64,000 bases of DNA from Terriglobia bacterium (GTDB taxonomy: Bacteria; Acidobacteriota; Terriglobia; JAJPHL01; JAPKYU01), in NCBI GenBank assembly GCA_965223005.1, contig CBDCVK010000006.1, forward strand, positions 1 to 64,000, read 5' to 3'. Below are positions 1-64,000 of this stretch, in pieces. The position numbers and the translations under genes are program-made. How positions within the stretch are numbered: the first letter of the stretch is position 1; each line of letters opens with the position of its first letter. The notes under the pieces are model-generated. The model did not search any database, was not told the origin of the DNA, and was given only the letters and a program-made list of their open reading frames with translations.

Positions 1-563
1 TGGTGGCCTATGACTACGGCATAAAGCGCAACATCCTGCGTCGGCTGACCCTGGAAGGCTGCCGCGTGACCGTGGTGCCTTCGCTGACCAGCGCCGAAGA
101 GGTGCTGGCGCTGGAACCCGACGGCATCTTTCTCTCCAACGGCCCTGGCGACCCGGAGCCGCTCGAAGCGCAGGTCGACCAGGTTCGCCGCCTGATCGGC
201 CGGAAGCCCATCTTTGGCATCTGCCTCGGGCACCAGATTCTTGGCCGGGCTCTGGGCGGCAAGACCTACAAGCTGAAATTCGGGCACCATGGCGCCAACC
301 ATCCGGTGAAAAACCTGCTGACCGGGAAGGTGGAGATTACCTCGCATAATCACGGCTTCGCAGTGGATCCGGATTCGCTGAACCGCAGCCAAGTGGAGCC
401 GACGCATATGAACCTGAACGACCAGACGCTGGAGGGCTTCCGCCACCGCGCCGCGCCCCTGTTCTGCGTGCAGTATCACCCGGAGGCGGCACCCGGACCC
501 CACGATTCGCTCTACCTGTTTCAGGATTTCATGAAGCTGATGGAGGATTGCAAGAGTCGGTAG
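1..563 (+). CDS. carA: Carbamoyl-phosphate synthase small subunit, C-terminal part (gene starts before the window)
   Basis: Class I GATase motifs SNGPGDP, GICLGHQ, HNHGFAV, QYHPE; directly upstream of carB. Confidence 0.97.
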
Positions 564-597
564 TGGGATGAACGAACTCTGGAGCTGAATTCAAATA

Positions 598-3848
<3,251 letters not shown>

Positions 3849-3852
<4 letters not shown>

Positions 3853-5672
3853 CCTGCTTTTTCGGCTTTGGTCTTCTGCCGGAGGACCCAGTCCTTGATG
3901 TGTGCCTCGAGGATGTCGAGCGGTAGCGCGCCGTTGCTCAGCACTTGGTCGTGGAAGGCGCGGAGGTCGAAGGCGTCGCCCAGTTCCCGGCTGGCGTACT
4001 GGCGCAGGTCGCTGATCTTCAACTGGCCCATCTTGTACGACAAGGCCTGGCCGGGGATGACAAGGTAGCGGTCCACTTCGACCACAATAGAATGATCCGC
4101 CAGGGCTGTGTTTTCTTTGAGGAAGTCAATGGCCTGCTGCCGCGACCAGCCCTTGGCGTGCAAGCCGGTATCGACCACCAGTCGCGCCGCCCGGAAGATT
4201 TCGAAAGTCAACTGACCGAACTTCGAGTAGGGGTCCTCCAGAAAACCCATCTCCTCGCCCAGTGTTTCCGCGTAGAGGCCCCACCCTTCGATGTAAGCGC
4301 CGACGTAGTTCCGCTTGCGGAACTCGGGCAGTCCTTCCAACTCCAGAGAGATAACACTCTGGAGTTGGTGGCCGGGAACGGCCTCGTGGAGAATCAGGGC
4401 TTCCATCTCCCACTTAGGGCGGCTCTTCAAGTCGTAGGTGTTAACGAAGAAGGTGCCCGGCCTCCCGGCCCGAACCGAACCCGGCCGAAAGTAGGCGCCG
4501 GGGGCAGACTTCTCCGCATACCCTGGGACCGGTCGGACGGCGCAGGGCAGCCGCGGCAACCGCCCGAAGAGCTTGACGGTGGCCGCGTCGGCGCGCTTGG
4601 CGGTGGCACGGTAGTCGCGCAGCATCTCGTCTTTGTTGGTGTAGAAGAATCGCGGATCGCTTTGCAGGAATTTTCGGAACTCCGCCAGACTGCCCTCGAA
4701 ACCGGTTTCCTCGATGATTTCTTCCATCTCGGCCAGGATGCGCTTCACCTCCGCGAGGCCGATTTTGTGAATCTGCTCCGGGTTCAGGCCGGTGCTGGTG
4801 TACAGGCGGACCAGATAGGTATACCAGGCCTCTCCGTCGGGCAACGCGCTGTGAGCGGTCTCTTCCCGCGCCGCCGGGATGTAGGTTTCGACCAGATAGT
4901 CGTGCAGCTGCTGATAGGCGGGGCGGATGCCCTCGATGTAGACCCTCTTTGCCGTTGCCGTGAGCCGCTCCCGTTCCGCCTCGGGAATGGAGTTGGGAAA
5001 TTTCTTGAAGGGGCGGAGCAGGGGGCTTGCCATCGGGTCGTCCACCATCTGAGCCTGTATCTGCTCGGGCACGTTGCGCAGGGTAATCCTCGGCGGCGTC
5101 AGCCCGCGTGCAAGCCCCCGCTTCATCGACTCGATGCTCTGGATGATGTAAGTCGGCAATGCCTCGAGCCGTGCCACGATGTTTTCGTACTGCTTCACCG
5201 TGGAGGTGGGCATAGCGTCGATGACCCGGGCCGGGGACTGCTGCGGCCCGCCCAACTGGTTAATGGGCATCGGGCCGCCGAAGCCGGGCTCGCCCTTGAG
5301 TCCGCGTGGGTAGAGGTTGCCCTCCAGTCGCTGCTTCAGGTTTTTACGGTAGAGGTCGTAGTTAAGCTTGTCTGCGGGATCGAGCTGGAAGCGGTCGAAC
5401 GACTCTAGCTTTTCGAGTGACTCCTTCTTCCGCCGATGCCGCCGCTGGATGCCCTCCCAGGATTGGTCCGTCCATCGATGGTTGTACCCGGGATAGCCGA
5501 CAAAGGTGGCGAACTCCGGGTTGTCCTCCATGCCGCGCTTCCAGTCCGCGGCCAGGAACTGGCGAAAGCGCCCCCTCTCGCTGCCAGTCTTCGCCTCCTC
5601 GCCTCGTGCGGCTGCCAGCAGAACCAGCAGGGGCAACAGGAGTAACGCCCGTAAGCGCTTGCTTGCATGCAT
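3849..5672 (-). CDS. DUF885 family secreted putative metallopeptidase
   Basis: Signal peptide; [43 protein letters not shown] motifs; 4-bp convergent overlap with carB. Confidence 0.92.
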
Positions 5673-5685
5673 AGGAACTCTTCTT

Positions 5686-5733
5686 GCCAGGATAGGTCAA
5701 AGCCAGTATAGGTCCAAGCGAGGATAGGTCCAA
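5686..5733. repeat. Imperfect 16-bp tandem repeat x3 in divergent intergenic region
   Basis: gccaggataggtcaaa / gccagtataggtccaa / gcgaggataggtccaa. Confidence 0.85.
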
Positions 5734-5877
5734 GAAAACGGCGGTGTCAACACATTGGACGGGATTCCGGTCTTCCTGATCCTCGCGCCAGTGGAAGGGC
5801 CGCATGGCTCCCAGGAGGGACAATCAAACGGCGGAGAATCGGCTTCTACGACTGGGTTCGCGCGCTACAATGAGTTT

Positions 5878-7047
5878 ATGCGCATCATTGTGATCGGATA
5901 CGGCAGGGTGGGCGCGGAAACGGTTCGGCGGCTTAGCCTCGAAGAGCATCACATCACCGTCATTGATAAAGACCGCCGCGTGCTGGAACGGGCGGCGCGC
6001 GACATCCGCGCCCGAGTGGTCTTTGGCGATGCCACTGACCCGGAACTGTTGCGCGAAGCGGGCGCCGAGAAGGCCGACGTGGTCTTTGCTCTGACCCGCG
6101 ATGAGAACACCAACCTGATGGCCGCCCAGATCGCCAGGGCCTTATTCAAAGTGCCCCGGGTCGTGGCCGTGGTCTATGACACACAGCGCGAGCAAAGTTT
6201 TCACGCCGCCGGAATCGAGACCATGGCTCTCACGGTGGCCGGCGCGGAATTCCTGGCCCTGACCTTGCAGGGGGTCTCGACCCGCACCGAAACCGCCTTC
6301 GAAGAAGTGCGCCGCGTGCTGGAGGAACGTCAGCCCGCACCTGCCCCGGCGCCGCTCCATTCCGGTGAGTTTCAGCAGCCCTGCTACATGATCGTGGTGG
6401 GGGGTGGCAGAGTGGGCTACTACTTGGCTCGCATGCTGCTCAACAAGGGCAACGAAGTCACCCTCATCGAATCCAACCCGGAAGTCTATGCCAGGGTTTG
6501 CAACCAGCTGGATTGTCCAGTGCTCCGAGGCGACGGTTCGACTATCGAGATCTTGGAGAAGGCAGGCGCCAACCGATGCCACGTGTTTGTGGCCGTCACC
6601 AATCACGACCACGACAACTTGATCGCCTGCCAGGTGGCCAAGTTCCACTTTGGCATCCCCAAGACGATCGCCCGCGTCAAGAACCCGAAGAATGAAGCCG
6701 TGATGCAGAAACTGGGCGTGGACGTCACGGTCAGCTCCACGGCCATCATCAGCGAGGTGATTGAAAGTGTTGTGCCGGCCACCAAGATCCGCACCTTGCT
6801 GAACATCCACACCGGCGACCTGGAAATTCTGGAGTTCTCGTTGGACGCCAATTCGCCGCTGGTGGGGAAGAAATTGAAGGACATTGTATTTCCTCAGGAG
6901 ACCAGCATTGTCACGGTGCTGCGCGACGGTCAAGCTATGGTGCCGCGCGGCGACACTGCCTTCAACTCGCACGACACTGTGCTGGCGCTGGCGCACACCA
7001 CGGCCGAGACCGCCCTGCGCAACCTCATGCTCGGCGAAAATTTGTAG
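5878..7047 (+). CDS. trkA: TrkA/Ktr-type K+ transport regulatory protein (RCK_N + RCK_N + RCK_C)
   Basis: Two Rossmann motifs (IIVIGYGRVG, IVVGGGRVG), C-terminal TrkA_C; start moved to ATG 5878 where the domain begins. Confidence 0.85.
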   Translation: MRIIVIGYGRVGAETVRRLSLEEHHITVIDKDRRVLERAARDIRARVVFGDATDPELLREAGAEKADVVFALTRDENTNLMAAQIARALFKVPRVVAVVYDTQREQSFHAAGIETMALTVAGAEFLALTLQGVSTRTETAFEEVRRVLEERQPAPAPAPLHSGEFQQPCYMIVVGGGRVGYYLARMLLNKGNEVTLIESNPEVYARVCNQLDCPVLRGDGSTIEILEKAGANRCHVFVAVTNHDHDNLIACQVAKFHFGIPKTIARVKNPKNEAVMQKLGVDVTVSSTAIISEVIESVVPATKIRTLLNIHTGDLEILEFSLDANSPLVGKKLKDIVFPQETSIVTVLRDGQAMVPRGDTAFNSHDTVLALAHTTAETALRNLMLGENL

Positions 7048-7056
7048 CGGCGGATT

Positions 7057-7072
7057 TGCGCCAACGGGCGCA
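7057..7072 (+). terminator. GC hairpin between convergent trkA and bshC (possible terminator, no clear U-tract)
   Basis: tgcgcc-aacg-ggcgca, extendable with mismatches. Confidence 0.35.
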
Positions 7073-7180
7073 GCTCTGTGGTTGCCTAAGTTGCCGAAGC
7101 CCCCGCGTCAGCAAGCGGTTGCTCGGGTTGCGACGTGAGGCCTCAGCAGGCTGTTGAAGTGGGCGAGAAGCAGGGTCGGG

Positions 7181-8800
7181 TCAGAGAACCAGAACCTGGT
7201 GGTCGGCGCTGTGTGGTGAAATCCGTTGGTAGAGACGATCCAGTAAGTCAGGGCCAAACTGCCCCAGGAAGGAAACTCCGCTGTAGACACGTTCCTGAAG
7301 GTTCTTCCGTGGATAGAGGAGATTTTCCAAAATAACCGCGTCACGCTCCATCTGCCTGGAACGAAGACCGGCGGCGCGGGCAGCCTTGCGTTTGATGTTG
7401 GCCAGTTGATAATTCATTTTCCGGGCGGACGTGGCCACGGCGTCGGCCAGGGTGTGGTCGAAAGCCTCCATCTGCTGGCGCAGAGAGGTCAGCATCTCCT
7501 GGAGCTGACGCTCATCCTGTGTGAAGGCGGCCGCCAGCTCGGGAGGCAACAGTTGCTCGGCCATTTTCTCGCGGAGGATTTGTGAGTTGGCCAGCACGTC
7601 CGCCAGTGTCACCTGGTATCGTCCCAGCAGCTCTTCGGCGTGCGTGTCCAGCAGCGTGAAACTGGCCCGGGGATGAATCACCGGCATGCGCCCCAGCAGG
7701 TGGTGGTAGAGCGCGCTGGCCTGCGCCAGGTAAGCTACCTCAGCCGGTCCTCCGACGTAGGCGACGGTAGGCAACAGATAATCCTGCAAGACGGGACGTA
7801 GAAGAACATTGGGTGAGAAATCGTCAGGAGAGCGCTCCAGATGTTCCATTAATTCGGCGGTGCTCCGCTGCTCGTCGCCTACCAGGAATTCGCCGTCGCG
7901 GCGTCGCAAGGCAGTACGTTGGCCGCCAGTGCGCTGAAATAACAAGGTGGAATGGTTAGTGACGTGCACCTGGGCGTGATAGCCGGCTTGGGCCAGCTCC
8001 CGGTTGCGGTCGAGCAACGCTTGGCGCAACTCGTCGGCCGATTCCAGGGCACGCCGGAACAGACCGGTCGCTAGCCGGTGCAGGCGCGGATGCATCGGGT
8101 CCAGCAGCAACACCCCGAAGCGGCCCATCAGCCGAGCCATCAGGCGACCGAAGGCGCTTCCGAAGGTCTCTCCGGGACGATACGTTTCAGCAAGCGCGCG
8201 GGCGAGTTCCGGTTTCCAATCGTTTTCCGGCAGCAAGCCGATTGCCTGCTCGATCTGCCGGGCAAACCCGTCGCTTATGGTCACCTCGCCTACCGGCCTG
8301 TTAGGCGCGCGTGGTGTCTCTTCGTCGGCGATGCGGTGTAGCTGGTTGTCGGCGTTGAACAGGAAGGCGTGGTTGACCTCCTCCAGGTCGTGGTCTTCGG
8401 TAGCCAGCCAGAAGACGGGTACGCAATCCAGGCCCGCCGCAGTCAGACGCTCGGCCAGGCGGATGGCCGTGAGTGCCTTGTAAAAAGCAAACACGGGCCC
8501 GGTGAACAGGCCCACCTGTTGGCCGGTCACCACTGCTGCTGACCCCTGTCGGAAGCGTTCGAGATTACGTCGGGTTTGCTCGGTGGCCCCGAACCGTTCG
8601 CTCTGTTCCTCTAAAACCTCGGCCGCCGCCGAGCGGGTTTCCTCCGGGTAGGTCACCGACTTGGCGGCCTGGAAAAACGATGCGTCGTCGAACGGGGCGA
8701 AGCTGTAAAAAGACCGGACTCGATCAAACTGGTAGAGAAAGTCGGTGAACAACCGCGTGGCATGCGGGATGTTGGTCTGCTTCATGCACTGACACTGCAT
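7181..8800 (-). CDS. bshC: Bacillithiol biosynthesis cysteine-adding enzyme BshC
   Basis: VVTGQQVGLFTGP, VPVFWLATEDHDLEEV, SPNVLLRP..QD.LLPT.AYVGGPAEVAY, LQERV motifs; likely start ATG 8800. Confidence 0.93.
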   Translation of the reverse strand: MQCQCMKQTNIPHATRLFTDFLYQFDRVRSFYSFAPFDDASFFQAAKSVTYPEETRSAAAEVLEEQSERFGATEQTRRNLERFRQGSAAVVTGQQVGLFTGPVFAFYKALTAIRLAERLTAAGLDCVPVFWLATEDHDLEEVNHAFLFNADNQLHRIADEETPRAPNRPVGEVTISDGFARQIEQAIGLLPENDWKPELARALAETYRPGETFGSAFGRLMARLMGRFGVLLLDPMHPRLHRLATGLFRRALESADELRQALLDRNRELAQAGYHAQVHVTNHSTLLFQRTGGQRTALRRRDGEFLVGDEQRSTAELMEHLERSPDDFSPNVLLRPVLQDYLLPTVAYVGGPAEVAYLAQASALYHHLLGRMPVIHPRASFTLLDTHAEELLGRYQVTLADVLANSQILREKMAEQLLPPELAAAFTQDERQLQEMLTSLRQQMEAFDHTLADAVATSARKMNYQLANIKRKAARAAGLRSRQMERDAVILENLLYPRKNLQERVYSGVSFLGQFGPDLLDRLYQRISPHSADHQVLVL

Positions 8801-8898
8801 CGGTCCTTCAGCGGATGGTACCATAACCTCTTCTAGATTCCGGTCGTAGCCGAGGGACTCCATTCTGGCTCAGGGAGGTTCCGCATCTTGCCTGTTTG

Positions 8899-10893
8899 TT
8901 ATCTTCGCTTGCCGGCGGCGTGGTCCCACCGCTCGGCCGCCTGTCTGAGGATTTCCGGCAGGTCGTGATCGAGCAGATACCTCCGCTCGATCAATTGCAG
9001 GGCAGAGGCGGCCACCTTCCCCAGGTACTGAGCGCGGTCGCGGTAGCGTTCTTCGATCGAACGCCGAGGGTCGCCCGTGCGCAGCCGTTCGGCGCGAGTT
9101 CGTGGGAAGGGGATGTAGCTTCCGGCCATGCTGGAAATTTCGTCCGGAGGGCCCGATCTCGCATTGAACAGATTCCATCCGGTATAGGTGGCCAGAGGGA
9201 CAGCCACCTCTGGCAACCTTAAACCATTAGTTTCATTTCCGTCCGCATCTACTTGTGGCACAAGCGCCGGGAATGGTTTGCCAATCCTTGGTGGCTCCCG
9301 CGTGACGATCCCGGATTTCCACTTCGGCCCGTAGTCGGCACGGTAGGCCGAGAGCACCCGCGCCGAGTAGCCCACTCCGGGAATCTTTGGGAAGCCCAGC
9401 GCTTCAGCCGACACCAGCGTCCCGTCCGCAAGGCGTGGGTAGAGGCTGGGTGGCGGCGGCTCACCCTTGCTGACCCAACGATCCAGCGCCACCAGTAGCG
9501 CGCGCATGGCCCAGCGAAAATCGTTTGGGTTATCGCGCTGCTGCCCGATCGTCCGCGCGGGTGGAAACGGGGCAGGGCCGTGCTGCGAGCCGGCAAACAG
9601 GTAAATGCGCACATTGTCAGGGATGGGCGCGTCGGATTTGCTGTCCAGGCTGGTATGGATCAGCGATGCTGCCCGGCCCCAGTATTCGTAGGACGCGTTG
9701 GTGTGAAAGATCCGTGGGGCCGTACCGCTGTGGCGGGCCCGCCGCAGCAGGCCATCGGTCAGCCCGGTCTCCGGGTCGGTCTGTGCGACATCGGTGAAGG
9801 GAAAGATGACGGTGGGGTAGAAGAAATTCATGAAGGGATGGGCGTCGCGTGACGGCTGGGCGAAGCGGTGGTTGAAGCTTCCCCGGGAGGCGCCGGCCAC
9901 GTGCGGGATGACCCCATCCAACACCTGGCGGCCAGCTTCGTCCTGGTTGAAGCCGTAGTAAAGGAAGGTGCGCAGGAAGCGGCCGCTTTGCGAGACGCCG
10001 AAGGCGTAGGCGCGGCGGATGGCAGGAATCAGGGGCTCCTCAGGCGGAGCGCCCGGTGCGGCCGCGCGCCCGTATTTCAGGTGCGAAAGGAAGTCACGCA
10101 CGGCCGTCGGCCCCAGGCCCACCAGCACTGGATCTTTACCCGTGTACACAACTTCGTAGATCTTGTGCGGCTCAAAGCCCGCCGATATTTCCACGCTGGT
10201 GCGGTCCGCCGAGAATTCCCAATGCTTTCGGGGGATGAGCCGGCGCGGCGAGTCCACACGATCGCGCACTGTCAGGGTGGCTTGGGGATCGTCCGGATCA
10301 GCTACCCGGTAGGGAATGTGGTTGCGGTCGGAGAGCAAGCGCCGGGTGACCCTTTCCGTCACCACGAAATCGGCGCGCACGAGTCCCTGGATGTCGCGCG
10401 CCACCGGAGCATACAGGCGCATTAGCCCTGGCCTTGGCGGCGGGTCCCACTGCCATCCCAGCCAGACCAGCGTGTAGCCCTGCCGCAGCAGGAAGCCGTC
10501 GCCAAACTCGGCTCCCGTGCTGGGGTCGAGGCTGTACGGAGCGCGATTGAAAAAACTCAGCATGACTTTGCGGCCGCGATTGGGAATGTCGCACAGCACC
10601 ACACCGTTGCCGAGCTCCGGGTTCTTGGGCTTCAACACGTATAGGTCAGAGGAAAATTCCACCTTGCCTTCAGCATTGCGCGGGGCTTTGTCAATGTCGG
10701 CGATGATCTGGTTGATGGGGTTGGCGGGGTCCACGGCAAAGTAGACCTTGCCGGCCAGCTTCTCGTAGGGTCCGGCCAGGCCGAACGTGCGCCCATCGAG
10801 AACGTCACTGCGCGCGTGAATCTCGATGCGCGCAACCTCGGCCCACAGCGCGCTGGAGCACAAAAGGAAAACGAGCAACTGTCTGAGCCACAT
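8899..10893 (-). CDS. Secreted alpha/beta hydrolase domain-containing protein
   Basis: Signal peptide; GPYEKL.G, NRG, GWQWD, nucleophile elbow GVSQSGRFLR, EYWGR, VDADGNE motifs. Confidence 0.85.
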   Translation of the reverse strand: MWLRQLLVFLLCSSALWAEVARIEIHARSDVLDGRTFGLAGPYEKLAGKVYFAVDPANPINQIIADIDKAPRNAEGKVEFSSDLYVLKPKNPELGNGVVLCDIPNRGRKVMLSFFNRAPYSLDPSTGAEFGDGFLLRQGYTLVWLGWQWDPPPRPGLMRLYAPVARDIQGLVRADFVVTERVTRRLLSDRNHIPYRVADPDDPQATLTVRDRVDSPRRLIPRKHWEFSADRTSVEISAGFEPHKIYEVVYTGKDPVLVGLGPTAVRDFLSHLKYGRAAAPGAPPEEPLIPAIRRAYAFGVSQSGRFLRTFLYYGFNQDEAGRQVLDGVIPHVAGASRGSFNHRFAQPSRDAHPFMNFFYPTVIFPFTDVAQTDPETGLTDGLLRRARHSGTAPRIFHTNASYEYWGRAASLIHTSLDSKSDAPIPDNVRIYLFAGSQHGPAPFPPARTIGQQRDNPNDFRWAMRALLVALDRWVSKGEPPPPSLYPRLADGTLVSAEALGFPKIPGVGYSARVLSAYRADYGPKWKSGIVTREPPRIGKPFPALVPQVDADGNETNGLRLPEVAVPLATYTGWNLFNARSGPPDEISSMAGSYIPFPRTRAERLRTGDPRRSIEERYRDRAQYLGKVAASALQLIERRYLLDHDLPEILRQAAERWDHAAGKRR

Positions 10894-11027
10894 GCCGGTA
10901 TTTTACCTGTGCGTATCGCGGGTTTTTGGGGCCAAAAGCGAGGGAAAGGCGCTGCGCAGAGGGGCGAGCATGGGAACATCGCCCTTGATGGCGCGCCAAA
11001 GGATCGCGTTCATCTGTTGGTCATCCA

Positions 11028-13415
11028 TCAGTCTCTGAAATCCATGCGAGCCGAGGCGGCAGCGCCTGGGGCTTCGGGCGGATTGCGCTCGTTCAGGTTC
11101 ACCTCCGGCTTCACGACGGTGTAGGAGCGAAAGTCAGGTTTGTCGGTAAAGGCGGCGTACATCGGGGTGGCGGCGGCATCCTGCTGCGTCAAGGGGGGCA
11201 GACCGAGGATCAGCTCGATCGTGCGCAGGACGCTAACGGTAGAGTACATCGTGCTGTCCACCACGCCCCGTTTGGCATAAGGGCTGATCACCAGCGCGAT
11301 CGAGCGGTGCGAGTCCACATGGTCCGGCCCGTTCTGCGCGTCATCCTCCAGCACGAAGATGGCGGTCTCCTTCCAGTAGCGGCTGCGGGTCACCGCCTCG
11401 ACGATCCGTCCCAGCGCCAGGTCGTTGTCGGCCACCATGGCGCGAGGCGTCCAGGCCCCGGGGCGGGTGCCGGCGGTGTGATCGTTGGGCAGGCGCACGA
11501 TCTGGAGCTGCGGCAGGTCACCGTTCTTCTCGAACTGGCGAAACTCGCGCAGCCACTCCTCGGCGCGCCTCCGGTCCGAGTAGTTCAGGTCGAAGTTGCG
11601 GTAGTAGGGAGCGACGTGGCCTTCGAGCTCCTTCACCCGTGGCCGGACGGGCTGCTTTGGGTCCTCCGGGTTCTCCGTCCACTCGCCGTAGACGCGGAAG
11701 CTGACGCCGGCCTTCCGTGCGGCATCCCACAGGTAGCCGCCGGGCGGGCGGCTGGTCGGGTCCTGTCCCTGGTAGTCGTAGAGGGCGCGGCGCCCGGCGT
11801 AGGTGGCGGGCCAAAGCTTTTGTACGTAGTCGTTGGCCAGCGCGCCCATGGAGCGGTTGTGGCCGTCGGCGCTTACCTCGGCGCTGGCGTAGAAATTGTC
11901 GAACAACACGAACTGGCGCGCCAGGCGATGGTGGTTGGGCGTGACCGTCTCGCCGAACAGCACCAGCGACGGGTCGCCATTGCCCTCCGGGATGTCGCCG
12001 AAGACCTGGTCATAGGTGCGGTCTTCCTTGATGATGTAGATGACGTGGCGGATCGGAGTCGGTCCGCCAGGCCGTGTGGGAATCACCGTGCCGGGCCCCG
12101 GCGCCGTCTCCAGCAGCTCGTCGTGGTAGGGGGAGGCGGCCAGCGCGCGCCGCGTCAGAATCTTCAACTGGGCTGCGTCCGGCACGTTGATGATGCTCAG
12201 CGAGCCCCTCTGAATGCGCGGCGTGGACTCGGTTTGCGGAGTCCGAGGCCGGTCTGGCTGCGGCCCGCCCGGGTTCGCGCGGCTACCCTGGCCTTTGCCG
12301 TTGGCGACGAACAGGCGCCGCCCGTCGGGTGAGACGCGCACCGCCGTGGGATACCAGCCGGTGGGGATGAAGCCCTCGACACGCGATGCAACCGGGTCCG
12401 GCGTGATCACTGCTACGACGTTGTTGTCGGCATTGGCCACATACAAGCGGCTGCCGTCGGGCGCCAGCGCCAGCGCATTGGGGGTGCTTCCCGGCGGCGA
12501 CTTGGGATGCAGCGCCACGGAGATGCGCTCGCGCACCGCTCCGGTGTCGGCGTCGTGCACGTAGACTTCGTTAGTGTTGGCGCAGGCCACGTACAGGCGT
12601 CCGCGTGGAGCCAGCAGCATGTCGGAGGGGTGCGCTCCGCTGGCGAAGGTGGCCTGCACGTTGCCGGTAGCGGCTTCGATCACGCTGATGGTGCTGCTGC
12701 CCCAGTTGCTGACGTACAGGCGAGTTCCGTCGGAGGAGACCAGCACCCGGTAAGGATGCGCGCCGACCCGGATTTGGCGCGCGACTTTCTCTTTGTCTGG
12801 TCCTTTGTCTGGCCCTTTGTCCGGCTCCTTGTCCCGCCCTTTATCGAGGTTCAGCTCGTAGACCAGACCGGCCTGCATGTCGGCCACGTAGAGCCGCTTG
12901 CCGTCGGGATGCAGAGCCGCGTCGCCCAGGAAGTGGTTGGGGTTCCAGCGCTGGCGCCCACGAGCCAGCGGGTTGGTCACGCCCTCAAAGAGCTTGAATT
13001 CGCGCTCGGGCTTGATTTCGGTTTCGCTGAAGGAAAACTCGCGCACCGTGCCGGCGTTGCCCTCGGGCACGTAGAAGACGTCGCCTTCGGGGTGAATCAC
13101 CAAGCCCAGCCAGGCATGGCTGAGGCCCACGCGAGTGACTCCGCCCTCGCGACCGGGCTGCGCCGAATCCAGGATCAGCACCGAGGGCTGGGTGTAGCCA
13201 GCGCTGAGGACGAACAGCTGCTTCCCGTCCGGGTGCAGGGCCAGCGTCATCGGCAGCGTGTCGGGCAGCGGCACCTGGATTCCGGTCGGCGCCAGCCGCC
13301 AGCCCGTGGGTAGCAGGAACCCCTCCGGCTTCGGCCCCGGCCATTGTGGCTCCGGTGCGCTGGTTTGCAACGCAGCCAGGGCGGCAAGCAACAGTAACGC
13401 CAGCCCACTTCTCAT
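11028..13415 (-). CDS. YncE-type beta-propeller / phosphoesterase (alkaline-phosphatase superfamily) fusion; C-terminal ~40 aa in another frame
   Basis: YVTN-like repeats, GFIPTGWYP, IIKE(D)RTYDQVFGD, LPNDHT.G, EDDAQNGPDHVDSHRS; family-type C-terminus continues to TAA at 10903 after a frameshift. Confidence 0.88.
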   Translation of the reverse strand: MRSGLALLLLAALAALQTSAPEPQWPGPKPEGFLLPTGWRLAPTGIQVPLPDTLPMTLALHPDGKQLFVLSAGYTQPSVLILDSAQPGREGGVTRVGLSHAWLGLVIHPEGDVFYVPEGNAGTVREFSFSETEIKPEREFKLFEGVTNPLARGRQRWNPNHFLGDAALHPDGKRLYVADMQAGLVYELNLDKGRDKEPDKGPDKGPDKEKVARQIRVGAHPYRVLVSSDGTRLYVSNWGSSTISVIEAATGNVQATFASGAHPSDMLLAPRGRLYVACANTNEVYVHDADTGAVRERISVALHPKSPPGSTPNALALAPDGSRLYVANADNNVVAVITPDPVASRVEGFIPTGWYPTAVRVSPDGRRLFVANGKGQGSRANPGGPQPDRPRTPQTESTPRIQRGSLSIINVPDAAQLKILTRRALAASPYHDELLETAPGPGTVIPTRPGGPTPIRHVIYIIKEDRTYDQVFGDIPEGNGDPSLVLFGETVTPNHHRLARQFVLFDNFYASAEVSADGHNRSMGALANDYVQKLWPATYAGRRALYDYQGQDPTSRPPGGYLWDAARKAGVSFRVYGEWTENPEDPKQPVRPRVKELEGHVAPYYRNFDLNYSDRRRAEEWLREFRQFEKNGDLPQLQIVRLPNDHTAGTRPGAWTPRAMVADNDLALGRIVEAVTRSRYWKETAIFVLEDDAQNGPDHVDSHRSIALVISPYAKRGVVDSTMYSTVSVLRTIELILGLPPLTQQDAAATPMYAAFTDKPDFRSYTVVKPEVNLNERNPPEAPGAAASARMDFRD

Positions 13416-13510
13416 GCCGCCTTAACTATACGAGCAAAACCGGGTAGTGCAAGAAGGGTTGCCATCACGTTCAGGAATTTCCACTACCGACAGAGATCTA
13501 AGACAGGTTC

Positions 13511-15166
13511 CTATTCAGAGAAGCGCTGGGCGATGGGGAAGCGGCGGCCGATGCCGAAGGCCTTGGAAGTGACCTTCAGGCCGGGGGCGGCCTGTTGGCG
13601 CTTGTATTCGTTGCGGTCCACGTGCTGGCAGACCTGGCGCACCAGCTCCGGCGGCACGCTGTTCTTGGCGGCAATCTCGGCGGGCGACTCGAAGTCCTCG
13701 ATGTAGCCCTTCAGAATGGCGTCCAGAACTTCGTAGGGGGGCAGGGAATCGGTGTCCTTCTGATTGGGCCGGAGTTCGGCGGAAGGCGGTTTTTCAAAGA
13801 CCCGCTCCGGAACAGCACCGCCCAGGTGCTCGGGGCGGTTGGCCACCCGCGCCAGCTCATACACCATCGTCTTGGGGATGTCGGCGATCACCGCCAGCCC
13901 CCCAGCCATGTCGCCGTACAGGGTGGCGTAGCCCATCGCCAGCTCGCTCTTGTTGCCCGTGCTGAGCACCAGCGCGGAGAACTTGTTGGACAGCGCCATC
14001 AGCACGTTGCCGCGGGCCCGAGACTGCAAGTTCTCCTCGGTAACGTCTTCGGGCAGGCCGGCAAACACAGTTGCCGTCGCGTCCCGGTAGGCCTGCCAGA
14101 TATCGCCGATGGGCACCGTGTGAAACGCGATGCCCAGCGCCTTGGCCAGGGCCTGCGCATCCTCCAGGCTGGCTGGCGAAGAGTAGGGACCGGGCATCCC
14201 CACGCCGGTGACGTTCTCCGGGCCCAGGGCTTGGGCGGCGATGCAGACGGTGAGCGAAGAGTCAACGCCCCCACTTAGGCCGACCAGCGCCTTGCGAAAC
14301 CCGCACTTGCGCACGTAATCGCGCGTGCCCAGCACCAGAGCGCGGTAGACAGCTTCGTGTTCGTCCTCAAGTGACGGACGCGCCGCACCCCGGTTCGTGG
14401 CCGTGTCGTAGAGCAAAAGGTCTTCCTCGAATGCGCTGGCGCGGGCGCGCGTAACGCCGTCGGCGTCCACGACGGCGCTAGAGCCGTCGAACACCAGGCT
14501 GTCATTTCCTCCAACCTGGTTCACCAGCACGACTGGCATGCGGTGGCGCTTCGCCAAAGCCTCGAGCATGCTGTGGCGGAATTGGCGCTTGCCCATGGAG
14601 TACGGGGAGGCGGAGATGTTGATCAGCAGATTGGCTCCCTGCTTCACCAGTTCCTCAACAGGATCGCGCTCGTAGAGACGCCGGACCCAGAAGTTCTTGT
14701 CGTTCCAGATGTCTTCACAGATCGTGAGAGCCATCTGCCGTCCGCACAGCGAGAACAGTGACTGGCGCTCGGCGGATGCAAAGTGGCGCGCCTCGTCGAA
14801 GACATCGTAGGTGGGCAGCAACATCTTACGCTGGAGAAACTCGACCCGGCCGCCAGCCAGCAGCGCTGCGCTGTTAGTTGCCGCCTTGCCGGTTTCCTGC
14901 TCGGCCCGTCCGGCAAAGCCGCAGATGACCTGGATCGGCAGACGAGCCATCTCGCGCGCCAGGCGTTCCAGCTCTTGCTGGTTGCGCTCGAGAAACAGGG
15001 GCTTTTCTATCAGGTCCCGGGGCGGGTAGCCGGAGACTGCCATCTCGGGAAAAATGATCAGTTCGGCGCCGGCCGCCTGTGCTTGGCGGGCGAATTCCAC
15101 CATCTTATCGACATTGCCGGCCAAGTCGCCGACCGTGGTGTTGATCTGTCCCAGCGCCAGCTTCAC
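13511..15166 (-). CDS. nadE: Glutamine-dependent NAD+ synthetase
   Basis: Nitrilase domain (FPEM, K..LP.YDVFDE, ICED) plus GLSGGVDS, ENLQSR.RG, TGNKSE, PSAEL. Confidence 0.97.
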   Translation of the reverse strand: MKLALGQINTTVGDLAGNVDKMVEFARQAQAAGAELIIFPEMAVSGYPPRDLIEKPLFLERNQQELERLAREMARLPIQVICGFAGRAEQETGKAATNSAALLAGGRVEFLQRKMLLPTYDVFDEARHFASAERQSLFSLCGRQMALTICEDIWNDKNFWVRRLYERDPVEELVKQGANLLINISASPYSMGKRQFRHSMLEALAKRHRMPVVLVNQVGGNDSLVFDGSSAVVDADGVTRARASAFEEDLLLYDTATNRGAARPSLEDEHEAVYRALVLGTRDYVRKCGFRKALVGLSGGVDSSLTVCIAAQALGPENVTGVGMPGPYSSPASLEDAQALAKALGIAFHTVPIGDIWQAYRDATATVFAGLPEDVTEENLQSRARGNVLMALSNKFSALVLSTGNKSELAMGYATLYGDMAGGLAVIADIPKTMVYELARVANRPEHLGGAVPERVFEKPPSAELRPNQKDTDSLPPYEVLDAILKGYIEDFESPAEIAAKNSVPPELVRQVCQHVDRNEYKRQQAAPGLKVTSKAFGIGRRFPIAQRFSE

Positions 15167-15232
15167 AGCTTCATTATAGGCTTAACGTTACGGGCTCAAC
15201 ATATGTCTCAGTTTCGTTTGCAGGGACAGTCA

Positions 15233-15261
15233 TTGACAGTTCCACGCTCGATCGCTACCAT
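15233..15261 (+). promoter_or_regulatory. Sigma70-type promoter of pilT
   Basis: TTGACA (15233-15238), 17-bp spacer, TACCAT (15256-15261). Confidence 0.7.
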
Positions 15262-15302
15262 AAATACCGCTCGAATCGCTGTGTCTGCAGGGAGACGCTG
15301 TT

Positions 15303-16433
15303 ATGGCAACGACCCCGACCGCTACAAGGCCTGTTACTTCGTTTGACCGTTTCAATAACGTTTTGCGGGAGGCTGTCAGCAAGGGTGCTTCCGACCTTCA
15401 CGTCGTGGTTGGAAGCGGATTTCGCATACGCCTCAAAGGAGATATGGTATCGCCCGCGGACCCAAGCCCGTTGACTCCCGCAGACGTGGCCACGATTGCC
15501 GCCGGCATTCTGCTGGCGGGGCGGAAGTGTACTCGTGAAAACGTGGCCTCATTCGTCCAGGGAATCACCGACTTCGATTGTTCCTATAGCCTGTCGGAGG
15601 TCGGCCGGTTTCGCGTCAACATCTGCAGCCAGCGCGGTTCGCTATCACTGGTCCTGCGGCACATCCCGTTCAACGTCCCGGACTTCAGAAAGCTTGGCCT
15701 GCCGGAGGTGCTGGAAAAGGTCGCCATGACGGACCGCGGCTTGGTATTGCTGACCGGCACGACCGGTAGCGGCAAGTCCTCCACGCTGGCCGCGCTGATC
15801 AATCACATCAACCAGAACAGGAGCGCTAAGATCATCACCATCGAGGATCCCATTGAGTTCATATACCGCGACAGCAAGGCCAACATCATCCAGCGCGAGG
15901 TGGGCTCCGACACCGAGAGCTTTGCAAAGGCGTTACGCGCGGCCCTGCGCCAGGACCCCGACATCATCCTGGTGGGAGAGATGCGCGACACCGTCACCAT
16001 TGACATCGCCATGAAGGCGGCCGAGACCGGCCACCTGGTCTTCTCCACCGTGCACACCACCGACGCGCCCAAGACGGTCTCGCGCCTGATTGCAGTCTTT
16101 GATCCGGCCGAACAGCCAACTGTGCGGATGCGCCTGGCTGAGGTCTTGCAGGGTGTGATTTCGCAACGCCTGCTGCCCAAGGCCGATGACAGCGGCCGGG
16201 TGGTGGCCTGCGAAATCATGCGCCAGACCAAATCCATTCAGGAGTGCATCGAGGACCCGGAGAAGACCGACACAATGAAAGATTTCATGGAGAAGGGCCG
16301 TGAGATGTACGGCATGCAGACCTTCGACCAGCATCTGACGGATCTCTACCGGTCGGAAACCATCTCGCTGGACGTGGCCATGCATGCCGCCACCAGCCCG
16401 GCCGACTTCGAGCGAAATCTGCAATTCCAGTGA
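15303..16433 (+). CDS. pilT: Type IV pilus retraction ATPase PilT/PilU family
   Basis: ASDLH, GRFRVN, Walker A GTTGSGKS, TIEDPIE, ALRQDPD.ILVGEMRD, AAETGHLVFSTVHT, GMQTFD. Confidence 0.93.
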   Translation: MATTPTATRPVTSFDRFNNVLREAVSKGASDLHVVVGSGFRIRLKGDMVSPADPSPLTPADVATIAAGILLAGRKCTRENVASFVQGITDFDCSYSLSEVGRFRVNICSQRGSLSLVLRHIPFNVPDFRKLGLPEVLEKVAMTDRGLVLLTGTTGSGKSSTLAALINHINQNRSAKIITIEDPIEFIYRDSKANIIQREVGSDTESFAKALRAALRQDPDIILVGEMRDTVTIDIAMKAAETGHLVFSTVHTTDAPKTVSRLIAVFDPAEQPTVRMRLAEVLQGVISQRLLPKADDSGRVVACEIMRQTKSIQECIEDPEKTDTMKDFMEKGREMYGMQTFDQHLTDLYRSETISLDVAMHAATSPADFERNLQFQ

Positions 16434-16490
16434 TCGGAGGCCTCGCCCCGGAAAGTTTGCCCCGCCTGTTGCTTCGCTGAAAATACCCGC

Positions 16491-17516
16491 GTGTCTATGG
16501 AAACTTTCGACGTTTTGATTGTGGGGGGAGGCCCGACCGGGCTAGCCTGCGCCATTGAATGCCTGCGCCGGGGCCTCTCCTACGTCGTGCTGGAAAAGGG
16601 ATGCCTGGTCCAGTCCCTGGTGAACTACCCGGTCAACATGCTGTTCTTCACTACCGTTGAATTGCTCGAGATCGGGGACGTCCCCATGACCGCCCAACGC
16701 GACAAGCCCACGCGGGTCGAGACCCTGAAGTACTACCGGCGCGTGGCCCAGCATTACGGACTGCGCGTGCGGCAGTACGAGGTCGCACAACGGGTGGAGG
16801 GCGCCGATGGAAACTTTACGGTCCGCTCGCGCACCCGCACCGGCCAGGATCGCTGCTACCGCGCGCGCAAACTGGTGCTGGCCGCCGGCAACTACGGCCA
16901 GCCGAATTTGCTGGGCATTCCCGGCGAGCAGCTGGAAAAAGTCTCCCACTACTATCGGGAAGCCCACCCCTACTACGACAGCGACGTCGCCGTCATTGGC
17001 GGAAAGAACTCGGCGGCCGAAACCGCCCTGGAGCTCTACCGGCACGGGGCCCGTGTCACGTTGATCCACCGCGGCCCGGCGGTTTCCGACAAGGTGAAGT
17101 ACTGGGTCAAGCCGGATCTGGAGAACCGCATCAAGAATAGAGAAATCCGCGCCCTGTTCAACACCTCGGTCAGAGAGATCCAGCCGGAATACATCCTGCT
17201 CCAATCGGGCGTGCAATCGGGGGTGCAGTCGGGAAACGGTAGCGATCGGCTGAGGAATGATTTTGTCCTGGCCATGACCGGGTACCACGCCGACGTGGAG
17301 CTTCTGGCCCACTTGGGTGTGACCCTGGACCCGATTTCCGGCCGCCCGGACTGTGACCCGGAAACCTACCAGACGAATGTGGCGGGAATCTATCTGGCCG
17401 GCGTGCTGGTCGCCGGCATGCAATCTGCCGAAATCTTCATTGAGAACGGTCGCTTCCACGGCCGCCAGATTGCAGCCCACATCTCTCAACTACTGAGCCG
17501 ACACGCCCTGAGCTAG
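16491..17516 (+). CDS. ypdA: YpdA-family putative bacillithiol disulfide reductase
   Basis: GGGPTGLACA, EKGCLV.SL..YP..M.FF, HYYREAHPY, GGKNSA, KYWVKPD.ENRI, IFIENGRFH. Confidence 0.92.
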   Translation: MSMETFDVLIVGGGPTGLACAIECLRRGLSYVVLEKGCLVQSLVNYPVNMLFFTTVELLEIGDVPMTAQRDKPTRVETLKYYRRVAQHYGLRVRQYEVAQRVEGADGNFTVRSRTRTGQDRCYRARKLVLAAGNYGQPNLLGIPGEQLEKVSHYYREAHPYYDSDVAVIGGKNSAAETALELYRHGARVTLIHRGPAVSDKVKYWVKPDLENRIKNREIRALFNTSVREIQPEYILLQSGVQSGVQSGNGSDRLRNDFVLAMTGYHADVELLAHLGVTLDPISGRPDCDPETYQTNVAGIYLAGVLVAGMQSAEIFIENGRFHGRQIAAHISQLLSRHALS

Positions 17517-17605
17517 AGCTTCGGACTCTTCCAGCAACTGCTTCTTGCCGAAGCCCATGACGTCTGCTGTTTGGCGTGACAGGCTCCGTGTTATAGTAGG
17601 CACGT

Positions 17606-18076
17606 ATGGTTGGTGAAGTTTGGAAGACGGCGTCGGCGCTGGCCAAGGGAATGGCGGTGACCTTCAAGCACCTGTTCCGGCCAACCGTAACGGAGAATTA
17701 TCCCGACGAGCCGCCGAACTTTGAAGCGCGCTTCCGGGGTGTACATGTGCTGCAGCGCGATGGGAACGGGCTGGAAAAGTGCGTGGCGTGCTTCCTGTGC
17801 GCTGCCGCCTGTCCCTCCAACTGCATCTACATCGAGGCCGCCGAGAACACCGAAACACAGCGCATCAGTGCCGGCGAGCGCCATGCCACAGTCTATAACA
17901 TTGATTACAACCGCTGCATCTTCTGCGGTTACTGTGTCGAAGCCTGCCCCACCGACGCCATCACCCACGGGCACGCTTTCGAGATTGCCAGCTACAACAC
18001 CACCTCTCTCATTTACCGCAAGGAGCAGTTGCTGGCGCCGAGCAAGCCGCTGCCTGTGACCACTGCAACTCAGTAA
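17606..18076 (+). CDS. nuoI: NADH-quinone oxidoreductase subunit I
   Basis: TENYP, RFRG.H.L, two CxxCxxCxxxCP ferredoxin motifs. Confidence 0.95.
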   Translation: MVGEVWKTASALAKGMAVTFKHLFRPTVTENYPDEPPNFEARFRGVHVLQRDGNGLEKCVACFLCAAACPSNCIYIEAAENTETQRISAGERHATVYNIDYNRCIFCGYCVEACPTDAITHGHAFEIASYNTTSLIYRKEQLLAPSKPLPVTTATQ

Positions 18077-18195
18077 ACTGGCAGCTATGCCGGCTCGCGC
18101 CGGGGCAGGCCGCTGCCAGCCCCGGACGGCAACCTGTGAGTTGCGCACGCAGAGAGGCTTCACAAGCCCGGTCTTGCAATTCGCGCGAAGCTACA

Positions 18196-19281
18196 TCAGA
18201 GCTCAGGCAGGAACGGGGCTAGCAGCGGATCCGGTGACGCTCCCCGGATGACGGGAGCAAGCAATTGTGCCGTCAGCAGCCCCAGCAGGATTCCGTTGCG
18301 GAAGTGTCCGGCGTCGAGGAAGTAACCGGGCAGGGCGGTGGGCCCGATCCGGGGACGCCCGTCCGGGGAGGCGGGGCGCAGGCCGGTCCAGGTTTCAAGC
18401 GTGGGCGATTCTGCTAACCGTGGCACCAGCCGCTCAGCGGCAGAGCGGAGCCGGGCAATCGCGGCAGGGTCCACGGTCTTGTCAAAGCCAGCTTCTTCCA
18501 TTGTGCTGCCGATGAACAGGCGCCCATCGTCCTTCGGCACCACGTACACCCCCACAGTGTGCAGGACATGGGTCAACGACCAGCCCCGAATGGCCACGGC
18601 GAGCATCTGCCCCTTTACCGGACGGATGGATGCCGTCTCAGCTCCGGTGGCCGCGATGGTCGAAGCCCAGGCGCCGGCCGCGTTCACCACGGCGTCGGCG
18701 GCCAGGCGCGACCCGTCGGCCAACAACACACCAGCGGCACGCCCGTTTTGCTCGGCCACCTCGACTGCCGTGCCTTGACGGATATCAACGCCCCGGCGGC
18801 GACAGGCCTCGACTAGCGCAGCGGCCAGGCGCCGGCTGTCCACCTGGCTTTCGCCCGGCAGCAGATAGCCGCCCGGCGCGCGCACCTCCGGCTCCAGCAC
18901 CCGGACTTCCTGGGCGTCCAGATGCACGATAGGGACGCCTCGTTCGCGCTGCCAGGAGAAGTGCCGTTCCACCTCCTGGCGCATCTCATCGGAGTAGTAC
19001 AAGAACATCGCGCCTGCGGCACTATAGCCAGTGGTCAGGCCTGTTTCCTGTTCCAGTTCGCGAATGGAGTCCGGGTAGCGCGTCGCCGCCTCCAGACACA
19101 ACTCGAAGAAGTCTCCGGGAGTGGCGGCTTCCGCTGAAGGTGCTAGCATGCCGGCGGCCGCCCAGGTGGCTTCGCTGGCTGGTTCTTGCCGCTCCACTAG
19201 CACCACATCGGCGCCGCGCCGCCGCAATTCGCGCGCCAGCGCCAGGCCGATGATCCCGGCTCCAATGATGGCAACCTTCAT
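18196..19281 (-). CDS. thiO: Glycine oxidase ThiO
   Basis: GAGIIG FAD motif, ATWAAAGML, PVKGQ, WTGLRP, GHFRNGIL. Confidence 0.9.
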   Translation of the reverse strand: MKVAIIGAGIIGLALARELRRRGADVVLVERQEPASEATWAAAGMLAPSAEAATPGDFFELCLEAATRYPDSIRELEQETGLTTGYSAAGAMFLYYSDEMRQEVERHFSWQRERGVPIVHLDAQEVRVLEPEVRAPGGYLLPGESQVDSRRLAAALVEACRRRGVDIRQGTAVEVAEQNGRAAGVLLADGSRLAADAVVNAAGAWASTIAATGAETASIRPVKGQMLAVAIRGWSLTHVLHTVGVYVVPKDDGRLFIGSTMEEAGFDKTVDPAAIARLRSAAERLVPRLAESPTLETWTGLRPASPDGRPRIGPTALPGYFLDAGHFRNGILLGLLTAQLLAPVIRGASPDPLLAPFLPEL

Positions 19282-19308
19282 ACTTGTGTCTGGCCTGTCC
19301 CTGGCGGG

Positions 19309-20586
19309 TTACGGGAACGGCAGTCCTTGAACCACGCGGTAGGTGTCGCGCGCAATGAGCAATTCTTCGTCGGTGGGGATGACCCAGATGGCCACGCGGC
19401 TGCTGGGCAGCGACACCAGGCCCTCCCGCCCGGCCAGCGACAAGTTGCGGGTTTCATCAAGCTGGCAGCCCAGCGCATCCAGCCGCTCGCAAATCATCTG
19501 GCGAACCAGTGCGGCGTTCTGTCCGATGCCTCCGGTAAAGATCAGTCCATCCAGGCGTCCTAACGCAGCCCAATATGACCCGATGTACTTTCGGATGCGG
19601 TAACAGAACACCTCGACGGCCAGCTTGGAGCGCTCATCGCCGGCGGTCATCGAGTTCAATACCGTGCGCATGTCGTTGGAGTCGCCGCTGATTCCGTAGA
19701 GGCCGCTCCAGCGATTCAACAGCGTAGCTACCTCGTGCGGCGCCAGCTCCTCCTTGGTCATCAGGTGCAGCAGGATCGCCGGATCCAGGTCGCCCGATCG
19801 CGTGCCCATCATCACGCCTTCCAGCGGGGTGAACCCCATGGAAGTGTCCACCGACTGCCCGTTCTCGATCGCCGTCACCGAGCAGCCGTTGCCCAGGTGG
19901 CAGACAATCAGGTTGGCGGCGTTGCGCTCCGCGCCCGTCAGTTCCAGATAGCGGAACAAGACGTAGCGGACTGAAGTGCCGTGAAACCCGTACCGCCGGA
20001 TGCGCTGCCGCCGATAGTAGTCGTAGGGCAACCCGTAAAGGAAGGCATGTGGGGGCATGGTGTGGTGAAAAGCGGTGTCAAAGACCGCTACCTGCGGCAG
20101 TTCGGGAAACAGGTCGCGGCAGACGGAGTAGCCTTTCAGGTTGTGAGGATTGTGCAGGGGCGCAAGCGGAGTCGCTCGTTCAATGCCGCGGATCACCTCC
20201 TCGTCCATCAGGTGGGATTGTGTGAAGTGCTCGCCCCCGTGCACCACGCGGTGTCCGATGGCATCGATGGTGACGGTTCGCCGGCGCCGCTGCTGAGCCG
20301 GTGCGCCTGCCGCCGAGGCGGCCTTTGCTGGCTTAGGTTCCGGGCTCCGTTCCAGCAGGCCAACGGCACGCCCGATGGCCGCATGGTGGTTCAGCAGCTC
20401 TTCCATGCTGCGCTTCGGTGGGCGTTCGCCGAAAGTGTGGGTGAAGATGGCCTCCGCCGTCCCGATTTTCTCGATCATGCCGCTCAGGTGCACCAGGTCA
20501 GTGTGGGCGGCGATGCGGTCGCTATTGGTCTCGATCACCTGGAACTTCACCGACGAGCTACCACAATTCAGCACCAGGACGTTCAT
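19309..20586 (-). CDS. ackA: Acetate kinase
   Basis: LVLNCGSSSVK, GHRVVHGG, APLHNP, FDTAFH, RRYGFHGTS, HLGNG, DTSMGFTPLEG, TDEE. Confidence 0.97.
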   Translation of the reverse strand: MNVLVLNCGSSSVKFQVIETNSDRIAAHTDLVHLSGMIEKIGTAEAIFTHTFGERPPKRSMEELLNHHAAIGRAVGLLERSPEPKPAKAASAAGAPAQQRRRRTVTIDAIGHRVVHGGEHFTQSHLMDEEVIRGIERATPLAPLHNPHNLKGYSVCRDLFPELPQVAVFDTAFHHTMPPHAFLYGLPYDYYRRQRIRRYGFHGTSVRYVLFRYLELTGAERNAANLIVCHLGNGCSVTAIENGQSVDTSMGFTPLEGVMMGTRSGDLDPAILLHLMTKEELAPHEVATLLNRWSGLYGISGDSNDMRTVLNSMTAGDERSKLAVEVFCYRIRKYIGSYWAALGRLDGLIFTGGIGQNAALVRQMICERLDALGCQLDETRNLSLAGREGLVSLPSSRVAIWVIPTDEELLIARDTYRVVQGLPFP

Positions 20587-20778
20587 CTTCAGCGGGCTCC
20601 TGTCGGAGGCATTCTACCATCCTGCCGACACGGGTATCTTTAGCTTGTCCGATTTGGGCTTGCCGGATTCGGGCATGTCGGACTTGGTCGGGGTCTTGTT
20701 TGTCCGAGCAGGGAAGCGCGTTGCTGATAAGGAAGCGCGACTTGCTGTGTCCGTTCGCGTGTGCCACGATAGAACGCC

Positions 20779-23034
20779 GTGATTGTGGCTGCGTTATGGC
20801 TGGCGATGGCCTGCACGACTATGGTGACGCCTGAGGAACCCTCGGGCGCCATCGTCGGCCACGTACTTTTCCCCGACGGCACCCCGGTGGTTGGAGCCAA
20901 AGTGGTTGGGGCCAAGGTGGTTGGGGACAAGGTCGGACTCTCGAACGCCTCCGGGCAGCGGGCTGTAGAAACCAGCACCGACGCTCGCGGCCGATTTGCG
21001 ATCATCGGGCTCGCCCCCGGGCTCTATCGCGTGGCCGTGGAGCACGACAGCGTAGCCGCCGCAGAACGCACGGCCCAGGTGCCTCCGGGCAGGGAAGTCC
21101 GCGTAGAGTTGGTGCTGGCGGTGGCTGGACGGCGCGAAAGCGTCACAGTGACAGCCACGCTGGACCCGCGGCAAGCCGCCGGCGTGCCGTCCAGTGTGAC
21201 TGTGTTGGATGGGGAGCGGCTGCGCAACTCCCCCGGCGTCACCCTCGACGAAGTGCTGCGCGCGATCCCCGGCTTCTCCCTGTTTCGGCGCACAAGCAGC
21301 CTGGCCGCCCACCCGACCGCCCAGGGTCTTTCCTTGCGCGGGGTAGGACCCAGCGGAACCAGCCGCTCGCTGGTGCTGGTGGACGGATTTCCAGCCAACG
21401 ATCCGTTTGGTGGCTGGGTGCACTGGAATCGCGTCCCTCGCGAGGCGCTGGCTAGCGCAGAAGTGCTGCGCGGGGCCGCCTCCAGCCTCTACGGGAATGC
21501 GGCCTTGGCCGGTGTGGCCAGCATCCTTTCTGAGCGCCCACAACGGCGCACAGTCCGCGCCTCGCTGGCAGGCGGTAGTACAGGCTTGGTCGACGCCTCC
21601 TGGTTCGCCAGCACGCGTAGCGCGAACCAGCGCTGGGGCGTTTCGCTGGACGGAGAAGCCTTTCGCAACGACGGCTACTATGCTGTGAGGCGCCGGGACA
21701 GGGGTGCGGCCGATGCGCCCTTCGCCCTGTCCTACGTGACCGCGCGGTTGCGCTTGGAGCGGGAGTTACCGCGGGGCGGGCTGGCGTTCGCTTCCGCTGG
21801 TGTGCTTACCGAGGACCGCGAAAACGGAACGAGCCTTCGCGCCAACTCCACCGATCTTCGCTACGGTTCGTTGGGCGCGCAGTGGCATACGAGTGGGGGC
21901 AGCACGTGGCGCGCTGGACTTTTCGCGCAAGGGGAAACGTTCCGCAGCACCTTCTCGCGCCTCAGCGGCGACCGCAACCAGGAAACGTTGACGCTCAGCC
22001 AGCGAGTCCCCTCCAACTCCGTAATGGCGCGGGCGGACTGGTCGCGGCCGCTCGCCCGCCATCATCTGACGGCGGGCGGAGACCTGCGCTGGGTGGAGGG
22101 GGCGAGCCACGAGCAATCGTTCGGGAGACAAGCAATCCGTGGGGGGCAGCAATGGACGGGCGGGTTATTTGTACAGGATGTCTTCACGCCCGCACCGGCC
22201 TGGCAGGTGGTAGCCAGTGTGCGGGCTGATCGCTGGTCCAGCACGGACCGCGACAGCGGCCGCGTCAATTCGGCTACCGTATTCAATCCTCAACTGGGCC
22301 TGCGCTACCAGGCCTCCTCGCGAGTCGCACTGCGTGCTCAGGGCTATCGGGGATTTCGCGGACCCACCCTGAACGAACTCTACCGGCAGTTTCGCGTGGG
22401 CAACGTGTTGACGCTGGCGAACTCCAGCCTCCGGCCGGAGCGCGCCAACGGCGCCGAAGCAGGAACGGATGTGCAGCTCGGCACAAGCTTGCTGCGCTTT
22501 ACTGGGTTTTGGACCGAGTTGCGCGATCCGGTTTCCAACGTCACTCTTTCCATAGAGCAGCTCATTTTGCGCGAGCGCCAAAACGTGGGCCGAGCGCGCA
22601 TCCGGGGCCTGGAAGTCGACTGGGAATGGCGCTTTCGTCGCAAGGCCCAGTTCCGCCTCAGCTACCTCTTCGATGATGCGCGCGTCCGCCGCTTCGCTCC
22701 CGACCCCAGCCTGGAAGGGCTGCGGCTTCCACAGGTGGCGCGGCACCAAGGGTTTCTCGGCCTGCAACTGCCAATCTGGCGCGGCGGAATCTTGCACTTG
22801 CAAACACGGCTCTCCGGAGTCCAGTTCGACGACGACCGCAACCAGCTGCCGCTGGCCGGTTTCGCCCAAGCGGACCTGTCCTGGACGCAGCCATTGGGGA
22901 ATCACCTGGAATGGTTTCTGCGCTCCAGCAATCTTTTCGACCGCCGCTATCCGGTGGCCCGCACCCCGCTCGAAACCCTCGCCGCTCCGCGGTTAGTGCT
23001 GGTAGGAATCCGTTTCCGCTGGAACGACCGATAG
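20779..23034 (+). CDS. TonB-dependent receptor with N-terminal carboxypeptidase-regulatory-like domain
   Basis: Plug domain (SLRG, LVLVDG.P.ND, EVLRGAASSLYG), barrel motifs FRGPTLNELY, L.PE, NLFD. Confidence 0.92.
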   Translation: MIVAALWLAMACTTMVTPEEPSGAIVGHVLFPDGTPVVGAKVVGAKVVGDKVGLSNASGQRAVETSTDARGRFAIIGLAPGLYRVAVEHDSVAAAERTAQVPPGREVRVELVLAVAGRRESVTVTATLDPRQAAGVPSSVTVLDGERLRNSPGVTLDEVLRAIPGFSLFRRTSSLAAHPTAQGLSLRGVGPSGTSRSLVLVDGFPANDPFGGWVHWNRVPREALASAEVLRGAASSLYGNAALAGVASILSERPQRRTVRASLAGGSTGLVDASWFASTRSANQRWGVSLDGEAFRNDGYYAVRRRDRGAADAPFALSYVTARLRLERELPRGGLAFASAGVLTEDRENGTSLRANSTDLRYGSLGAQWHTSGGSTWRAGLFAQGETFRSTFSRLSGDRNQETLTLSQRVPSNSVMARADWSRPLARHHLTAGGDLRWVEGASHEQSFGRQAIRGGQQWTGGLFVQDVFTPAPAWQVVASVRADRWSSTDRDSGRVNSATVFNPQLGLRYQASSRVALRAQGYRGFRGPTLNELYRQFRVGNVLTLANSSLRPERANGAEAGTDVQLGTSLLRFTGFWTELRDPVSNVTLSIEQLILRERQNVGRARIRGLEVDWEWRFRRKAQFRLSYLFDDARVRRFAPDPSLEGLRLPQVARHQGFLGLQLPIWRGGILHLQTRLSGVQFDDDRNQLPLAGFAQADLSWTQPLGNHLEWFLRSSNLFDRRYPVARTPLETLAAPRLVLVGIRFRWNDR

Positions 23035-23146
23035 AAATTGCGGATTTCGATTTGCCACAGAGACTCAGAGGCACAGAGAGAAAGCAAGAGCTGGGCTTGG
23101 GGTCTTCAGAGTCTCTTAGGCGAGAATGCTGGTCTGAGATCAGCGG

Positions 23147-23596
23147 TCAGAACTGGCGTTCGGTGTCGAGAAGCAGGGTAACTGGGCCGTCGTTTACCAA
23201 TTCCACCTCCATCATGGCTTGGAAGACGCCCTGCTCGACAGGAACACTTTGCTCTTGGAGGAATTCAACAAAGTTTTCGTAGAGAGACCGCGCCAACTCC
23301 GGCCGTGCCGCGCGATCGAAGCTGGGGCGCCGCCCCTTGCGGCAGTCGCCGTAGAGAGTGAATTGCGAGACGGCCAGAACCGCTCCGCGCGTCTCCAGCA
23401 GCGAGCGGTTCATTTTTCCTTCGTCGTCCTCAAAGACGCGCAGGTGGGCGATCTTCTCCGACAGGTGGCGAGCCGCCTGCTCGTCATCCGCGCTGCCCAC
23501 ACCCAGCAACACCAGCAGGCCGCGCCCGATCTGGCCGGTGATCTGCCCGTTCACCTTGACCTGGGCCCGGGAAACCCGCTGGATTACGGCGCGCAT
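23147..23596 (-). CDS. dtd: D-aminoacyl-tRNA deacylase
   Basis: [26 protein letters not shown]. Confidence 0.98.
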
Positions 23597-23736
23597 GCTA
23601 CCTCTCTCGTGGGCGTTTTCCCGCCAGCGGAGATTGTCCTTCCTGTACCTGGCGGATTCCAGCTGGTGTAATCCCTAAATGGCGGCAGTGGGAGCACCCA
23701 GCTGAGATGGGGCTGATTTTTAGGTGCGGGTGTGGG

Positions 23737-24681
23737 CTACGCTCTCTTGACCACTTTCTTGTAGTAGTCGATGTCCGGGCCTGCGAACGGCTTGGTACGC
23801 TCCAGCAAAGCCTTCTTCTCGGCCGCCGGCATGGGCTCGAATTTCATGGCCAGGTCCAGGTTGGTTTTCAGGAATTCCATACGGTCCATGCCCGAAATCA
23901 GCACCGACACCGGAAGCGACCAGACGTAGCGCAGCGCCTCGCTGAGCGTGTGGGCGCGGATGAGGGCACGCCCGCGCGACAGCGTCTTGAACGCCAGCAC
24001 GCCCATGTTTTTCTCCACCACCTTGGGCAGCACCTGGTTCTGGAAGCTGTGCCAGTGCGCGTCCACGATGTTGATGACCATCATGACCGCATCCCAATCA
24101 TAGCGCTCCAGCATGTCCAGGTGCACTGCCGGATCGGTGTGGCCCGTAAAGCCGAGGTAGCGAATCTTCCCTTCTTTTCTGGCCTTCTCCGCCACTTCCA
24201 TCGCGCCCCCGGGTCCGAAGATCGTGTCGATTTGCTTGAAGTCGGTAATATCGTGGAACTGCCACAGGTCAATCGCGTCGGTCCGCAGGCGACCCAAGCT
24301 GTCTTCCAGCTGCTTCTGGGCTCCGACGGCGTCGCGCGCATGAACCTTGGTCATCACGAAAGCTTGCCGCCGCTTGCTGGGAGCCGCCAGGGCCTTGCCC
24401 ATGCGCTCTTCACAGAGGCCGTCGTCGTAGAGCCAGGCGTTATCGAAGAAGGTGGCGCCCAAGTCGAGGGCGTAGTCCATCATGCGCAGTGCTTCCTTCT
24501 CCTCGCGGGGCCTGCCAAGGTCGGAGCCACCCAGGCCAATCATGGATACTTTTTCGCCCGTTTTGCCCAGCGGGCGCAGTGGAATGCGAGTCCCTGTGCC
24601 GCGCGGTGGCGAGTAGCCCTCCAGCACCGGGTGTGCTGCGGCTACTGCTGCGGCGGATTGCAGAAATTGGCGGCGATTCAT
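23737..24681 (-). CDS. Aldo/keto reductase with Tat-type signal peptide
   Basis: Start MNRRQFLQ after RBS gaggaaggag; LGKTG..VS.IGLG, FFDNAWLY, SL.RLRTD.IDLWQFH, GFTGH. Confidence 0.9.
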   Translation of the reverse strand: MNRRQFLQSAAAVAAAHPVLEGYSPPRGTGTRIPLRPLGKTGEKVSMIGLGGSDLGRPREEKEALRMMDYALDLGATFFDNAWLYDDGLCEERMGKALAAPSKRRQAFVMTKVHARDAVGAQKQLEDSLGRLRTDAIDLWQFHDITDFKQIDTIFGPGGAMEVAEKARKEGKIRYLGFTGHTDPAVHLDMLERYDWDAVMMVINIVDAHWHSFQNQVLPKVVEKNMGVLAFKTLSRGRALIRAHTLSEALRYVWSLPVSVLISGMDRMEFLKTNLDLAMKFEPMPAAEKKALLERTKPFAGPDIDYYKKVVKRA

Positions 24682-24749
24682 GGGAACTCCTTCCTCTTTC
24701 GGGTTGATCGTACATCGGAGGCTGCGGCCTGTCAATCCACGAAGGCTTA

Positions 24750-25448
24750 CTACTTCAGCTCCAGGGAGATGGCTCGCACGGGGGTTGAGCCGATGTTCTC
24801 CAGGATCTGCTGTTGCGCCGGGAGCCACACCCACTGGGCCGGTCGAAGGGAAATCTCTTCCTGGTATCCGGTGTCGTCGGTCGAGCGCAACTGGCCGCCC
24901 TCCAGGATGACCCAAACTCGTGGGCCGTATGGATGCATGGGAGACTTGCTGCCAGGAGCGAATGTCTGGTCAAACGCCACCAGATGTGGGTTCTCGTAGA
25001 CGTTCTTTGCTCCCGTCACCGGGCCCTGATAAGCGCCGGTGGGTTCGGTTTTCTTCAGGAGCGCCTGGACGACACGAATCTCGGTCTGACCTATGTTCCG
25101 GCGCGCTTCGACCTTGCCAATGCCGCTCTGCCAAAGCACGTCACCGGCCCGCCGCTCCTGCTGCTGCTTTTCTCCGCTGGCCTGAACGTGTTCCATCGTC
25201 CCACCCTGGACGACAACCCCGACTACGCCGATCGTGTTGTCTGCTACCAGTTGCTTGGAAGCCACCCCGGCACCCGGTTCCCAGAGGACGTCAATTACCC
25301 GAACGCGGTCGTTTTCGAACACGGGTCCCACCTGAGGCTGCTTAAGAGGCTGCTTCAACGGTGCCTGTTTGCAGCCGGTTAGCGCGGCCACGGCCAGAAA
25401 CCAGCAGCCGGCCCAGAGCGCGGCCCGCGTCTTGCCGTGTTTGTTCAT
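24750..25448 (-). CDS. Lipoprotein with tandem cupin-like domains
   Basis: Lipobox LTGC; repeated ENDRVRV/ENPHLV..PG units. Confidence 0.7.
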   Translation of the reverse strand: MNKHGKTRAALWAGCWFLAVAALTGCKQAPLKQPLKQPQVGPVFENDRVRVIDVLWEPGAGVASKQLVADNTIGVVGVVVQGGTMEHVQASGEKQQQERRAGDVLWQSGIGKVEARRNIGQTEIRVVQALLKKTEPTGAYQGPVTGAKNVYENPHLVAFDQTFAPGSKSPMHPYGPRVWVILEGGQLRSTDDTGYQEEISLRPAQWVWLPAQQQILENIGSTPVRAISLELK

Positions 25449-25579
25449 GGCACGAGCCTATCAGAACCTATCTTTGCTTCCAATGTGCGCTTCCAATGTG
25501 CCTCCGACTATGCCTCCAACTGCCTGCGGTCCAACCGGCGGGCCGCCTCTTCCTGTCAGACTCGTCGAGGAACGGCAAC

Positions 25580-27805
25580 CTAACGCCGGGGACGGAATTC
25601 CCCGGACGCCAGACGGCGGAGCTCGGCCACGATGTCGTCGCGGTCGGCTGCGCGCAGTGAAGCGGCAAGTCTGCGCAGAGCCACGCTGATGATCTGGTCA
25701 TGGTGCAGACCACGCAGGTTCGGGTCCGCGGTCAGCTCCAGCCACAGCCGGTGCAGCAATTCCACGTCCTCCGGGCGCAGCGACGGGGCGTGGGGTCCCA
25801 TCAGGAAGCTTTGGGTGTCACCGCTGGGCTTGATGATTTGCAAGGACAAGCGAGGTCGGGGATGGGGCAGCTTTTCCCATGCGAGGCCGGTCCGGCGGGC
25901 CTGCTCCTGCGGGGTTAGCTTGTGGGACGTCCCTGCTACCACAGCAGAAGACTGCAAACGCTGGGCGGTCAGCATGACTGCCTCGAAGGGATCGGTTCCC
26001 GGCACCACCGTCAAGAAGACGGGCTTGCCCATTTTTTCGGCGTGGCTAACAACACGGCTGAAGAGCATCTGTTCATATTGGCTGAAGGTGTTTTGGTCAC
26101 CGGCCAGATGCTCGGCGAAGTCGCCGCCGCTGACCAGCCGCGTGGTCATCACGACCACATCGCGTTCGTCGGTGTCGGTGCGCCCAAGGAGGTGGTCCAA
26201 ATGCTCCAGGGTGTTTTGATCACGTACCCCCACCAGGATGTTGCCCGGCCGGCACCCCACCGAGTCCCGGGTCACCTGCTCCTGGGCGCTCAGGTTGAAT
26301 TTCTCCATGCCGATTTGGGCAGCGCGGCGGCGGGTGGTGATGTACTCGGAAACGTTGAAAACGATAAACAGGAAAGCGGTAAAGGAAAGGCCAGCGACGG
26401 TGGCTACTTTCTTGGTGAACAAGTTGGTGAAGGCGACCGAGAACAGCACCAGCGCGATCAGGCAGATTCCCACCGGTATTTCGTGGCGGCCCACCCGGAA
26501 GTTCCCCGGCACGCGCCACTCGCGCGGGCCGGGATTCTTGAAGCGCAGCACCAAGGTGGAGATCGTCATCAGCGTGAAACTCCACATGACTCCGAAAGCG
26601 TACGCTTCACCCAGCAGGTAGACATTGCCGCGGCTGACCAGAACGGCAAACAACTGAAGCAGGACCACTATGTTGATCATGCGGTAGGTGGTGCCGAAAC
26701 GGGGATGGGGACGGCGGAACCAATCGGTCAGCACTCCGTCTTCGGCCATGCGGTTCAGCACGCCGTTGGAGCCGATCAAGGCCGTGTTCACGGCCCCGGA
26801 CAACATGAGAGTGCCCACCACCACAACGAAGGCCTGAAACAACAGTCGCAGCTGTTCTGGCCCGACGACGTTCATCGCCAGTCCGCTGATCAGGTTGTTG
26901 GCATAGCGGGTCGTCCGTTCCGCGTCTGGGATCAGGGCGACCGCTAGAAAGGCGGTCAGCGCCGTGAAGCACAAGGTGAAGCCACCGATCAGGATTCCAG
27001 CGCGCCTGAGGTTTTTCAGCTTGGGATGTTCGATTTCCCGGCTCACCTGGGCCAGGGACTCTTCCCCGCTCATGGCCAGAACGGAATGGCCGAAGGCCAT
27101 CACCATAGCGAATGCCAGGATGTTGGTCAGGGGTGTCCCTTTCAACCAACCCAGCGCCGTCTCGTTAAACTGCAAGGTTTCCAGGCTAGGAAAGGGGGCG
27201 AGCTGGCCGCCCCGTAAAAGCAGCGTGATGCCGCACCATGCCAGCACCAGCACCACCAGCACGGTGACCGCGTACATGATGCGTAGAGCTTTTTCACTGG
27301 ACTCGCGCAGCCCGATGATGTTCTTGCGCCAGAAGTACAAGATCACCAGTACCGCAAAGAACATGGAGCTGGCATCACGGGGTAGGTCGACGGCGAGCGA
27401 GTCGTTGATCAGCCCGACCATATACTGACCGGCGGACACCGAACTGATGGGACCGGTGAGCATGTAATCGAACATCAGGGCGGCCACGGCCAGCCGGGCC
27501 ATCGTTCCCCCCATCGCTTCTTTCACCACGCGATAGACCCCGCCGCGGGTAAACATGCCGCAGCTCTCGATGTAGACCATGCGCACGGCGTTGGCGAACA
27601 GCATCACCGCCAAGATGAACCAGGGGGCTGCTCTGCCGTAGGCCTGCTCGGCGATGCCCGCGGCGTAGAAGGCCGACGAGCCCAGGTCGTTGAGGACGAT
27701 GGCGGCAGCGCGCCAGAAGCTGATGAAGCTGAGCAGCACCGTGGTGGCAACCACGATGCGAACCCGCTGTGGAGCTGCCGATGGGGTTTGCGCGATTTCG
27801 GCCAT
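25580..27805 (-). CDS. APC-family permease with cytoplasmic C-terminal (USP-like) domain, KimA-like
   Basis: About 12 TM segments; DLGSSAFY, GGVY.VV, DY.LTGPIS, SGEES, YAFGV. Confidence 0.85.
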   Translation of the reverse strand: MAEIAQTPSAAPQRVRIVVATTVLLSFISFWRAAAIVLNDLGSSAFYAAGIAEQAYGRAAPWFILAVMLFANAVRMVYIESCGMFTRGGVYRVVKEAMGGTMARLAVAALMFDYMLTGPISSVSAGQYMVGLINDSLAVDLPRDASSMFFAVLVILYFWRKNIIGLRESSEKALRIMYAVTVLVVLVLAWCGITLLLRGGQLAPFPSLETLQFNETALGWLKGTPLTNILAFAMVMAFGHSVLAMSGEESLAQVSREIEHPKLKNLRRAGILIGGFTLCFTALTAFLAVALIPDAERTTRYANNLISGLAMNVVGPEQLRLLFQAFVVVVGTLMLSGAVNTALIGSNGVLNRMAEDGVLTDWFRRPHPRFGTTYRMINIVVLLQLFAVLVSRGNVYLLGEAYAFGVMWSFTLMTISTLVLRFKNPGPREWRVPGNFRVGRHEIPVGICLIALVLFSVAFTNLFTKKVATVAGLSFTAFLFIVFNVSEYITTRRRAAQIGMEKFNLSAQEQVTRDSVGCRPGNILVGVRDQNTLEHLDHLLGRTDTDERDVVVMTTRLVSGGDFAEHLAGDQNTFSQYEQMLFSRVVSHAEKMGKPVFLTVVPGTDPFEAVMLTAQRLQSSAVVAGTSHKLTPQEQARRTGLAWEKLPHPRPRLSLQIIKPSGDTQSFLMGPHAPSLRPEDVELLHRLWLELTADPNLRGLHHDQIISVALRRLAASLRAADRDDIVAELRRLASGEFRPRR

Positions 27806-27847
27806 GCTTCGCTAGAGGTTCGGGATGGCCATGACCAAACCGAGCTG

Positions 27848-27877
27848 ATGGTACGTGCCGGCTGGTGTTACTGTCAA
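27848..27877 (-). promoter_or_regulatory. Sigma70-type promoter of the APC permease
   Basis: Minus-strand TTGACA (27877-27872), 18-bp spacer, TACCAT (27853-27848). Confidence 0.65.
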
Positions 27878-27891
27878 TGCAACCGTTCCCC

Positions 27892-27926
27892 CGGTAGTGG
27901 GCTACTTTGAAAGTAGCCCACTACCG
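27892..27926. repeat. Perfect 17-bp inverted repeat (REP-like dyad)
   Basis: cggtagtgggctacttt-g-aaagtagcccactaccg. Confidence 0.9.
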
Positions 27927-27972
27927 TCCCTCGGCCAAGAAGTGCCACATCTGGGAACGCCAATCTGCGCAC

Positions 27973-28863
27973 TCAGAGCTCCCGGTCCGGAGCCGGCTTC
28001 GCCCGAAGGGAGGACGACTGGCGGCCATTAGGAAGCTCGGACGCAGGACGGAAATCGGTGCGCTCGACACGCTTGTGGTATCCCTGATTCTTGATCAGCC
28101 CGATGCGGGCGTGCCACCTTTCTTCGGCAAAGTAGGGGAGCCAGACACCGTTGACCGGCCTTTGCCGCACCTCCATGGTAGCTCCTTGACGGACTTTCAG
28201 CAGCACTCCGCCCCAGACGTTAAAGTCGCGCTTCACCTGGGCCTGGAACCGCACCACGTGCGCGGACTCGGGGTCTACCCAGCTCAGCGCGGTGATATGT
28301 CTCAGCAATTCGGTGGCGCGAGATTTGGACCGGTAGCTTGGCTTCGGCGTCAAGCGGTAGAGGACAGTTCGCCGTCCCTCGACCATCCGTTCCCCCACAC
28401 GTTCGAAGTCGATCGCCTTGGGAACTTCGCCGATCATCGTCTGGTAGCGCTGGTGGCGTTTGGCGGCACGCTGCACCTGCTTCTGCCAATTGTTGTCCTT
28501 GCGGATGTCTGGCCAGGGATCAGTCTTGCGCTGGCCTGTGGGCTGTCCGTTAATCAGCAGTTGCTTATACAGCGGCACGCCGTCCAGGTGGCAAACAAGC
28601 TCCTCGCGCTCCTCGGTCTCTTTCACCCGGCCGTCGTCGCGAAGTTTCTCTTCCAGGATACGCTGGCGGAAGCAGAACTGAAGCAGACGCTTCATGGCCG
28701 CCTGCTGGTTGGCCACAATGCGGGTGATCAGGGATGCATCGGGCGCAGCAGCCGGCTGCCTTTGGGAGAGCTCAACGCCGCGCAACAGTCCCGGCAAGGC
28801 CAGCACCAGAACGGCTGTCCATAGCAGCAGCCTAGTTCTTCCCTCGGGAGATGGTGGCATCAT
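27973..28863 (-). CDS. Secreted hypothetical protein (Acidobacteria-type, possible LolA/lipoprotein-sorting-like fold)
   Basis: Hydrophobic N-terminus; beta-rich pattern F.FE..GE...GR, WVD, GG.L.KV..G, WLP; start uncertain (28863 or 28923). Confidence 0.75.
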   Translation of the reverse strand: MMPPSPEGRTRLLLWTAVLVLALPGLLRGVELSQRQPAAAPDASLITRIVANQQAAMKRLLQFCFRQRILEEKLRDDGRVKETEEREELVCHLDGVPLYKQLLINGQPTGQRKTDPWPDIRKDNNWQKQVQRAAKRHQRYQTMIGEVPKAIDFERVGERMVEGRRTVLYRLTPKPSYRSKSRATELLRHITALSWVDPESAHVVRFQAQVKRDFNVWGGVLLKVRQGATMEVRQRPVNGVWLPYFAEERWHARIGLIKNQGYHKRVERTDFRPASELPNGRQSSSLRAKPAPDREL

Positions 28864-29230
28864 TGCGTCCGTGACTGGCGGGAAGCGGAACAGCTTCCGG
28901 CGCTCTACCTTAGCCTTACGCACCTCTGGCTATTTCGGTTCCATGCTTGCCGAAGATGGCGGTCTCAATTGGGGGTAGTTCTCGCAAGGCCAAGCCCTTG
29001 CTTATAGCATCCCTCCACCCTCAATACAAATTACGCCCGTCCGACCGTTGGGTCGAACGGCCGCTGTGTCTAACGGTTGGTGGCTATCGCTCCAGCTCGC
29101 GACCTAGCGCCTGAGTCTGCCTTGGTCAATAAAACATTTCTGTTGAATCTGATTAAAACATGTAATACGACAATTGAGCCTTTTTGGGGGAAGACCTTGC
29201 TGCAGGGTCTTTGGGGTGAAGGAGGGGAGC

Positions 29231-29548
29231 GTGAGCCGATTTCCGAACTACAAAATCATGCTGATCGTGTTGTTCGCGGCGGCAGTGGGTGCATGGCTTG
29301 GCAGCCAACCGGCGCAGGCGCAGGAGTCGTGCCTTAAGTGGAATGGCTGCTGCTTGGGTTACTGCAATATCCGCTATACCTTTTACTGTGCAACTTGGGT
29401 TTGCCAGGTCGAGATTTGCTCCACGCCTTCGGACAATCCGTATTGTCAGCCACCGTGGGGCGACTGGTATACCGACACTTGTGTGGGGTACGGCTGGCCC
29501 GCGTGCTCCAACCCTGCGTTTTTCTTCTGTCCGCTAACCTGCGCTTGA
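29231..29548 (+). CDS. Small secreted cysteine-rich protein (30-aa signal + 75-aa mature part with 12 Cys)
   Basis: RBS GGAGG at 29221-29225 before GTG 29231; signal peptide ending AQA; strongly non-random Cys/aromatic composition. Confidence 0.8.
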   Translation: MSRFPNYKIMLIVLFAAAVGAWLGSQPAQAQESCLKWNGCCLGYCNIRYTFYCATWVCQVEICSTPSDNPYCQPPWGDWYTDTCVGYGWPACSNPAFFFCPLTCA

Positions 29549-29557
29549 CGAGGCCAC

Positions 29558-30400
29558 ATGTCGAAAGCGTCGGAGCACAAAAGCCTTATGAGACCCAGAT
29601 TTCTGCTGATTCTATTGCTGATGCTGGTTGCTGGCTTGGCCTCGTTTCGGGCCGTCCGATACAGCCGTTCCCAAGCGGTTTTTGCCGAAGCGAGGAAAGC
29701 TTTCTTCGTCAAGATGTATGGGAAGGCCGGACTGGCGGATGATCCCACAAAGTTTCGGGAACGTGACTTTTTCTATGCCGTTCGCAGCGACGGTTCCTAC
29801 GCTCAAGGCGAGTATACCGAGCTTCCAAATGACGGCATGCTGATTCACAGCGGCGGGGTGACGCTGGTTCCAGAAAAGAGGATGATCGGGTTTACTCAAC
29901 GCACGCGGTCGAAGACCACCTTCCATCTGAAAGAAGAACACATCATCAAGCCCTATGCGCGCTTCACGGATTCGAACTGCGCCGTGCACCCCCTGGATCC
30001 CCGGCAATTCGGCGTCCTTGGCGAAGACACCATACTCGGCTTCAGGGTCATCCGTTTACAGGAAGTCAGTGGCGGCGATCAATTCTGGCGAGCGCCGGAC
30101 CTGGATTGCTATGCCCTCCGTAGGAGATTCGAGTACCGGAGACCCGACGGGACCGTGACGGACTATAGCGAAGAAACGGCAATTTCTGTGGATGTAGGGG
30201 AGCCGCCGCCGGAGCTTTTCGAGATCCCGGGCGACTACGTCGAGAGGGCTCCCTCTCAACACCATCAAGCCAACATGGCTGACTGGGCAGCCAGCCAGCA
30301 GCCACCTGTTGCCGTTCCACCCACCAGTCAAGACATTCAGCGAAAGCTGGCAAACAAGGACCAGCAGTACGAGACGTTAAAGGCCAACGCGTCACAGTAG
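29558..30400 (+). CDS. Membrane-anchored/secreted hypothetical protein, partner of the Cys-rich peptide
   Basis: N-terminal TM; W.AP.LDC..L and GEP...LF.IP..Y.E..PS motifs; begins 9 bp after upstream stop. Confidence 0.8.
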   Translation: MSKASEHKSLMRPRFLLILLLMLVAGLASFRAVRYSRSQAVFAEARKAFFVKMYGKAGLADDPTKFRERDFFYAVRSDGSYAQGEYTELPNDGMLIHSGGVTLVPEKRMIGFTQRTRSKTTFHLKEEHIIKPYARFTDSNCAVHPLDPRQFGVLGEDTILGFRVIRLQEVSGGDQFWRAPDLDCYALRRRFEYRRPDGTVTDYSEETAISVDVGEPPPELFEIPGDYVERAPSQHHQANMADWAASQQPPVAVPPTSQDIQRKLANKDQQYETLKANASQ

Positions 30401-30447
30401 GGCCGGGATCTCACGTCTACAAGCTCTTCTGAGCCGATTGTAGAGGT

Positions 30448-31662
30448 TTATCGGCTGGCCTGAACCAGTTTACCAAGGATCGCGGCGTGTCTGGCGCCAG
30501 TAGCGGAGGGCAGGTTGGCCGGGATGGCGCCAGTAGCGGAGGGCAGGTTGGCCGGGATTTTCTGTAGGGTGTGATAGGCCAGCACGGCGAATAGCACCGC
30601 CTCTTTGGCGTCTCCGGGGATCCCAAACTTCTCAGCGGCTAAGATTCGGATGGGCAGCGCGGCCGCCAGCCGCTCCATGAGAAATCGATTGTGGACACCC
30701 CCGCCTGAGATCACGAGGTCGTTGATGGGTCCTGGGGGAAAGCGGCGGATTGCAATGGCGATGGAGTCGGCGGTGAGCGCCGTGGCAGTGGCCAGCAGGT
30801 CTTCGAGCGACAGCTTCTCACGGAGCAGCCTGGCCACAAACTCGCGCCCGAACTCTTCCCGGCCTGCCGTGCGTGGCGCCGGCTGTCGGAAAAACGGGTG
30901 GCGTAACAGGCGGCTCAGCAGCGCTTGGCGCACGCGGCCTCGGGCCGCCATCTGGCCGTCGCGGTCGAAGTGGCGACGGCCGCCGGTGAAGTGCTCCACC
31001 AGCGCATTCAGCACCATGTTGCCAGGACCGGTATCCAGCGCCACCACATCAGCTGGCGCCGCGCCGGGCGGGATCAGGGTAACGTTGGCGATGCCGCCGA
31101 TATTCAGCGCCGCGCGTCCTCGCTGCCGGTGCCGGTAGAGCAGGTAATCGAGGAAGGGCGCCAGTGGCGCGCCCGTGCCTCCCGCCGCCATGTCAGCCGT
31201 ACGGAAGTCTCCCACCGTGGGAACGCCGGTTCGCTCGGCGATTATGGCCGGCTCGCCGATCTGCAACGTCGATGCCCCGCGGAAGCCGTGCGCGTTGCCG
31301 GCGCGGCCCTGGTGATAGATGGTCTGGCCGTGTGAGCCGATCAGTTCCAATGACCGCAGAGGGATTCGCGCTCTGGCGCAAGTTTTCTCAACTGCGCGGG
31401 AGAAAAGTTCCCCGACCAGGAAATTGAGTTGGCTGATTTCAGCCACCGAGATTTGCTTGGCGTTGCAGCTTGCGAGTAGAGCCCGGCGGACTCGGGTCGG
31501 ATAGGGAACCGTGCGGAAGGTTTCCAGGCGCAGACGGATACGCGAGCCGGCACCGTGGATGCGCACGATGGCGACATCGATGCCGTCCATCGAGGTGCCG
31601 CTGATGAGTCCCGCGACGCGGAGTCCGCCCGCGCGCATCCCCTTGCGCGGCCCTTCCCGCAT
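30448..31662 (-). CDS. anmK: Anhydro-N-acetylmuramic acid kinase
   Basis: GLISGTSMDGID, GSHGQT, DFR..DMA.GG.GAPL, NIGGIAN, DTGPGN, GGG.HN, KEA. Confidence 0.96.
   Translation of the reverse strand: MREGPRKGMRAGGLRVAGLISGTSMDGIDVAIVRIHGAGSRIRLRLETFRTVPYPTRVRRALLASCNAKQISVAEISQLNFLVGELFSRAVEKTCARARIPLRSLELIGSHGQTIYHQGRAGNAHGFRGASTLQIGEPAIIAERTGVPTVGDFRTADMAAGGTGAPLAPFLDYLLYRHRQRGRAALNIGGIANVTLIPPGAAPADVVALDTGPGNMVLNALVEHFTGGRRHFDRDGQMAARGRVRQALLSRLLRHPFFRQPAPRTAGREEFGREFVARLLREKLSLEDLLATATALTADSIAIAIRRFPPGPINDLVISGGGVHNRFLMERLAAALPIRILAAEKFGIPGDAKEAVLFAVLAYHTLQKIPANLPSATGAIPANLPSATGARHAAILGKLVQASR
30492..30557. repeat. Perfect 33-bp in-frame tandem duplication in anmK
   Basis: tggcgccagtagcggagggcaggttggccggga x2, encoding IPANLPSATGA x2. 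Confidence 0.95.
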
Positions 31663-32977
31663 CAGGGTTCCCGTGGGGGCCGGCGGCCGGGAGGGCGAGG
31701 AGGCCGCTCGCGGGGGCCGCGCGGCCTGTGTGGACGGCCCGGACCAGGACCGCGGTCTTCACGGCCGCGGCGATCGCGCCGGGGTCCGGCCCCTGGTCGA
31801 GCGTCGCCGCCGCCCGGCGGTGGCCGGCGGGCGCGCTGGGGGCGCGCCGCATCCGTGTTGAAGCGGGGCGTGCCGGCGGCCATGGTGCCCATGTCCTCCG
31901 CGCGTTCGTGCAGGTGCTGAATGGCTTGGCTCAATCGCCGCCAGTCCGGGCGCGGGCGTGCGGTCGCAGCTTTCTGTAGATTCTGCTGGAGCCCCTCGAC
32001 GCGCCGGGCAGCTTCCTGAACCTGCTCGCCGAAGCCGGACTCCTGGCTGGCGCGCTCCACCAGCGCCCGGTGTGCGGCCCGGATGTTCTCAGCCGAGCGG
32101 CAAACGGGCAGCAGGTCGCAGCCAGCTTCGACAGCGGCGACGGCGGCCTCGCCAATCGAGCGGCCGGTCAGCATGCCGCCCATCCCAAGGTCGTCGGAAA
32201 CCACTACCCCGCGGAAGCCGATACGTTCCCGCAGCAGCCCCCGCAGGAGCTGGCTGGAAAGGGAAGCCGGTTGCGCGGTCTCGCCCGTGGCCTCCAGCGA
32301 CGGATACCAGGCGTGGCTCACCATCACCAGGGGAATCTCATTGTGCAGTTCCCGAAAAGGAAGCAGGTCTTCCTCCCACATCTGCTCGGCCGGCTTTTCC
32401 ACACGGGGCAACTCGATATGAGTATCCTCGGACGCGCTGCCCAGGCCTGGAAAATGCTTGCCGCAGCCGACTATGCCCTGGCGGGTGAGGCCCGCCAGGA
32501 AGTTGCGGCCGAAGCGCACCACTTGTGGGGGATCCGCGCTGACTGCGCGGGGGCCCAGCACAGGTTCCGCCGGCGCGCTGGCTAAATCGAGCACGGGCGC
32601 CAGGTCCACATTGAGCCCGAAGCTGGCCAGCGCTTCCCCCACTAGCGCACCAAAATCGCGGACGAAAAGATCGTCGTTTGTAGCGGCCACCGCTCGCGGT
32701 GAAGGGAACGGCGCCAGGACGTTGCGCAGCTGGTCCACCGGGCCGCCCTCCAGGTCCATCGCCAGCAGGGGAGACCCGCCGGGCGGCCCGTGCTCGGCCA
32801 GCGCCTGGACAATCTGCTGGACCAGCGCGGCAAATTCGGCCGCCCCGGCAATATTGTGTCCGAAGAGGATTGCGCCGGCCGGCCGGATCTCGGTCAGCAA
32901 CCGCGCCAGTTCCTCATCAAATGTGTTTTGTTCAAAGCCGACCAACAAGAGCCGGCCGACGGCAGTTTCTGTGTCCA

Positions 32978-32981
<4 letters not shown>
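31662..32981 (-). CDS. nagZ: Beta-N-acetylhexosaminidase (GH3)
   Basis: DLEGG.V, APVLD, KHFPGLG...DTH, SDDLGM; between mutS and anmK. Confidence 0.88.
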
Positions 32982-35599
<2,618 letters not shown>

Positions 35600-35802
35600 C
35601 CTTCAGTGATTATAGTTCGCTTCCCCGGCTTTCGGTTCGCTTCGTTGCGTCGATTAGCATCCTACCGATGGTCGTCAATCCATCTCGCAAATCCTTCTTC
35701 CGCAACAGAAAAGGTGTGCCGACGCACGGTACCTTCAAGTAACCTGATGAGCTTAGAGAAAGTCCAGGCGGCGGCGAAGTGACGAGTTTGTAGAGGCCGA
35801 TA

Positions 35803-36588
35803 GTGAAATCCATTATTGAATGGAGAAGATGGGGCCAGACGGACCCACTCTATGCTGCTGTATCTTGGCCTGGTAAGCAAAAGACAGGCGTTCATCCCTG
35901 GACAGAGGAGGAGTTTCTTGCCACGGGTGCCCTGGATTGGGAAAACTACCGGCAGCAGTGGCAGCAGTATGGACTGAACAAAAGCAGTTGTGTGGAGATC
36001 GGCTGCGGCCCGGGACGCATGATCCTTCCCTTAAGCCGCCATTTCGAGAGATTTTACGCAGTGGACATCTCCGAGGAGATGATTCGCTATGCTCGTCCTC
36101 ACGTCGAAGAAAAGTCCGTCCATTTTTGCATCGCTGGCGGAAACGCACTGCCGCTCTCGAGTCGCTCAGTTTGTTCGGTGTTTTCTACGCAAGTATTTCA
36201 GCACTTCGACCACGTTTCCCAGGGGGCGGCCTGCTTCGGAGAGATCTTTCGCATCCTTGCGCCGTGTGGAACAATGATGGTTCAGTTGCCGCTCTGCGCC
36301 TGGCCGCGGCTACACTGGCTCTATCGCCCCGTCTATGTTCTTCAAAAGGCTTTGGGGCAATTCAGAGCCGATTGTCGGAGATACCGGCTCCGGCGCGGGC
36401 AAGGAAAATTGTTCATGCGAATGTTGTCTTACGAAGTAGGCTGGCTTTACACAACCCTCTCGGGAATAGGATTCGAGAACATCCAAGTTCGAATCTTCCC
36501 GCTAAACGTCATTCAGGGCTGGAACGTGTCCTGCGTGCTCGCCAGTAAGCCCGGCCAGAATCAGGGCAAAGCAAACCTGGGTCAGTGA
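35803..36588 (+). CDS. Class I SAM-dependent methyltransferase
   Basis: VEIGCGPGR motif I, VDIS.EM, VFQH; visibly AT-richer codons. Confidence 0.85.
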   Translation: MKSIIEWRRWGQTDPLYAAVSWPGKQKTGVHPWTEEEFLATGALDWENYRQQWQQYGLNKSSCVEIGCGPGRMILPLSRHFERFYAVDISEEMIRYARPHVEEKSVHFCIAGGNALPLSSRSVCSVFSTQVFQHFDHVSQGAACFGEIFRILAPCGTMMVQLPLCAWPRLHWLYRPVYVLQKALGQFRADCRRYRLRRGQGKLFMRMLSYEVGWLYTTLSGIGFENIQVRIFPLNVIQGWNVSCVLASKPGQNQGKANLGQ

Positions 36589-36724
36589 GATTTTGGCGCG
36601 ACGCAACTGAGGAGTAGCTGCTTCAAGACCCCGCCCTCCATGCTCCTGTTTCATTCCAACGACCGGCGTCCATGCAGGATTGTGGCTCGACCTTGGCTGC
36701 GCGAACCCGTTATGATACGGCGCC

Positions 36725-38008
36725 ATGGCTAAGGCGGGCGGAACTCCGCTGCACCAGAAGATTCTCTACGGGATGGTGGCCGGCGCCGGCGCCGGCCTGG
36801 TTGCAAACTGGGCGTGGGGACCAACAGAGGGGCTGCAAGACTTCGTCCGCACAGTCACCTACCCGGCCGGCCAGATTTTCCTGCGCCTGATCTTCATGGT
36901 AGTGATCCCGCTCATCTTCTCAGCACTGGTGCTGGGAGTGGCGGAGCTGGGCGACGTGCGCAGGCTGGGCCGAGTGGGCCTGAAGACTGTCGTCTTCACT
37001 CTAGTGCTCAGCAGCCTCTCGGTGCTGATTGGGATTACCCTGGTCAACCTGATCCGGCCGGGTGTCGGCATGCAGGAGGCCGACAAAGCCAATTTGCTGG
37101 AGATTCTCGGCCGCTCGGCGGCTGACATCGAGCCGCCGCCACCGAAGGCGGGCATCGAAATTGTGCTCGACCTGATTCCCGCGAACCCCTTGCAGGCGAT
37201 GGTGAACGCTTTTCAGGGCGAGATGGTTGCGGTGATGGTCTTCTCGCTCCTCATGGGCATTGCCGTCACACTGTGCCCGCGCGAGCGCGTCCAGCCCCTG
37301 ATCAGCTTGCTTCAGGCCGTTTACGAGGTGGTGATGAAGGTGATCGGGCTGGCGATGAAGCTGGCCCCCTACGGTGTGGCGGCGCTGCTGTTCAGCCTGA
37401 CGGCGCGCTTCGGCTTCGAGATTCTTCAAAAGCTGGCCTGGTACGTCGGTGTCGTCATCGGCGGGCTGGCGTTGCACATGTTTGTTGTGTACTCGCTCTT
37501 TTTGAGATACGCGGTTGGGTATTCGCCCCGCCAGTTCTTCCGGCGCACCCGGGAGATTCTGTTGACGGGTTTCGCCACCTCTTCGAGTAACGCGACCCTG
37601 CCGGTCACCCTGCGGGTGGCCGAGCAGGAGCTGGGCGTGCCACGCCAGATCGGCGGCTTTGTGCTGACGGTGGGCTCGACCGCCAACCAGAACGGCACCG
37701 CGCTCTACGAGGGGGTCACCGTGTTGTTCCTGGCACAGTTCTTCGGCGTGGACTTGAGCTTGGGCGCACAGGTCAGCGTGGTGCTGCTTTCCATTCTGGC
37801 GGGAGTGGGTACTGCCGGCGTGCCGGGCGGCTCGCTGCCCATGGTGGGGGCCCTGCTGGTGACGGTGGGCGTGCCCTGGGAGGGCTTGGGGATCATCCTG
37901 GGAGTGGACCGCCTGCTGGACATGTGCCGCACCGTGCTCAACATCACCGGCGACGTGGTCACGGCCGCCTACGTCGCCCGCTCCGAAGGCCACACGCTGC
38001 GCGCCTGA
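36725..38008 (+). CDS. Dicarboxylate/amino acid:cation symporter (DAACS, GltP-like)
   Basis: FLRLIFMVV.PL, TSSSNATLP, GSTANQNGTALY, GTAGVPG, DR.LDMCRT..N.TGD. Confidence 0.95.
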   Translation: MAKAGGTPLHQKILYGMVAGAGAGLVANWAWGPTEGLQDFVRTVTYPAGQIFLRLIFMVVIPLIFSALVLGVAELGDVRRLGRVGLKTVVFTLVLSSLSVLIGITLVNLIRPGVGMQEADKANLLEILGRSAADIEPPPPKAGIEIVLDLIPANPLQAMVNAFQGEMVAVMVFSLLMGIAVTLCPRERVQPLISLLQAVYEVVMKVIGLAMKLAPYGVAALLFSLTARFGFEILQKLAWYVGVVIGGLALHMFVVYSLFLRYAVGYSPRQFFRRTREILLTGFATSSSNATLPVTLRVAEQELGVPRQIGGFVLTVGSTANQNGTALYEGVTVLFLAQFFGVDLSLGAQVSVVLLSILAGVGTAGVPGGSLPMVGALLVTVGVPWEGLGIILGVDRLLDMCRTVLNITGDVVTAAYVARSEGHTLRA

Positions 38009-38093
38009 CCCCGCACGTCCACATAGCGAGTTTCAGACTGCCACAGTGCCCTTGAGCCCGGGGTTACAATTGACCGAGAGTTGCCTGAGTTCG

Positions 38094-39086
38094 ATGGCAT
38101 CGAAAGCAAGCGCAGCCGACTTCACTATTCTCAGCCAAGACTTTGAGCCTGCCTACATGGCTCTACACCGCAGCGGCGAGCTGCGCCGGCGAGCCGAGGA
38201 GGCGGTGACGCGGCTGTCGCACTGCCTGGTCTGCCCGCGCAACTGCGGCGTGGATCGCACGGTCGACAAGACCGCCGCCTGCCACACCGGCCGCTACGCC
38301 CAGGTGAGCAGCCACTTTCCACACTTCGGCGAGGAGAACTGCCTGCGGGGCTCGCGGGGCAGCGGCACCATTTTCTTTTCGATGTGCAACCTGCGCTGCG
38401 TCTTCTGCCAGAACTACGACATCAGCCAGGCGCACCGCGGACCGGAGACGCCGCCCGAGCAGCTTGCGGAGATGATGCTGGAGCTGCAGGCCCAAGGCTG
38501 CCACAACGTCAATTTCGTTACCCCGGAGCACGTGGTGCCCGAGGTGCTCGAGGCGTTGCCGATCGCTGTTGAGGCAGGCCTGCGGTTGCCCATCGTCTAC
38601 AACACCTCAGCTTACGACTCCCTCGACAGCCTCCACCTGCTGGACGGCGTCGTGGACGTCTACATGCCGGACTTCAAGTTCTGGGACCCCGAGCTTTCCC
38701 TCCGCTACATGAAGGCCAGGGACTATCCGGAGGCGGCGCGACGGACCATCCGGGAGATGCACCGGCAGGTGGGCGCGCTGAAGTTCGACGAGCGGGGCAT
38801 GGCCAAGCGAGGCGTGCTGGTGCGGCACCTGATCATGCCGGGTGAGATTGCCAGCAGCGCCTCCATCATGCGCTTTCTGGCCGAGGAAATCTCGCCCGAC
38901 ACCTACGTCAACATCATGGACCAGTACTACCCGGCGGGGCGCGTTGCGGGCGCCCAGTTCGCGGAAATCGGTCGCGGAATTAGCGAAGGCGAATACGAGT
39001 GGGCTCTGGAAGCCGCACGGGCAGCCGGTTTGTGGCGCCTCGATCACCGCCGCTCCCACTCCTCCCGCATCCCCTGGTGGAACTAA
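38094..39086 (+). CDS. PflX-family radical SAM protein
   Basis: C..CPR.C.VDR, HFGEE, GSGTIFF, CNLRCVFCQN, N.VTP.H, YMPDFK, VRHL..P. Confidence 0.9.
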   Translation: MASKASAADFTILSQDFEPAYMALHRSGELRRRAEEAVTRLSHCLVCPRNCGVDRTVDKTAACHTGRYAQVSSHFPHFGEENCLRGSRGSGTIFFSMCNLRCVFCQNYDISQAHRGPETPPEQLAEMMLELQAQGCHNVNFVTPEHVVPEVLEALPIAVEAGLRLPIVYNTSAYDSLDSLHLLDGVVDVYMPDFKFWDPELSLRYMKARDYPEAARRTIREMHRQVGALKFDERGMAKRGVLVRHLIMPGEIASSASIMRFLAEEISPDTYVNIMDQYYPAGRVAGAQFAEIGRGISEGEYEWALEAARAAGLWRLDHRRSHSSRIPWWN

Positions 39087-39125
39087 TTCGCCAGGGGGAG
39101 ACATCAGCAAGCCAGGACGAAAGAG

Positions 39126-39479
39126 ATGACACAAGAAGCGGCATTGAAACACATCAAGCAGGCTTGGGTGGCCGGCATCATCTCAGCAGGGATTACGCTG
39201 TTGGTCATCTTGGTTGCCGCTTCTGGCTCGACGGTTTTCGCCAAACTCGGTGTTGATTGGTGGAGCCTGATCGACGTCGTAACCGTTCTTGGTCTCTCGT
39301 TCGGCCTATACAAAAAGAGCCGCATTTGTGCTGTGCTGCTGTTCGTCTATTTTGTCGGTTCAAAGATCATCCTGTGGGCGACGATGGGCAACGTGCGAGG
39401 GGTGACCATGGCAATTTTGTTCGGCTATTTCTTTTTCCAAGGGATTCGAGGGACATTCGCCTACCATTCCTTGAGTTGA
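39126..39479 (+). CDS. Small hypothetical membrane protein (about 4 TM)
   Basis: 117-aa hydrophobic ORF filling the intergenic space. Confidence 0.75.
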   Translation: MTQEAALKHIKQAWVAGIISAGITLLVILVAASGSTVFAKLGVDWWSLIDVVTVLGLSFGLYKKSRICAVLLFVYFVGSKIILWATMGNVRGVTMAILFGYFFFQGIRGTFAYHSLS

Positions 39480-39510
39480 GCAAACTCTCCAAGAAAGGCA
39501 GGGTTCTGGA

Positions 39511-39993
39511 ATGCCTAAGTGGTTGTGGATACTGGGAGGATCGGTCACGTTTGTGGTCGTTGTTCTACTAAGCCTCGTCATATATGTGGGTATCGTCGGC
39601 CCGGATATTGAGGTTGTTCCCGGCGCCCAGTTGCCCGAGAGATTCCTTTCAAAGATTCGCGCGTTGGATTTACTTGAACCTGGAGAGCAGGTTAAGTTTT
39701 TCTATTCCGATGCACTCGTCAACATAGAAGATGGCTTCTACCTTTTCACCGAGCGCAAGGTGGTCGTTTATAAGAGTGAATATGAGCAACCAGCCCTGAT
39801 TCTTCCTTTCGCAGAGATAAAAGACATGGACATAGAATTCTCTGAGTCCACGTTTTGGGAGGACAGCCAAGTCTACCTGACACTGGCCGATAATAGCGTC
39901 GTTTCGTTTCCGGTTTCCAGTGAAAGCGGAGGAGACAAGAGATTCTATGAAGCCTTAAAGGGAACGTGGGACTCGTTCGCCAAGCAGGAATAA
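39511..39993 (+). CDS. Hypothetical membrane-anchored protein (possible PH-like domain)
   Basis: N-terminal TM, then LEPGEQV.FFYS..FTERKV pattern. Confidence 0.75.
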   Translation: MPKWLWILGGSVTFVVVVLLSLVIYVGIVGPDIEVVPGAQLPERFLSKIRALDLLEPGEQVKFFYSDALVNIEDGFYLFTERKVVVYKSEYEQPALILPFAEIKDMDIEFSESTFWEDSQVYLTLADNSVVSFPVSSESGGDKRFYEALKGTWDSFAKQE

Positions 39994-40025
39994 GTGAGCC
40001 AGGTGCACTGGCTCGAGAAAGCGAG

Positions 40026-41387
40026 TTATGAAAGGGTTTCGAGGACGCGGCGGAGGGTGGATTCCTGGTGGGGGAGCACGGTACGCAGGTCGAGCAGGAC
40101 GCGGTCCTGCTCGACTCGGGCAATCACCGGTGGAGTGGAGGCCCGCAGGCGTGCCTCCACCTCGGTAGCGCTCAGCGCGGGGTGCGCGAGGGCGATCAGT
40201 GTGGTCGTGAGCGACTGGCCGGGGGTGGAACCGCCGCCCACCACCGACTTGCCAGGCACCAGCTCCACCGGCAGCGACAGTCCGGCGACCAGCGCGCGGG
40301 CGCGCGCGGCAATCTCGTCGGAGCTGGCACGGATCATGTGCATCACGGGTAGCGCGTTGAGCTCGCCGCGCAAGTAAATCGCCAGCGTGGCTTCGAGCGC
40401 TGCGTAGGTCATCTTGTCCACACGCAGGGCACGAAAGAGTGGGTTGCGGCGAACCTGCTCGACCAAATCCTGCCGGCCGGCGATGATGCCCGCCTGCGGC
40501 CCGCCCAGCAACTTGTCGCCACTGAAGCTGACCAGGTCGGCGCCAGCCTTCAGGCTGTCGCCGGCCAGCGGCTCGTCGATGATCCCGAAGGGACGCAAAT
40601 CCACCAAGCAGCCGCTGCCCAGGTCTTCGAACACGGGCACGCCCGCGCGGCGACCCAACCCGACAAGTTCCTCAAGCGAGGGACGTTCGGTAAAGCCCAC
40701 GATGCGGTAGTTGCTGGGGTGGACTCGGAGCAACAAGCGGGTCCGGCCCGGCACGATAGCGGTCTCGTAATCGGCCAGGCGAGTGCGGTTGGTGGTGCCC
40801 ACCTCGCGCCGCACCGCACCGCTCTTGGCCATCACGTCGGGAATGCGAAACGAGTCGCCAATCTCGATCAGCTCGCCGCGCGAGACCACAACCTCGCCAC
40901 CCTCGGCCAGCGTGTTCAGCACCAGCAGCAGTGCGGCGGCATTGTTGTTGACCACCACCGCTGGCGCCCCCAGCAGTTGGCGGAGCAGGCGGGCGGTGTG
41001 CACGTCGCGCTTGCCGCGCTTGCCCCGACCCAGATCGTACTCCAAGTTGCTGTAGGAGCCAGCGGCCTCACCTACCCGTGCCACGGCGCCGGCCGCCAGC
41101 GGCGCGCGCCCCAGATTAGTGTGCAAGATGACTCCGGTGGCGTTAATCACCGTGCCCAACGACGGCTCCAGCGCGTTCCGGACCCGCTCAGCGATGCGCG
41201 CTTCCAGGTTGGCCAGCGGGTGTTCTCCTCCCGTGCCGGAGCGGATTTCGGCGCGCACTTCCTCCAGCACCTCGCGTACGCGTTCTGCCACGTAGCCGCG
41301 GCTGACTTGTGCGGCCAGCGCCGACAGTTCCGGCCGGCCCAGTAGTTCATCCACTGAAGGAATTTCGCGGAGCAGAGAAGTTTTCAT
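40026..41387 (-). CDS. selA: L-seryl-tRNA(Sec) selenium transferase
   Basis: INATGVILHTNLGRAPL, NLEYDL..G.RG.R, VNNNAAA, EVGTTNRT, DLGSG, FSGDKLLGGPQAG. Confidence 0.97.
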   Translation of the reverse strand: MKTSLLREIPSVDELLGRPELSALAAQVSRGYVAERVREVLEEVRAEIRSGTGGEHPLANLEARIAERVRNALEPSLGTVINATGVILHTNLGRAPLAAGAVARVGEAAGSYSNLEYDLGRGKRGKRDVHTARLLRQLLGAPAVVVNNNAAALLLVLNTLAEGGEVVVSRGELIEIGDSFRIPDVMAKSGAVRREVGTTNRTRLADYETAIVPGRTRLLLRVHPSNYRIVGFTERPSLEELVGLGRRAGVPVFEDLGSGCLVDLRPFGIIDEPLAGDSLKAGADLVSFSGDKLLGGPQAGIIAGRQDLVEQVRRNPLFRALRVDKMTYAALEATLAIYLRGELNALPVMHMIRASSDEIAARARALVAGLSLPVELVPGKSVVGGGSTPGQSLTTTLIALAHPALSATEVEARLRASTPPVIARVEQDRVLLDLRTVLPHQESTLRRVLETLS

Positions 41388-41573
41388 ACCCACGTTGCGG
41401 GCGCTTGCCAGTCCGCCACGAGGCATCGGAACGGGCCAGACATGCGTTCAACCCGCAGGAGCAACTCGAGTATAGCACTGCTTATAACATTGCTGAATGC
41501 GCGGCGGTTCAGCTATGCTGACTATAAGCGGAGTGGAATGGTCAAGCTCCCAGTGCGGAGTGTGGAGTAGGTG

Positions 41574-43127
41574 ATGCGCAAGAAGAACGGCGATACCGTG
41601 AAGCAGCGTGTGTTGATCTTGGGGCTGCTGCTGCTGATGGCTGCGCCGGCGGCTGGGCAGTCACTGGAAGAGTTTGAGAAAACAGTCACTGAGTTTACGC
41701 TGGCCAACGGGATGCATTTCATCGTGGTGGAGCGGCATGAGGTGCCCATTGTGGCCTTCCACACGTATATGGACGTGGGCGCGGTGGACGAGAACATCGG
41801 CCAAACCGGCGTCGCCCACCTGTTCGAGCACATGGCGTTCAAGGGCACCCGCACCATTGGTACGAAGAACTACAAGAAGGAGAAGGAGGCGCTGGAGAAG
41901 CTGGACGCGGCCTACCGGGCGCTCGAAACCGAGCGGGCCAGGGGCCAACGGCCTGACTCCGCCCGCCTGAAGGAGCTTGAAGAAGCTTTCCGCAAAGCGC
42001 AGGAGGAGGCGGGTAGCTTCGTGGTCACTGACGAGTTTATGGAGATCGTGGAGCGCGCGGGCGGTGTGGGACTCAATGCATCGACCTCCTCCGACGCCAC
42101 CCGCTACTTTTTCTCCCTACCGTCCAACAAGCTGGAACTCTGGTTCGCGCTGGAGTCGCTGCGCTTCCTGGAGCCGGTGGCTCGTGAATTTTACAAGGAG
42201 CGCAACGTGGTGATGGAAGAGCGGCGGATGCGCACCGAAAGCCGACCCTTCGGCAAGCTGATCGAAGAGTTCCTCGCCATTGCCTACAAAGCGCACCCCT
42301 ATGGGCAGCCGGTGGTTGGGCACCGCAGCGAACTCACGCGGCTGCGGCGGAGCGAGGCCGCGGAATTTTTCCGCAAGCACTACGTGGCGCAGGCCATGAC
42401 GGCGGTAATTGTGGGTGACGCGGACCCTCAGCAGGTCCGGCGGCTAGCCGAGACGTACTTCGGGCGGCTAGCCAAGCGCCCGCGGCCCGAGCCGGTGCGC
42501 ACCGTGGAGCCGCCGCAGGAGGGCGAGCGCCGGGTCATGGTGGAGGCCGCCTCCCAGCCCTATGTTTTGGTCGGCTATCACCGGCCAGGAGTAAAACACC
42601 CGGACAGCGCCACCCTGGACGTCATCAGTGACGTCCTGGGCGGCGGCCGTACCTCCTGGCTTTACAAGAGCCTGGTGAAGGAGAAGAAGATCGCAGTGGC
42701 CGCCTCGGCCTTCACCGGCTTTCCGGGCTACAAGTATCCCGGCCTGTTCCTCTTCTTCGCCGTCCCCTCGGCTGGGCACACTGCCGAAGAGGTGGAGAAG
42801 GCTTTGGATGAACAGATCGAGCGCATCAAAAAGGAACAAGTTCCGTCCGAGCGGCTGGAGCAGGTGAAGCGGCGGGCGCGGGCCACGGTCCTGCGCGGGT
42901 TGCGCTCCAACGGCGGCCTGGCCTCTGCACTGGCCATGAATCAGGCGCTGCTCGGCGACTGGCGCTATCTGTTCCGCGACCTGGACGCCATCGAAAAAGT
43001 CACAGCCGAGGATGTGCAACAGGCCGCCCATCGATACTTTCAGCGCAAGAACCGGACCGTGGGAGTGATCGTGCCGGCCGAGTCCGCGGCACCGACGGCA
43101 CAGAGCGATTCAACGAAAAGCGACTAG
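41574..43127 (+). CDS. M16 (pitrilysin-family) zinc peptidase, catalytic subunit
   Basis: Signal peptide; inverted zinc motif HLFEH, NASTS.D.T.Y, ER.VV.EERR. Confidence 0.93.
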   Translation: MRKKNGDTVKQRVLILGLLLLMAAPAAGQSLEEFEKTVTEFTLANGMHFIVVERHEVPIVAFHTYMDVGAVDENIGQTGVAHLFEHMAFKGTRTIGTKNYKKEKEALEKLDAAYRALETERARGQRPDSARLKELEEAFRKAQEEAGSFVVTDEFMEIVERAGGVGLNASTSSDATRYFFSLPSNKLELWFALESLRFLEPVAREFYKERNVVMEERRMRTESRPFGKLIEEFLAIAYKAHPYGQPVVGHRSELTRLRRSEAAEFFRKHYVAQAMTAVIVGDADPQQVRRLAETYFGRLAKRPRPEPVRTVEPPQEGERRVMVEAASQPYVLVGYHRPGVKHPDSATLDVISDVLGGGRTSWLYKSLVKEKKIAVAASAFTGFPGYKYPGLFLFFAVPSAGHTAEEVEKALDEQIERIKKEQVPSERLEQVKRRARATVLRGLRSNGGLASALAMNQALLGDWRYLFRDLDAIEKVTAEDVQQAAHRYFQRKNRTVGVIVPAESAAPTAQSDSTKSD

Positions 43128-43233
43128 TGAATCGCCAAGACGTAAAGGCAGCGAGGCAACTTTTAAACACTTCTTCTGGTGGTGTCTTCGCGGCTGATTT
43201 GCTTTTTCCTAGCTGCGAATCGGGGTATTGACG

Positions 43234-45387
43234 ATGACCCGCTGGCTAACGCTGATCTGGATTCTCTGGTTTGGGGTCGTGTCGCCGCTTGCGGCGCAGC
43301 ACAAGGCGAGTACGGCCAAGGACTGGAAGCAGCTCAAGTATCCGCCGCTACGCGACGTCAAGCTCCCGGAGATCAAGCGCTACACGCTCTCGAACGGCAT
43401 CCGCCTGTTCGTGGTGGAGGACCACCGGCTACCGCTGGTCGGCGGCGCGGCGATGATCCATACCGGCAGCCGCTGGGAGCCGGCGGAGAAGACCGGCTTG
43501 GCCAGTATAGCCGGTCAGGTGATGCGCAGCGGCGGCACGGCCACCAAAACCGGCGACGAGCTGGACGAGGAGCTGGAGGCGCTGGCCGCCTCGGTGGAAA
43601 CCGGCATCGGTTTGGGCTCCGGCAGCGCCAGGTTCTCCGCGTTGAAGGGCGATGAGGACCGTGTCCTGGCCATCTTTGCTGATGTACTGATGAACCCGGA
43701 GTTCCGCCAGGACAAGATCGAGCTGGCCAAGACCTTCGTCCGCACTGCCATCTCACGCCGCAACGACGAACCCAGGGGTATCAACGCGCGCGAGTTTCGC
43801 AAGCTGATTTACGGGTCGGAGAGTGCCTACGCTCGCCACACCGAGTATGCCACCATTGACGCCATCCGCCGCGAGGACCTGATCGAGTTTCACCGCCGCT
43901 ATTACCATCCCAACAACGTGATGATCGGCATTTCCGGCGACGTCGACGCCGAGCAAATTCGGCAGAAGGTGGAAGCTGCCTTTGCCGCCTGGAGGCCGGC
44001 GCCCGAGCTCCAACTGCCCCCGCTGCCGCCGGTCGAAGTGAAGCGGAACGCCTCGGTGAACTTCATCCGCAAGCAGGATATCAACCAGACCTCGATTCGC
44101 ATCGGGCATCTGGCTGGGCGGCGCGACGATCCCGACTACTTCGCGCTACGGGTGATGACCCAGATTCTGGCGGCCGGCCCTTCCAGTCGCATGTTCAAGC
44201 GCATTCGTACGGAAATGGGCCTGGCCTACGCGGCCACCGGCTTCTGGGGCGCCCGATATGACCACCCGGGAACCTTTAGTGTGTTTGTCGGGACGAAGTC
44301 GGAGACTACCGTAGAGGCAACTGAAGCAGTGCTGCGCGAGTTGCGGCTCATCCGCGAAACGGAGGTCACCGACGAAGAATTGCAGGTGGCCAAGGAATCG
44401 ATCCTGAACTCATTCGTCTTCAACTTTGCCGATCCCGGCCAGATCATGGGCCGGATCATGACCTACATCTACTTCGGCTATCCGGAGGATTTTCTCCAGC
44501 AATACAAGACCAATGTGGAGAAGGTCACCAAGGCTGAAGTGTTGCGGGTGGCGCGCAAGCATCTGGAGCCGGACAGGCTCACCATCCTGGCGGTGGGCAA
44601 CGACAAGGATTTCGACAGGCCACTTGCAGAACTGGTGCTGGCCGAGGGCAAGGTGAACACCATTGACATTGCGATTCCTGAGGCGCAGCCGGCAATTGCC
44701 GCTGCTCCGGCCACTGCGGCGGCGCTGGAGCGCGGCCGTGCCGTGCTGACGGCGGCACAGGCGGCGGCCGGTGGCCTGGAGCGGCTGCGGGCGATCACCG
44801 ATGTTGCAGTCACCAGTTCGGGCAAAGTCACCACGCCGCGAGGCGAGATGGCTATGAGTAGCCGCGACACCGTTGTCTTTCCCGGTGTACTGCGCAGCGA
44901 ACAGACCCTGCCCTTTGGCACCATGATCACCTACTACGACGGCGACGGCGGCTGGATCAGCACTCCGCGAGGGGTTCGGGACCTGCCTGACCGCAGGAGG
45001 AAGTCGCTGGAAGGCCAGGTCGCGCGAAATACTCTCAACCTGCTGCGCGCGGAAGGTGACTTCACGGTGCAGTTTGAGAAACGCGACAAGGTGGGAGAAA
45101 CCGAAGCCGACGTCATCGCCATCTCCAAAGAAGGGCGGAGCGTACGTTTGTTCGTAGATTCTTCGACCGGCGCCGTTCTGAAAAAAGCCTATCGGGCGCC
45201 GTCGCAAGGGGGCGGCCTGGCCGACATAGAAGAAATTTACTCGGAGTACAAAGAGGTATCTGGCATAAAAGTACCTTTCCGCGTGCAGGTCATTCGAAAC
45301 GGCTCGAATTTCATGGATGCTTCCGTGACCGAAGTGAAGTTCGACACCGGCGTGGATCCCTCCGACCTCTCGAAAAAGCCGCAGTGA
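43234..45387 (+). CDS. M16 peptidase non-catalytic subunit with C-terminal extension
   Basis: M16 fold without HxxEH; R/Y pair (RTEMGLAY); extra ~230-aa beta-rich C-terminal domain. Confidence 0.88.
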   Translation: MTRWLTLIWILWFGVVSPLAAQHKASTAKDWKQLKYPPLRDVKLPEIKRYTLSNGIRLFVVEDHRLPLVGGAAMIHTGSRWEPAEKTGLASIAGQVMRSGGTATKTGDELDEELEALAASVETGIGLGSGSARFSALKGDEDRVLAIFADVLMNPEFRQDKIELAKTFVRTAISRRNDEPRGINAREFRKLIYGSESAYARHTEYATIDAIRREDLIEFHRRYYHPNNVMIGISGDVDAEQIRQKVEAAFAAWRPAPELQLPPLPPVEVKRNASVNFIRKQDINQTSIRIGHLAGRRDDPDYFALRVMTQILAAGPSSRMFKRIRTEMGLAYAATGFWGARYDHPGTFSVFVGTKSETTVEATEAVLRELRLIRETEVTDEELQVAKESILNSFVFNFADPGQIMGRIMTYIYFGYPEDFLQQYKTNVEKVTKAEVLRVARKHLEPDRLTILAVGNDKDFDRPLAELVLAEGKVNTIDIAIPEAQPAIAAAPATAAALERGRAVLTAAQAAAGGLERLRAITDVAVTSSGKVTTPRGEMAMSSRDTVVFPGVLRSEQTLPFGTMITYYDGDGGWISTPRGVRDLPDRRRKSLEGQVARNTLNLLRAEGDFTVQFEKRDKVGETEADVIAISKEGRSVRLFVDSSTGAVLKKAYRAPSQGGGLADIEEIYSEYKEVSGIKVPFRVQVIRNGSNFMDASVTEVKFDTGVDPSDLSKKPQ

Positions 45388-45433
45388 AGATTCGCGTTGA
45401 GGGACCGTTTCGAAACGAGAATCGCCGCTTCTC

Positions 45434-46297
45434 CTATTGGCGGGAGGATGCGATGCCCTCCGCAGCCGGCGCCACTCCGATGAACTTTCGCAGGCGTTCC
45501 AAATAGCGTTCACTGCCGACTACGAAGCTATCCGCGTGCCCGGCTCCCTCGACAGGGAGAAAGGATTTGGGTTCGCGCGCCGCTTGGTAAAGCTCTTGGC
45601 CCATGGGAAAGGGAATGAGCTGGTCCTGTGTGCCGTGCACGATTAGAACGGGACATCGCACCTGCCCGATTTTTCTTAGCGAGTCAAAACGGCTCTTGGG
45701 GACGTATTCCAGCAAGGGAAGGAGCAACATCCGTCGAGCCATCTCACGGGCTGAGGTGAAGGAGCTTTCGACGATCAGACCGCCGCATTCGCGCCGTGAG
45801 GCCAGCTCAACGGCCACCGCCCCGCCCAGCGACTGGCCGTGCAAGAGAATGTCGCGGGGCTTATGACCCTTAACCTCGACCAGGTACTGGTAGGCTGCGT
45901 TTGCGTCCCGATACAGGCCGACCTCGTACGGCGACCCCTCGCTTTTGCCGTAGCCTCGATAGTCCACTTCAAATAGGCTCACCCCGAGGCGCGCGAAGAA
46001 CTGCAAGCGCGACAGGTCGGTGCCAAGGTTGGTGGCGTTGCCATGAAACAGCAGCAGAACCTTGGAAGCGCTGGGACTCGCCAGATACCAGGCGTTCAGC
46101 CGCACATTGTCTTCTGCTCTCAGCCAGACTTCTTCGACCCGCAGGCCGTATTTTTCCGGAAGCGGAAGCTCCACAGAATCGCGGGGAGGAAAATAGATAA
46201 AACGACCCTCAAAGAGGCGAATTCCGACAACCACGAGGGCCAGCCCTGCGGCAATTCCAACGATCACACTCATGACGGACCTAGGCAGGCGTACCAC
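45434..46297 (-). CDS. Alpha/beta hydrolase (ABHD17/Bem46-like)
   Basis: FHGNA, DYRGYG.S.G.P.E, GQSLGG, HG..D, GAGH; start may be 46273. Confidence 0.92.
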   Translation of the reverse strand: MVRLPRSVMSVIVGIAAGLALVVVGIRLFEGRFIYFPPRDSVELPLPEKYGLRVEEVWLRAEDNVRLNAWYLASPSASKVLLLFHGNATNLGTDLSRLQFFARLGVSLFEVDYRGYGKSEGSPYEVGLYRDANAAYQYLVEVKGHKPRDILLHGQSLGGAVAVELASRRECGGLIVESSFTSAREMARRMLLLPLLEYVPKSRFDSLRKIGQVRCPVLIVHGTQDQLIPFPMGQELYQAAREPKSFLPVEGAGHADSFVVGSERYLERLRKFIGVAPAAEGIASSRQ

Positions 46298-46438
46298 GTT
46301 CCGGACTCAGCTTACCCTCTCCGGCACTCTCCGAAGTGTTGCTATCTGTTGGGCTCTACCCGGCGTAGGCAAGCTGGACTTCGGGAGCAAGTCCGAGAAT
46401 TTTGACGGAGCCCGTTCTGTCCGGCTCTCTCTTGCGAC

Positions 46439-46663
46439 TCAGTCTTGAACCTGTTCCACCACCGGGACACCCACCCGTCGCAGCACCGCTTCTACGCCCT
46501 TCTCATCCAATCGCGTGGCGTCGTATTCCACGATGATGAGTTTCCGGGCTTCGTCTAGCAGGATGCGCCGGATGCCGAAGTAGCCGTGCTGCTCCTGAGT
46601 GCGAGGCAGCAGTTCAGTCCGAAGCTGGCCTTGATAGCGAAACCTGATCTCTACGGTGGTCAT
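46439..46663 (-). CDS. Small conserved-looking hypothetical protein (HMA/ferredoxin-like fold without CxxC)
   Basis: 74 aa; GIRR...D.....I.VEYDATRL pattern; upstream TATGAT and aagg. Confidence 0.7.
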   Translation of the reverse strand: MTTVEIRFRYQGQLRTELLPRTQEQHGYFGIRRILLDEARKLIIVEYDATRLDEKGVEAVLRRVGVPVVEQVQD

Positions 46664-46682
46664 AAGCGAACCGCCTTATCAT

Positions 46683-46845
46683 ACCCGTGAAACTTCCTTG
46701 CCGCTCGTGAGACTTGCTTCCTTTAAGTCCTGGGCGACTGACCCCTGATGAAGGATCCATCTGGTGCCGTCGGCCAAGCCGGACTTCGCGAGCCAGTTAA
46801 GGGGGGAGTTTGAACAAAGTGGTACCTCGCTGACGGCGGACGGGC
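46683..46845. ncRNA. Candidate structured RNA, 6S (SsrS)-like rod
   Basis: Nested pairings cccgt/acggg, gccg.tc.gtgag/ctcgc.ga.cggc, aagtcc/ggactt, tgg.cgac/gtcg.cca with a central unpaired region; strand ambiguous. Confidence 0.45.
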
Positions 46846-46932
46846 CGAGCTGTGGCGCTGTGCTCATTTTTTTGCTACCGTAAGTTCATTTGAGACCGCT
46901 TGTCCGCACTGTGACGGCCCGCGGGCAGACCG

Positions 46933-47742
46933 ATGATCATTATTCCCATCAGCCACGAAGACCTGAGCGGCCGACGGTGGCCCTACGTCACCGCTGCCAT
47001 CCTGCTGCTGAACGTTCTGATCTTCTTGACCACGCACTGGAGTATCCAGAGGCAGCATGGAGCGTTCGTGAAGCGGCTGAACATCGCCTTTGACTACTAT
47101 GTCTCTCACCCCTATCTGGAGCCGAAGCCACCCCTAGACAAGTTCTTGACCCAGATCGCAGGGGCGTCGCGCAAGGACCGGCTCATGGTGGAATCCATGA
47201 AAGCGCTGCACGAAGACTCGGTTCAGGCCCGGGGCGGAGTGAAACCCGCCACCCAGGCCCGCCAGCAGGCGCGACTGGACAAGATGTGCGCGGCGGTGGC
47301 CGAGGCCGAAAAAGCTTCTCCTTTAACGAAGTACGCCTACATCCCCGCCGAGAACAACGCGCTGGGCCTGATTACCTCGCAGTTCCTGCACGGCGGCTGG
47401 ATGCACCTGATCTTCAATATGCTGTTCTTGTGGCTGGCCGGTTGTAACATCGAGGATCGCTGGGGCCGAGTGGTGTTCCCCCTGTTCTACCTGAGCGCTG
47501 GCGTAGTGGCGGCGCTGAGCCACAAAGCTTCCGCCCCGCAGAGTTTCATCCCGTTGATCGGTGCTTCCGGTGCCATTGCGGGCGCCATGGGGGCGTTTCT
47601 GATGAAGTTTGCCCGGACCCGCATCAAGTTTTTCTGGTTCTTTTGGATGTTCTTTTTCATTCGCGCCGGGACTTTCCACGCTCCGGCTTACCTGATGTTG
47701 CCCTTGTGGTTGGGCAGCCAACTTTTTTTTGCGGCCTGTTGA
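46933..47742 (+). CDS. Rhomboid intramembrane serine protease, N-terminal part (frameshift at T8 run)
   Basis: FLHGGWMHLIFNM, IED.WG, catalytic GASG; catalytic His lies in next ORF. Confidence 0.85.
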   Translation: MIIIPISHEDLSGRRWPYVTAAILLLNVLIFLTTHWSIQRQHGAFVKRLNIAFDYYVSHPYLEPKPPLDKFLTQIAGASRKDRLMVESMKALHEDSVQARGGVKPATQARQQARLDKMCAAVAEAEKASPLTKYAYIPAENNALGLITSQFLHGGWMHLIFNMLFLWLAGCNIEDRWGRVVFPLFYLSAGVVAALSHKASAPQSFIPLIGASGAIAGAMGAFLMKFARTRIKFFWFFWMFFFIRAGTFHAPAYLMLPLWLGSQLFFAAC

Positions 47743-48461
47743 CCTCTGGCCAGGGCGGTGGCGTCGCCTTTTGGGCGCACGTTGGCGGATTCGTCTACGG
47801 TGTGGTGTTTGCCCTGGCGCTCGGAGTGAGCGGCATTGAGGAGAAGGTAAACCGCGGAATTGAGGGCCAGATTTCGCTGCATCAGGACCCACAGATCGTC
47901 AAAGCGGGAGAGTTGATTGACGCAGGTCAGACGGCCGAGGCCATTGGTCTGCTGGAGCAAGTCGGGGCAAAGGACCCCAGCAGCGTGGACGCACAACTGG
48001 AATTGCTACGAGCTGCCAAAGCCGCCGAGGACCAGGAGCGGGCAAGGCGCGCCTACGTGCGCCTGATCGGTCTATATGTGAAACAGAACAGCCTGGACAC
48101 GGCTCTGGATCTCTACGAGGAGATGAGTCAAGCGGAACTGGAAACTGCAGTGCCGGCAGCATTGCGGCTGCGCCTGGCCAAACATCTGGAAAAAAGCAAT
48201 TTCCTGGATGGTGCAGCGCAGGAATATTGCAACATCTACAGCAACAGCGCCGCCGACAACACATCCTTCCAGGCGCTACTGGCACACGCCAACCTGATGT
48301 TGCGGATGGGTCGGAAAGCAGAAGCTTTGCAGTTGTTCACCGTCGCCCAGAGCTCCCCTCTTCCTCACCTGGAGTGGGATGCCACCATTGCCCATGGATT
48401 GAAGCAGGCCGAGGCGCTTCCTGATGCAGAGGCACAGTCCTCGGGCACACCAGGTGTCTAG
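47730..48461 (+). CDS. Rhomboid C-terminal part (WAHVGGF helix plus TPR-like domain), other frame
   Basis: GVAFWAHVGGF follows the T8 run in the shifted frame; helical repeat tail. Confidence 0.8.
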   Translation, partial: CGLLTSGQGGGVAFWAHVGGFVYGVVFALALGVSGIEEKVNRGIEGQISLHQDPQIVKAGELIDAGQTAEAIGLLEQVGAKDPSSVDAQLELLRAAKAAEDQERARRAYVRLIGLYVKQNSLDTALDLYEEMSQAELETAVPAALRLRLAKHLEKSNFLDGAAQEYCNIYSNSAADNTSFQALLAHANLMLRMGRKAEALQLFTVAQSSPLPHLEWDATIAHGLKQAEALPDAEAQSSGTPGV

Positions 48462-48586
48462 GCACACAGACTGCGTCGCTGGATGGCCGGTTCGGAGTTG
48501 GAAGCAGGCGCCCTTTCGGGTGCTTGCGTTCCGGCATTCGCAAAGCTACGGCGAACTATAGTCCCGCGGGGATCGCGGCCACCTCG

Positions 48587-49783
48587 TCAGCTTTGCTTGA
48601 GGAAGCTGCCGCCGCGCCGCGGCGGATGCGCCTTGAGTGCCTGTTCATTGGGCTGTGTGCCCCAGCCCGGGGTTTTGCCAAGGATCAGGTAACCGTCCTC
48701 GATCTTCGGCGCGATGGTGAACAGTTCGTCCCTCCAGGGCACGTGATCCATATCGATCTCCATGATCCGGAAGTTAGGGACCGCTGCGACGAAGTGGGCG
48801 CTCATCATGGTCGACAGGTGGCCGTAGAAGTTGTGCGGCGCGATGTTGACCTCGTGGGCCTCGGCCACGGCAGCGATCTTCATCGATTGCCAGACGCCGT
48901 TCCACACCGCGTCAATAATTGCTACGTCCATGGACTGCTGCTCGAAATACGGCCGGAACTCTCGGAGGCCGATTAGGGTTTCGCAGGAACTGATCGGCGT
49001 GGTGCTGCGCCGCCGGACGAGCGCAAGCGCCTCTGGGTTGTAGCTGTCGATCTCGATCCAAAACAACGTCAGTGGCGCCAGGGCGTCGACGATTTTCAGA
49101 TACCCTTCTGTCTTAAAGTTGAAGTTAAGATCGAGCAGGATGTCGATGTCAGGTCCCGCACCCTCGCGGAAGGCTTCCATCTCCGCTCTCAGGCCATGGA
49201 TGACGTCTCGTTCCGCGTTCAGCTCGGGATAGCCACCAGGACGGTTGAATCCCGGAAAGTAACCGGCTGGTGTGCGGTCAAACAAGAAGATGTTGGTCTT
49301 AAGAGCCGTGAAGCGATTTTCCTTTACCTCCCGGCCAAGCGCCTTGACATCATCGAGTGAAGTGACTGGCGGGTAATCGTGCACGTCCGGCCAGTTGACC
49401 CGGTAGGTACCGCAATGGGACCAGTACAGCCGGATCCGCTCGCGCACCGCACCGCCCAGGATCTCGTATGCTGGAACTCCATAGTGCTTCGCTTTGACGT
49501 CCAGCAGCGCGTTTTCAATCGCGCCGATGGCCTCTGCCACGACACCGCCGGCCGCTGGGCGGGTGGAGGCGTAGAGGTCCCAGAAAATCTTTTCTGTGTT
49601 CCGTGGATCCTGACCGATCGTCGGGCCGGCAAGGCCTTCGATCGCTGCACTGACGCCTGGTGAGCCGAAGCCCTCTTGGTACTCGCTCCAGCCAACGAGG
49701 CCAGTATCGGTGGTGAGTTTGACGAACGAGAAATTCCGCCAGCCGGCGTCGCAATGGAGGGTTTCGACGGCTGTGATCTTCAC
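48587..49783 (-). CDS. Mandelate racemase/muconate lactonizing enzyme family protein
   Basis: Enolase-superfamily N-domain (FVKLTTD.G..GW.E, AIENALLD..AK..GVP.Y..LGG), metal ligands D/E/E, APHN. Confidence 0.92.
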   Translation of the reverse strand: MKITAVETLHCDAGWRNFSFVKLTTDTGLVGWSEYQEGFGSPGVSAAIEGLAGPTIGQDPRNTEKIFWDLYASTRPAAGGVVAEAIGAIENALLDVKAKHYGVPAYEILGGAVRERIRLYWSHCGTYRVNWPDVHDYPPVTSLDDVKALGREVKENRFTALKTNIFLFDRTPAGYFPGFNRPGGYPELNAERDVIHGLRAEMEAFREGAGPDIDILLDLNFNFKTEGYLKIVDALAPLTLFWIEIDSYNPEALALVRRRSTTPISSCETLIGLREFRPYFEQQSMDVAIIDAVWNGVWQSMKIAAVAEAHEVNIAPHNFYGHLSTMMSAHFVAAVPNFRIMEIDMDHVPWRDELFTIAPKIEDGYLILGKTPGWGTQPNEQALKAHPPRRGGSFLKQS

Positions 49784-49784
49784 T

Positions 49785-51474
49785 TCACAGGCCTGGCGCG
49801 ACTGGTAACGTTACTCCTCCGCCCGAGCCAATTCCGTCCACGGTGACCTCCACCGCAGCATTCCCGGACTGAAGGCCCTCGGGTACCGTCACGTTGATCT
49901 GATAGAGCCCAACGAAGCCTGGAGCTGCTCCGGCGTGGTGCACGGTTGCCGAGCGGCCGCCGATGGTGACTGTAACGTTGCCGGTCACCGGCGCCGCGCC
50001 CGCCGCCGGTTCGCCCGAGACTTGTGACGGGCGAGTTTCTCCCAGACCGGTAGCGTACAACAGGATTGTCTCTCCAGGGGTGGTCGGTCGTTCCGGTGTC
50101 ACGGGCTCGAAATCGCCATGCAGCGCGACGGCAGTTCCTGTGCCCGTCATGGTGCTGGTAAACAGGGCTGGCAGAGCCGGCCAGATGCGAATCCCCTGGG
50201 GAGCGCCGAACAGGCCGTTGTTGTCAACCACCACGTCGGCGTAAGTCACTCCTGCCAGTTCCACGGGTATCTGGAAGTGGATTTGGGAAGAGCTGTCGTC
50301 GCTCGCTGCCACGGCCAACAGAGGGGCCGCGATGCCACCCACCAGGACCTGCACGCCCGCAAGTTCCCTGGGCAGCGGCTGGCTGGCTGCAAACGCGGTG
50401 GCCGGCGTCAGATCCAGACCAAACATGCTCACCAGTGAGCCCGGGGCGACCGGCGTCGGGTCCGGGGCAAAGCTGGCCGCGCTAACCACACCACCGGGGA
50501 AGATGGCCGGAATGAGCTCAGGACTGCCTTCCAGGTCCCCGCCGACGCCAAACGGTGGCGAACTTGTCCCTCCCTGGGTGGCCACAGCAGTTAGAGCCAC
50601 TGGCCCTTCGCTCAGGCTGCGGAACACACCGCTGTAGACTCCCGCGCCCAGATCGTCCAGGGTGAACTCCGGCTCCAGGTTGCTGGAAGCTACCAGCACC
50701 TCGGCGCCTTCCACCGGTGCACCTGCGGAGTCCGTCACCAGTACCTGAACCTCCAGTGGGAGCTGTGCGGTAGCGATGAATGCCGACGGAGGTTCCAGGA
50801 ATTCTCCTTCTAGCCCTGCCGCCTGCTGGGCGCCTGCAAGGGTGCGGGACAGAGCTATGGTCGGTAGCGCTCCTGTGCCTTCCTCTGCCACTGCCGGACT
50901 GACCAGTAGGACCACCTTCAGCGTGGTCGGAGTGACCCCAGTTCCTAGAAAGACGACTGCCCCTCGATACCTGCCCGCCGCAAGGCCGGCAATATCCACC
51001 TCCACGCTCACGCTGCTGGGCGCGGTACCACTGGTGGGGTCAACGGGTAGTAGCCAGGGGCCGCCATTGCGGGTGCTCACGAAGGTCTCAAAGGGGATGC
51101 TGGGGGCCCCATGGGCCGTCACTTCGACTTCGGCTGGCGCCGGATTTTCTCCGCCTTCTGTGGCTCGGAACACGACGGCGCCCGGCCGGGTACGCAGGCG
51201 CGGCAGCCCGGCTGGCGTTCCGATTCGCAGGACAACCGGAATACTGCGCTCCTCCATCACTGCCCCATCAATTTCCAGCATGACCAGGCCTATGTAAATG
51301 CCGGTTGGCAGGTCCCCGGGCGTGGCGCTGACGTTGATGGTTCCTGGAATCTCGTCGGACTCAGTTTCGATGTTTAACCAGTCACCTCCGCTACTGGTGA
51401 TGGGGGTGGCGGTGAACGTCAACCCGCTCAGGCTTGAATGCAGGCGCACGTCCACCGAGGCCGGGGGCGGTGGT
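49785..51474 (-). CDS. Surface protein, C-terminal part: BACON-like repeats plus TIGR03437-type C-terminal domain
   Basis: WL....SG..P..V.V.V repeats; GVVSAASF...VAPGSLVS.FG, LYATGLG, AP.FVGLYQINV.VP. Confidence 0.85.
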
Positions 51475-52284
51475 CCCGTTGGTGGCGGTAAAGTTGATTA
51501 CGGGCGGAGAAATTTGCACTGCTGTTTGGTTGGAGGTGGATGACTCCTCGGCGCCATTGTCACCGTTACCGGATTGGCCAACGATGCGCAGCCATACGCG
51601 AGCGGTCCTGGTTTTGTCGCCCGCGCTTACCTCCACCATGCCCGTATAGTGGCCGGGCTCCAGACCGTTGGGATCGACCGAAAGCTCGATGGTGTCGGGT
51701 GTCGTTCCGCTGGGAGGGTCAATTGAAAGCCAGTCGCCTTCGCTTGTGGAGTCTTCTGCTGTCCAGTCCAACTCCCCATGCCCGGCGCTCTTCACGTGCA
51801 GTGTCTTTGGGGCCGGGGGAGGGCCGTCGGGATGCATGATGAAATTAAAGGCCCGCGGATGGATCACCAGGTTCGCCGGCGCTGGTGGTCGCACTAGCAG
51901 CCTTACACGGACCTCAACGGAGGTATCTCCGCTGGTGACGGTAATCGAGCCATCGTGCTGGCCGGCTGACAGACCCTCGCCGTCCACGGTTGCGGTGATG
52001 GCCCCGGGTCCAGTACTCGAGGTGGGGTCAATATCCAGCCAAGTTCCCATGGGCGTCGCCGTCCACTCGAATTCTTCGCCGCCCGTGGGACTGAAAACTG
52101 TCAGGGTGCGCGGCTCGGGGTTGTCGCCCCCCTCGGCCATGTGAAAGACCAACGCCCGCGGCCGCGCCAGAACCGCTGGCCCCCCGGCTCCGCCATTGGG
52201 CGGACCCTGGGCTAGCGCAAGTGCGCCGGCCAAGAAGCTAACTGTGCAAAACAATGCGGAAGTCTTTAGGCGAATGGATAGCAC
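51391..52284 (-). CDS. Surface protein, N-terminal part: signal peptide plus BACON-like repeats (frameshift near 51476)
   Basis: RBS aggagg before GTG 52284; signal peptide ending ALA; WL.IDP.SG/ST repeats. Confidence 0.8.
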   Translation of the reverse strand: MLSIRLKTSALFCTVSFLAGALALAQGPPNGGAGGPAVLARPRALVFHMAEGGDNPEPRTLTVFSPTGGEEFEWTATPMGTWLDIDPTSSTGPGAITATVDGEGLSAGQHDGSITVTSGDTSVEVRVRLLVRPPAPANLVIHPRAFNFIMHPDGPPPAPKTLHVKSAGHGELDWTAEDSTSEGDWLSIDPPSGTTPDTIELSVDPNGLEPGHYTGMVEVSAGDKTRTARVWLRIVGQSGNGDNGAEESSTSNQTAVQISPPVINFTATNGTTAPGLGGRAPAFKPERVDVHRHPHHQ

Positions 52285-52325
52285 CGAAGTTTTCCTCCTG
52301 ACAGCAGGGTACAATTCACCGGCAA

Positions 52326-52335
52326 GGGGGGGGGG
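52326..52335. repeat. G10/C10 homopolymer upstream of the surface protein gene
   Basis: Ten consecutive G on the plus strand. Confidence 0.9.
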
Positions 52336-52503
52336 TAAACCTGATTCTCTGGTAACTGCAGGGCTGCTGTCAATCTAACTTTCGTACTGGCAGTACTACG
52401 GGCACATAGAGGGGATCTCCTTGCCGTCATCCGTCGGACGGAGTTCCATCTGAGTTAAGAGAGATGGAGCCGCTTTGGCGTAAGATTATCCGGAGGTTTT
52501 CTG

Positions 52504-53859
52504 ATGCATCCGATCCTGATTCTAGCAATCGCGGTGGTGCTCATTTTTCTCCTCATCATCCGGCTGCACGTGAACGCCTTCATTGCGCTCATCACCGGCG
52601 CGCTGGTGGTGGGAATCCTTTCGCCACGGGTGCCGTTGGCCGACGCCATGAAGGAAGCCACGCGCATCTTTGGGGAAACGGCCGGCAAGATTGGGATTGT
52701 CATTGCGCTGGCTGCCGTCATTGGGCAGTGCCTGATGGAAAGCGGTGCAGCCGACAAGATTACGCGCCGCATTGTCGGATTCCTCGGCGAGAAGTTTTCT
52801 TCGCTGTCCCTTCTCGGGAGCGGTTACGTTCTGGCAGTGCCGGTGTTCTTCGACACAGTATTTTATTTGCTGATCCCGCTGGCCCGCGCGATGCGCGTGC
52901 GGACAGGCAAGAACTACCTGCTGTACGTCATGTCCATCTGCGCAGGTGCTGCGGTGACCCATTCTCTGGTCCCGCCAACCCCCGGTCCCGTAGCCATGGC
53001 GACGACGCTTCAGGTGGACCTGGGAATGGTGATCCTAGTGGGAATTTCCGTGGCTTTACCTGCTTCCTTCGCCGGCTGGCTGTATGCGAATTATATGGAC
53101 CGCAAGATGCACGTGGAGTTTCGGGAAGCCCCGGGCCTGCGAATGGAGGAGCTAAAGGAACTGGCTCTGAAACCTGAAAGCGAGCTACCGAGCTTTGTGG
53201 TTTCACTGCTTCCCATCGTGCTCCCCATCGTTTTCATCACCTCGAACACTGTGGTGAGCTCCCTCGACAAGGGTAGCTCTTTGGCGCAGGTGACAGCTTT
53301 CCTGGGAAATCCCAGTTTCGCGTTGTTGGTTTCCACCGCGATTGCTCTTTACATCCTGGCCCGTCAAAAGGGCTACTCACTGGCGCAGTTAGCCCAGCCT
53401 GTGGAAACCGGTCTGGCCAGTGGAGGAATCATCATTCTGATCACCAGTGCCGGGGGAGCCTTTGGCGGAATGCTGGTGATGGCAGGCGTGGGAGACATGC
53501 TGAATCAACTCTCCCAACATCTTGGGCTCTCGGTCCTGCTGCTGGCCTTTTTTCTGGCATCTCTGTTCAAGATTGCCCAGGGCTCCGGGACAGTGGCTAT
53601 GATTACTACTGCGGCCATCGTGAGCCCCTTGGTTCAACCGGCAGCCTTGCCCTTCCATCCGGTCTATATCACCATGGCGATCGGCGCAGGCTCCAAAATC
53701 GGCTCTTGGATGAATGACAGCGGTTTTTGGGTGGTGAAGCAGATGTCCGGGCTGACGGAGATGGAAACCCTGAAAACATGGTCGCTCATGCTCGCCATTA
53801 TGGGCGTGGTGGCTTTCGCCGTGACCGCCCTGGCCAGCTGGCTGTTCCCGCTGGTGTAG
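52504..53859 (+). CDS. GntP-family gluconate/sugar-acid:H+ symporter
   Basis: ESGAADKI, PVFFD, H.LVPPTPGP, AGGAFG, AQGSGTVA, WMNDSGFW. Confidence 0.95.
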   Translation: MHPILILAIAVVLIFLLIIRLHVNAFIALITGALVVGILSPRVPLADAMKEATRIFGETAGKIGIVIALAAVIGQCLMESGAADKITRRIVGFLGEKFSSLSLLGSGYVLAVPVFFDTVFYLLIPLARAMRVRTGKNYLLYVMSICAGAAVTHSLVPPTPGPVAMATTLQVDLGMVILVGISVALPASFAGWLYANYMDRKMHVEFREAPGLRMEELKELALKPESELPSFVVSLLPIVLPIVFITSNTVVSSLDKGSSLAQVTAFLGNPSFALLVSTAIALYILARQKGYSLAQLAQPVETGLASGGIIILITSAGGAFGGMLVMAGVGDMLNQLSQHLGLSVLLLAFFLASLFKIAQGSGTVAMITTAAIVSPLVQPAALPFHPVYITMAIGAGSKIGSWMNDSGFWVVKQMSGLTEMETLKTWSLMLAIMGVVAFAVTALASWLFPLV

Positions 53860-54090
53860 TGCGACCCCGCTTGTGTAGTGAAACTTGGTGAGGTGCTTGG
53901 CGGAGGGAGAAGGCGCCAGGGCGGCTGGCGTATGATTCCGGACGAACGTAAAGTTAAAGTAGAAGATCTCCGCTCAACCTATTCTATTAAAAGCTACTTG
54001 TGGTCTGTCGGGCACAGGACACCCGCCTGGGGTGCCCGGAGACCGGCACGTTTTTTGTCTAGGATTCCGAAAACTAAACGATCTGTTGGA

Positions 54091-55311
54091 CTACTCGTAC
54101 CGTAGTGCTTCGATCGGGTCTAGAAGGGCAGCCTTATGCGCAGGGTAAAAGCCAAAGAAGACCCCGACAAAGCCGGAGAAGGCAACTGCGATGACGATCG
54201 AGACAGGAGAAAGTAACGTTGGCCAGCCCAGAAGTCCAGAGATAGCATAGGAACCACCAACGCCGGTCGTCACCCCTAGGAGACCGCCCAGAGTGCATAG
54301 GACCATCGACTCGGCCAAGAACTGCACGCGTATTTGGTTGGGACGAGCGCCGATGGCCATTCGGATGCCGATCTCTCGGGTGCGTTCGGTCACGGCTACA
54401 AGCATGATGTTCATGATGCCGATGCCTCCTACAAGAAGAGAGACGGCGGCAATGCTGGCGAGCAAGGCAGTTAGAATGCGATTGGTAGCTGCAGCGGCAT
54501 CCGCAATGTCGCTCAGGTTCCGCACGGAGAAGTCATCGTCCTGTACAGCCCGCAGACGGTGGCGCTGGCGCAGCGTGGCTTTGATTTGCTGCTCCGCAGT
54601 GTAGGTGGCGCGCGCACTGACCGCGGAGACCATGGCTGACTGGATGTGCATAATCCCGCCCAGCAGTTTCTTTTGTGCCGTAGTGTAAGGAACAATGATG
54701 ACGTCATCCTGATCCCGTCCCCACCGATTTTGTCCCTTCACATCCAAGACTCCCAATACGTGGAAGGGCAGGTTGCGAATCCGGATCGTTTGGCCCACGG
54801 GGTCGCTTCCTGAGAACAGAATGTCGCCTAAAGTCTGACCTAGAACCGCCACCCTTGCGGACGTCTTCACGTGGCCTTCGTCGAAAAAGGTTCCGCGCAC
54901 TACTTGCCATTTGCGTATTTCGGGGAAATGCTGGTTAAAACCTTCTACTCGTGTATTCCAATTTTGGTTGCCGAAAACGACCTGGGCCAGGGTCCCCACA
55001 CTGGGGCTCGCAATATGCACGGAAGGGCATTCCTGCACGATAGCCGCAATATCCGCCGGAGTCAGGGTATTCACCGTGCCTGGGCCGCCCTGGAGTCCCC
55101 AAGCGCGCCGGCTGCCGGCTCTGAGGTAGAGCATGTTGGTGCCCATGGCAGCGATCTGTTCTTGGACTTGTTGCTGGGCCCCTTGCCCCAGGCTGACCAT
55201 GGAAATCAAGGCGGCGACGCCGATAATGATGCCGAGCATCGTCAGAATCGACCGGATCTTGTTACGCCTCAGAGCTCTGAGGGAAATTCGGAGAATCATT
55301 TGCAGATTCAT
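54091..55311 (-). CDS. MacB/FtsX-like ABC transporter permease
   Basis: RS.LTMLGIIIGV, GGIGIMNIMLV.VTERTREIGIR.AIGA, LDPIEALRYE. Confidence 0.95.
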   Translation of the reverse strand: MNLQMILRISLRALRRNKIRSILTMLGIIIGVAALISMVSLGQGAQQQVQEQIAAMGTNMLYLRAGSRRAWGLQGGPGTVNTLTPADIAAIVQECPSVHIASPSVGTLAQVVFGNQNWNTRVEGFNQHFPEIRKWQVVRGTFFDEGHVKTSARVAVLGQTLGDILFSGSDPVGQTIRIRNLPFHVLGVLDVKGQNRWGRDQDDVIIVPYTTAQKKLLGGIMHIQSAMVSAVSARATYTAEQQIKATLRQRHRLRAVQDDDFSVRNLSDIADAAAATNRILTALLASIAAVSLLVGGIGIMNIMLVAVTERTREIGIRMAIGARPNQIRVQFLAESMVLCTLGGLLGVTTGVGGSYAISGLLGWPTLLSPVSIVIAVAFSGFVGVFFGFYPAHKAALLDPIEALRYE

Positions 55312-55386
55312 GGCGTGCCTCGTTTATGAATTCGGACGCACCGCACAGTAACGCTCGCACGGTATTCCGCCCGGGCTCGGAATCGT

Positions 55387-56175
55387 TTAGAGAAGTTGGT
55401 TTGCATTCTCCTCATCCCGTTGAATGCGGCCGTCTCTCATGTGGATGATCCGAGCGGCGTAGGCGGCTATATCGGCCTCGTGGGTCACCAGGAGCAATGT
55501 GAGACCATGCTGAGCGTTGAGATCACGGAGGAAACGCATGATCTCCTGCGAAGTAACACTATCCAGGTTTCCCGTGGGCTCGTCCGCCAGCAGGAGTGCC
55601 GGGCGATTGACCAGTGCCCGAGCCACGGCCACCCGTTGCTGCTGGCCTCCAGAAAGCTGAGTGGGCAGGGCATTCGCTTTTTCCGCAATTCCGACAGTCT
55701 CGAGCACCTGCCGGACCCGGTGGCCGCGCTCCGCCTTTGGCAAGCCGGCATAGAGTAGGGGCGCCTCTACATTTTCCCAGACCGTCGTCCGCGGCAAGAG
55801 ATTGAAATTCTGGAAGACAAAGCCAATCTTTCGATTACGAATGTCGGAACGCTGGGCGGAGGAGAGATCGGACGCATCCTCGCCGTCCAGAAGATAAGTC
55901 CCGCTGGACGGTCGGTCCAGGCATCCTACGATATTGAGCATTGTGGATTTGCCCGAACCAGAAGCCCCCATCATGCCCAAAAACTGACCCCGTGGAATTT
56001 CCAAGGAAATATCTTGGAGGGCGCGTACAGTTTGCTCGCCCAAGCTGTAATTCTTATGGATATGTTGAAGAGAAATGAGACTTGATGACGCCGCTTCTTG
56101 GTCCTCTGCCTTCCCGTTCGCGCTTACGCTTGTTCCCATACGCGCTTCATGCAGGTTCGCTTGTGGATTCGGCAC
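55387..56175 (-). CDS. ABC transporter ATP-binding protein (MacB/LolD-type)
   Basis: [38 protein letters not shown]. Confidence 0.96.
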
Positions 56176-56177
56176 GG

Positions 56178-57920
56178 CTAGCGTCGCCTACGCTGCTGTC
56201 TTCTAGGCCGGCGGCTCCCGAATGGCCCACCAAAAGGCGAGCGCGCGCCAACCTCATCACCATCCAGGTACTCACCCGTGACGATCAGGGCGCCTTCAGA
56301 GAGTTCTCCCTCAAGGACCGCCGTCTCCCTTCCATTGGTGATGCCGAGTTTGACACGGTGGGGCGCGAGTTCTCCGTTCTCATCCAGCGCCCAAACGGTG
56401 CTCCAACGCGGCCTGGATACCTCCGTTGGGGGAAAGTGGATCTTCGCCGCCTGCTGGACGCGATAACGGTCTGGACTAGGATTGTCAGCCAGGGTAGGAC
56501 GCTCGGCATCCGCCCGGAGCGGTCCGGAGCCCGCTCGGGGCTTTCCCGGTGGCTGTTGCCCTTTCTGGTTCCGAGCTGAACCGGGAGCACCGTCATCCCT
56601 GCCGCGGCTCCAGCCCGTTCCTCTTCTGGGACCGCTACCCTTCGGCTTACCTCCTTGTGAGGAAGACGCCTCTTGAACGGTGCCTGCAGGTGCACCGGAC
56701 TTCGGCGAGTGTTCCAGCTTCTCGAGCTGTTCCGACATGCGCTCATCGTCTGGCTGATAGCGCAAGGCGGCATTCGCTATCTTCAGCACGTTCTGCTCCG
56801 CGGCGACAGTAAAAGTCACGTTGGCTGTCATCCCCGGCCTCAACTTTAGGTCGGGATTGGCCACATCGATGATGACGTTATAGGTCACCACGTTGGAGGT
56901 AGTCGCTCCCCCTGTGGTGGAATCAGGCGTTGAGCTGGCGGGAAGCTTGGAGCTCAATCGTATCTCAGAAATCTTGCCGTGAAAGGTATCTTGAGGGAAG
57001 GCATCCACAATGAATTCCACCTGTGCCTCTTCGGAAAGGGCACCAATGTCAGCTTCGTCCACCTGAGCAATTACCTGCATCTGCCTCAGATCATTGGCGA
57101 GCAGAAATAGCACGGGAGCTTGAAAGCTTGCGGCCACCGTTTGTCCAATGTCCACATTGCGTTCGATCACGACACCATCAATCGGCGATATGATCCTGGT
57201 GTGCTTAAGGTTCACTTCAGCGACGCGCAGCTCCGCTTCCGCTTGCTTAACGCTGGCCTCAGCCTGCTCTAATTGGGCATGTGCGGAACCGATGGCTGCT
57301 TCGATTTGGTTCACCTGGGCGGCTGCTTGATTCTCCCTGGCCGTGGCCTCTTCAAAGGCGGCTTGGGCTGCTTCGATCTCGCGCTCGGGGATGAGCGCGT
57401 CCTCATGGAGCTCCCGGGCACGTTTCAGGACTTGCGCGGCGTCCCTGCGGGTCACACTGGCAGCCTCCAGGTTGGCCTTGGAGCTAATCAGTTCCGCCCT
57501 GCGGTTGACCAGGGCCGCTTCCGCGTTCTTAACGTTGGCTCTTGCAATGCCCAAAGCGGCTCGAGCCCTGGCCGTTTGGGCTTCAAAGTTTGCCGGGTCG
57601 ATGACCGCCAGGAGCTGCCCCTTTTTCACTAGGCTGTTGAAGTCCGCATCAAGCTCCCTCACACGTCCCGAGACCTCGCTTCCCACCTGTACGGTTACTA
57701 CCGCCTGAAGGATCCCTGTGGAGCTGACAGAGTGTCGGATACTTCCACGGGTAGCTTCCACTGTGATATATGTATCGTTGCCCCCGTCATCCCCGTCCTT
57801 CAATCCCAGATATGCGACTCCCGTGACCACCAACCCCAAAGGGACTAGAAAGCGGAGACGTAGAAAGCGATGCCTCTGGAAAGTTTCGCTAAGACGTATC
57901 CGTTTTATAAACTGAATCAT
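56178..57920 (-). CDS. Efflux periplasmic adaptor subunit (MacA-like)
   Basis: VQVGSEVSG, long coiled coil, SPIDGVV, GQTVAASF.AP.LF, VDEADIG, L.PGMTA. Confidence 0.93.
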   Translation of the reverse strand: MIQFIKRIRLSETFQRHRFLRLRFLVPLGLVVTGVAYLGLKDGDDGGNDTYITVEATRGSIRHSVSSTGILQAVVTVQVGSEVSGRVRELDADFNSLVKKGQLLAVIDPANFEAQTARARAALGIARANVKNAEAALVNRRAELISSKANLEAASVTRRDAAQVLKRARELHEDALIPEREIEAAQAAFEEATARENQAAAQVNQIEAAIGSAHAQLEQAEASVKQAEAELRVAEVNLKHTRIISPIDGVVIERNVDIGQTVAASFQAPVLFLLANDLRQMQVIAQVDEADIGALSEEAQVEFIVDAFPQDTFHGKISEIRLSSKLPASSTPDSTTGGATTSNVVTYNVIIDVANPDLKLRPGMTANVTFTVAAEQNVLKIANAALRYQPDDERMSEQLEKLEHSPKSGAPAGTVQEASSSQGGKPKGSGPRRGTGWSRGRDDGAPGSARNQKGQQPPGKPRAGSGPLRADAERPTLADNPSPDRYRVQQAAKIHFPPTEVSRPRWSTVWALDENGELAPHRVKLGITNGRETAVLEGELSEGALIVTGEYLDGDEVGARSPFGGPFGSRRPRRQQRRRR

Positions 57921-58479
57921 TTCAGCAGATTCTTCCTTCGCCTCAGCCCCCGGTTTCGCCGGTCCCCGCGTTGGCGTGCCATCTGGAGTGGCGCAGAAGC
58001 CGCTGGGCGCGCAACCCCACAGGCCGCACCTGCTAAAGCTCTAAACACGAAAATATCCGGGAAGTTGCTACCCCAACAGCTCGGCATCAGCTGCTACTCC
58101 ACTATCCGGTGAAGATCTGTCCCACCCTTAAACCGCTTGGCTGATCCACTCGAGGATTATACCAGCTTAGGGCGCCCCTCGGAGCCTTGCCTTACCGGCA
58201 CCGATTGCCTGGCTATGCCGATCGCTGGAATCTGCGGCCGTTTTTTCTCGGCTCCAAACCAAAGGGCAACTGCAATTGATTGCCAGTGCAGGGCTGCGTC
58301 GCCCTGCCCACGAAGCGACGGTTTATGATGGGTCTGCATGACTTCGCGGCGAACCTGCCCGCGCCACGGGTTGAACGCTTTCCGGGGCCTCTTTCCTCTC
58401 GCTTTTTGACTCGACGGAACTGACGGGACTGCGTTAGTGTTTCAGCCAACGACACTCTGCCACCGACGGGAGCAGGTTT

Positions 58480-59226
58480 GTGAAAGTCATCGCCATTGAC
58501 TGTAGCCCGCCATTCGATTCCAGCCGGACGATCCTGATCCTGGGCCCCTTCATTGCGGGAATCAGGGATCGGGGAGCGGACGTCGAAGTTTTCTTCTTGA
58601 GGGATCTTCGTTTAGCACTTTCCGAGGGGGACCTGAGCCCGTGGCTGAAAGGAAAGGGGAGGCGTGCGCGGAAGGACGATATGGATATCCTTCGGCCCAG
58701 GCTGGAAGAAGCTGACGTCTGGGTGTTCGCCACTCCGGTCTATTGCGACGGTATGTGCGCCCAGATGAAAAACCTCCTGGACCGGATGACTGCGCTGACC
58801 CCTCCGTTTCTAGAGGTGCGCGACGGTCGCTCGCCGAAGCACTCCCGGCCGACGAAGCCCGGCAAGTTTGTGTTGGTCGCGACCTCCACGGCCTGGGAAT
58901 TGGATACGTTTGCCCCGTTGCTGGCGCATGTCAGGGCTTATTGCGCGAACACCACACGAGAATTTGCGGGTGCGCTGCTCCGGCCTCATTCGGCGGCCTT
59001 GACTTGGTTGCTTGATCGAGGTCTGCCGGCGGCCGACGTTTTCGAGGCTGCTTACCAAGCGGGCTGTGGGACGGTGACCTCAGGGTTGATTGAGGACGCC
59101 AACAGTGAAGTCGTCAGCCGCCCGTTGGTACGGCTTGATCTCTACGTTGACCTTTTCAATCAGCGATTGCAGCAGCGATTGCAGCAAGAGATAGGCCATC
59201 CCTCTCGTAAAGCTCGGGCGCGTTGA
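58480..59226 (+). CDS. Flavodoxin/NADPH-dependent FMN reductase family protein (iron-sulfur flavoprotein-like, Cys motif degenerate)
   Basis: KDDM..L...L.EAD..VFATPVY, MKNLLDR, A..AG. Confidence 0.82.
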   Translation: MKVIAIDCSPPFDSSRTILILGPFIAGIRDRGADVEVFFLRDLRLALSEGDLSPWLKGKGRRARKDDMDILRPRLEEADVWVFATPVYCDGMCAQMKNLLDRMTALTPPFLEVRDGRSPKHSRPTKPGKFVLVATSTAWELDTFAPLLAHVRAYCANTTREFAGALLRPHSAALTWLLDRGLPAADVFEAAYQAGCGTVTSGLIEDANSEVVSRPLVRLDLYVDLFNQRLQQRLQQEIGHPSRKARAR

Positions 59227-59479
59227 ATAGCCGTGTGCAGGTGGACAGCCAGCCTTATCTGCACGACGGCTCAGCCCCCGTAGGGTCGGCGACATTGTTT
59301 GTGCCCGTTATTCGTCCCTGCGTAGGCACATTGGCTTGGAGTGGGAATGCGTATCACTGTGGTTTTTCACAATACGTGGAGGTGAGCAGAAGTGGTGCGC
59401 CGTTCTTAGCGGGCGCAAAGGGCCTCGCGTAGCCCCTCCTGAGCAGGATCGAAGCCCTCGAATACCAGCGACTACGAGT

Positions 59480-60343
59480 TCATCGGGAATCTTTTTCTAA
59501 TTTGGATGTAAGTAGTTGGAGAAAGTGCCTAACCTCGCCCGCATTCTGCAGGGAATACCGAGCTGCGGTTCCGCGGGGTCCGTTTCGGACCACGATCCCC
59601 ACTCCGCGGCCCGCTAGGGCCTTGAAAGCATCCTCATCGGTTACGTCATCACCGATATAGATGGGCAGAACGTCGGGCCGATCCAGTCCTAGCTTCTGCA
59701 GTAGCCACAGGACGGCCTTGCCTTTGTCCCAGTTGACTTTTGGCTGCAGGTCGTACACTTTCTTGCCGCATAGCTTGCGTAACTCCGGGTGACGTGACAG
59801 CAATTGGTCAATTATGTCCCCCACCACGCGTTCGTTTTCCTCTCTAACTCTTCGGAAATGGGCTGCAACGGAGAACTTCTTGCGTTCCACGAGGACGCCG
59901 GCAATCTTCCCCAGTCGCTCACGGAGCTCTTGCTCGACGCTGTCGAGCACAGGGAGCAAATCGGTAGCTTGTTCCTTCTGCAGAGGCGAGTTCCGAGGCC
60001 CCTTGATCTCGAAGCCATGGCTGCCTGCATAGAAGATCTCCTGCAGGCCCACTAGCCGTTTGATGTCGGGCAGGTCTCTTCCACTTATGATTGCCACCGT
60101 ACACCGCCTTGAGAGTTGGTCGACAGTACTGCGGACGGTTTCGGAGAGTACTGCCTGGTCAGGATGATCCACAATTGGTGTGAGCGTCCCATCGTAGTCA
60201 AGAAAAACAGCGATACGCTTGCCGGGCAAACCGCCAGCAATCTCCTCAATACGCCCCGTGGCGGAGGGAAGATCCTCGGTATTCGGGTCTGAGCTGGAAG
60301 GTATATCCGACACAGCAACTCCCGACAGATCGCTTACCCCCAC
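59480..60343 (-). CDS. otsB: Trehalose-6-phosphate phosphatase
   Basis: HAD motif FLDYDGTLTPIV, ISGR, YAGSHG.EI, W.KGKAV, YIGDD.TDEDAF. Confidence 0.95.
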   Translation of the reverse strand: MGVSDLSGVAVSDIPSSSDPNTEDLPSATGRIEEIAGGLPGKRIAVFLDYDGTLTPIVDHPDQAVLSETVRSTVDQLSRRCTVAIISGRDLPDIKRLVGLQEIFYAGSHGFEIKGPRNSPLQKEQATDLLPVLDSVEQELRERLGKIAGVLVERKKFSVAAHFRRVREENERVVGDIIDQLLSRHPELRKLCGKKVYDLQPKVNWDKGKAVLWLLQKLGLDRPDVLPIYIGDDVTDEDAFKALAGRGVGIVVRNGPRGTAARYSLQNAGEVRHFLQLLTSKLEKDSR

Positions 60344-60500
60344 ATCCGCTCCATTCTCTCATAGACTCTTCGCGTAGCCGCAGCCTCCGGATCCATGGGG
60401 GAGGTCCGCAGGTACCTTTCAAAGATCTTTAAGATGCGCACAAAAGATTTTCTGTTGAGCCAGTGGGGAATCTAAAAACTTAGGTTAAAATTGTGGAAGA

Positions 60501-61523
60501 GTGGACCGTAGACGTTTCCTCATCATTAGCACGGTCGGGAGTGCCTGGTTCGTGGGGCTGTTGACGCTTTACAACAAGTTTGGCCCCAAGCCGGTCGACT
60601 CCCGCGTCCGGGTCGAAGATTACCTGCACCTGGGTGAGCGGGCAGCACTCGAGGCCATCACTTCGAACGCAGATTTCTACATCACTTCGAAGGGCTGGAC
60701 TCCGCAGATCAAAGTGGACGAGTGGCGGTTGGTCATCGACGGCTTGGTCGAAAACCCGGTAACGCTAACGTTGCCGCAGGTCAAGGCACTGCCGCAGCTG
60801 GAGCGCACGCTGACGCTGGAGTGCATCGAGAACCGCGTAGGAGGCCCCGCTATTGGCAATGCACGCTGGCGCGGCAGCGCGCTTCGGCCCCTGCTGGAGC
60901 GCGCACGCCCCCTCAAGGAAGCTCAATCGGCCCTGCTCCACGCAGCAGATGGCTATACCACCGGCATTCCCTTGGAACGCCTTCTTTGGGAGGACAATTT
61001 TCTGGCCTATGAGATGAATGGCGAACCGCTGCCGCTTGCGCACGGCTATCCGCTACGGGTCTTCTTTCCCGGCAAGTACGGGATGAAGCAGCCGAAATGG
61101 CTCACCCGAATTGAGTTCCTGGCCGAGCATCAACCGGGCTTTTGGGAGCAACGCGGCTGGTCCGACACCGCTGAGCGGCAGACTCGAGGTGTGATCGACG
61201 GCCCGAGACCACGCCGGGGAGTCACCCTTTCCGGCCGGAGTTTTCTCCTGGTTGGCTACGCCGTCGCTGACGCCTCCGGAATTACGCGGGTCGAGGTGAG
61301 CGATGACGATGGCCGGTCCTGGCAACCTGTCGAGATTTTCAGCAACCCCTCACCCTACGTCTGGACCTTCTGGCGCTATGAGTGGCGGCCTTCAGCCGCG
61401 GGCACCTACAACCTGCGAGTGCGGGCTGTGAACGGCCGCGGGGAGGTGCAAACGGCCACCAAACATGACTCTTGGCCGGAAGGCGCCACCGGCCACCACC
61501 GCATCCAGCTCGAGCTCGCCTGA
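60501..61523 (+). CDS. Sulfite-oxidase-family molybdopterin oxidoreductase
   Basis: Tat-like RRRFL plus TM; Mo-ligand LECIEN, GNARW.G, MNGEPLP..HGYPLR, PG.YG.K..KW, dimerisation domain. Confidence 0.93.
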   Translation: MDRRRFLIISTVGSAWFVGLLTLYNKFGPKPVDSRVRVEDYLHLGERAALEAITSNADFYITSKGWTPQIKVDEWRLVIDGLVENPVTLTLPQVKALPQLERTLTLECIENRVGGPAIGNARWRGSALRPLLERARPLKEAQSALLHAADGYTTGIPLERLLWEDNFLAYEMNGEPLPLAHGYPLRVFFPGKYGMKQPKWLTRIEFLAEHQPGFWEQRGWSDTAERQTRGVIDGPRPRRGVTLSGRSFLLVGYAVADASGITRVEVSDDDGRSWQPVEIFSNPSPYVWTFWRYEWRPSAAGTYNLRVRAVNGRGEVQTATKHDSWPEGATGHHRIQLELA

Positions 61524-61970
61524 CCTTAACACTTACATGCGCTGCTTCCAGAAGCGGCTCAGTCTTACTGGACGCGTTGGTGACCCACCATCAAAGAAAT
61601 TGTCCGGACATCCAAGGATCGCATTGGGCCGACTGGCAGGTTTTGATGGTCTTGTAAGTTCCACTTCTGTGAATGCTCAAAACTTCTGTGCCTCAGTGGT
61701 AGCCCACTCCCGAATCTCGGCGGACCAAAGTGGCTCTCAGCTGTTAAGTGACGCTGCCTCAGGGGAGGCACTTGTCCGGTTTGCCGACTATACGTCCAAG
61801 TGAAACCGGGATTGATAAACGCTAGCCCGTTAGGGTGGACCTATCCGGCATTCCCCATAGCTGTCGGCGAAATTGGGTGGACTCCCCGGAACAAGGAACG
61901 GACGACGTCGTTGCATACTAGACGCCCGCAAACACCACGGAAACCTACTGATGGGCCTGACCGCGGCGTG

Positions 61971-62000
61971 TTGTGAATTCGAAAAATACTGTGTTAAACT
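61971..62000 (+). promoter_or_regulatory. Putative sigma70 promoter of the B12-radical SAM genes
   Basis: TTGTGA (61971-61976), 18-bp spacer, extended -10 TGtTAAACT (61992-62000). Confidence 0.55.
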
Positions 62001-62044
62001 TCGCTCCAAGCTCGTGGTGGGCTAGCTTGGCAAGGGATCGTCGC

Positions 62045-63562
62045 ATGCGATCAAAACGGATTTCCAAAAAGAAGGTTGTTTTTTTCTTTCCTGCGTTCTC
62101 AAGTCTCGAAGCCACAGCTCCATTGGGAATCCTGGCCGTGTCCACTCCCCTTTTGCGCGCCGGCTATCAAATCTGCATCATCGATTCCACCATCACTTCC
62201 GATTTCCAAAAGCGTGTCCTCGAGGAACTTGAGGATGCTCTGTGCCTGGCGGTTTCTCTGGTCACGGGTCCGATGATCCGCGAGACAGTGGAGATCGCCC
62301 AGGCAGCGAAGAAGCTGTACCCTCGTCTGCCTGTCATTCTCGGGGGATGGCATCCTTCGCTGCTTCCGGATCAGACCTTGGCCGCAGAATATGTGGACAT
62401 CGTTATCCGCGGCCAGGGCGAGGACGCGCTTCTGGAGGTCGTCCAGCGCTTGGAGGACGGATCATCGCTGGAAGGAATCGCAGGAGTAGGCTACAAGGAA
62501 GACGCAAAGCTCATTTTCAACCCGCCGCGGCTCCTCAAACCCATCGGCGGCTTACCTCCGAAGGCTTATCATTTGGCTGACTTTGACGCCTACGAACGAG
62601 TTTGTGGGCGCCGCTGGGCCATGTATATCTCGAGCCTCGCCTGCCCCTATAGTTGTGCGTATTGCACGAATGAGGGCGTCTACGGCAGGCAATGGAATGC
62701 GCTCGAAGCCGAGCGGGTGGTGGATGAAACCGCTGATCTTGTGTCGCGCTATGGTCTGGAACTGCTGTGGGTGGTAGACGACAACTTCCTGGTGGATCGG
62801 GAGCGTGCCCTAAAGATTGCAGAGGGCCTAGTGTGTCGGGGTGTGCGGTTTGACTGGAGCATCCAGGCATCGACCAACCTAGTGGCCCGGCTGACGGTGG
62901 AGGAATTGAGACTTCTGCGTCGTGCCGGACTTTCCCAGATTTGTCACGGGGCTGAATCAGGATCGCCCAAAGTGCTGAAACTCATGAACAAGGACTTCCA
63001 GAAGATCGAAACCATTTACACGGCGGCGGAAAGATGCGTTCAGGCCGGAATCCGACCTTCGTTCAACGTCATCTTTGCTTTCCCTGGAGAAGGCGACCGA
63101 GAGCGCCGCGAGACAATTCGGTTGATCATGGACGTCTGCCGCCGCTATCCGGGAGCGGAATTCTGGACGAACATCTTTACCCCCTATCCAGGAGCTCCCA
63201 TCATGCAGCGGGCGGGGGACTTCGGGATCGAAGCTCCCAAGTCCTTCGAAGGATGGGCGGAGTTCTTCCCGCGTTATACCGTTCTTCCCTGGCTGAACGG
63301 GCGTAAGCACCGCAGGCTGCAAGTCATCCGCGACTATCTTCGGCTTGCCTTCCACCGCGTGCCAATCGCAGAGGATCGCAGGCGTCCCATCACCCGCGCA
63401 GTGCATGAACTGATCAGCATCCCTGCCCGCTGGCGCCTGGAGCACGATGTGTACACGTGTCCGTTTGAGATTTGGCTCAAGAATTTGGTGAATCGGACTT
63501 TTGAATCACCCAAACCGAAGGTGGACGCCCAGCAGCTCTCTACTGATCCGGTGACATGTTGA
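62045..63562 (+). CDS. B12-binding-domain radical SAM protein
   Basis: PLG.L, GGWHPS, GQGE, CPYSCAYC, VDDNF, GAESGS, TPYPG; start moved to ATG 62045. Confidence 0.93.
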   Translation: MRSKRISKKKVVFFFPAFSSLEATAPLGILAVSTPLLRAGYQICIIDSTITSDFQKRVLEELEDALCLAVSLVTGPMIRETVEIAQAAKKLYPRLPVILGGWHPSLLPDQTLAAEYVDIVIRGQGEDALLEVVQRLEDGSSLEGIAGVGYKEDAKLIFNPPRLLKPIGGLPPKAYHLADFDAYERVCGRRWAMYISSLACPYSCAYCTNEGVYGRQWNALEAERVVDETADLVSRYGLELLWVVDDNFLVDRERALKIAEGLVCRGVRFDWSIQASTNLVARLTVEELRLLRRAGLSQICHGAESGSPKVLKLMNKDFQKIETIYTAAERCVQAGIRPSFNVIFAFPGEGDRERRETIRLIMDVCRRYPGAEFWTNIFTPYPGAPIMQRAGDFGIEAPKSFEGWAEFFPRYTVLPWLNGRKHRRLQVIRDYLRLAFHRVPIAEDRRRPITRAVHELISIPARWRLEHDVYTCPFEIWLKNLVNRTFESPKPKVDAQQLSTDPVTC

Positions 63563-63605
63563 ACGGCAAGCCAGTGCGATTTCCTGCGCGTGACGGCTTA
63601 CACCG

Positions 63606-64000
63606 ATGAGGAAGGTCGTCCTATTCCTCCCACCGTACCCTGGTCCGGTCCTAGGCCCCCCGGTCGGTCTTCTGTGTCTGGCGTCGCCCCTCCGCCAAGC
63701 GGGATACCACGTAAAGATCATCGACTCCGCCTTGTTCCCGAACTATCTTGCGGCGATCGAACGCGAAATTCCGGACGCCCTCTGCTTCGGCATCTCCCTG
63801 CTGACTGGTCCTATGATTACCGATGCCATAGCCGCTGGCCATCTCGTCAGGGGCCTGCGGCCCGAACTACCGATCGTGTTCGGCGGATGGCATCCTAGCC
63901 TGATGCCAGAACAGACCTTGCGCGAAAGCTTTGTTGACGTTGTGGTGCGGCACCAGGGAGAGGTGACGCTTCTCGAGGTCGTCCGAAGGATCGACCAGGG
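63606..64000 (+). CDS. Second B12-binding-domain radical SAM paralog (truncated by window end; not in ORF track)
   Basis: Manual translation MRKVVLFLPPY..PPVGLL..ALCFGISLLTGPMI..PIVFGGWHPSL.PEQTL..VDVVVRHQGE aligns with the N-terminus of the upstream gene. Confidence 0.9.
   Translation, partial: MRKVVLFLPPYPGPVLGPPVGLLCLASPLRQAGYHVKIIDSALFPNYLAAIEREIPDALCFGISLLTGPMITDAIAAGHLVRGLRPELPIVFGGWHPSLMPEQTLRESFVDVVVRHQGEVTLLEVVRRIDQ

Follow-up and report, generated by a model that had tools for sequence, protein, structure and literature searches.

Two gene families, one encoding a small exported Cys-rich peptide and the other a membrane-anchored partner protein, both undescribed, form a self-contained two-gene module, one copy of which is located on the plus strand at positions 29231–30400 of the window (the whole stretch of 64,000 nucleotides that was analysed), which comes from an acidobacterium of soil type. 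The two products are interpreted as cognate binders of one another, the most likely roles being those of a bioactive peptide that is secreted and of a protector located in the periplasm; this is the preferred reading, although its probability is placed somewhat below even. The literature was searched for such a pair of peptide and partner, and no description was found; the word-matching passages of PMC12419801 proved to be unrelated to such a pair. A first-pass annotation of the same DNA had regarded the cassette as an undescribed system. This view was upheld insofar as neither protein belongs to a characterised family, and it was revised insofar as the partner model has a recognisable fold, namely that of the LolA superfamily.

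The peptide gene (29231–29548, plus strand, 105 aa) starts with GTG at 29231 and ends with the stop codon TGA at 29546–29548. An AGGAGG ribosome-binding site (29220–29225) lies five bases 5′ of the start codon, within the intergenic region (28924–29230) that separates the gene from a divergent ORF on the minus strand. The encoded signal peptide (29231–29320) is composed of an n-region, a hydrophobic core and the tripeptide AQA, followed by Q31. The mature 75-aa peptide (29321–29545) carries the core motif CQVEIC and contains 12 Cys, 5 Trp, 6 Tyr and 4 Phe (15 aromatics) at a net charge of −3; Cys accounts for 16% and aromatics for 20% of its residues. CC occurs once, and CxC and CxxC runs are absent. 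The ribosome-binding site, the GTG start, the 30-aa signal peptide with its AQA site, the residue counts and the charge of about −3 had all been given in the first-pass annotation, and all were confirmed. When the mature part was compared with that of the congener in locus L004, a dN/dS of 0.26 was obtained (dS 0.77), with 12 of 12 Cys kept, four of them via TGC/TGT changes; the corresponding dN/dS of the partner gene was 0.31. Both ORFs are more than chance ORFs, and both are under purifying selection. No Pfam or NCBIfam match was found for the peptide, no PDB sequence was matched by its profile at E values up to 1, and no usable match was obtained from the ESM Atlas; searches with the single sequence and then with the profile reached close relatives only. 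An AlphaFold model of the peptide, calculated with 20 relatives, is unreliable (pLDDT 60.5 overall, approximately 50 in the mature part).

One contig of the RNA libraries spans both genes (29254–30386), such cover not being proof of transcription. The RNA-library contigs gave zero cover over 28900–29237, whereas a DNA run covers these positions; since the two RNA runs come from a single study, no transcript start was drawn from this cover. The promoter of the cassette presumably lies within 28924–29230, a placement made by inference only, since neither a sigma-70-type promoter (28850–30650) nor an Rfam match (28800–30600) was found; an intrinsic terminator was likewise not found in 28850–30650.

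The partner gene (29558–30400, plus strand) encodes 280 aa if translated from ATG 29558, or 270 aa if translated from the conserved ATG 29588. Because translation of the orthologues begins at the Met corresponding to residue 11 of the 280-aa form, both the start of the partner and the gap of 9 bp between the peptide stop and ATG 29558 are uncertain (the gap to the conserved start is 39 bp). Of the earlier proposal, a 280-aa protein nine bp downstream, the ORF itself therefore stands and its start is in doubt. The N-terminal hydrophobic helix (residues 13–41, 29594–29680; AlphaFold helix H13–41, hydrophobic run FLLILLLMLVAGLASF) is read from the model as a signal anchor, and the cytoplasmic part would comprise only about 10–12 residues, without an output domain. 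It is followed by a predicted half-barrel of the LolA superfamily (residues ≈46–233, 29693–30256; AlphaFold model and structure searches) and by a C-terminal helical tail (helices 232–246 and 258–278, 30251–30391) that holds the conserved residues P232 and Y271. The protein has exactly two Cys residues, C141 (29978–29980) and C184 (30107–30109), both of which are invariant in the family and do not form a CxxC redox motif. Two further motifs, WRAPDLDC (W-x-A-P-x-L-x-C) and GEPPPELFEIPGDY (G-E-P), are both situated within the half-barrel domain; these and the two Cys had already been noticed in the first-pass annotation. For the partner, Pfam and NCBIfam returned nothing at E values up to 1; there was likewise no PDB sequence match by profile, no plasmid match by tblastn and no PADLOC match.

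The fold was assigned from structure. The AlphaFold model of the partner (pLDDT 84.5, pTM 0.75; half-barrel part mostly >90) contains 11–12 strands over residues 49–213 and is predicted to be an open antiparallel beta half-barrel of the LolA/RseB/ependymin type. The following Z scores were obtained in the structure search: 2yzy 11.8, EPD-BCP1 11.6, EPDR 11.5, VioE 11.1, LolA 10.8, MucB 10.6 and RseB 9.2, with 138–165 aligned residues, an rmsd of 3.1–4.9 and matches extending from model residue 40 or 46 to approximately 233. The best Foldseek matches (E 2e-7 to 2e-5) were LolA, LolB, RseB, MucB, ependymin, VioE and 2yzy. DUF4412 was touched by 2 of 48 partner relatives (best E 0.003, below the cut-off), and DUF4412 is also carried by the closest clusters of the ESM Atlas (scores 0.91–0.92).

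LolA is a soluble carrier of lipoproteins in the periplasm that works with LolCDE and is essential, the Lol system being nearly universal in bacteria with two membranes. RseB and MucB, encoded in a sigma-E/anti-sigma operon, act in the periplasm as sensors and bind the periplasmic domain of RseA and MucA, the anti-sigma factors. The partner shares with the LolA/LolB superfamily (LolA, RseB, MucB) the predicted open half-barrel in an extracytoplasmic position, but sequence searches (Pfam, NCBIfam, PDB) do not place it in this superfamily. LolA and RseB are, moreover, soluble or lipidated and occur in a lolCDE or rpoE-rseA context, whereas the present protein is anchored by a helix, has an invariant pair of Cys as well as an additional tail of helices, and is encoded together with a Cys-rich peptide. 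LolA proper was ruled out on account of the N-terminal anchor helix, the patchy occurrence (61/401 genomes) and the unrelated neighbours. Identity with RseB or MucB was rejected as well, since no sigma or anti-sigma gene is found near the cassette and only one distant relative (L008/L012) is so linked. RseB and MucB are solved cases in which a fold of the LolA type binds a segment of a protein (title of entry 6jau), so that the fold is able to clamp a partner protein. For the present pair, the predicted fold suggests a testable mechanism in which the peptide would be clamped by a hydrophobic half-barrel.

The partner profile matched 2,933 unnamed clusters (50% identity, public data); the label "orphan" given to the cassette in the first-pass annotation is therefore mistaken as far as the partner is concerned, this being a member of a large family. 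Within the class, matches were obtained in 61 of 401 genomes (four of these unpublished; complete single-contig genomes are included), and one genome may hold as many as 4 copies. The pair was present in all three congeners (3/3). A Cys-rich ORF within 900 bp upstream of the partner and on the same strand was found at 23 of the 30 testable loci outside the genus, and at two further loci the Cys module lies directly 3′ of the partner, one being fused to a larger protein. Seen from the side of the peptide, 24 of 25 profile matches adjoin a partner; among the matches outside the profile-building set the proportion was 7/8, one of them in an unpublished genome. A scan for related loci with a single protein gave one close relative. 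Two families that travel together across many genera, a partner family and a peptide family with a common Cys framework, both unnamed, are thus defined.

Could the small ORF be non-functional, or its adjacency to the partner coincidental? The genome is GC-rich, and mechanically predicted Cys-rich ORFs are frequent in it: 230 of the 13,257 six-frame ORFs of 60–160 aa are of this kind, and with loose criteria 15.8% of the proxy genes have one upstream. The strict background amounted to only 34 of 1,559 proxy genes of the same genome (2.2%), however, as compared with the 23 of 30 loci observed, and the ribosome-binding site, the signal peptide, the dN/dS of 0.26 with all Cys conserved and the cross-genus Cys framework likewise argue against both possibilities, the chance of which is considered close to nil. 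The expectation from the first-pass annotation that a small ORF with an even number of Cys would be consistently found upstream of partner homologues was borne out.

In an alignment of 20 peptides, six Cys columns, including the C-x4-C core, are invariant (20/20); the individual peptides have 8–15 Cys, an even number in 17 of the 20, and all except one (19/20) are negatively charged (range −1 to −13), the anionic character pointed out earlier for a single peptide being a trait of the whole family. The six invariant columns, the even Cys count and the anionic charge indicate, as judged from the alignment, that the peptides are of common descent. The first-pass annotation had also suggested hypervariability of the peptide, which was not found: divergence among the peptides does not exceed that among the partners, and selection within the genus is purifying, not diversifying. 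Tandem cassettes have diverged from one another (partners 39% identical, peptides 45%). Six intact solitary partners were found, and several peptide genes are broken: L065 has an in-frame stop after the signal peptide beside an intact partner, L009 has a frameshifted peptide gene beside an intact partner, and a TAG occurs within the peptide gene of one tandem copy. In a strain with 97.5% identity to the present locus, a 4-nt insertion leads to a stop after codon 51 of the peptide gene, the partner being free of indels. The patchy multi-copy spread, the tandems, the solitary partners and the broken peptide genes form a pattern resembling that of toxin and immunity genes.

In the preferred reading, the product of the first gene would be an anionic mini-protein, rich in aromatics and exported via Sec, whose conserved Cys framework is probably locked by disulfides. 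The product of the second gene would be held in the inner membrane by its single N-terminal helix and would expose an open half-barrel of the LolA/RseB type to the periplasm, where the mini-protein may be bound, either the cell's own or related ones arriving from outside. The mini-protein would leave the cell and act antagonistically, and the partner would protect its producer, similarly to a bacteriocin and an immunity protein anchored in the periplasm. Comparable systems are known: Sec-dependent bacteriocins whose immunity gene lies next to them, and the anchored immunity proteins of colicin M and pesticin type, which are periplasmic. The likeness to such systems consists in a gene for a small exported peptide that is directly followed by one for a membrane-associated protein, in the co-inheritance of the two, and in a patchy, multi-copy and sometimes mobile module with solitary partners and decayed peptide genes. 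There are differences as well: class II bacteriocins are typically cationic and amphiphilic, whereas the present peptide has a net charge of −3 and 19 of the 20 relatives are negative; bacteriocin immunity proteins are small helical membrane proteins, whereas the partner is a protein of approximately 270 aa with a predicted LolA fold; and the peptides described here carry 8–15 Cys, belong to a producer with two membranes and have no export system encoded nearby.

Several observations speak against a protector. The anionic peptides are unlike most membrane-active bacteriocins, and a Sec signal alone would take the peptide only as far as the periplasm of a two-membrane cell; an outer-membrane export route encoded nearby was found neither in the window nor at the 20 surveyed loci. 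Purifying selection is similar for both genes within the genus, without any sign of an arms race. Solitary partners are equally compatible with a receptor or a general chaperone, and the genes of AraC type beside 4 of the 20 cassettes hint at regulation or signalling.

A second reading starts from the fold, which in the solved LolA and LolB entries carries hydrophobic cargo. The anchored partner might serve as a carrier or holdase, shielding a hydrophobic, aromatic-rich mini-protein after Sec export and helping it to fold or passing it on to the outer membrane or the cell surface, where the peptide would have a structural, adhesive or coating function. The aromatic content of 20%, the tight coupling of the genes in the order client then helper, and the purifying selection on both are in line with this, and a private folding helper would make sense in view of the two invariant Cys of the partner together with the failure to find DsbA, DsbB or VKOR in the genome. 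The two Cys are not spaced as a CxxC redox motif, however; intact partners are retained at loci that lack the peptide gene or carry a broken one, as would not be expected if a helper had only one client; and the patchy multi-copy distribution with diverged tandems suits an accessory trait of conflict or communication better than a structure of the envelope. A carrier is regarded as rather doubtful. If the pair did consist of cargo and carrier, transport of the LolA type would be extended from lipoproteins to unlipidated mini-proteins.

Signalling is another role to be weighed, with the mini-protein as a diffusible cue and the half-barrel domain as a membrane-bound receptor that informs a regulator. 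RseB and MucB are themselves sensors with a LolA-type fold, and in L008/L012 the neighbour of an ECF sigma gene encodes an anti-sigma-like protein to which a relative of the half-barrel domain is fused as the outer part. This sigma-linked form was found only once, though, and without a Cys-rich ORF. Genes for HTH regulators of the AraC type adjoin 4 of the 20 cassettes, against 16 of the 20 surveyed loci without an adjacent regulator, and none is adjacent in the window either. While solitary partners could be eavesdropping receptors, the short cytoplasmic part of the partner (≈10–12 residues) has no output domain; a signal and sensor pair is judged unlikely.

The possible state of the Cys residues bears on a further role. 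If they were reduced, they might bind a soft metal (Cu, Zn, Fe or Cd), with the partner as dock or chaperone; 12 Cys in a peptide of net negative charge, the oxidative-folding genes not found in the genome, and a PCYCGC-motif gene 3′ of the partner in L077 are compatible with such metal handling. Metallothioneins are richer in Cys and poor in aromatics, whereas the mature peptide here has a Cys share of only 16%, with one CC, no CxC or CxxC and 20% aromatics. The bias towards even Cys numbers (17/20) points to disulfides instead, and no metal transporter or regulator is consistently found nearby at the 20 loci. Bufferins are Cys-rich copper-binding RiPPs that are modified by an MNIO and have Sec signal peptides. 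They resemble the present peptides as small Sec-exported precursors with 6 or 12 Cys, but their genes are accompanied by those of an MNIO (DUF692) and a DUF2063 protein, in place of which the cassette has a partner with a predicted LolA fold; neither a DUF692/MNIO nor a DUF2063 gene was found among the neighbours in the window or at the 20 surveyed loci, and the peptide gave no match to a bufferin-type, other NCBIfam or Pfam family. Metallothionein and bufferin identities were both rejected (low Cys share, aromatics, no family match, no MNIO or DUF2063 gene), and metal handling as a whole is held to be improbable.

With respect to disulfides, an even number of Cys, seen in 17 of 20 relatives, speaks for their formation, as judged from sequence. 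The up to six bonds proposed in the first-pass annotation are a weakened proposal for the peptide of the present genome: disulfide locking is uncertain here because DsbA, DsbB, VKOR and MauE were all not found. For MauE (PF07291) there was no match in the whole genome (96.3% complete), and none among the neighbours in the published surveyed loci. How an exported protein with 12 Cys folds in a genome in which no known disulfide-forming enzyme was found is a question in its own right.

Small exported Cys-rich proteins play a key part in the defence, venoms and signalling of eukaryotes, but to our knowledge they have hardly been charted in bacteria. It is tentatively considered, at a chance well short of even, that a large and so far unrecognised class of mini-proteins, anionic, rich in disulfides and exported via Sec, may exist in Acidobacteria and perhaps in other phyla of soil or marine habitats, every member having its own membrane-tethered recogniser of LolA fold. 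If true, this would be the first case of a LolA fold as a specific binder (immunity protein or receptor) of a folded peptide, not of lipid tails; the mini-proteins would also constitute a new bacterial family of weapons or signals, whose natural variants would number in the thousands. Acidobacteria are abundant and hard to culture; were the pair a weapon with its protector, they would provide a new source of stable bioactive peptides.

The genomic setting agrees with the earlier description of an AT-richer patch, opposite in strand to both neighbours and without modifying enzymes: the GC content is 0.53–0.57 over 28800–30200 as compared with 0.60–0.70 in the flanks, both neighbours are encoded on the minus strand, and no modifying enzyme was found near the cassette. 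The divergent neighbour of the peptide gene is an unknown 316-aa ORF (27973–28923, minus strand), which shows no detectable kinship with the partner family (hhalign probability 0.7%). On the other side, AnmK (30448–31662, minus strand) is followed by a GH3 protein and MutS; a permease is also among the neighbour genes. No sigma or anti-sigma gene was found near the cassette in the window, and no consistent third gene (modifying enzyme, transporter or other) was found among 154 neighbouring ORFs at 20 loci. One DsbA-like gene and one HlyD-plus-ABC pair were recorded among these 20 loci, and the cassette copy in L086 is flanked by mobile-element genes (transposase/maturase).

The Cys-rich mini-protein gene (P0001; "the peptide") occupies 29231-29548 on the plus strand, and the features ascribed to it in the first-pass annotation were all recovered from the sequence: the GTG start at 29231 is preceded by a ribosome-binding site (AGGAGG, 29220-29225), the 105-aa product runs from an n-region through a hydrophobic core to an AQA site followed by Q31, and the mature peptide of 75 aa contains 12 Cys, 5 Trp, 6 Tyr and 4 Phe residues at a net charge of -3. 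The same applies to the second ORF (P0002; "the partner"; 29558-30400, plus strand, ATG start, 280 aa), which begins nine bases past the TGA stop of the peptide gene and encodes a single hydrophobic segment at the N-terminus, two Cys residues in all and the motifs WRAPDLDC and GEPPPELFEIPGDY. Its orthologues start at the Met corresponding to residue 11 (ATG 29588), so the true partner may comprise 270 aa and be separated by a spacer of 39 bp. Mechanically Cys-rich ORFs abound in this GC-rich genome (230 of 13,257 six-frame ORFs of 60-160 aa), nearly all of them being Arg/Pro-rich, off-frame artefacts. When the peptide was compared with that of a congener (L004), the mature part gave dS 0.77, dN 0.20 and dN/dS 0.26, and 12/12 Cys residues were kept, four of them via synonymous TGC/TGT changes; the partner gave dN/dS 0.31. 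Both genes are evidently real.

The two genes (together, the cassette) lie in an AT-richer patch and on the strand opposite to both neighbours, as had been noted: the GC content is 0.53-0.57 over 28800-30200 versus 0.60-0.70 on either side. Upstream, a divergent minus-strand ORF of 316 aa with a hydrophobic N-terminal segment (P0003, 27973-28923) had no match in Pfam, NCBIfam or PADLOC and no detectable kinship to the partner family, and an amino-acid permease gene is found farther upstream. Genes for AnmK, a GH3 hydrolase and MutS follow convergently downstream. The minus-strand GH3 gene (31662-32981) terminates in a long Arg/Pro/Gly-rich tail, where the GC content reaches 0.70-0.77 (31400-32000), and its end meets the start of AnmK at 31662. 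The C-terminal part of the minus-strand AnmK gene carries a perfect 33-bp tandem duplication (30492-30558, 2.0 copies, 100% match), by which 11 residues (IPANLPSATGA) are repeated near the C-terminus; contigs of one RNA run and one DNA run lack precisely these 33 bases' worth of sequence, which makes the repeat polymorphic among strains.

Among the 154 ORFs within approximately 6 kb to either side of 20 cassette loci, neither a third conserved gene nor any modifying enzyme was found, the latter in line with the first reading of the window. Neighbours seen at single loci were a DsbA-like gene 3' of one cassette, an HlyD-plus-ABC pair 3' of another, and, flanking a further one, genes for a transposase and for a maturase of group II intron type. 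The two-gene module is self-contained.

No match to the partner was obtained in Pfam, NCBIfam or PADLOC, nor any PDB relative by sequence profile, and a word-indexed search returned nine relatives only. With a profile of 14 sequences, 2,933 clusters among 1.84 billion representatives were matched at E <=1e-3 (1,982 at 1e-10, 367 at 1e-30), almost all of 240-280 aa; among ten clusters checked, those named were "hypothetical protein", except for one longer member ("TonB family protein"), and two bore the source label "Terriglobia bacterium". A profile of 48 sequences (A2; invariant G79, C141, C184, P216 and P232) matched 61 of 401 sampled class genomes at E <=1e-12; single genomes carried as many as four copies, and four of the genomes counted are unpublished. 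Across 401 genomes sampled from the whole phylum, 26 had a match at E <=1e-3, the weak ones differing in architecture (DUF4412, EF-hand or TonB_C domains).

The peptides, judged from a MAFFT alignment of 20 of them (A3), are evidently one family: six Cys columns are invariant (C40, C41, C58, C63, C72 and C84, P0001 numbering), including a C-x4-C core (CQVEIC in P0001, CExDxC in many relatives), and a C-terminal Cys ladder recurs. The Cys count is even in 17/20, 19/20 are anionic and 20/20 aromatic-rich; a clear canonical signal peptide was present in 19 of 26 collected ORFs.

The linkage of peptide and partner is well supported by gene order. The peptide gene lies directly 5' of the partner in 3/3 congeners, and outside the genus an upstream Cys-rich ORF (same strand, <=200 aa, >=6 Cys amounting to >=5%, low Arg plus Pro, ending <=900 bp upstream) was found at 23 of 30 partner loci in published genomes with available upstream DNA, versus 34 of 1,559 proxy genes (2.2%) of the window's genome under the same Arg plus Pro filter. 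The binomial tail (1e-32) is indicative only, because the loci are related and not independent. The count excludes unpublished genomes (L051, L056), contig edges (L018, L058, L067), an anti-sigma fusion (L008/L012), the weak phylum-wide matches of other architecture and loci repeating earlier places; at L018 a Cys ORF lies 49 bp downstream of the partner. Six of the seven loci lacking the upstream ORF hold intact solitary partners (L046, L057, L059, L060, L069, L070); at the seventh, L016, the Cys module is located just downstream, fused into a 345-aa protein. A reciprocal search with A3 gave 25 places in 20/401 class genomes, 24 of them immediately 5' of an A2 match on the same strand. Outside the profile-building set, 7/8 places adjoin a partner, including one from an unpublished genome, and the eighth (G462:C32) has no listed partner. 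The expectation of a consistent upstream Cys-rich ORF was thus borne out, and that of hypervariability was not, the peptides outside the genus being 19-34% identical to P0001 and the partners comparable at 20-37%. The L016 fusion (oriented 2134-3171; L090:5015-6052, minus strand) is a secreted protein with the Cys-rich module as its N-terminus, a further linker rich in Cys, and calcium-binding-like repeats of the D-x-N-G-N-G type; it had no Pfam match.

AlphaFold2 modelling of the partner with alignment A1 (pLDDT 84.5, pTM 0.75) gave a helix (13-41), 11-12 strands (49-213) and two further helices (232-246 and 258-278). Foldseek against the PDB placed LolA, LolA3, RseB, MucB, ependymin-related proteins, VioE and 2yzy on top (E 2e-7 to 2e-5), and an independent search covering residues of about 46-233 concurred (Z: 2yzy 11.8, EPD-BCP1 11.6, EPDR 11.5, VioE 11.1, LolA 10.8, MucB 10.6, RseB 9.2). 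ESM Atlas neighbours carry DUF4412, a model weakly matched by 2/48 relatives. The predicted fold and the lack of a family match together provide good support for placing the partner, with its membrane anchor, in the LolA structural superfamily but outside all curated families; the partner shares the fold of LolA and RseB but neither sequence membership nor gene context.

At L008/L012, the gene after an ECF-type sigma factor gene (362-922, plus strand) encodes an anti-sigma-like membrane protein of 282 aa (919-1767, plus strand), the outer domain of which is homologous to the LolA-fold domain of the partner (WFAPGLDC); no Cys-rich ORF is adjacent. This fusion, together with AraC-type HTH genes adjoining 4/20 surveyed loci, would suit a peptide signal sensed by the partner, a reading we consider improbable.

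The two genes show signs of independent fates. Beside intact partners, the peptide gene has an in-frame stop directly past the signal peptide (L065) or a frameshift between signal peptide and Cys domain (L009), and a TAG lies inside the peptide match of one of two tandem cassettes (G462:C79; partners 39% and peptides 45% identical). In a strain 97.5% identical to the window (run variants X19 and X20), known from contigs of two metatranscriptome libraries that belong to a single study, four inserted nucleotides behind 29382 create TTC-TGA and truncate the peptide after codon 51, the partner having substitutions only and no listed indel. One RNA-library contig of 1,141 nt covers both genes (29254-30386), which is compatible with co-transcription and no proof of it.

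LolA-type folds shield hydrophobic ligands; in RseB and MucB the fold clamps another protein. The peptide, for its part, looks rigid, is small and consists of aromatic residues to 20%. From their tight, widespread co-inheritance, both products are predicted to meet in the periplasm. The distribution, which is patchy, multi-copy and sometimes mobile, resembles that of toxin and immunity genes when taken together with partners that stand alone and peptides that have decayed, so we tentatively favour a bioactive peptide that is secreted, paired with a membrane-anchored protector in the periplasm; that the two bind, that disulfides form, that the peptide is exported and what the pair does are inferences. 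Among the closest known systems, bacteriocin and immunity pairs share this gene logic but differ in chemistry, and bufferins likewise have Cys-rich, Sec-exported precursors but are defined by MNIO enzymes, which the cassette lacks. The full-text literature searched held no account of such a pair, in agreement with the initial impression. The cassette is thus a module of two genes that is real, conserved and so far undescribed.

In this genus, the enzymes that usually form disulfides appear to have been lost. At 96.3% completeness, the genome that holds the window had no match for DSBA (PF01323), Thioredoxin_4 (PF13462), DsbB, VKOR or MauE; Thioredoxin_4 occurs in 39/41 relatives and is missing only here and from one congener, which is 62% complete. 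In the remaining two congeners just DsbA-like remnants were seen (one interrupted by an in-frame stop, one of 29 residues), and VKOR is found in 0/6 genomes of the family. That an exported protein with 12 Cys should be strictly conserved in a lineage of this kind is puzzling and deserves attention. Metal binding by the peptide would fit the missing Dsb system but neither its composition nor the even-Cys bias, and is very unlikely. A partner acting as carrier or holdase, which we regard as rather doubtful, would be consistent with the missing oxidative-folding enzymes, with purifying selection on the cassette genes and with the lack of an evident outer-membrane export route.

In a genome of the same family, a second, distinct Cys-rich gene lies just 5' of the cassette, on the minus strand (L005:2665-3195); the 176-aa ORF has no obvious signal peptide, is rich in Glu, Gln and Ser, and carries 36 Cys residues in C-x3-C repeats with a strict four-residue period.
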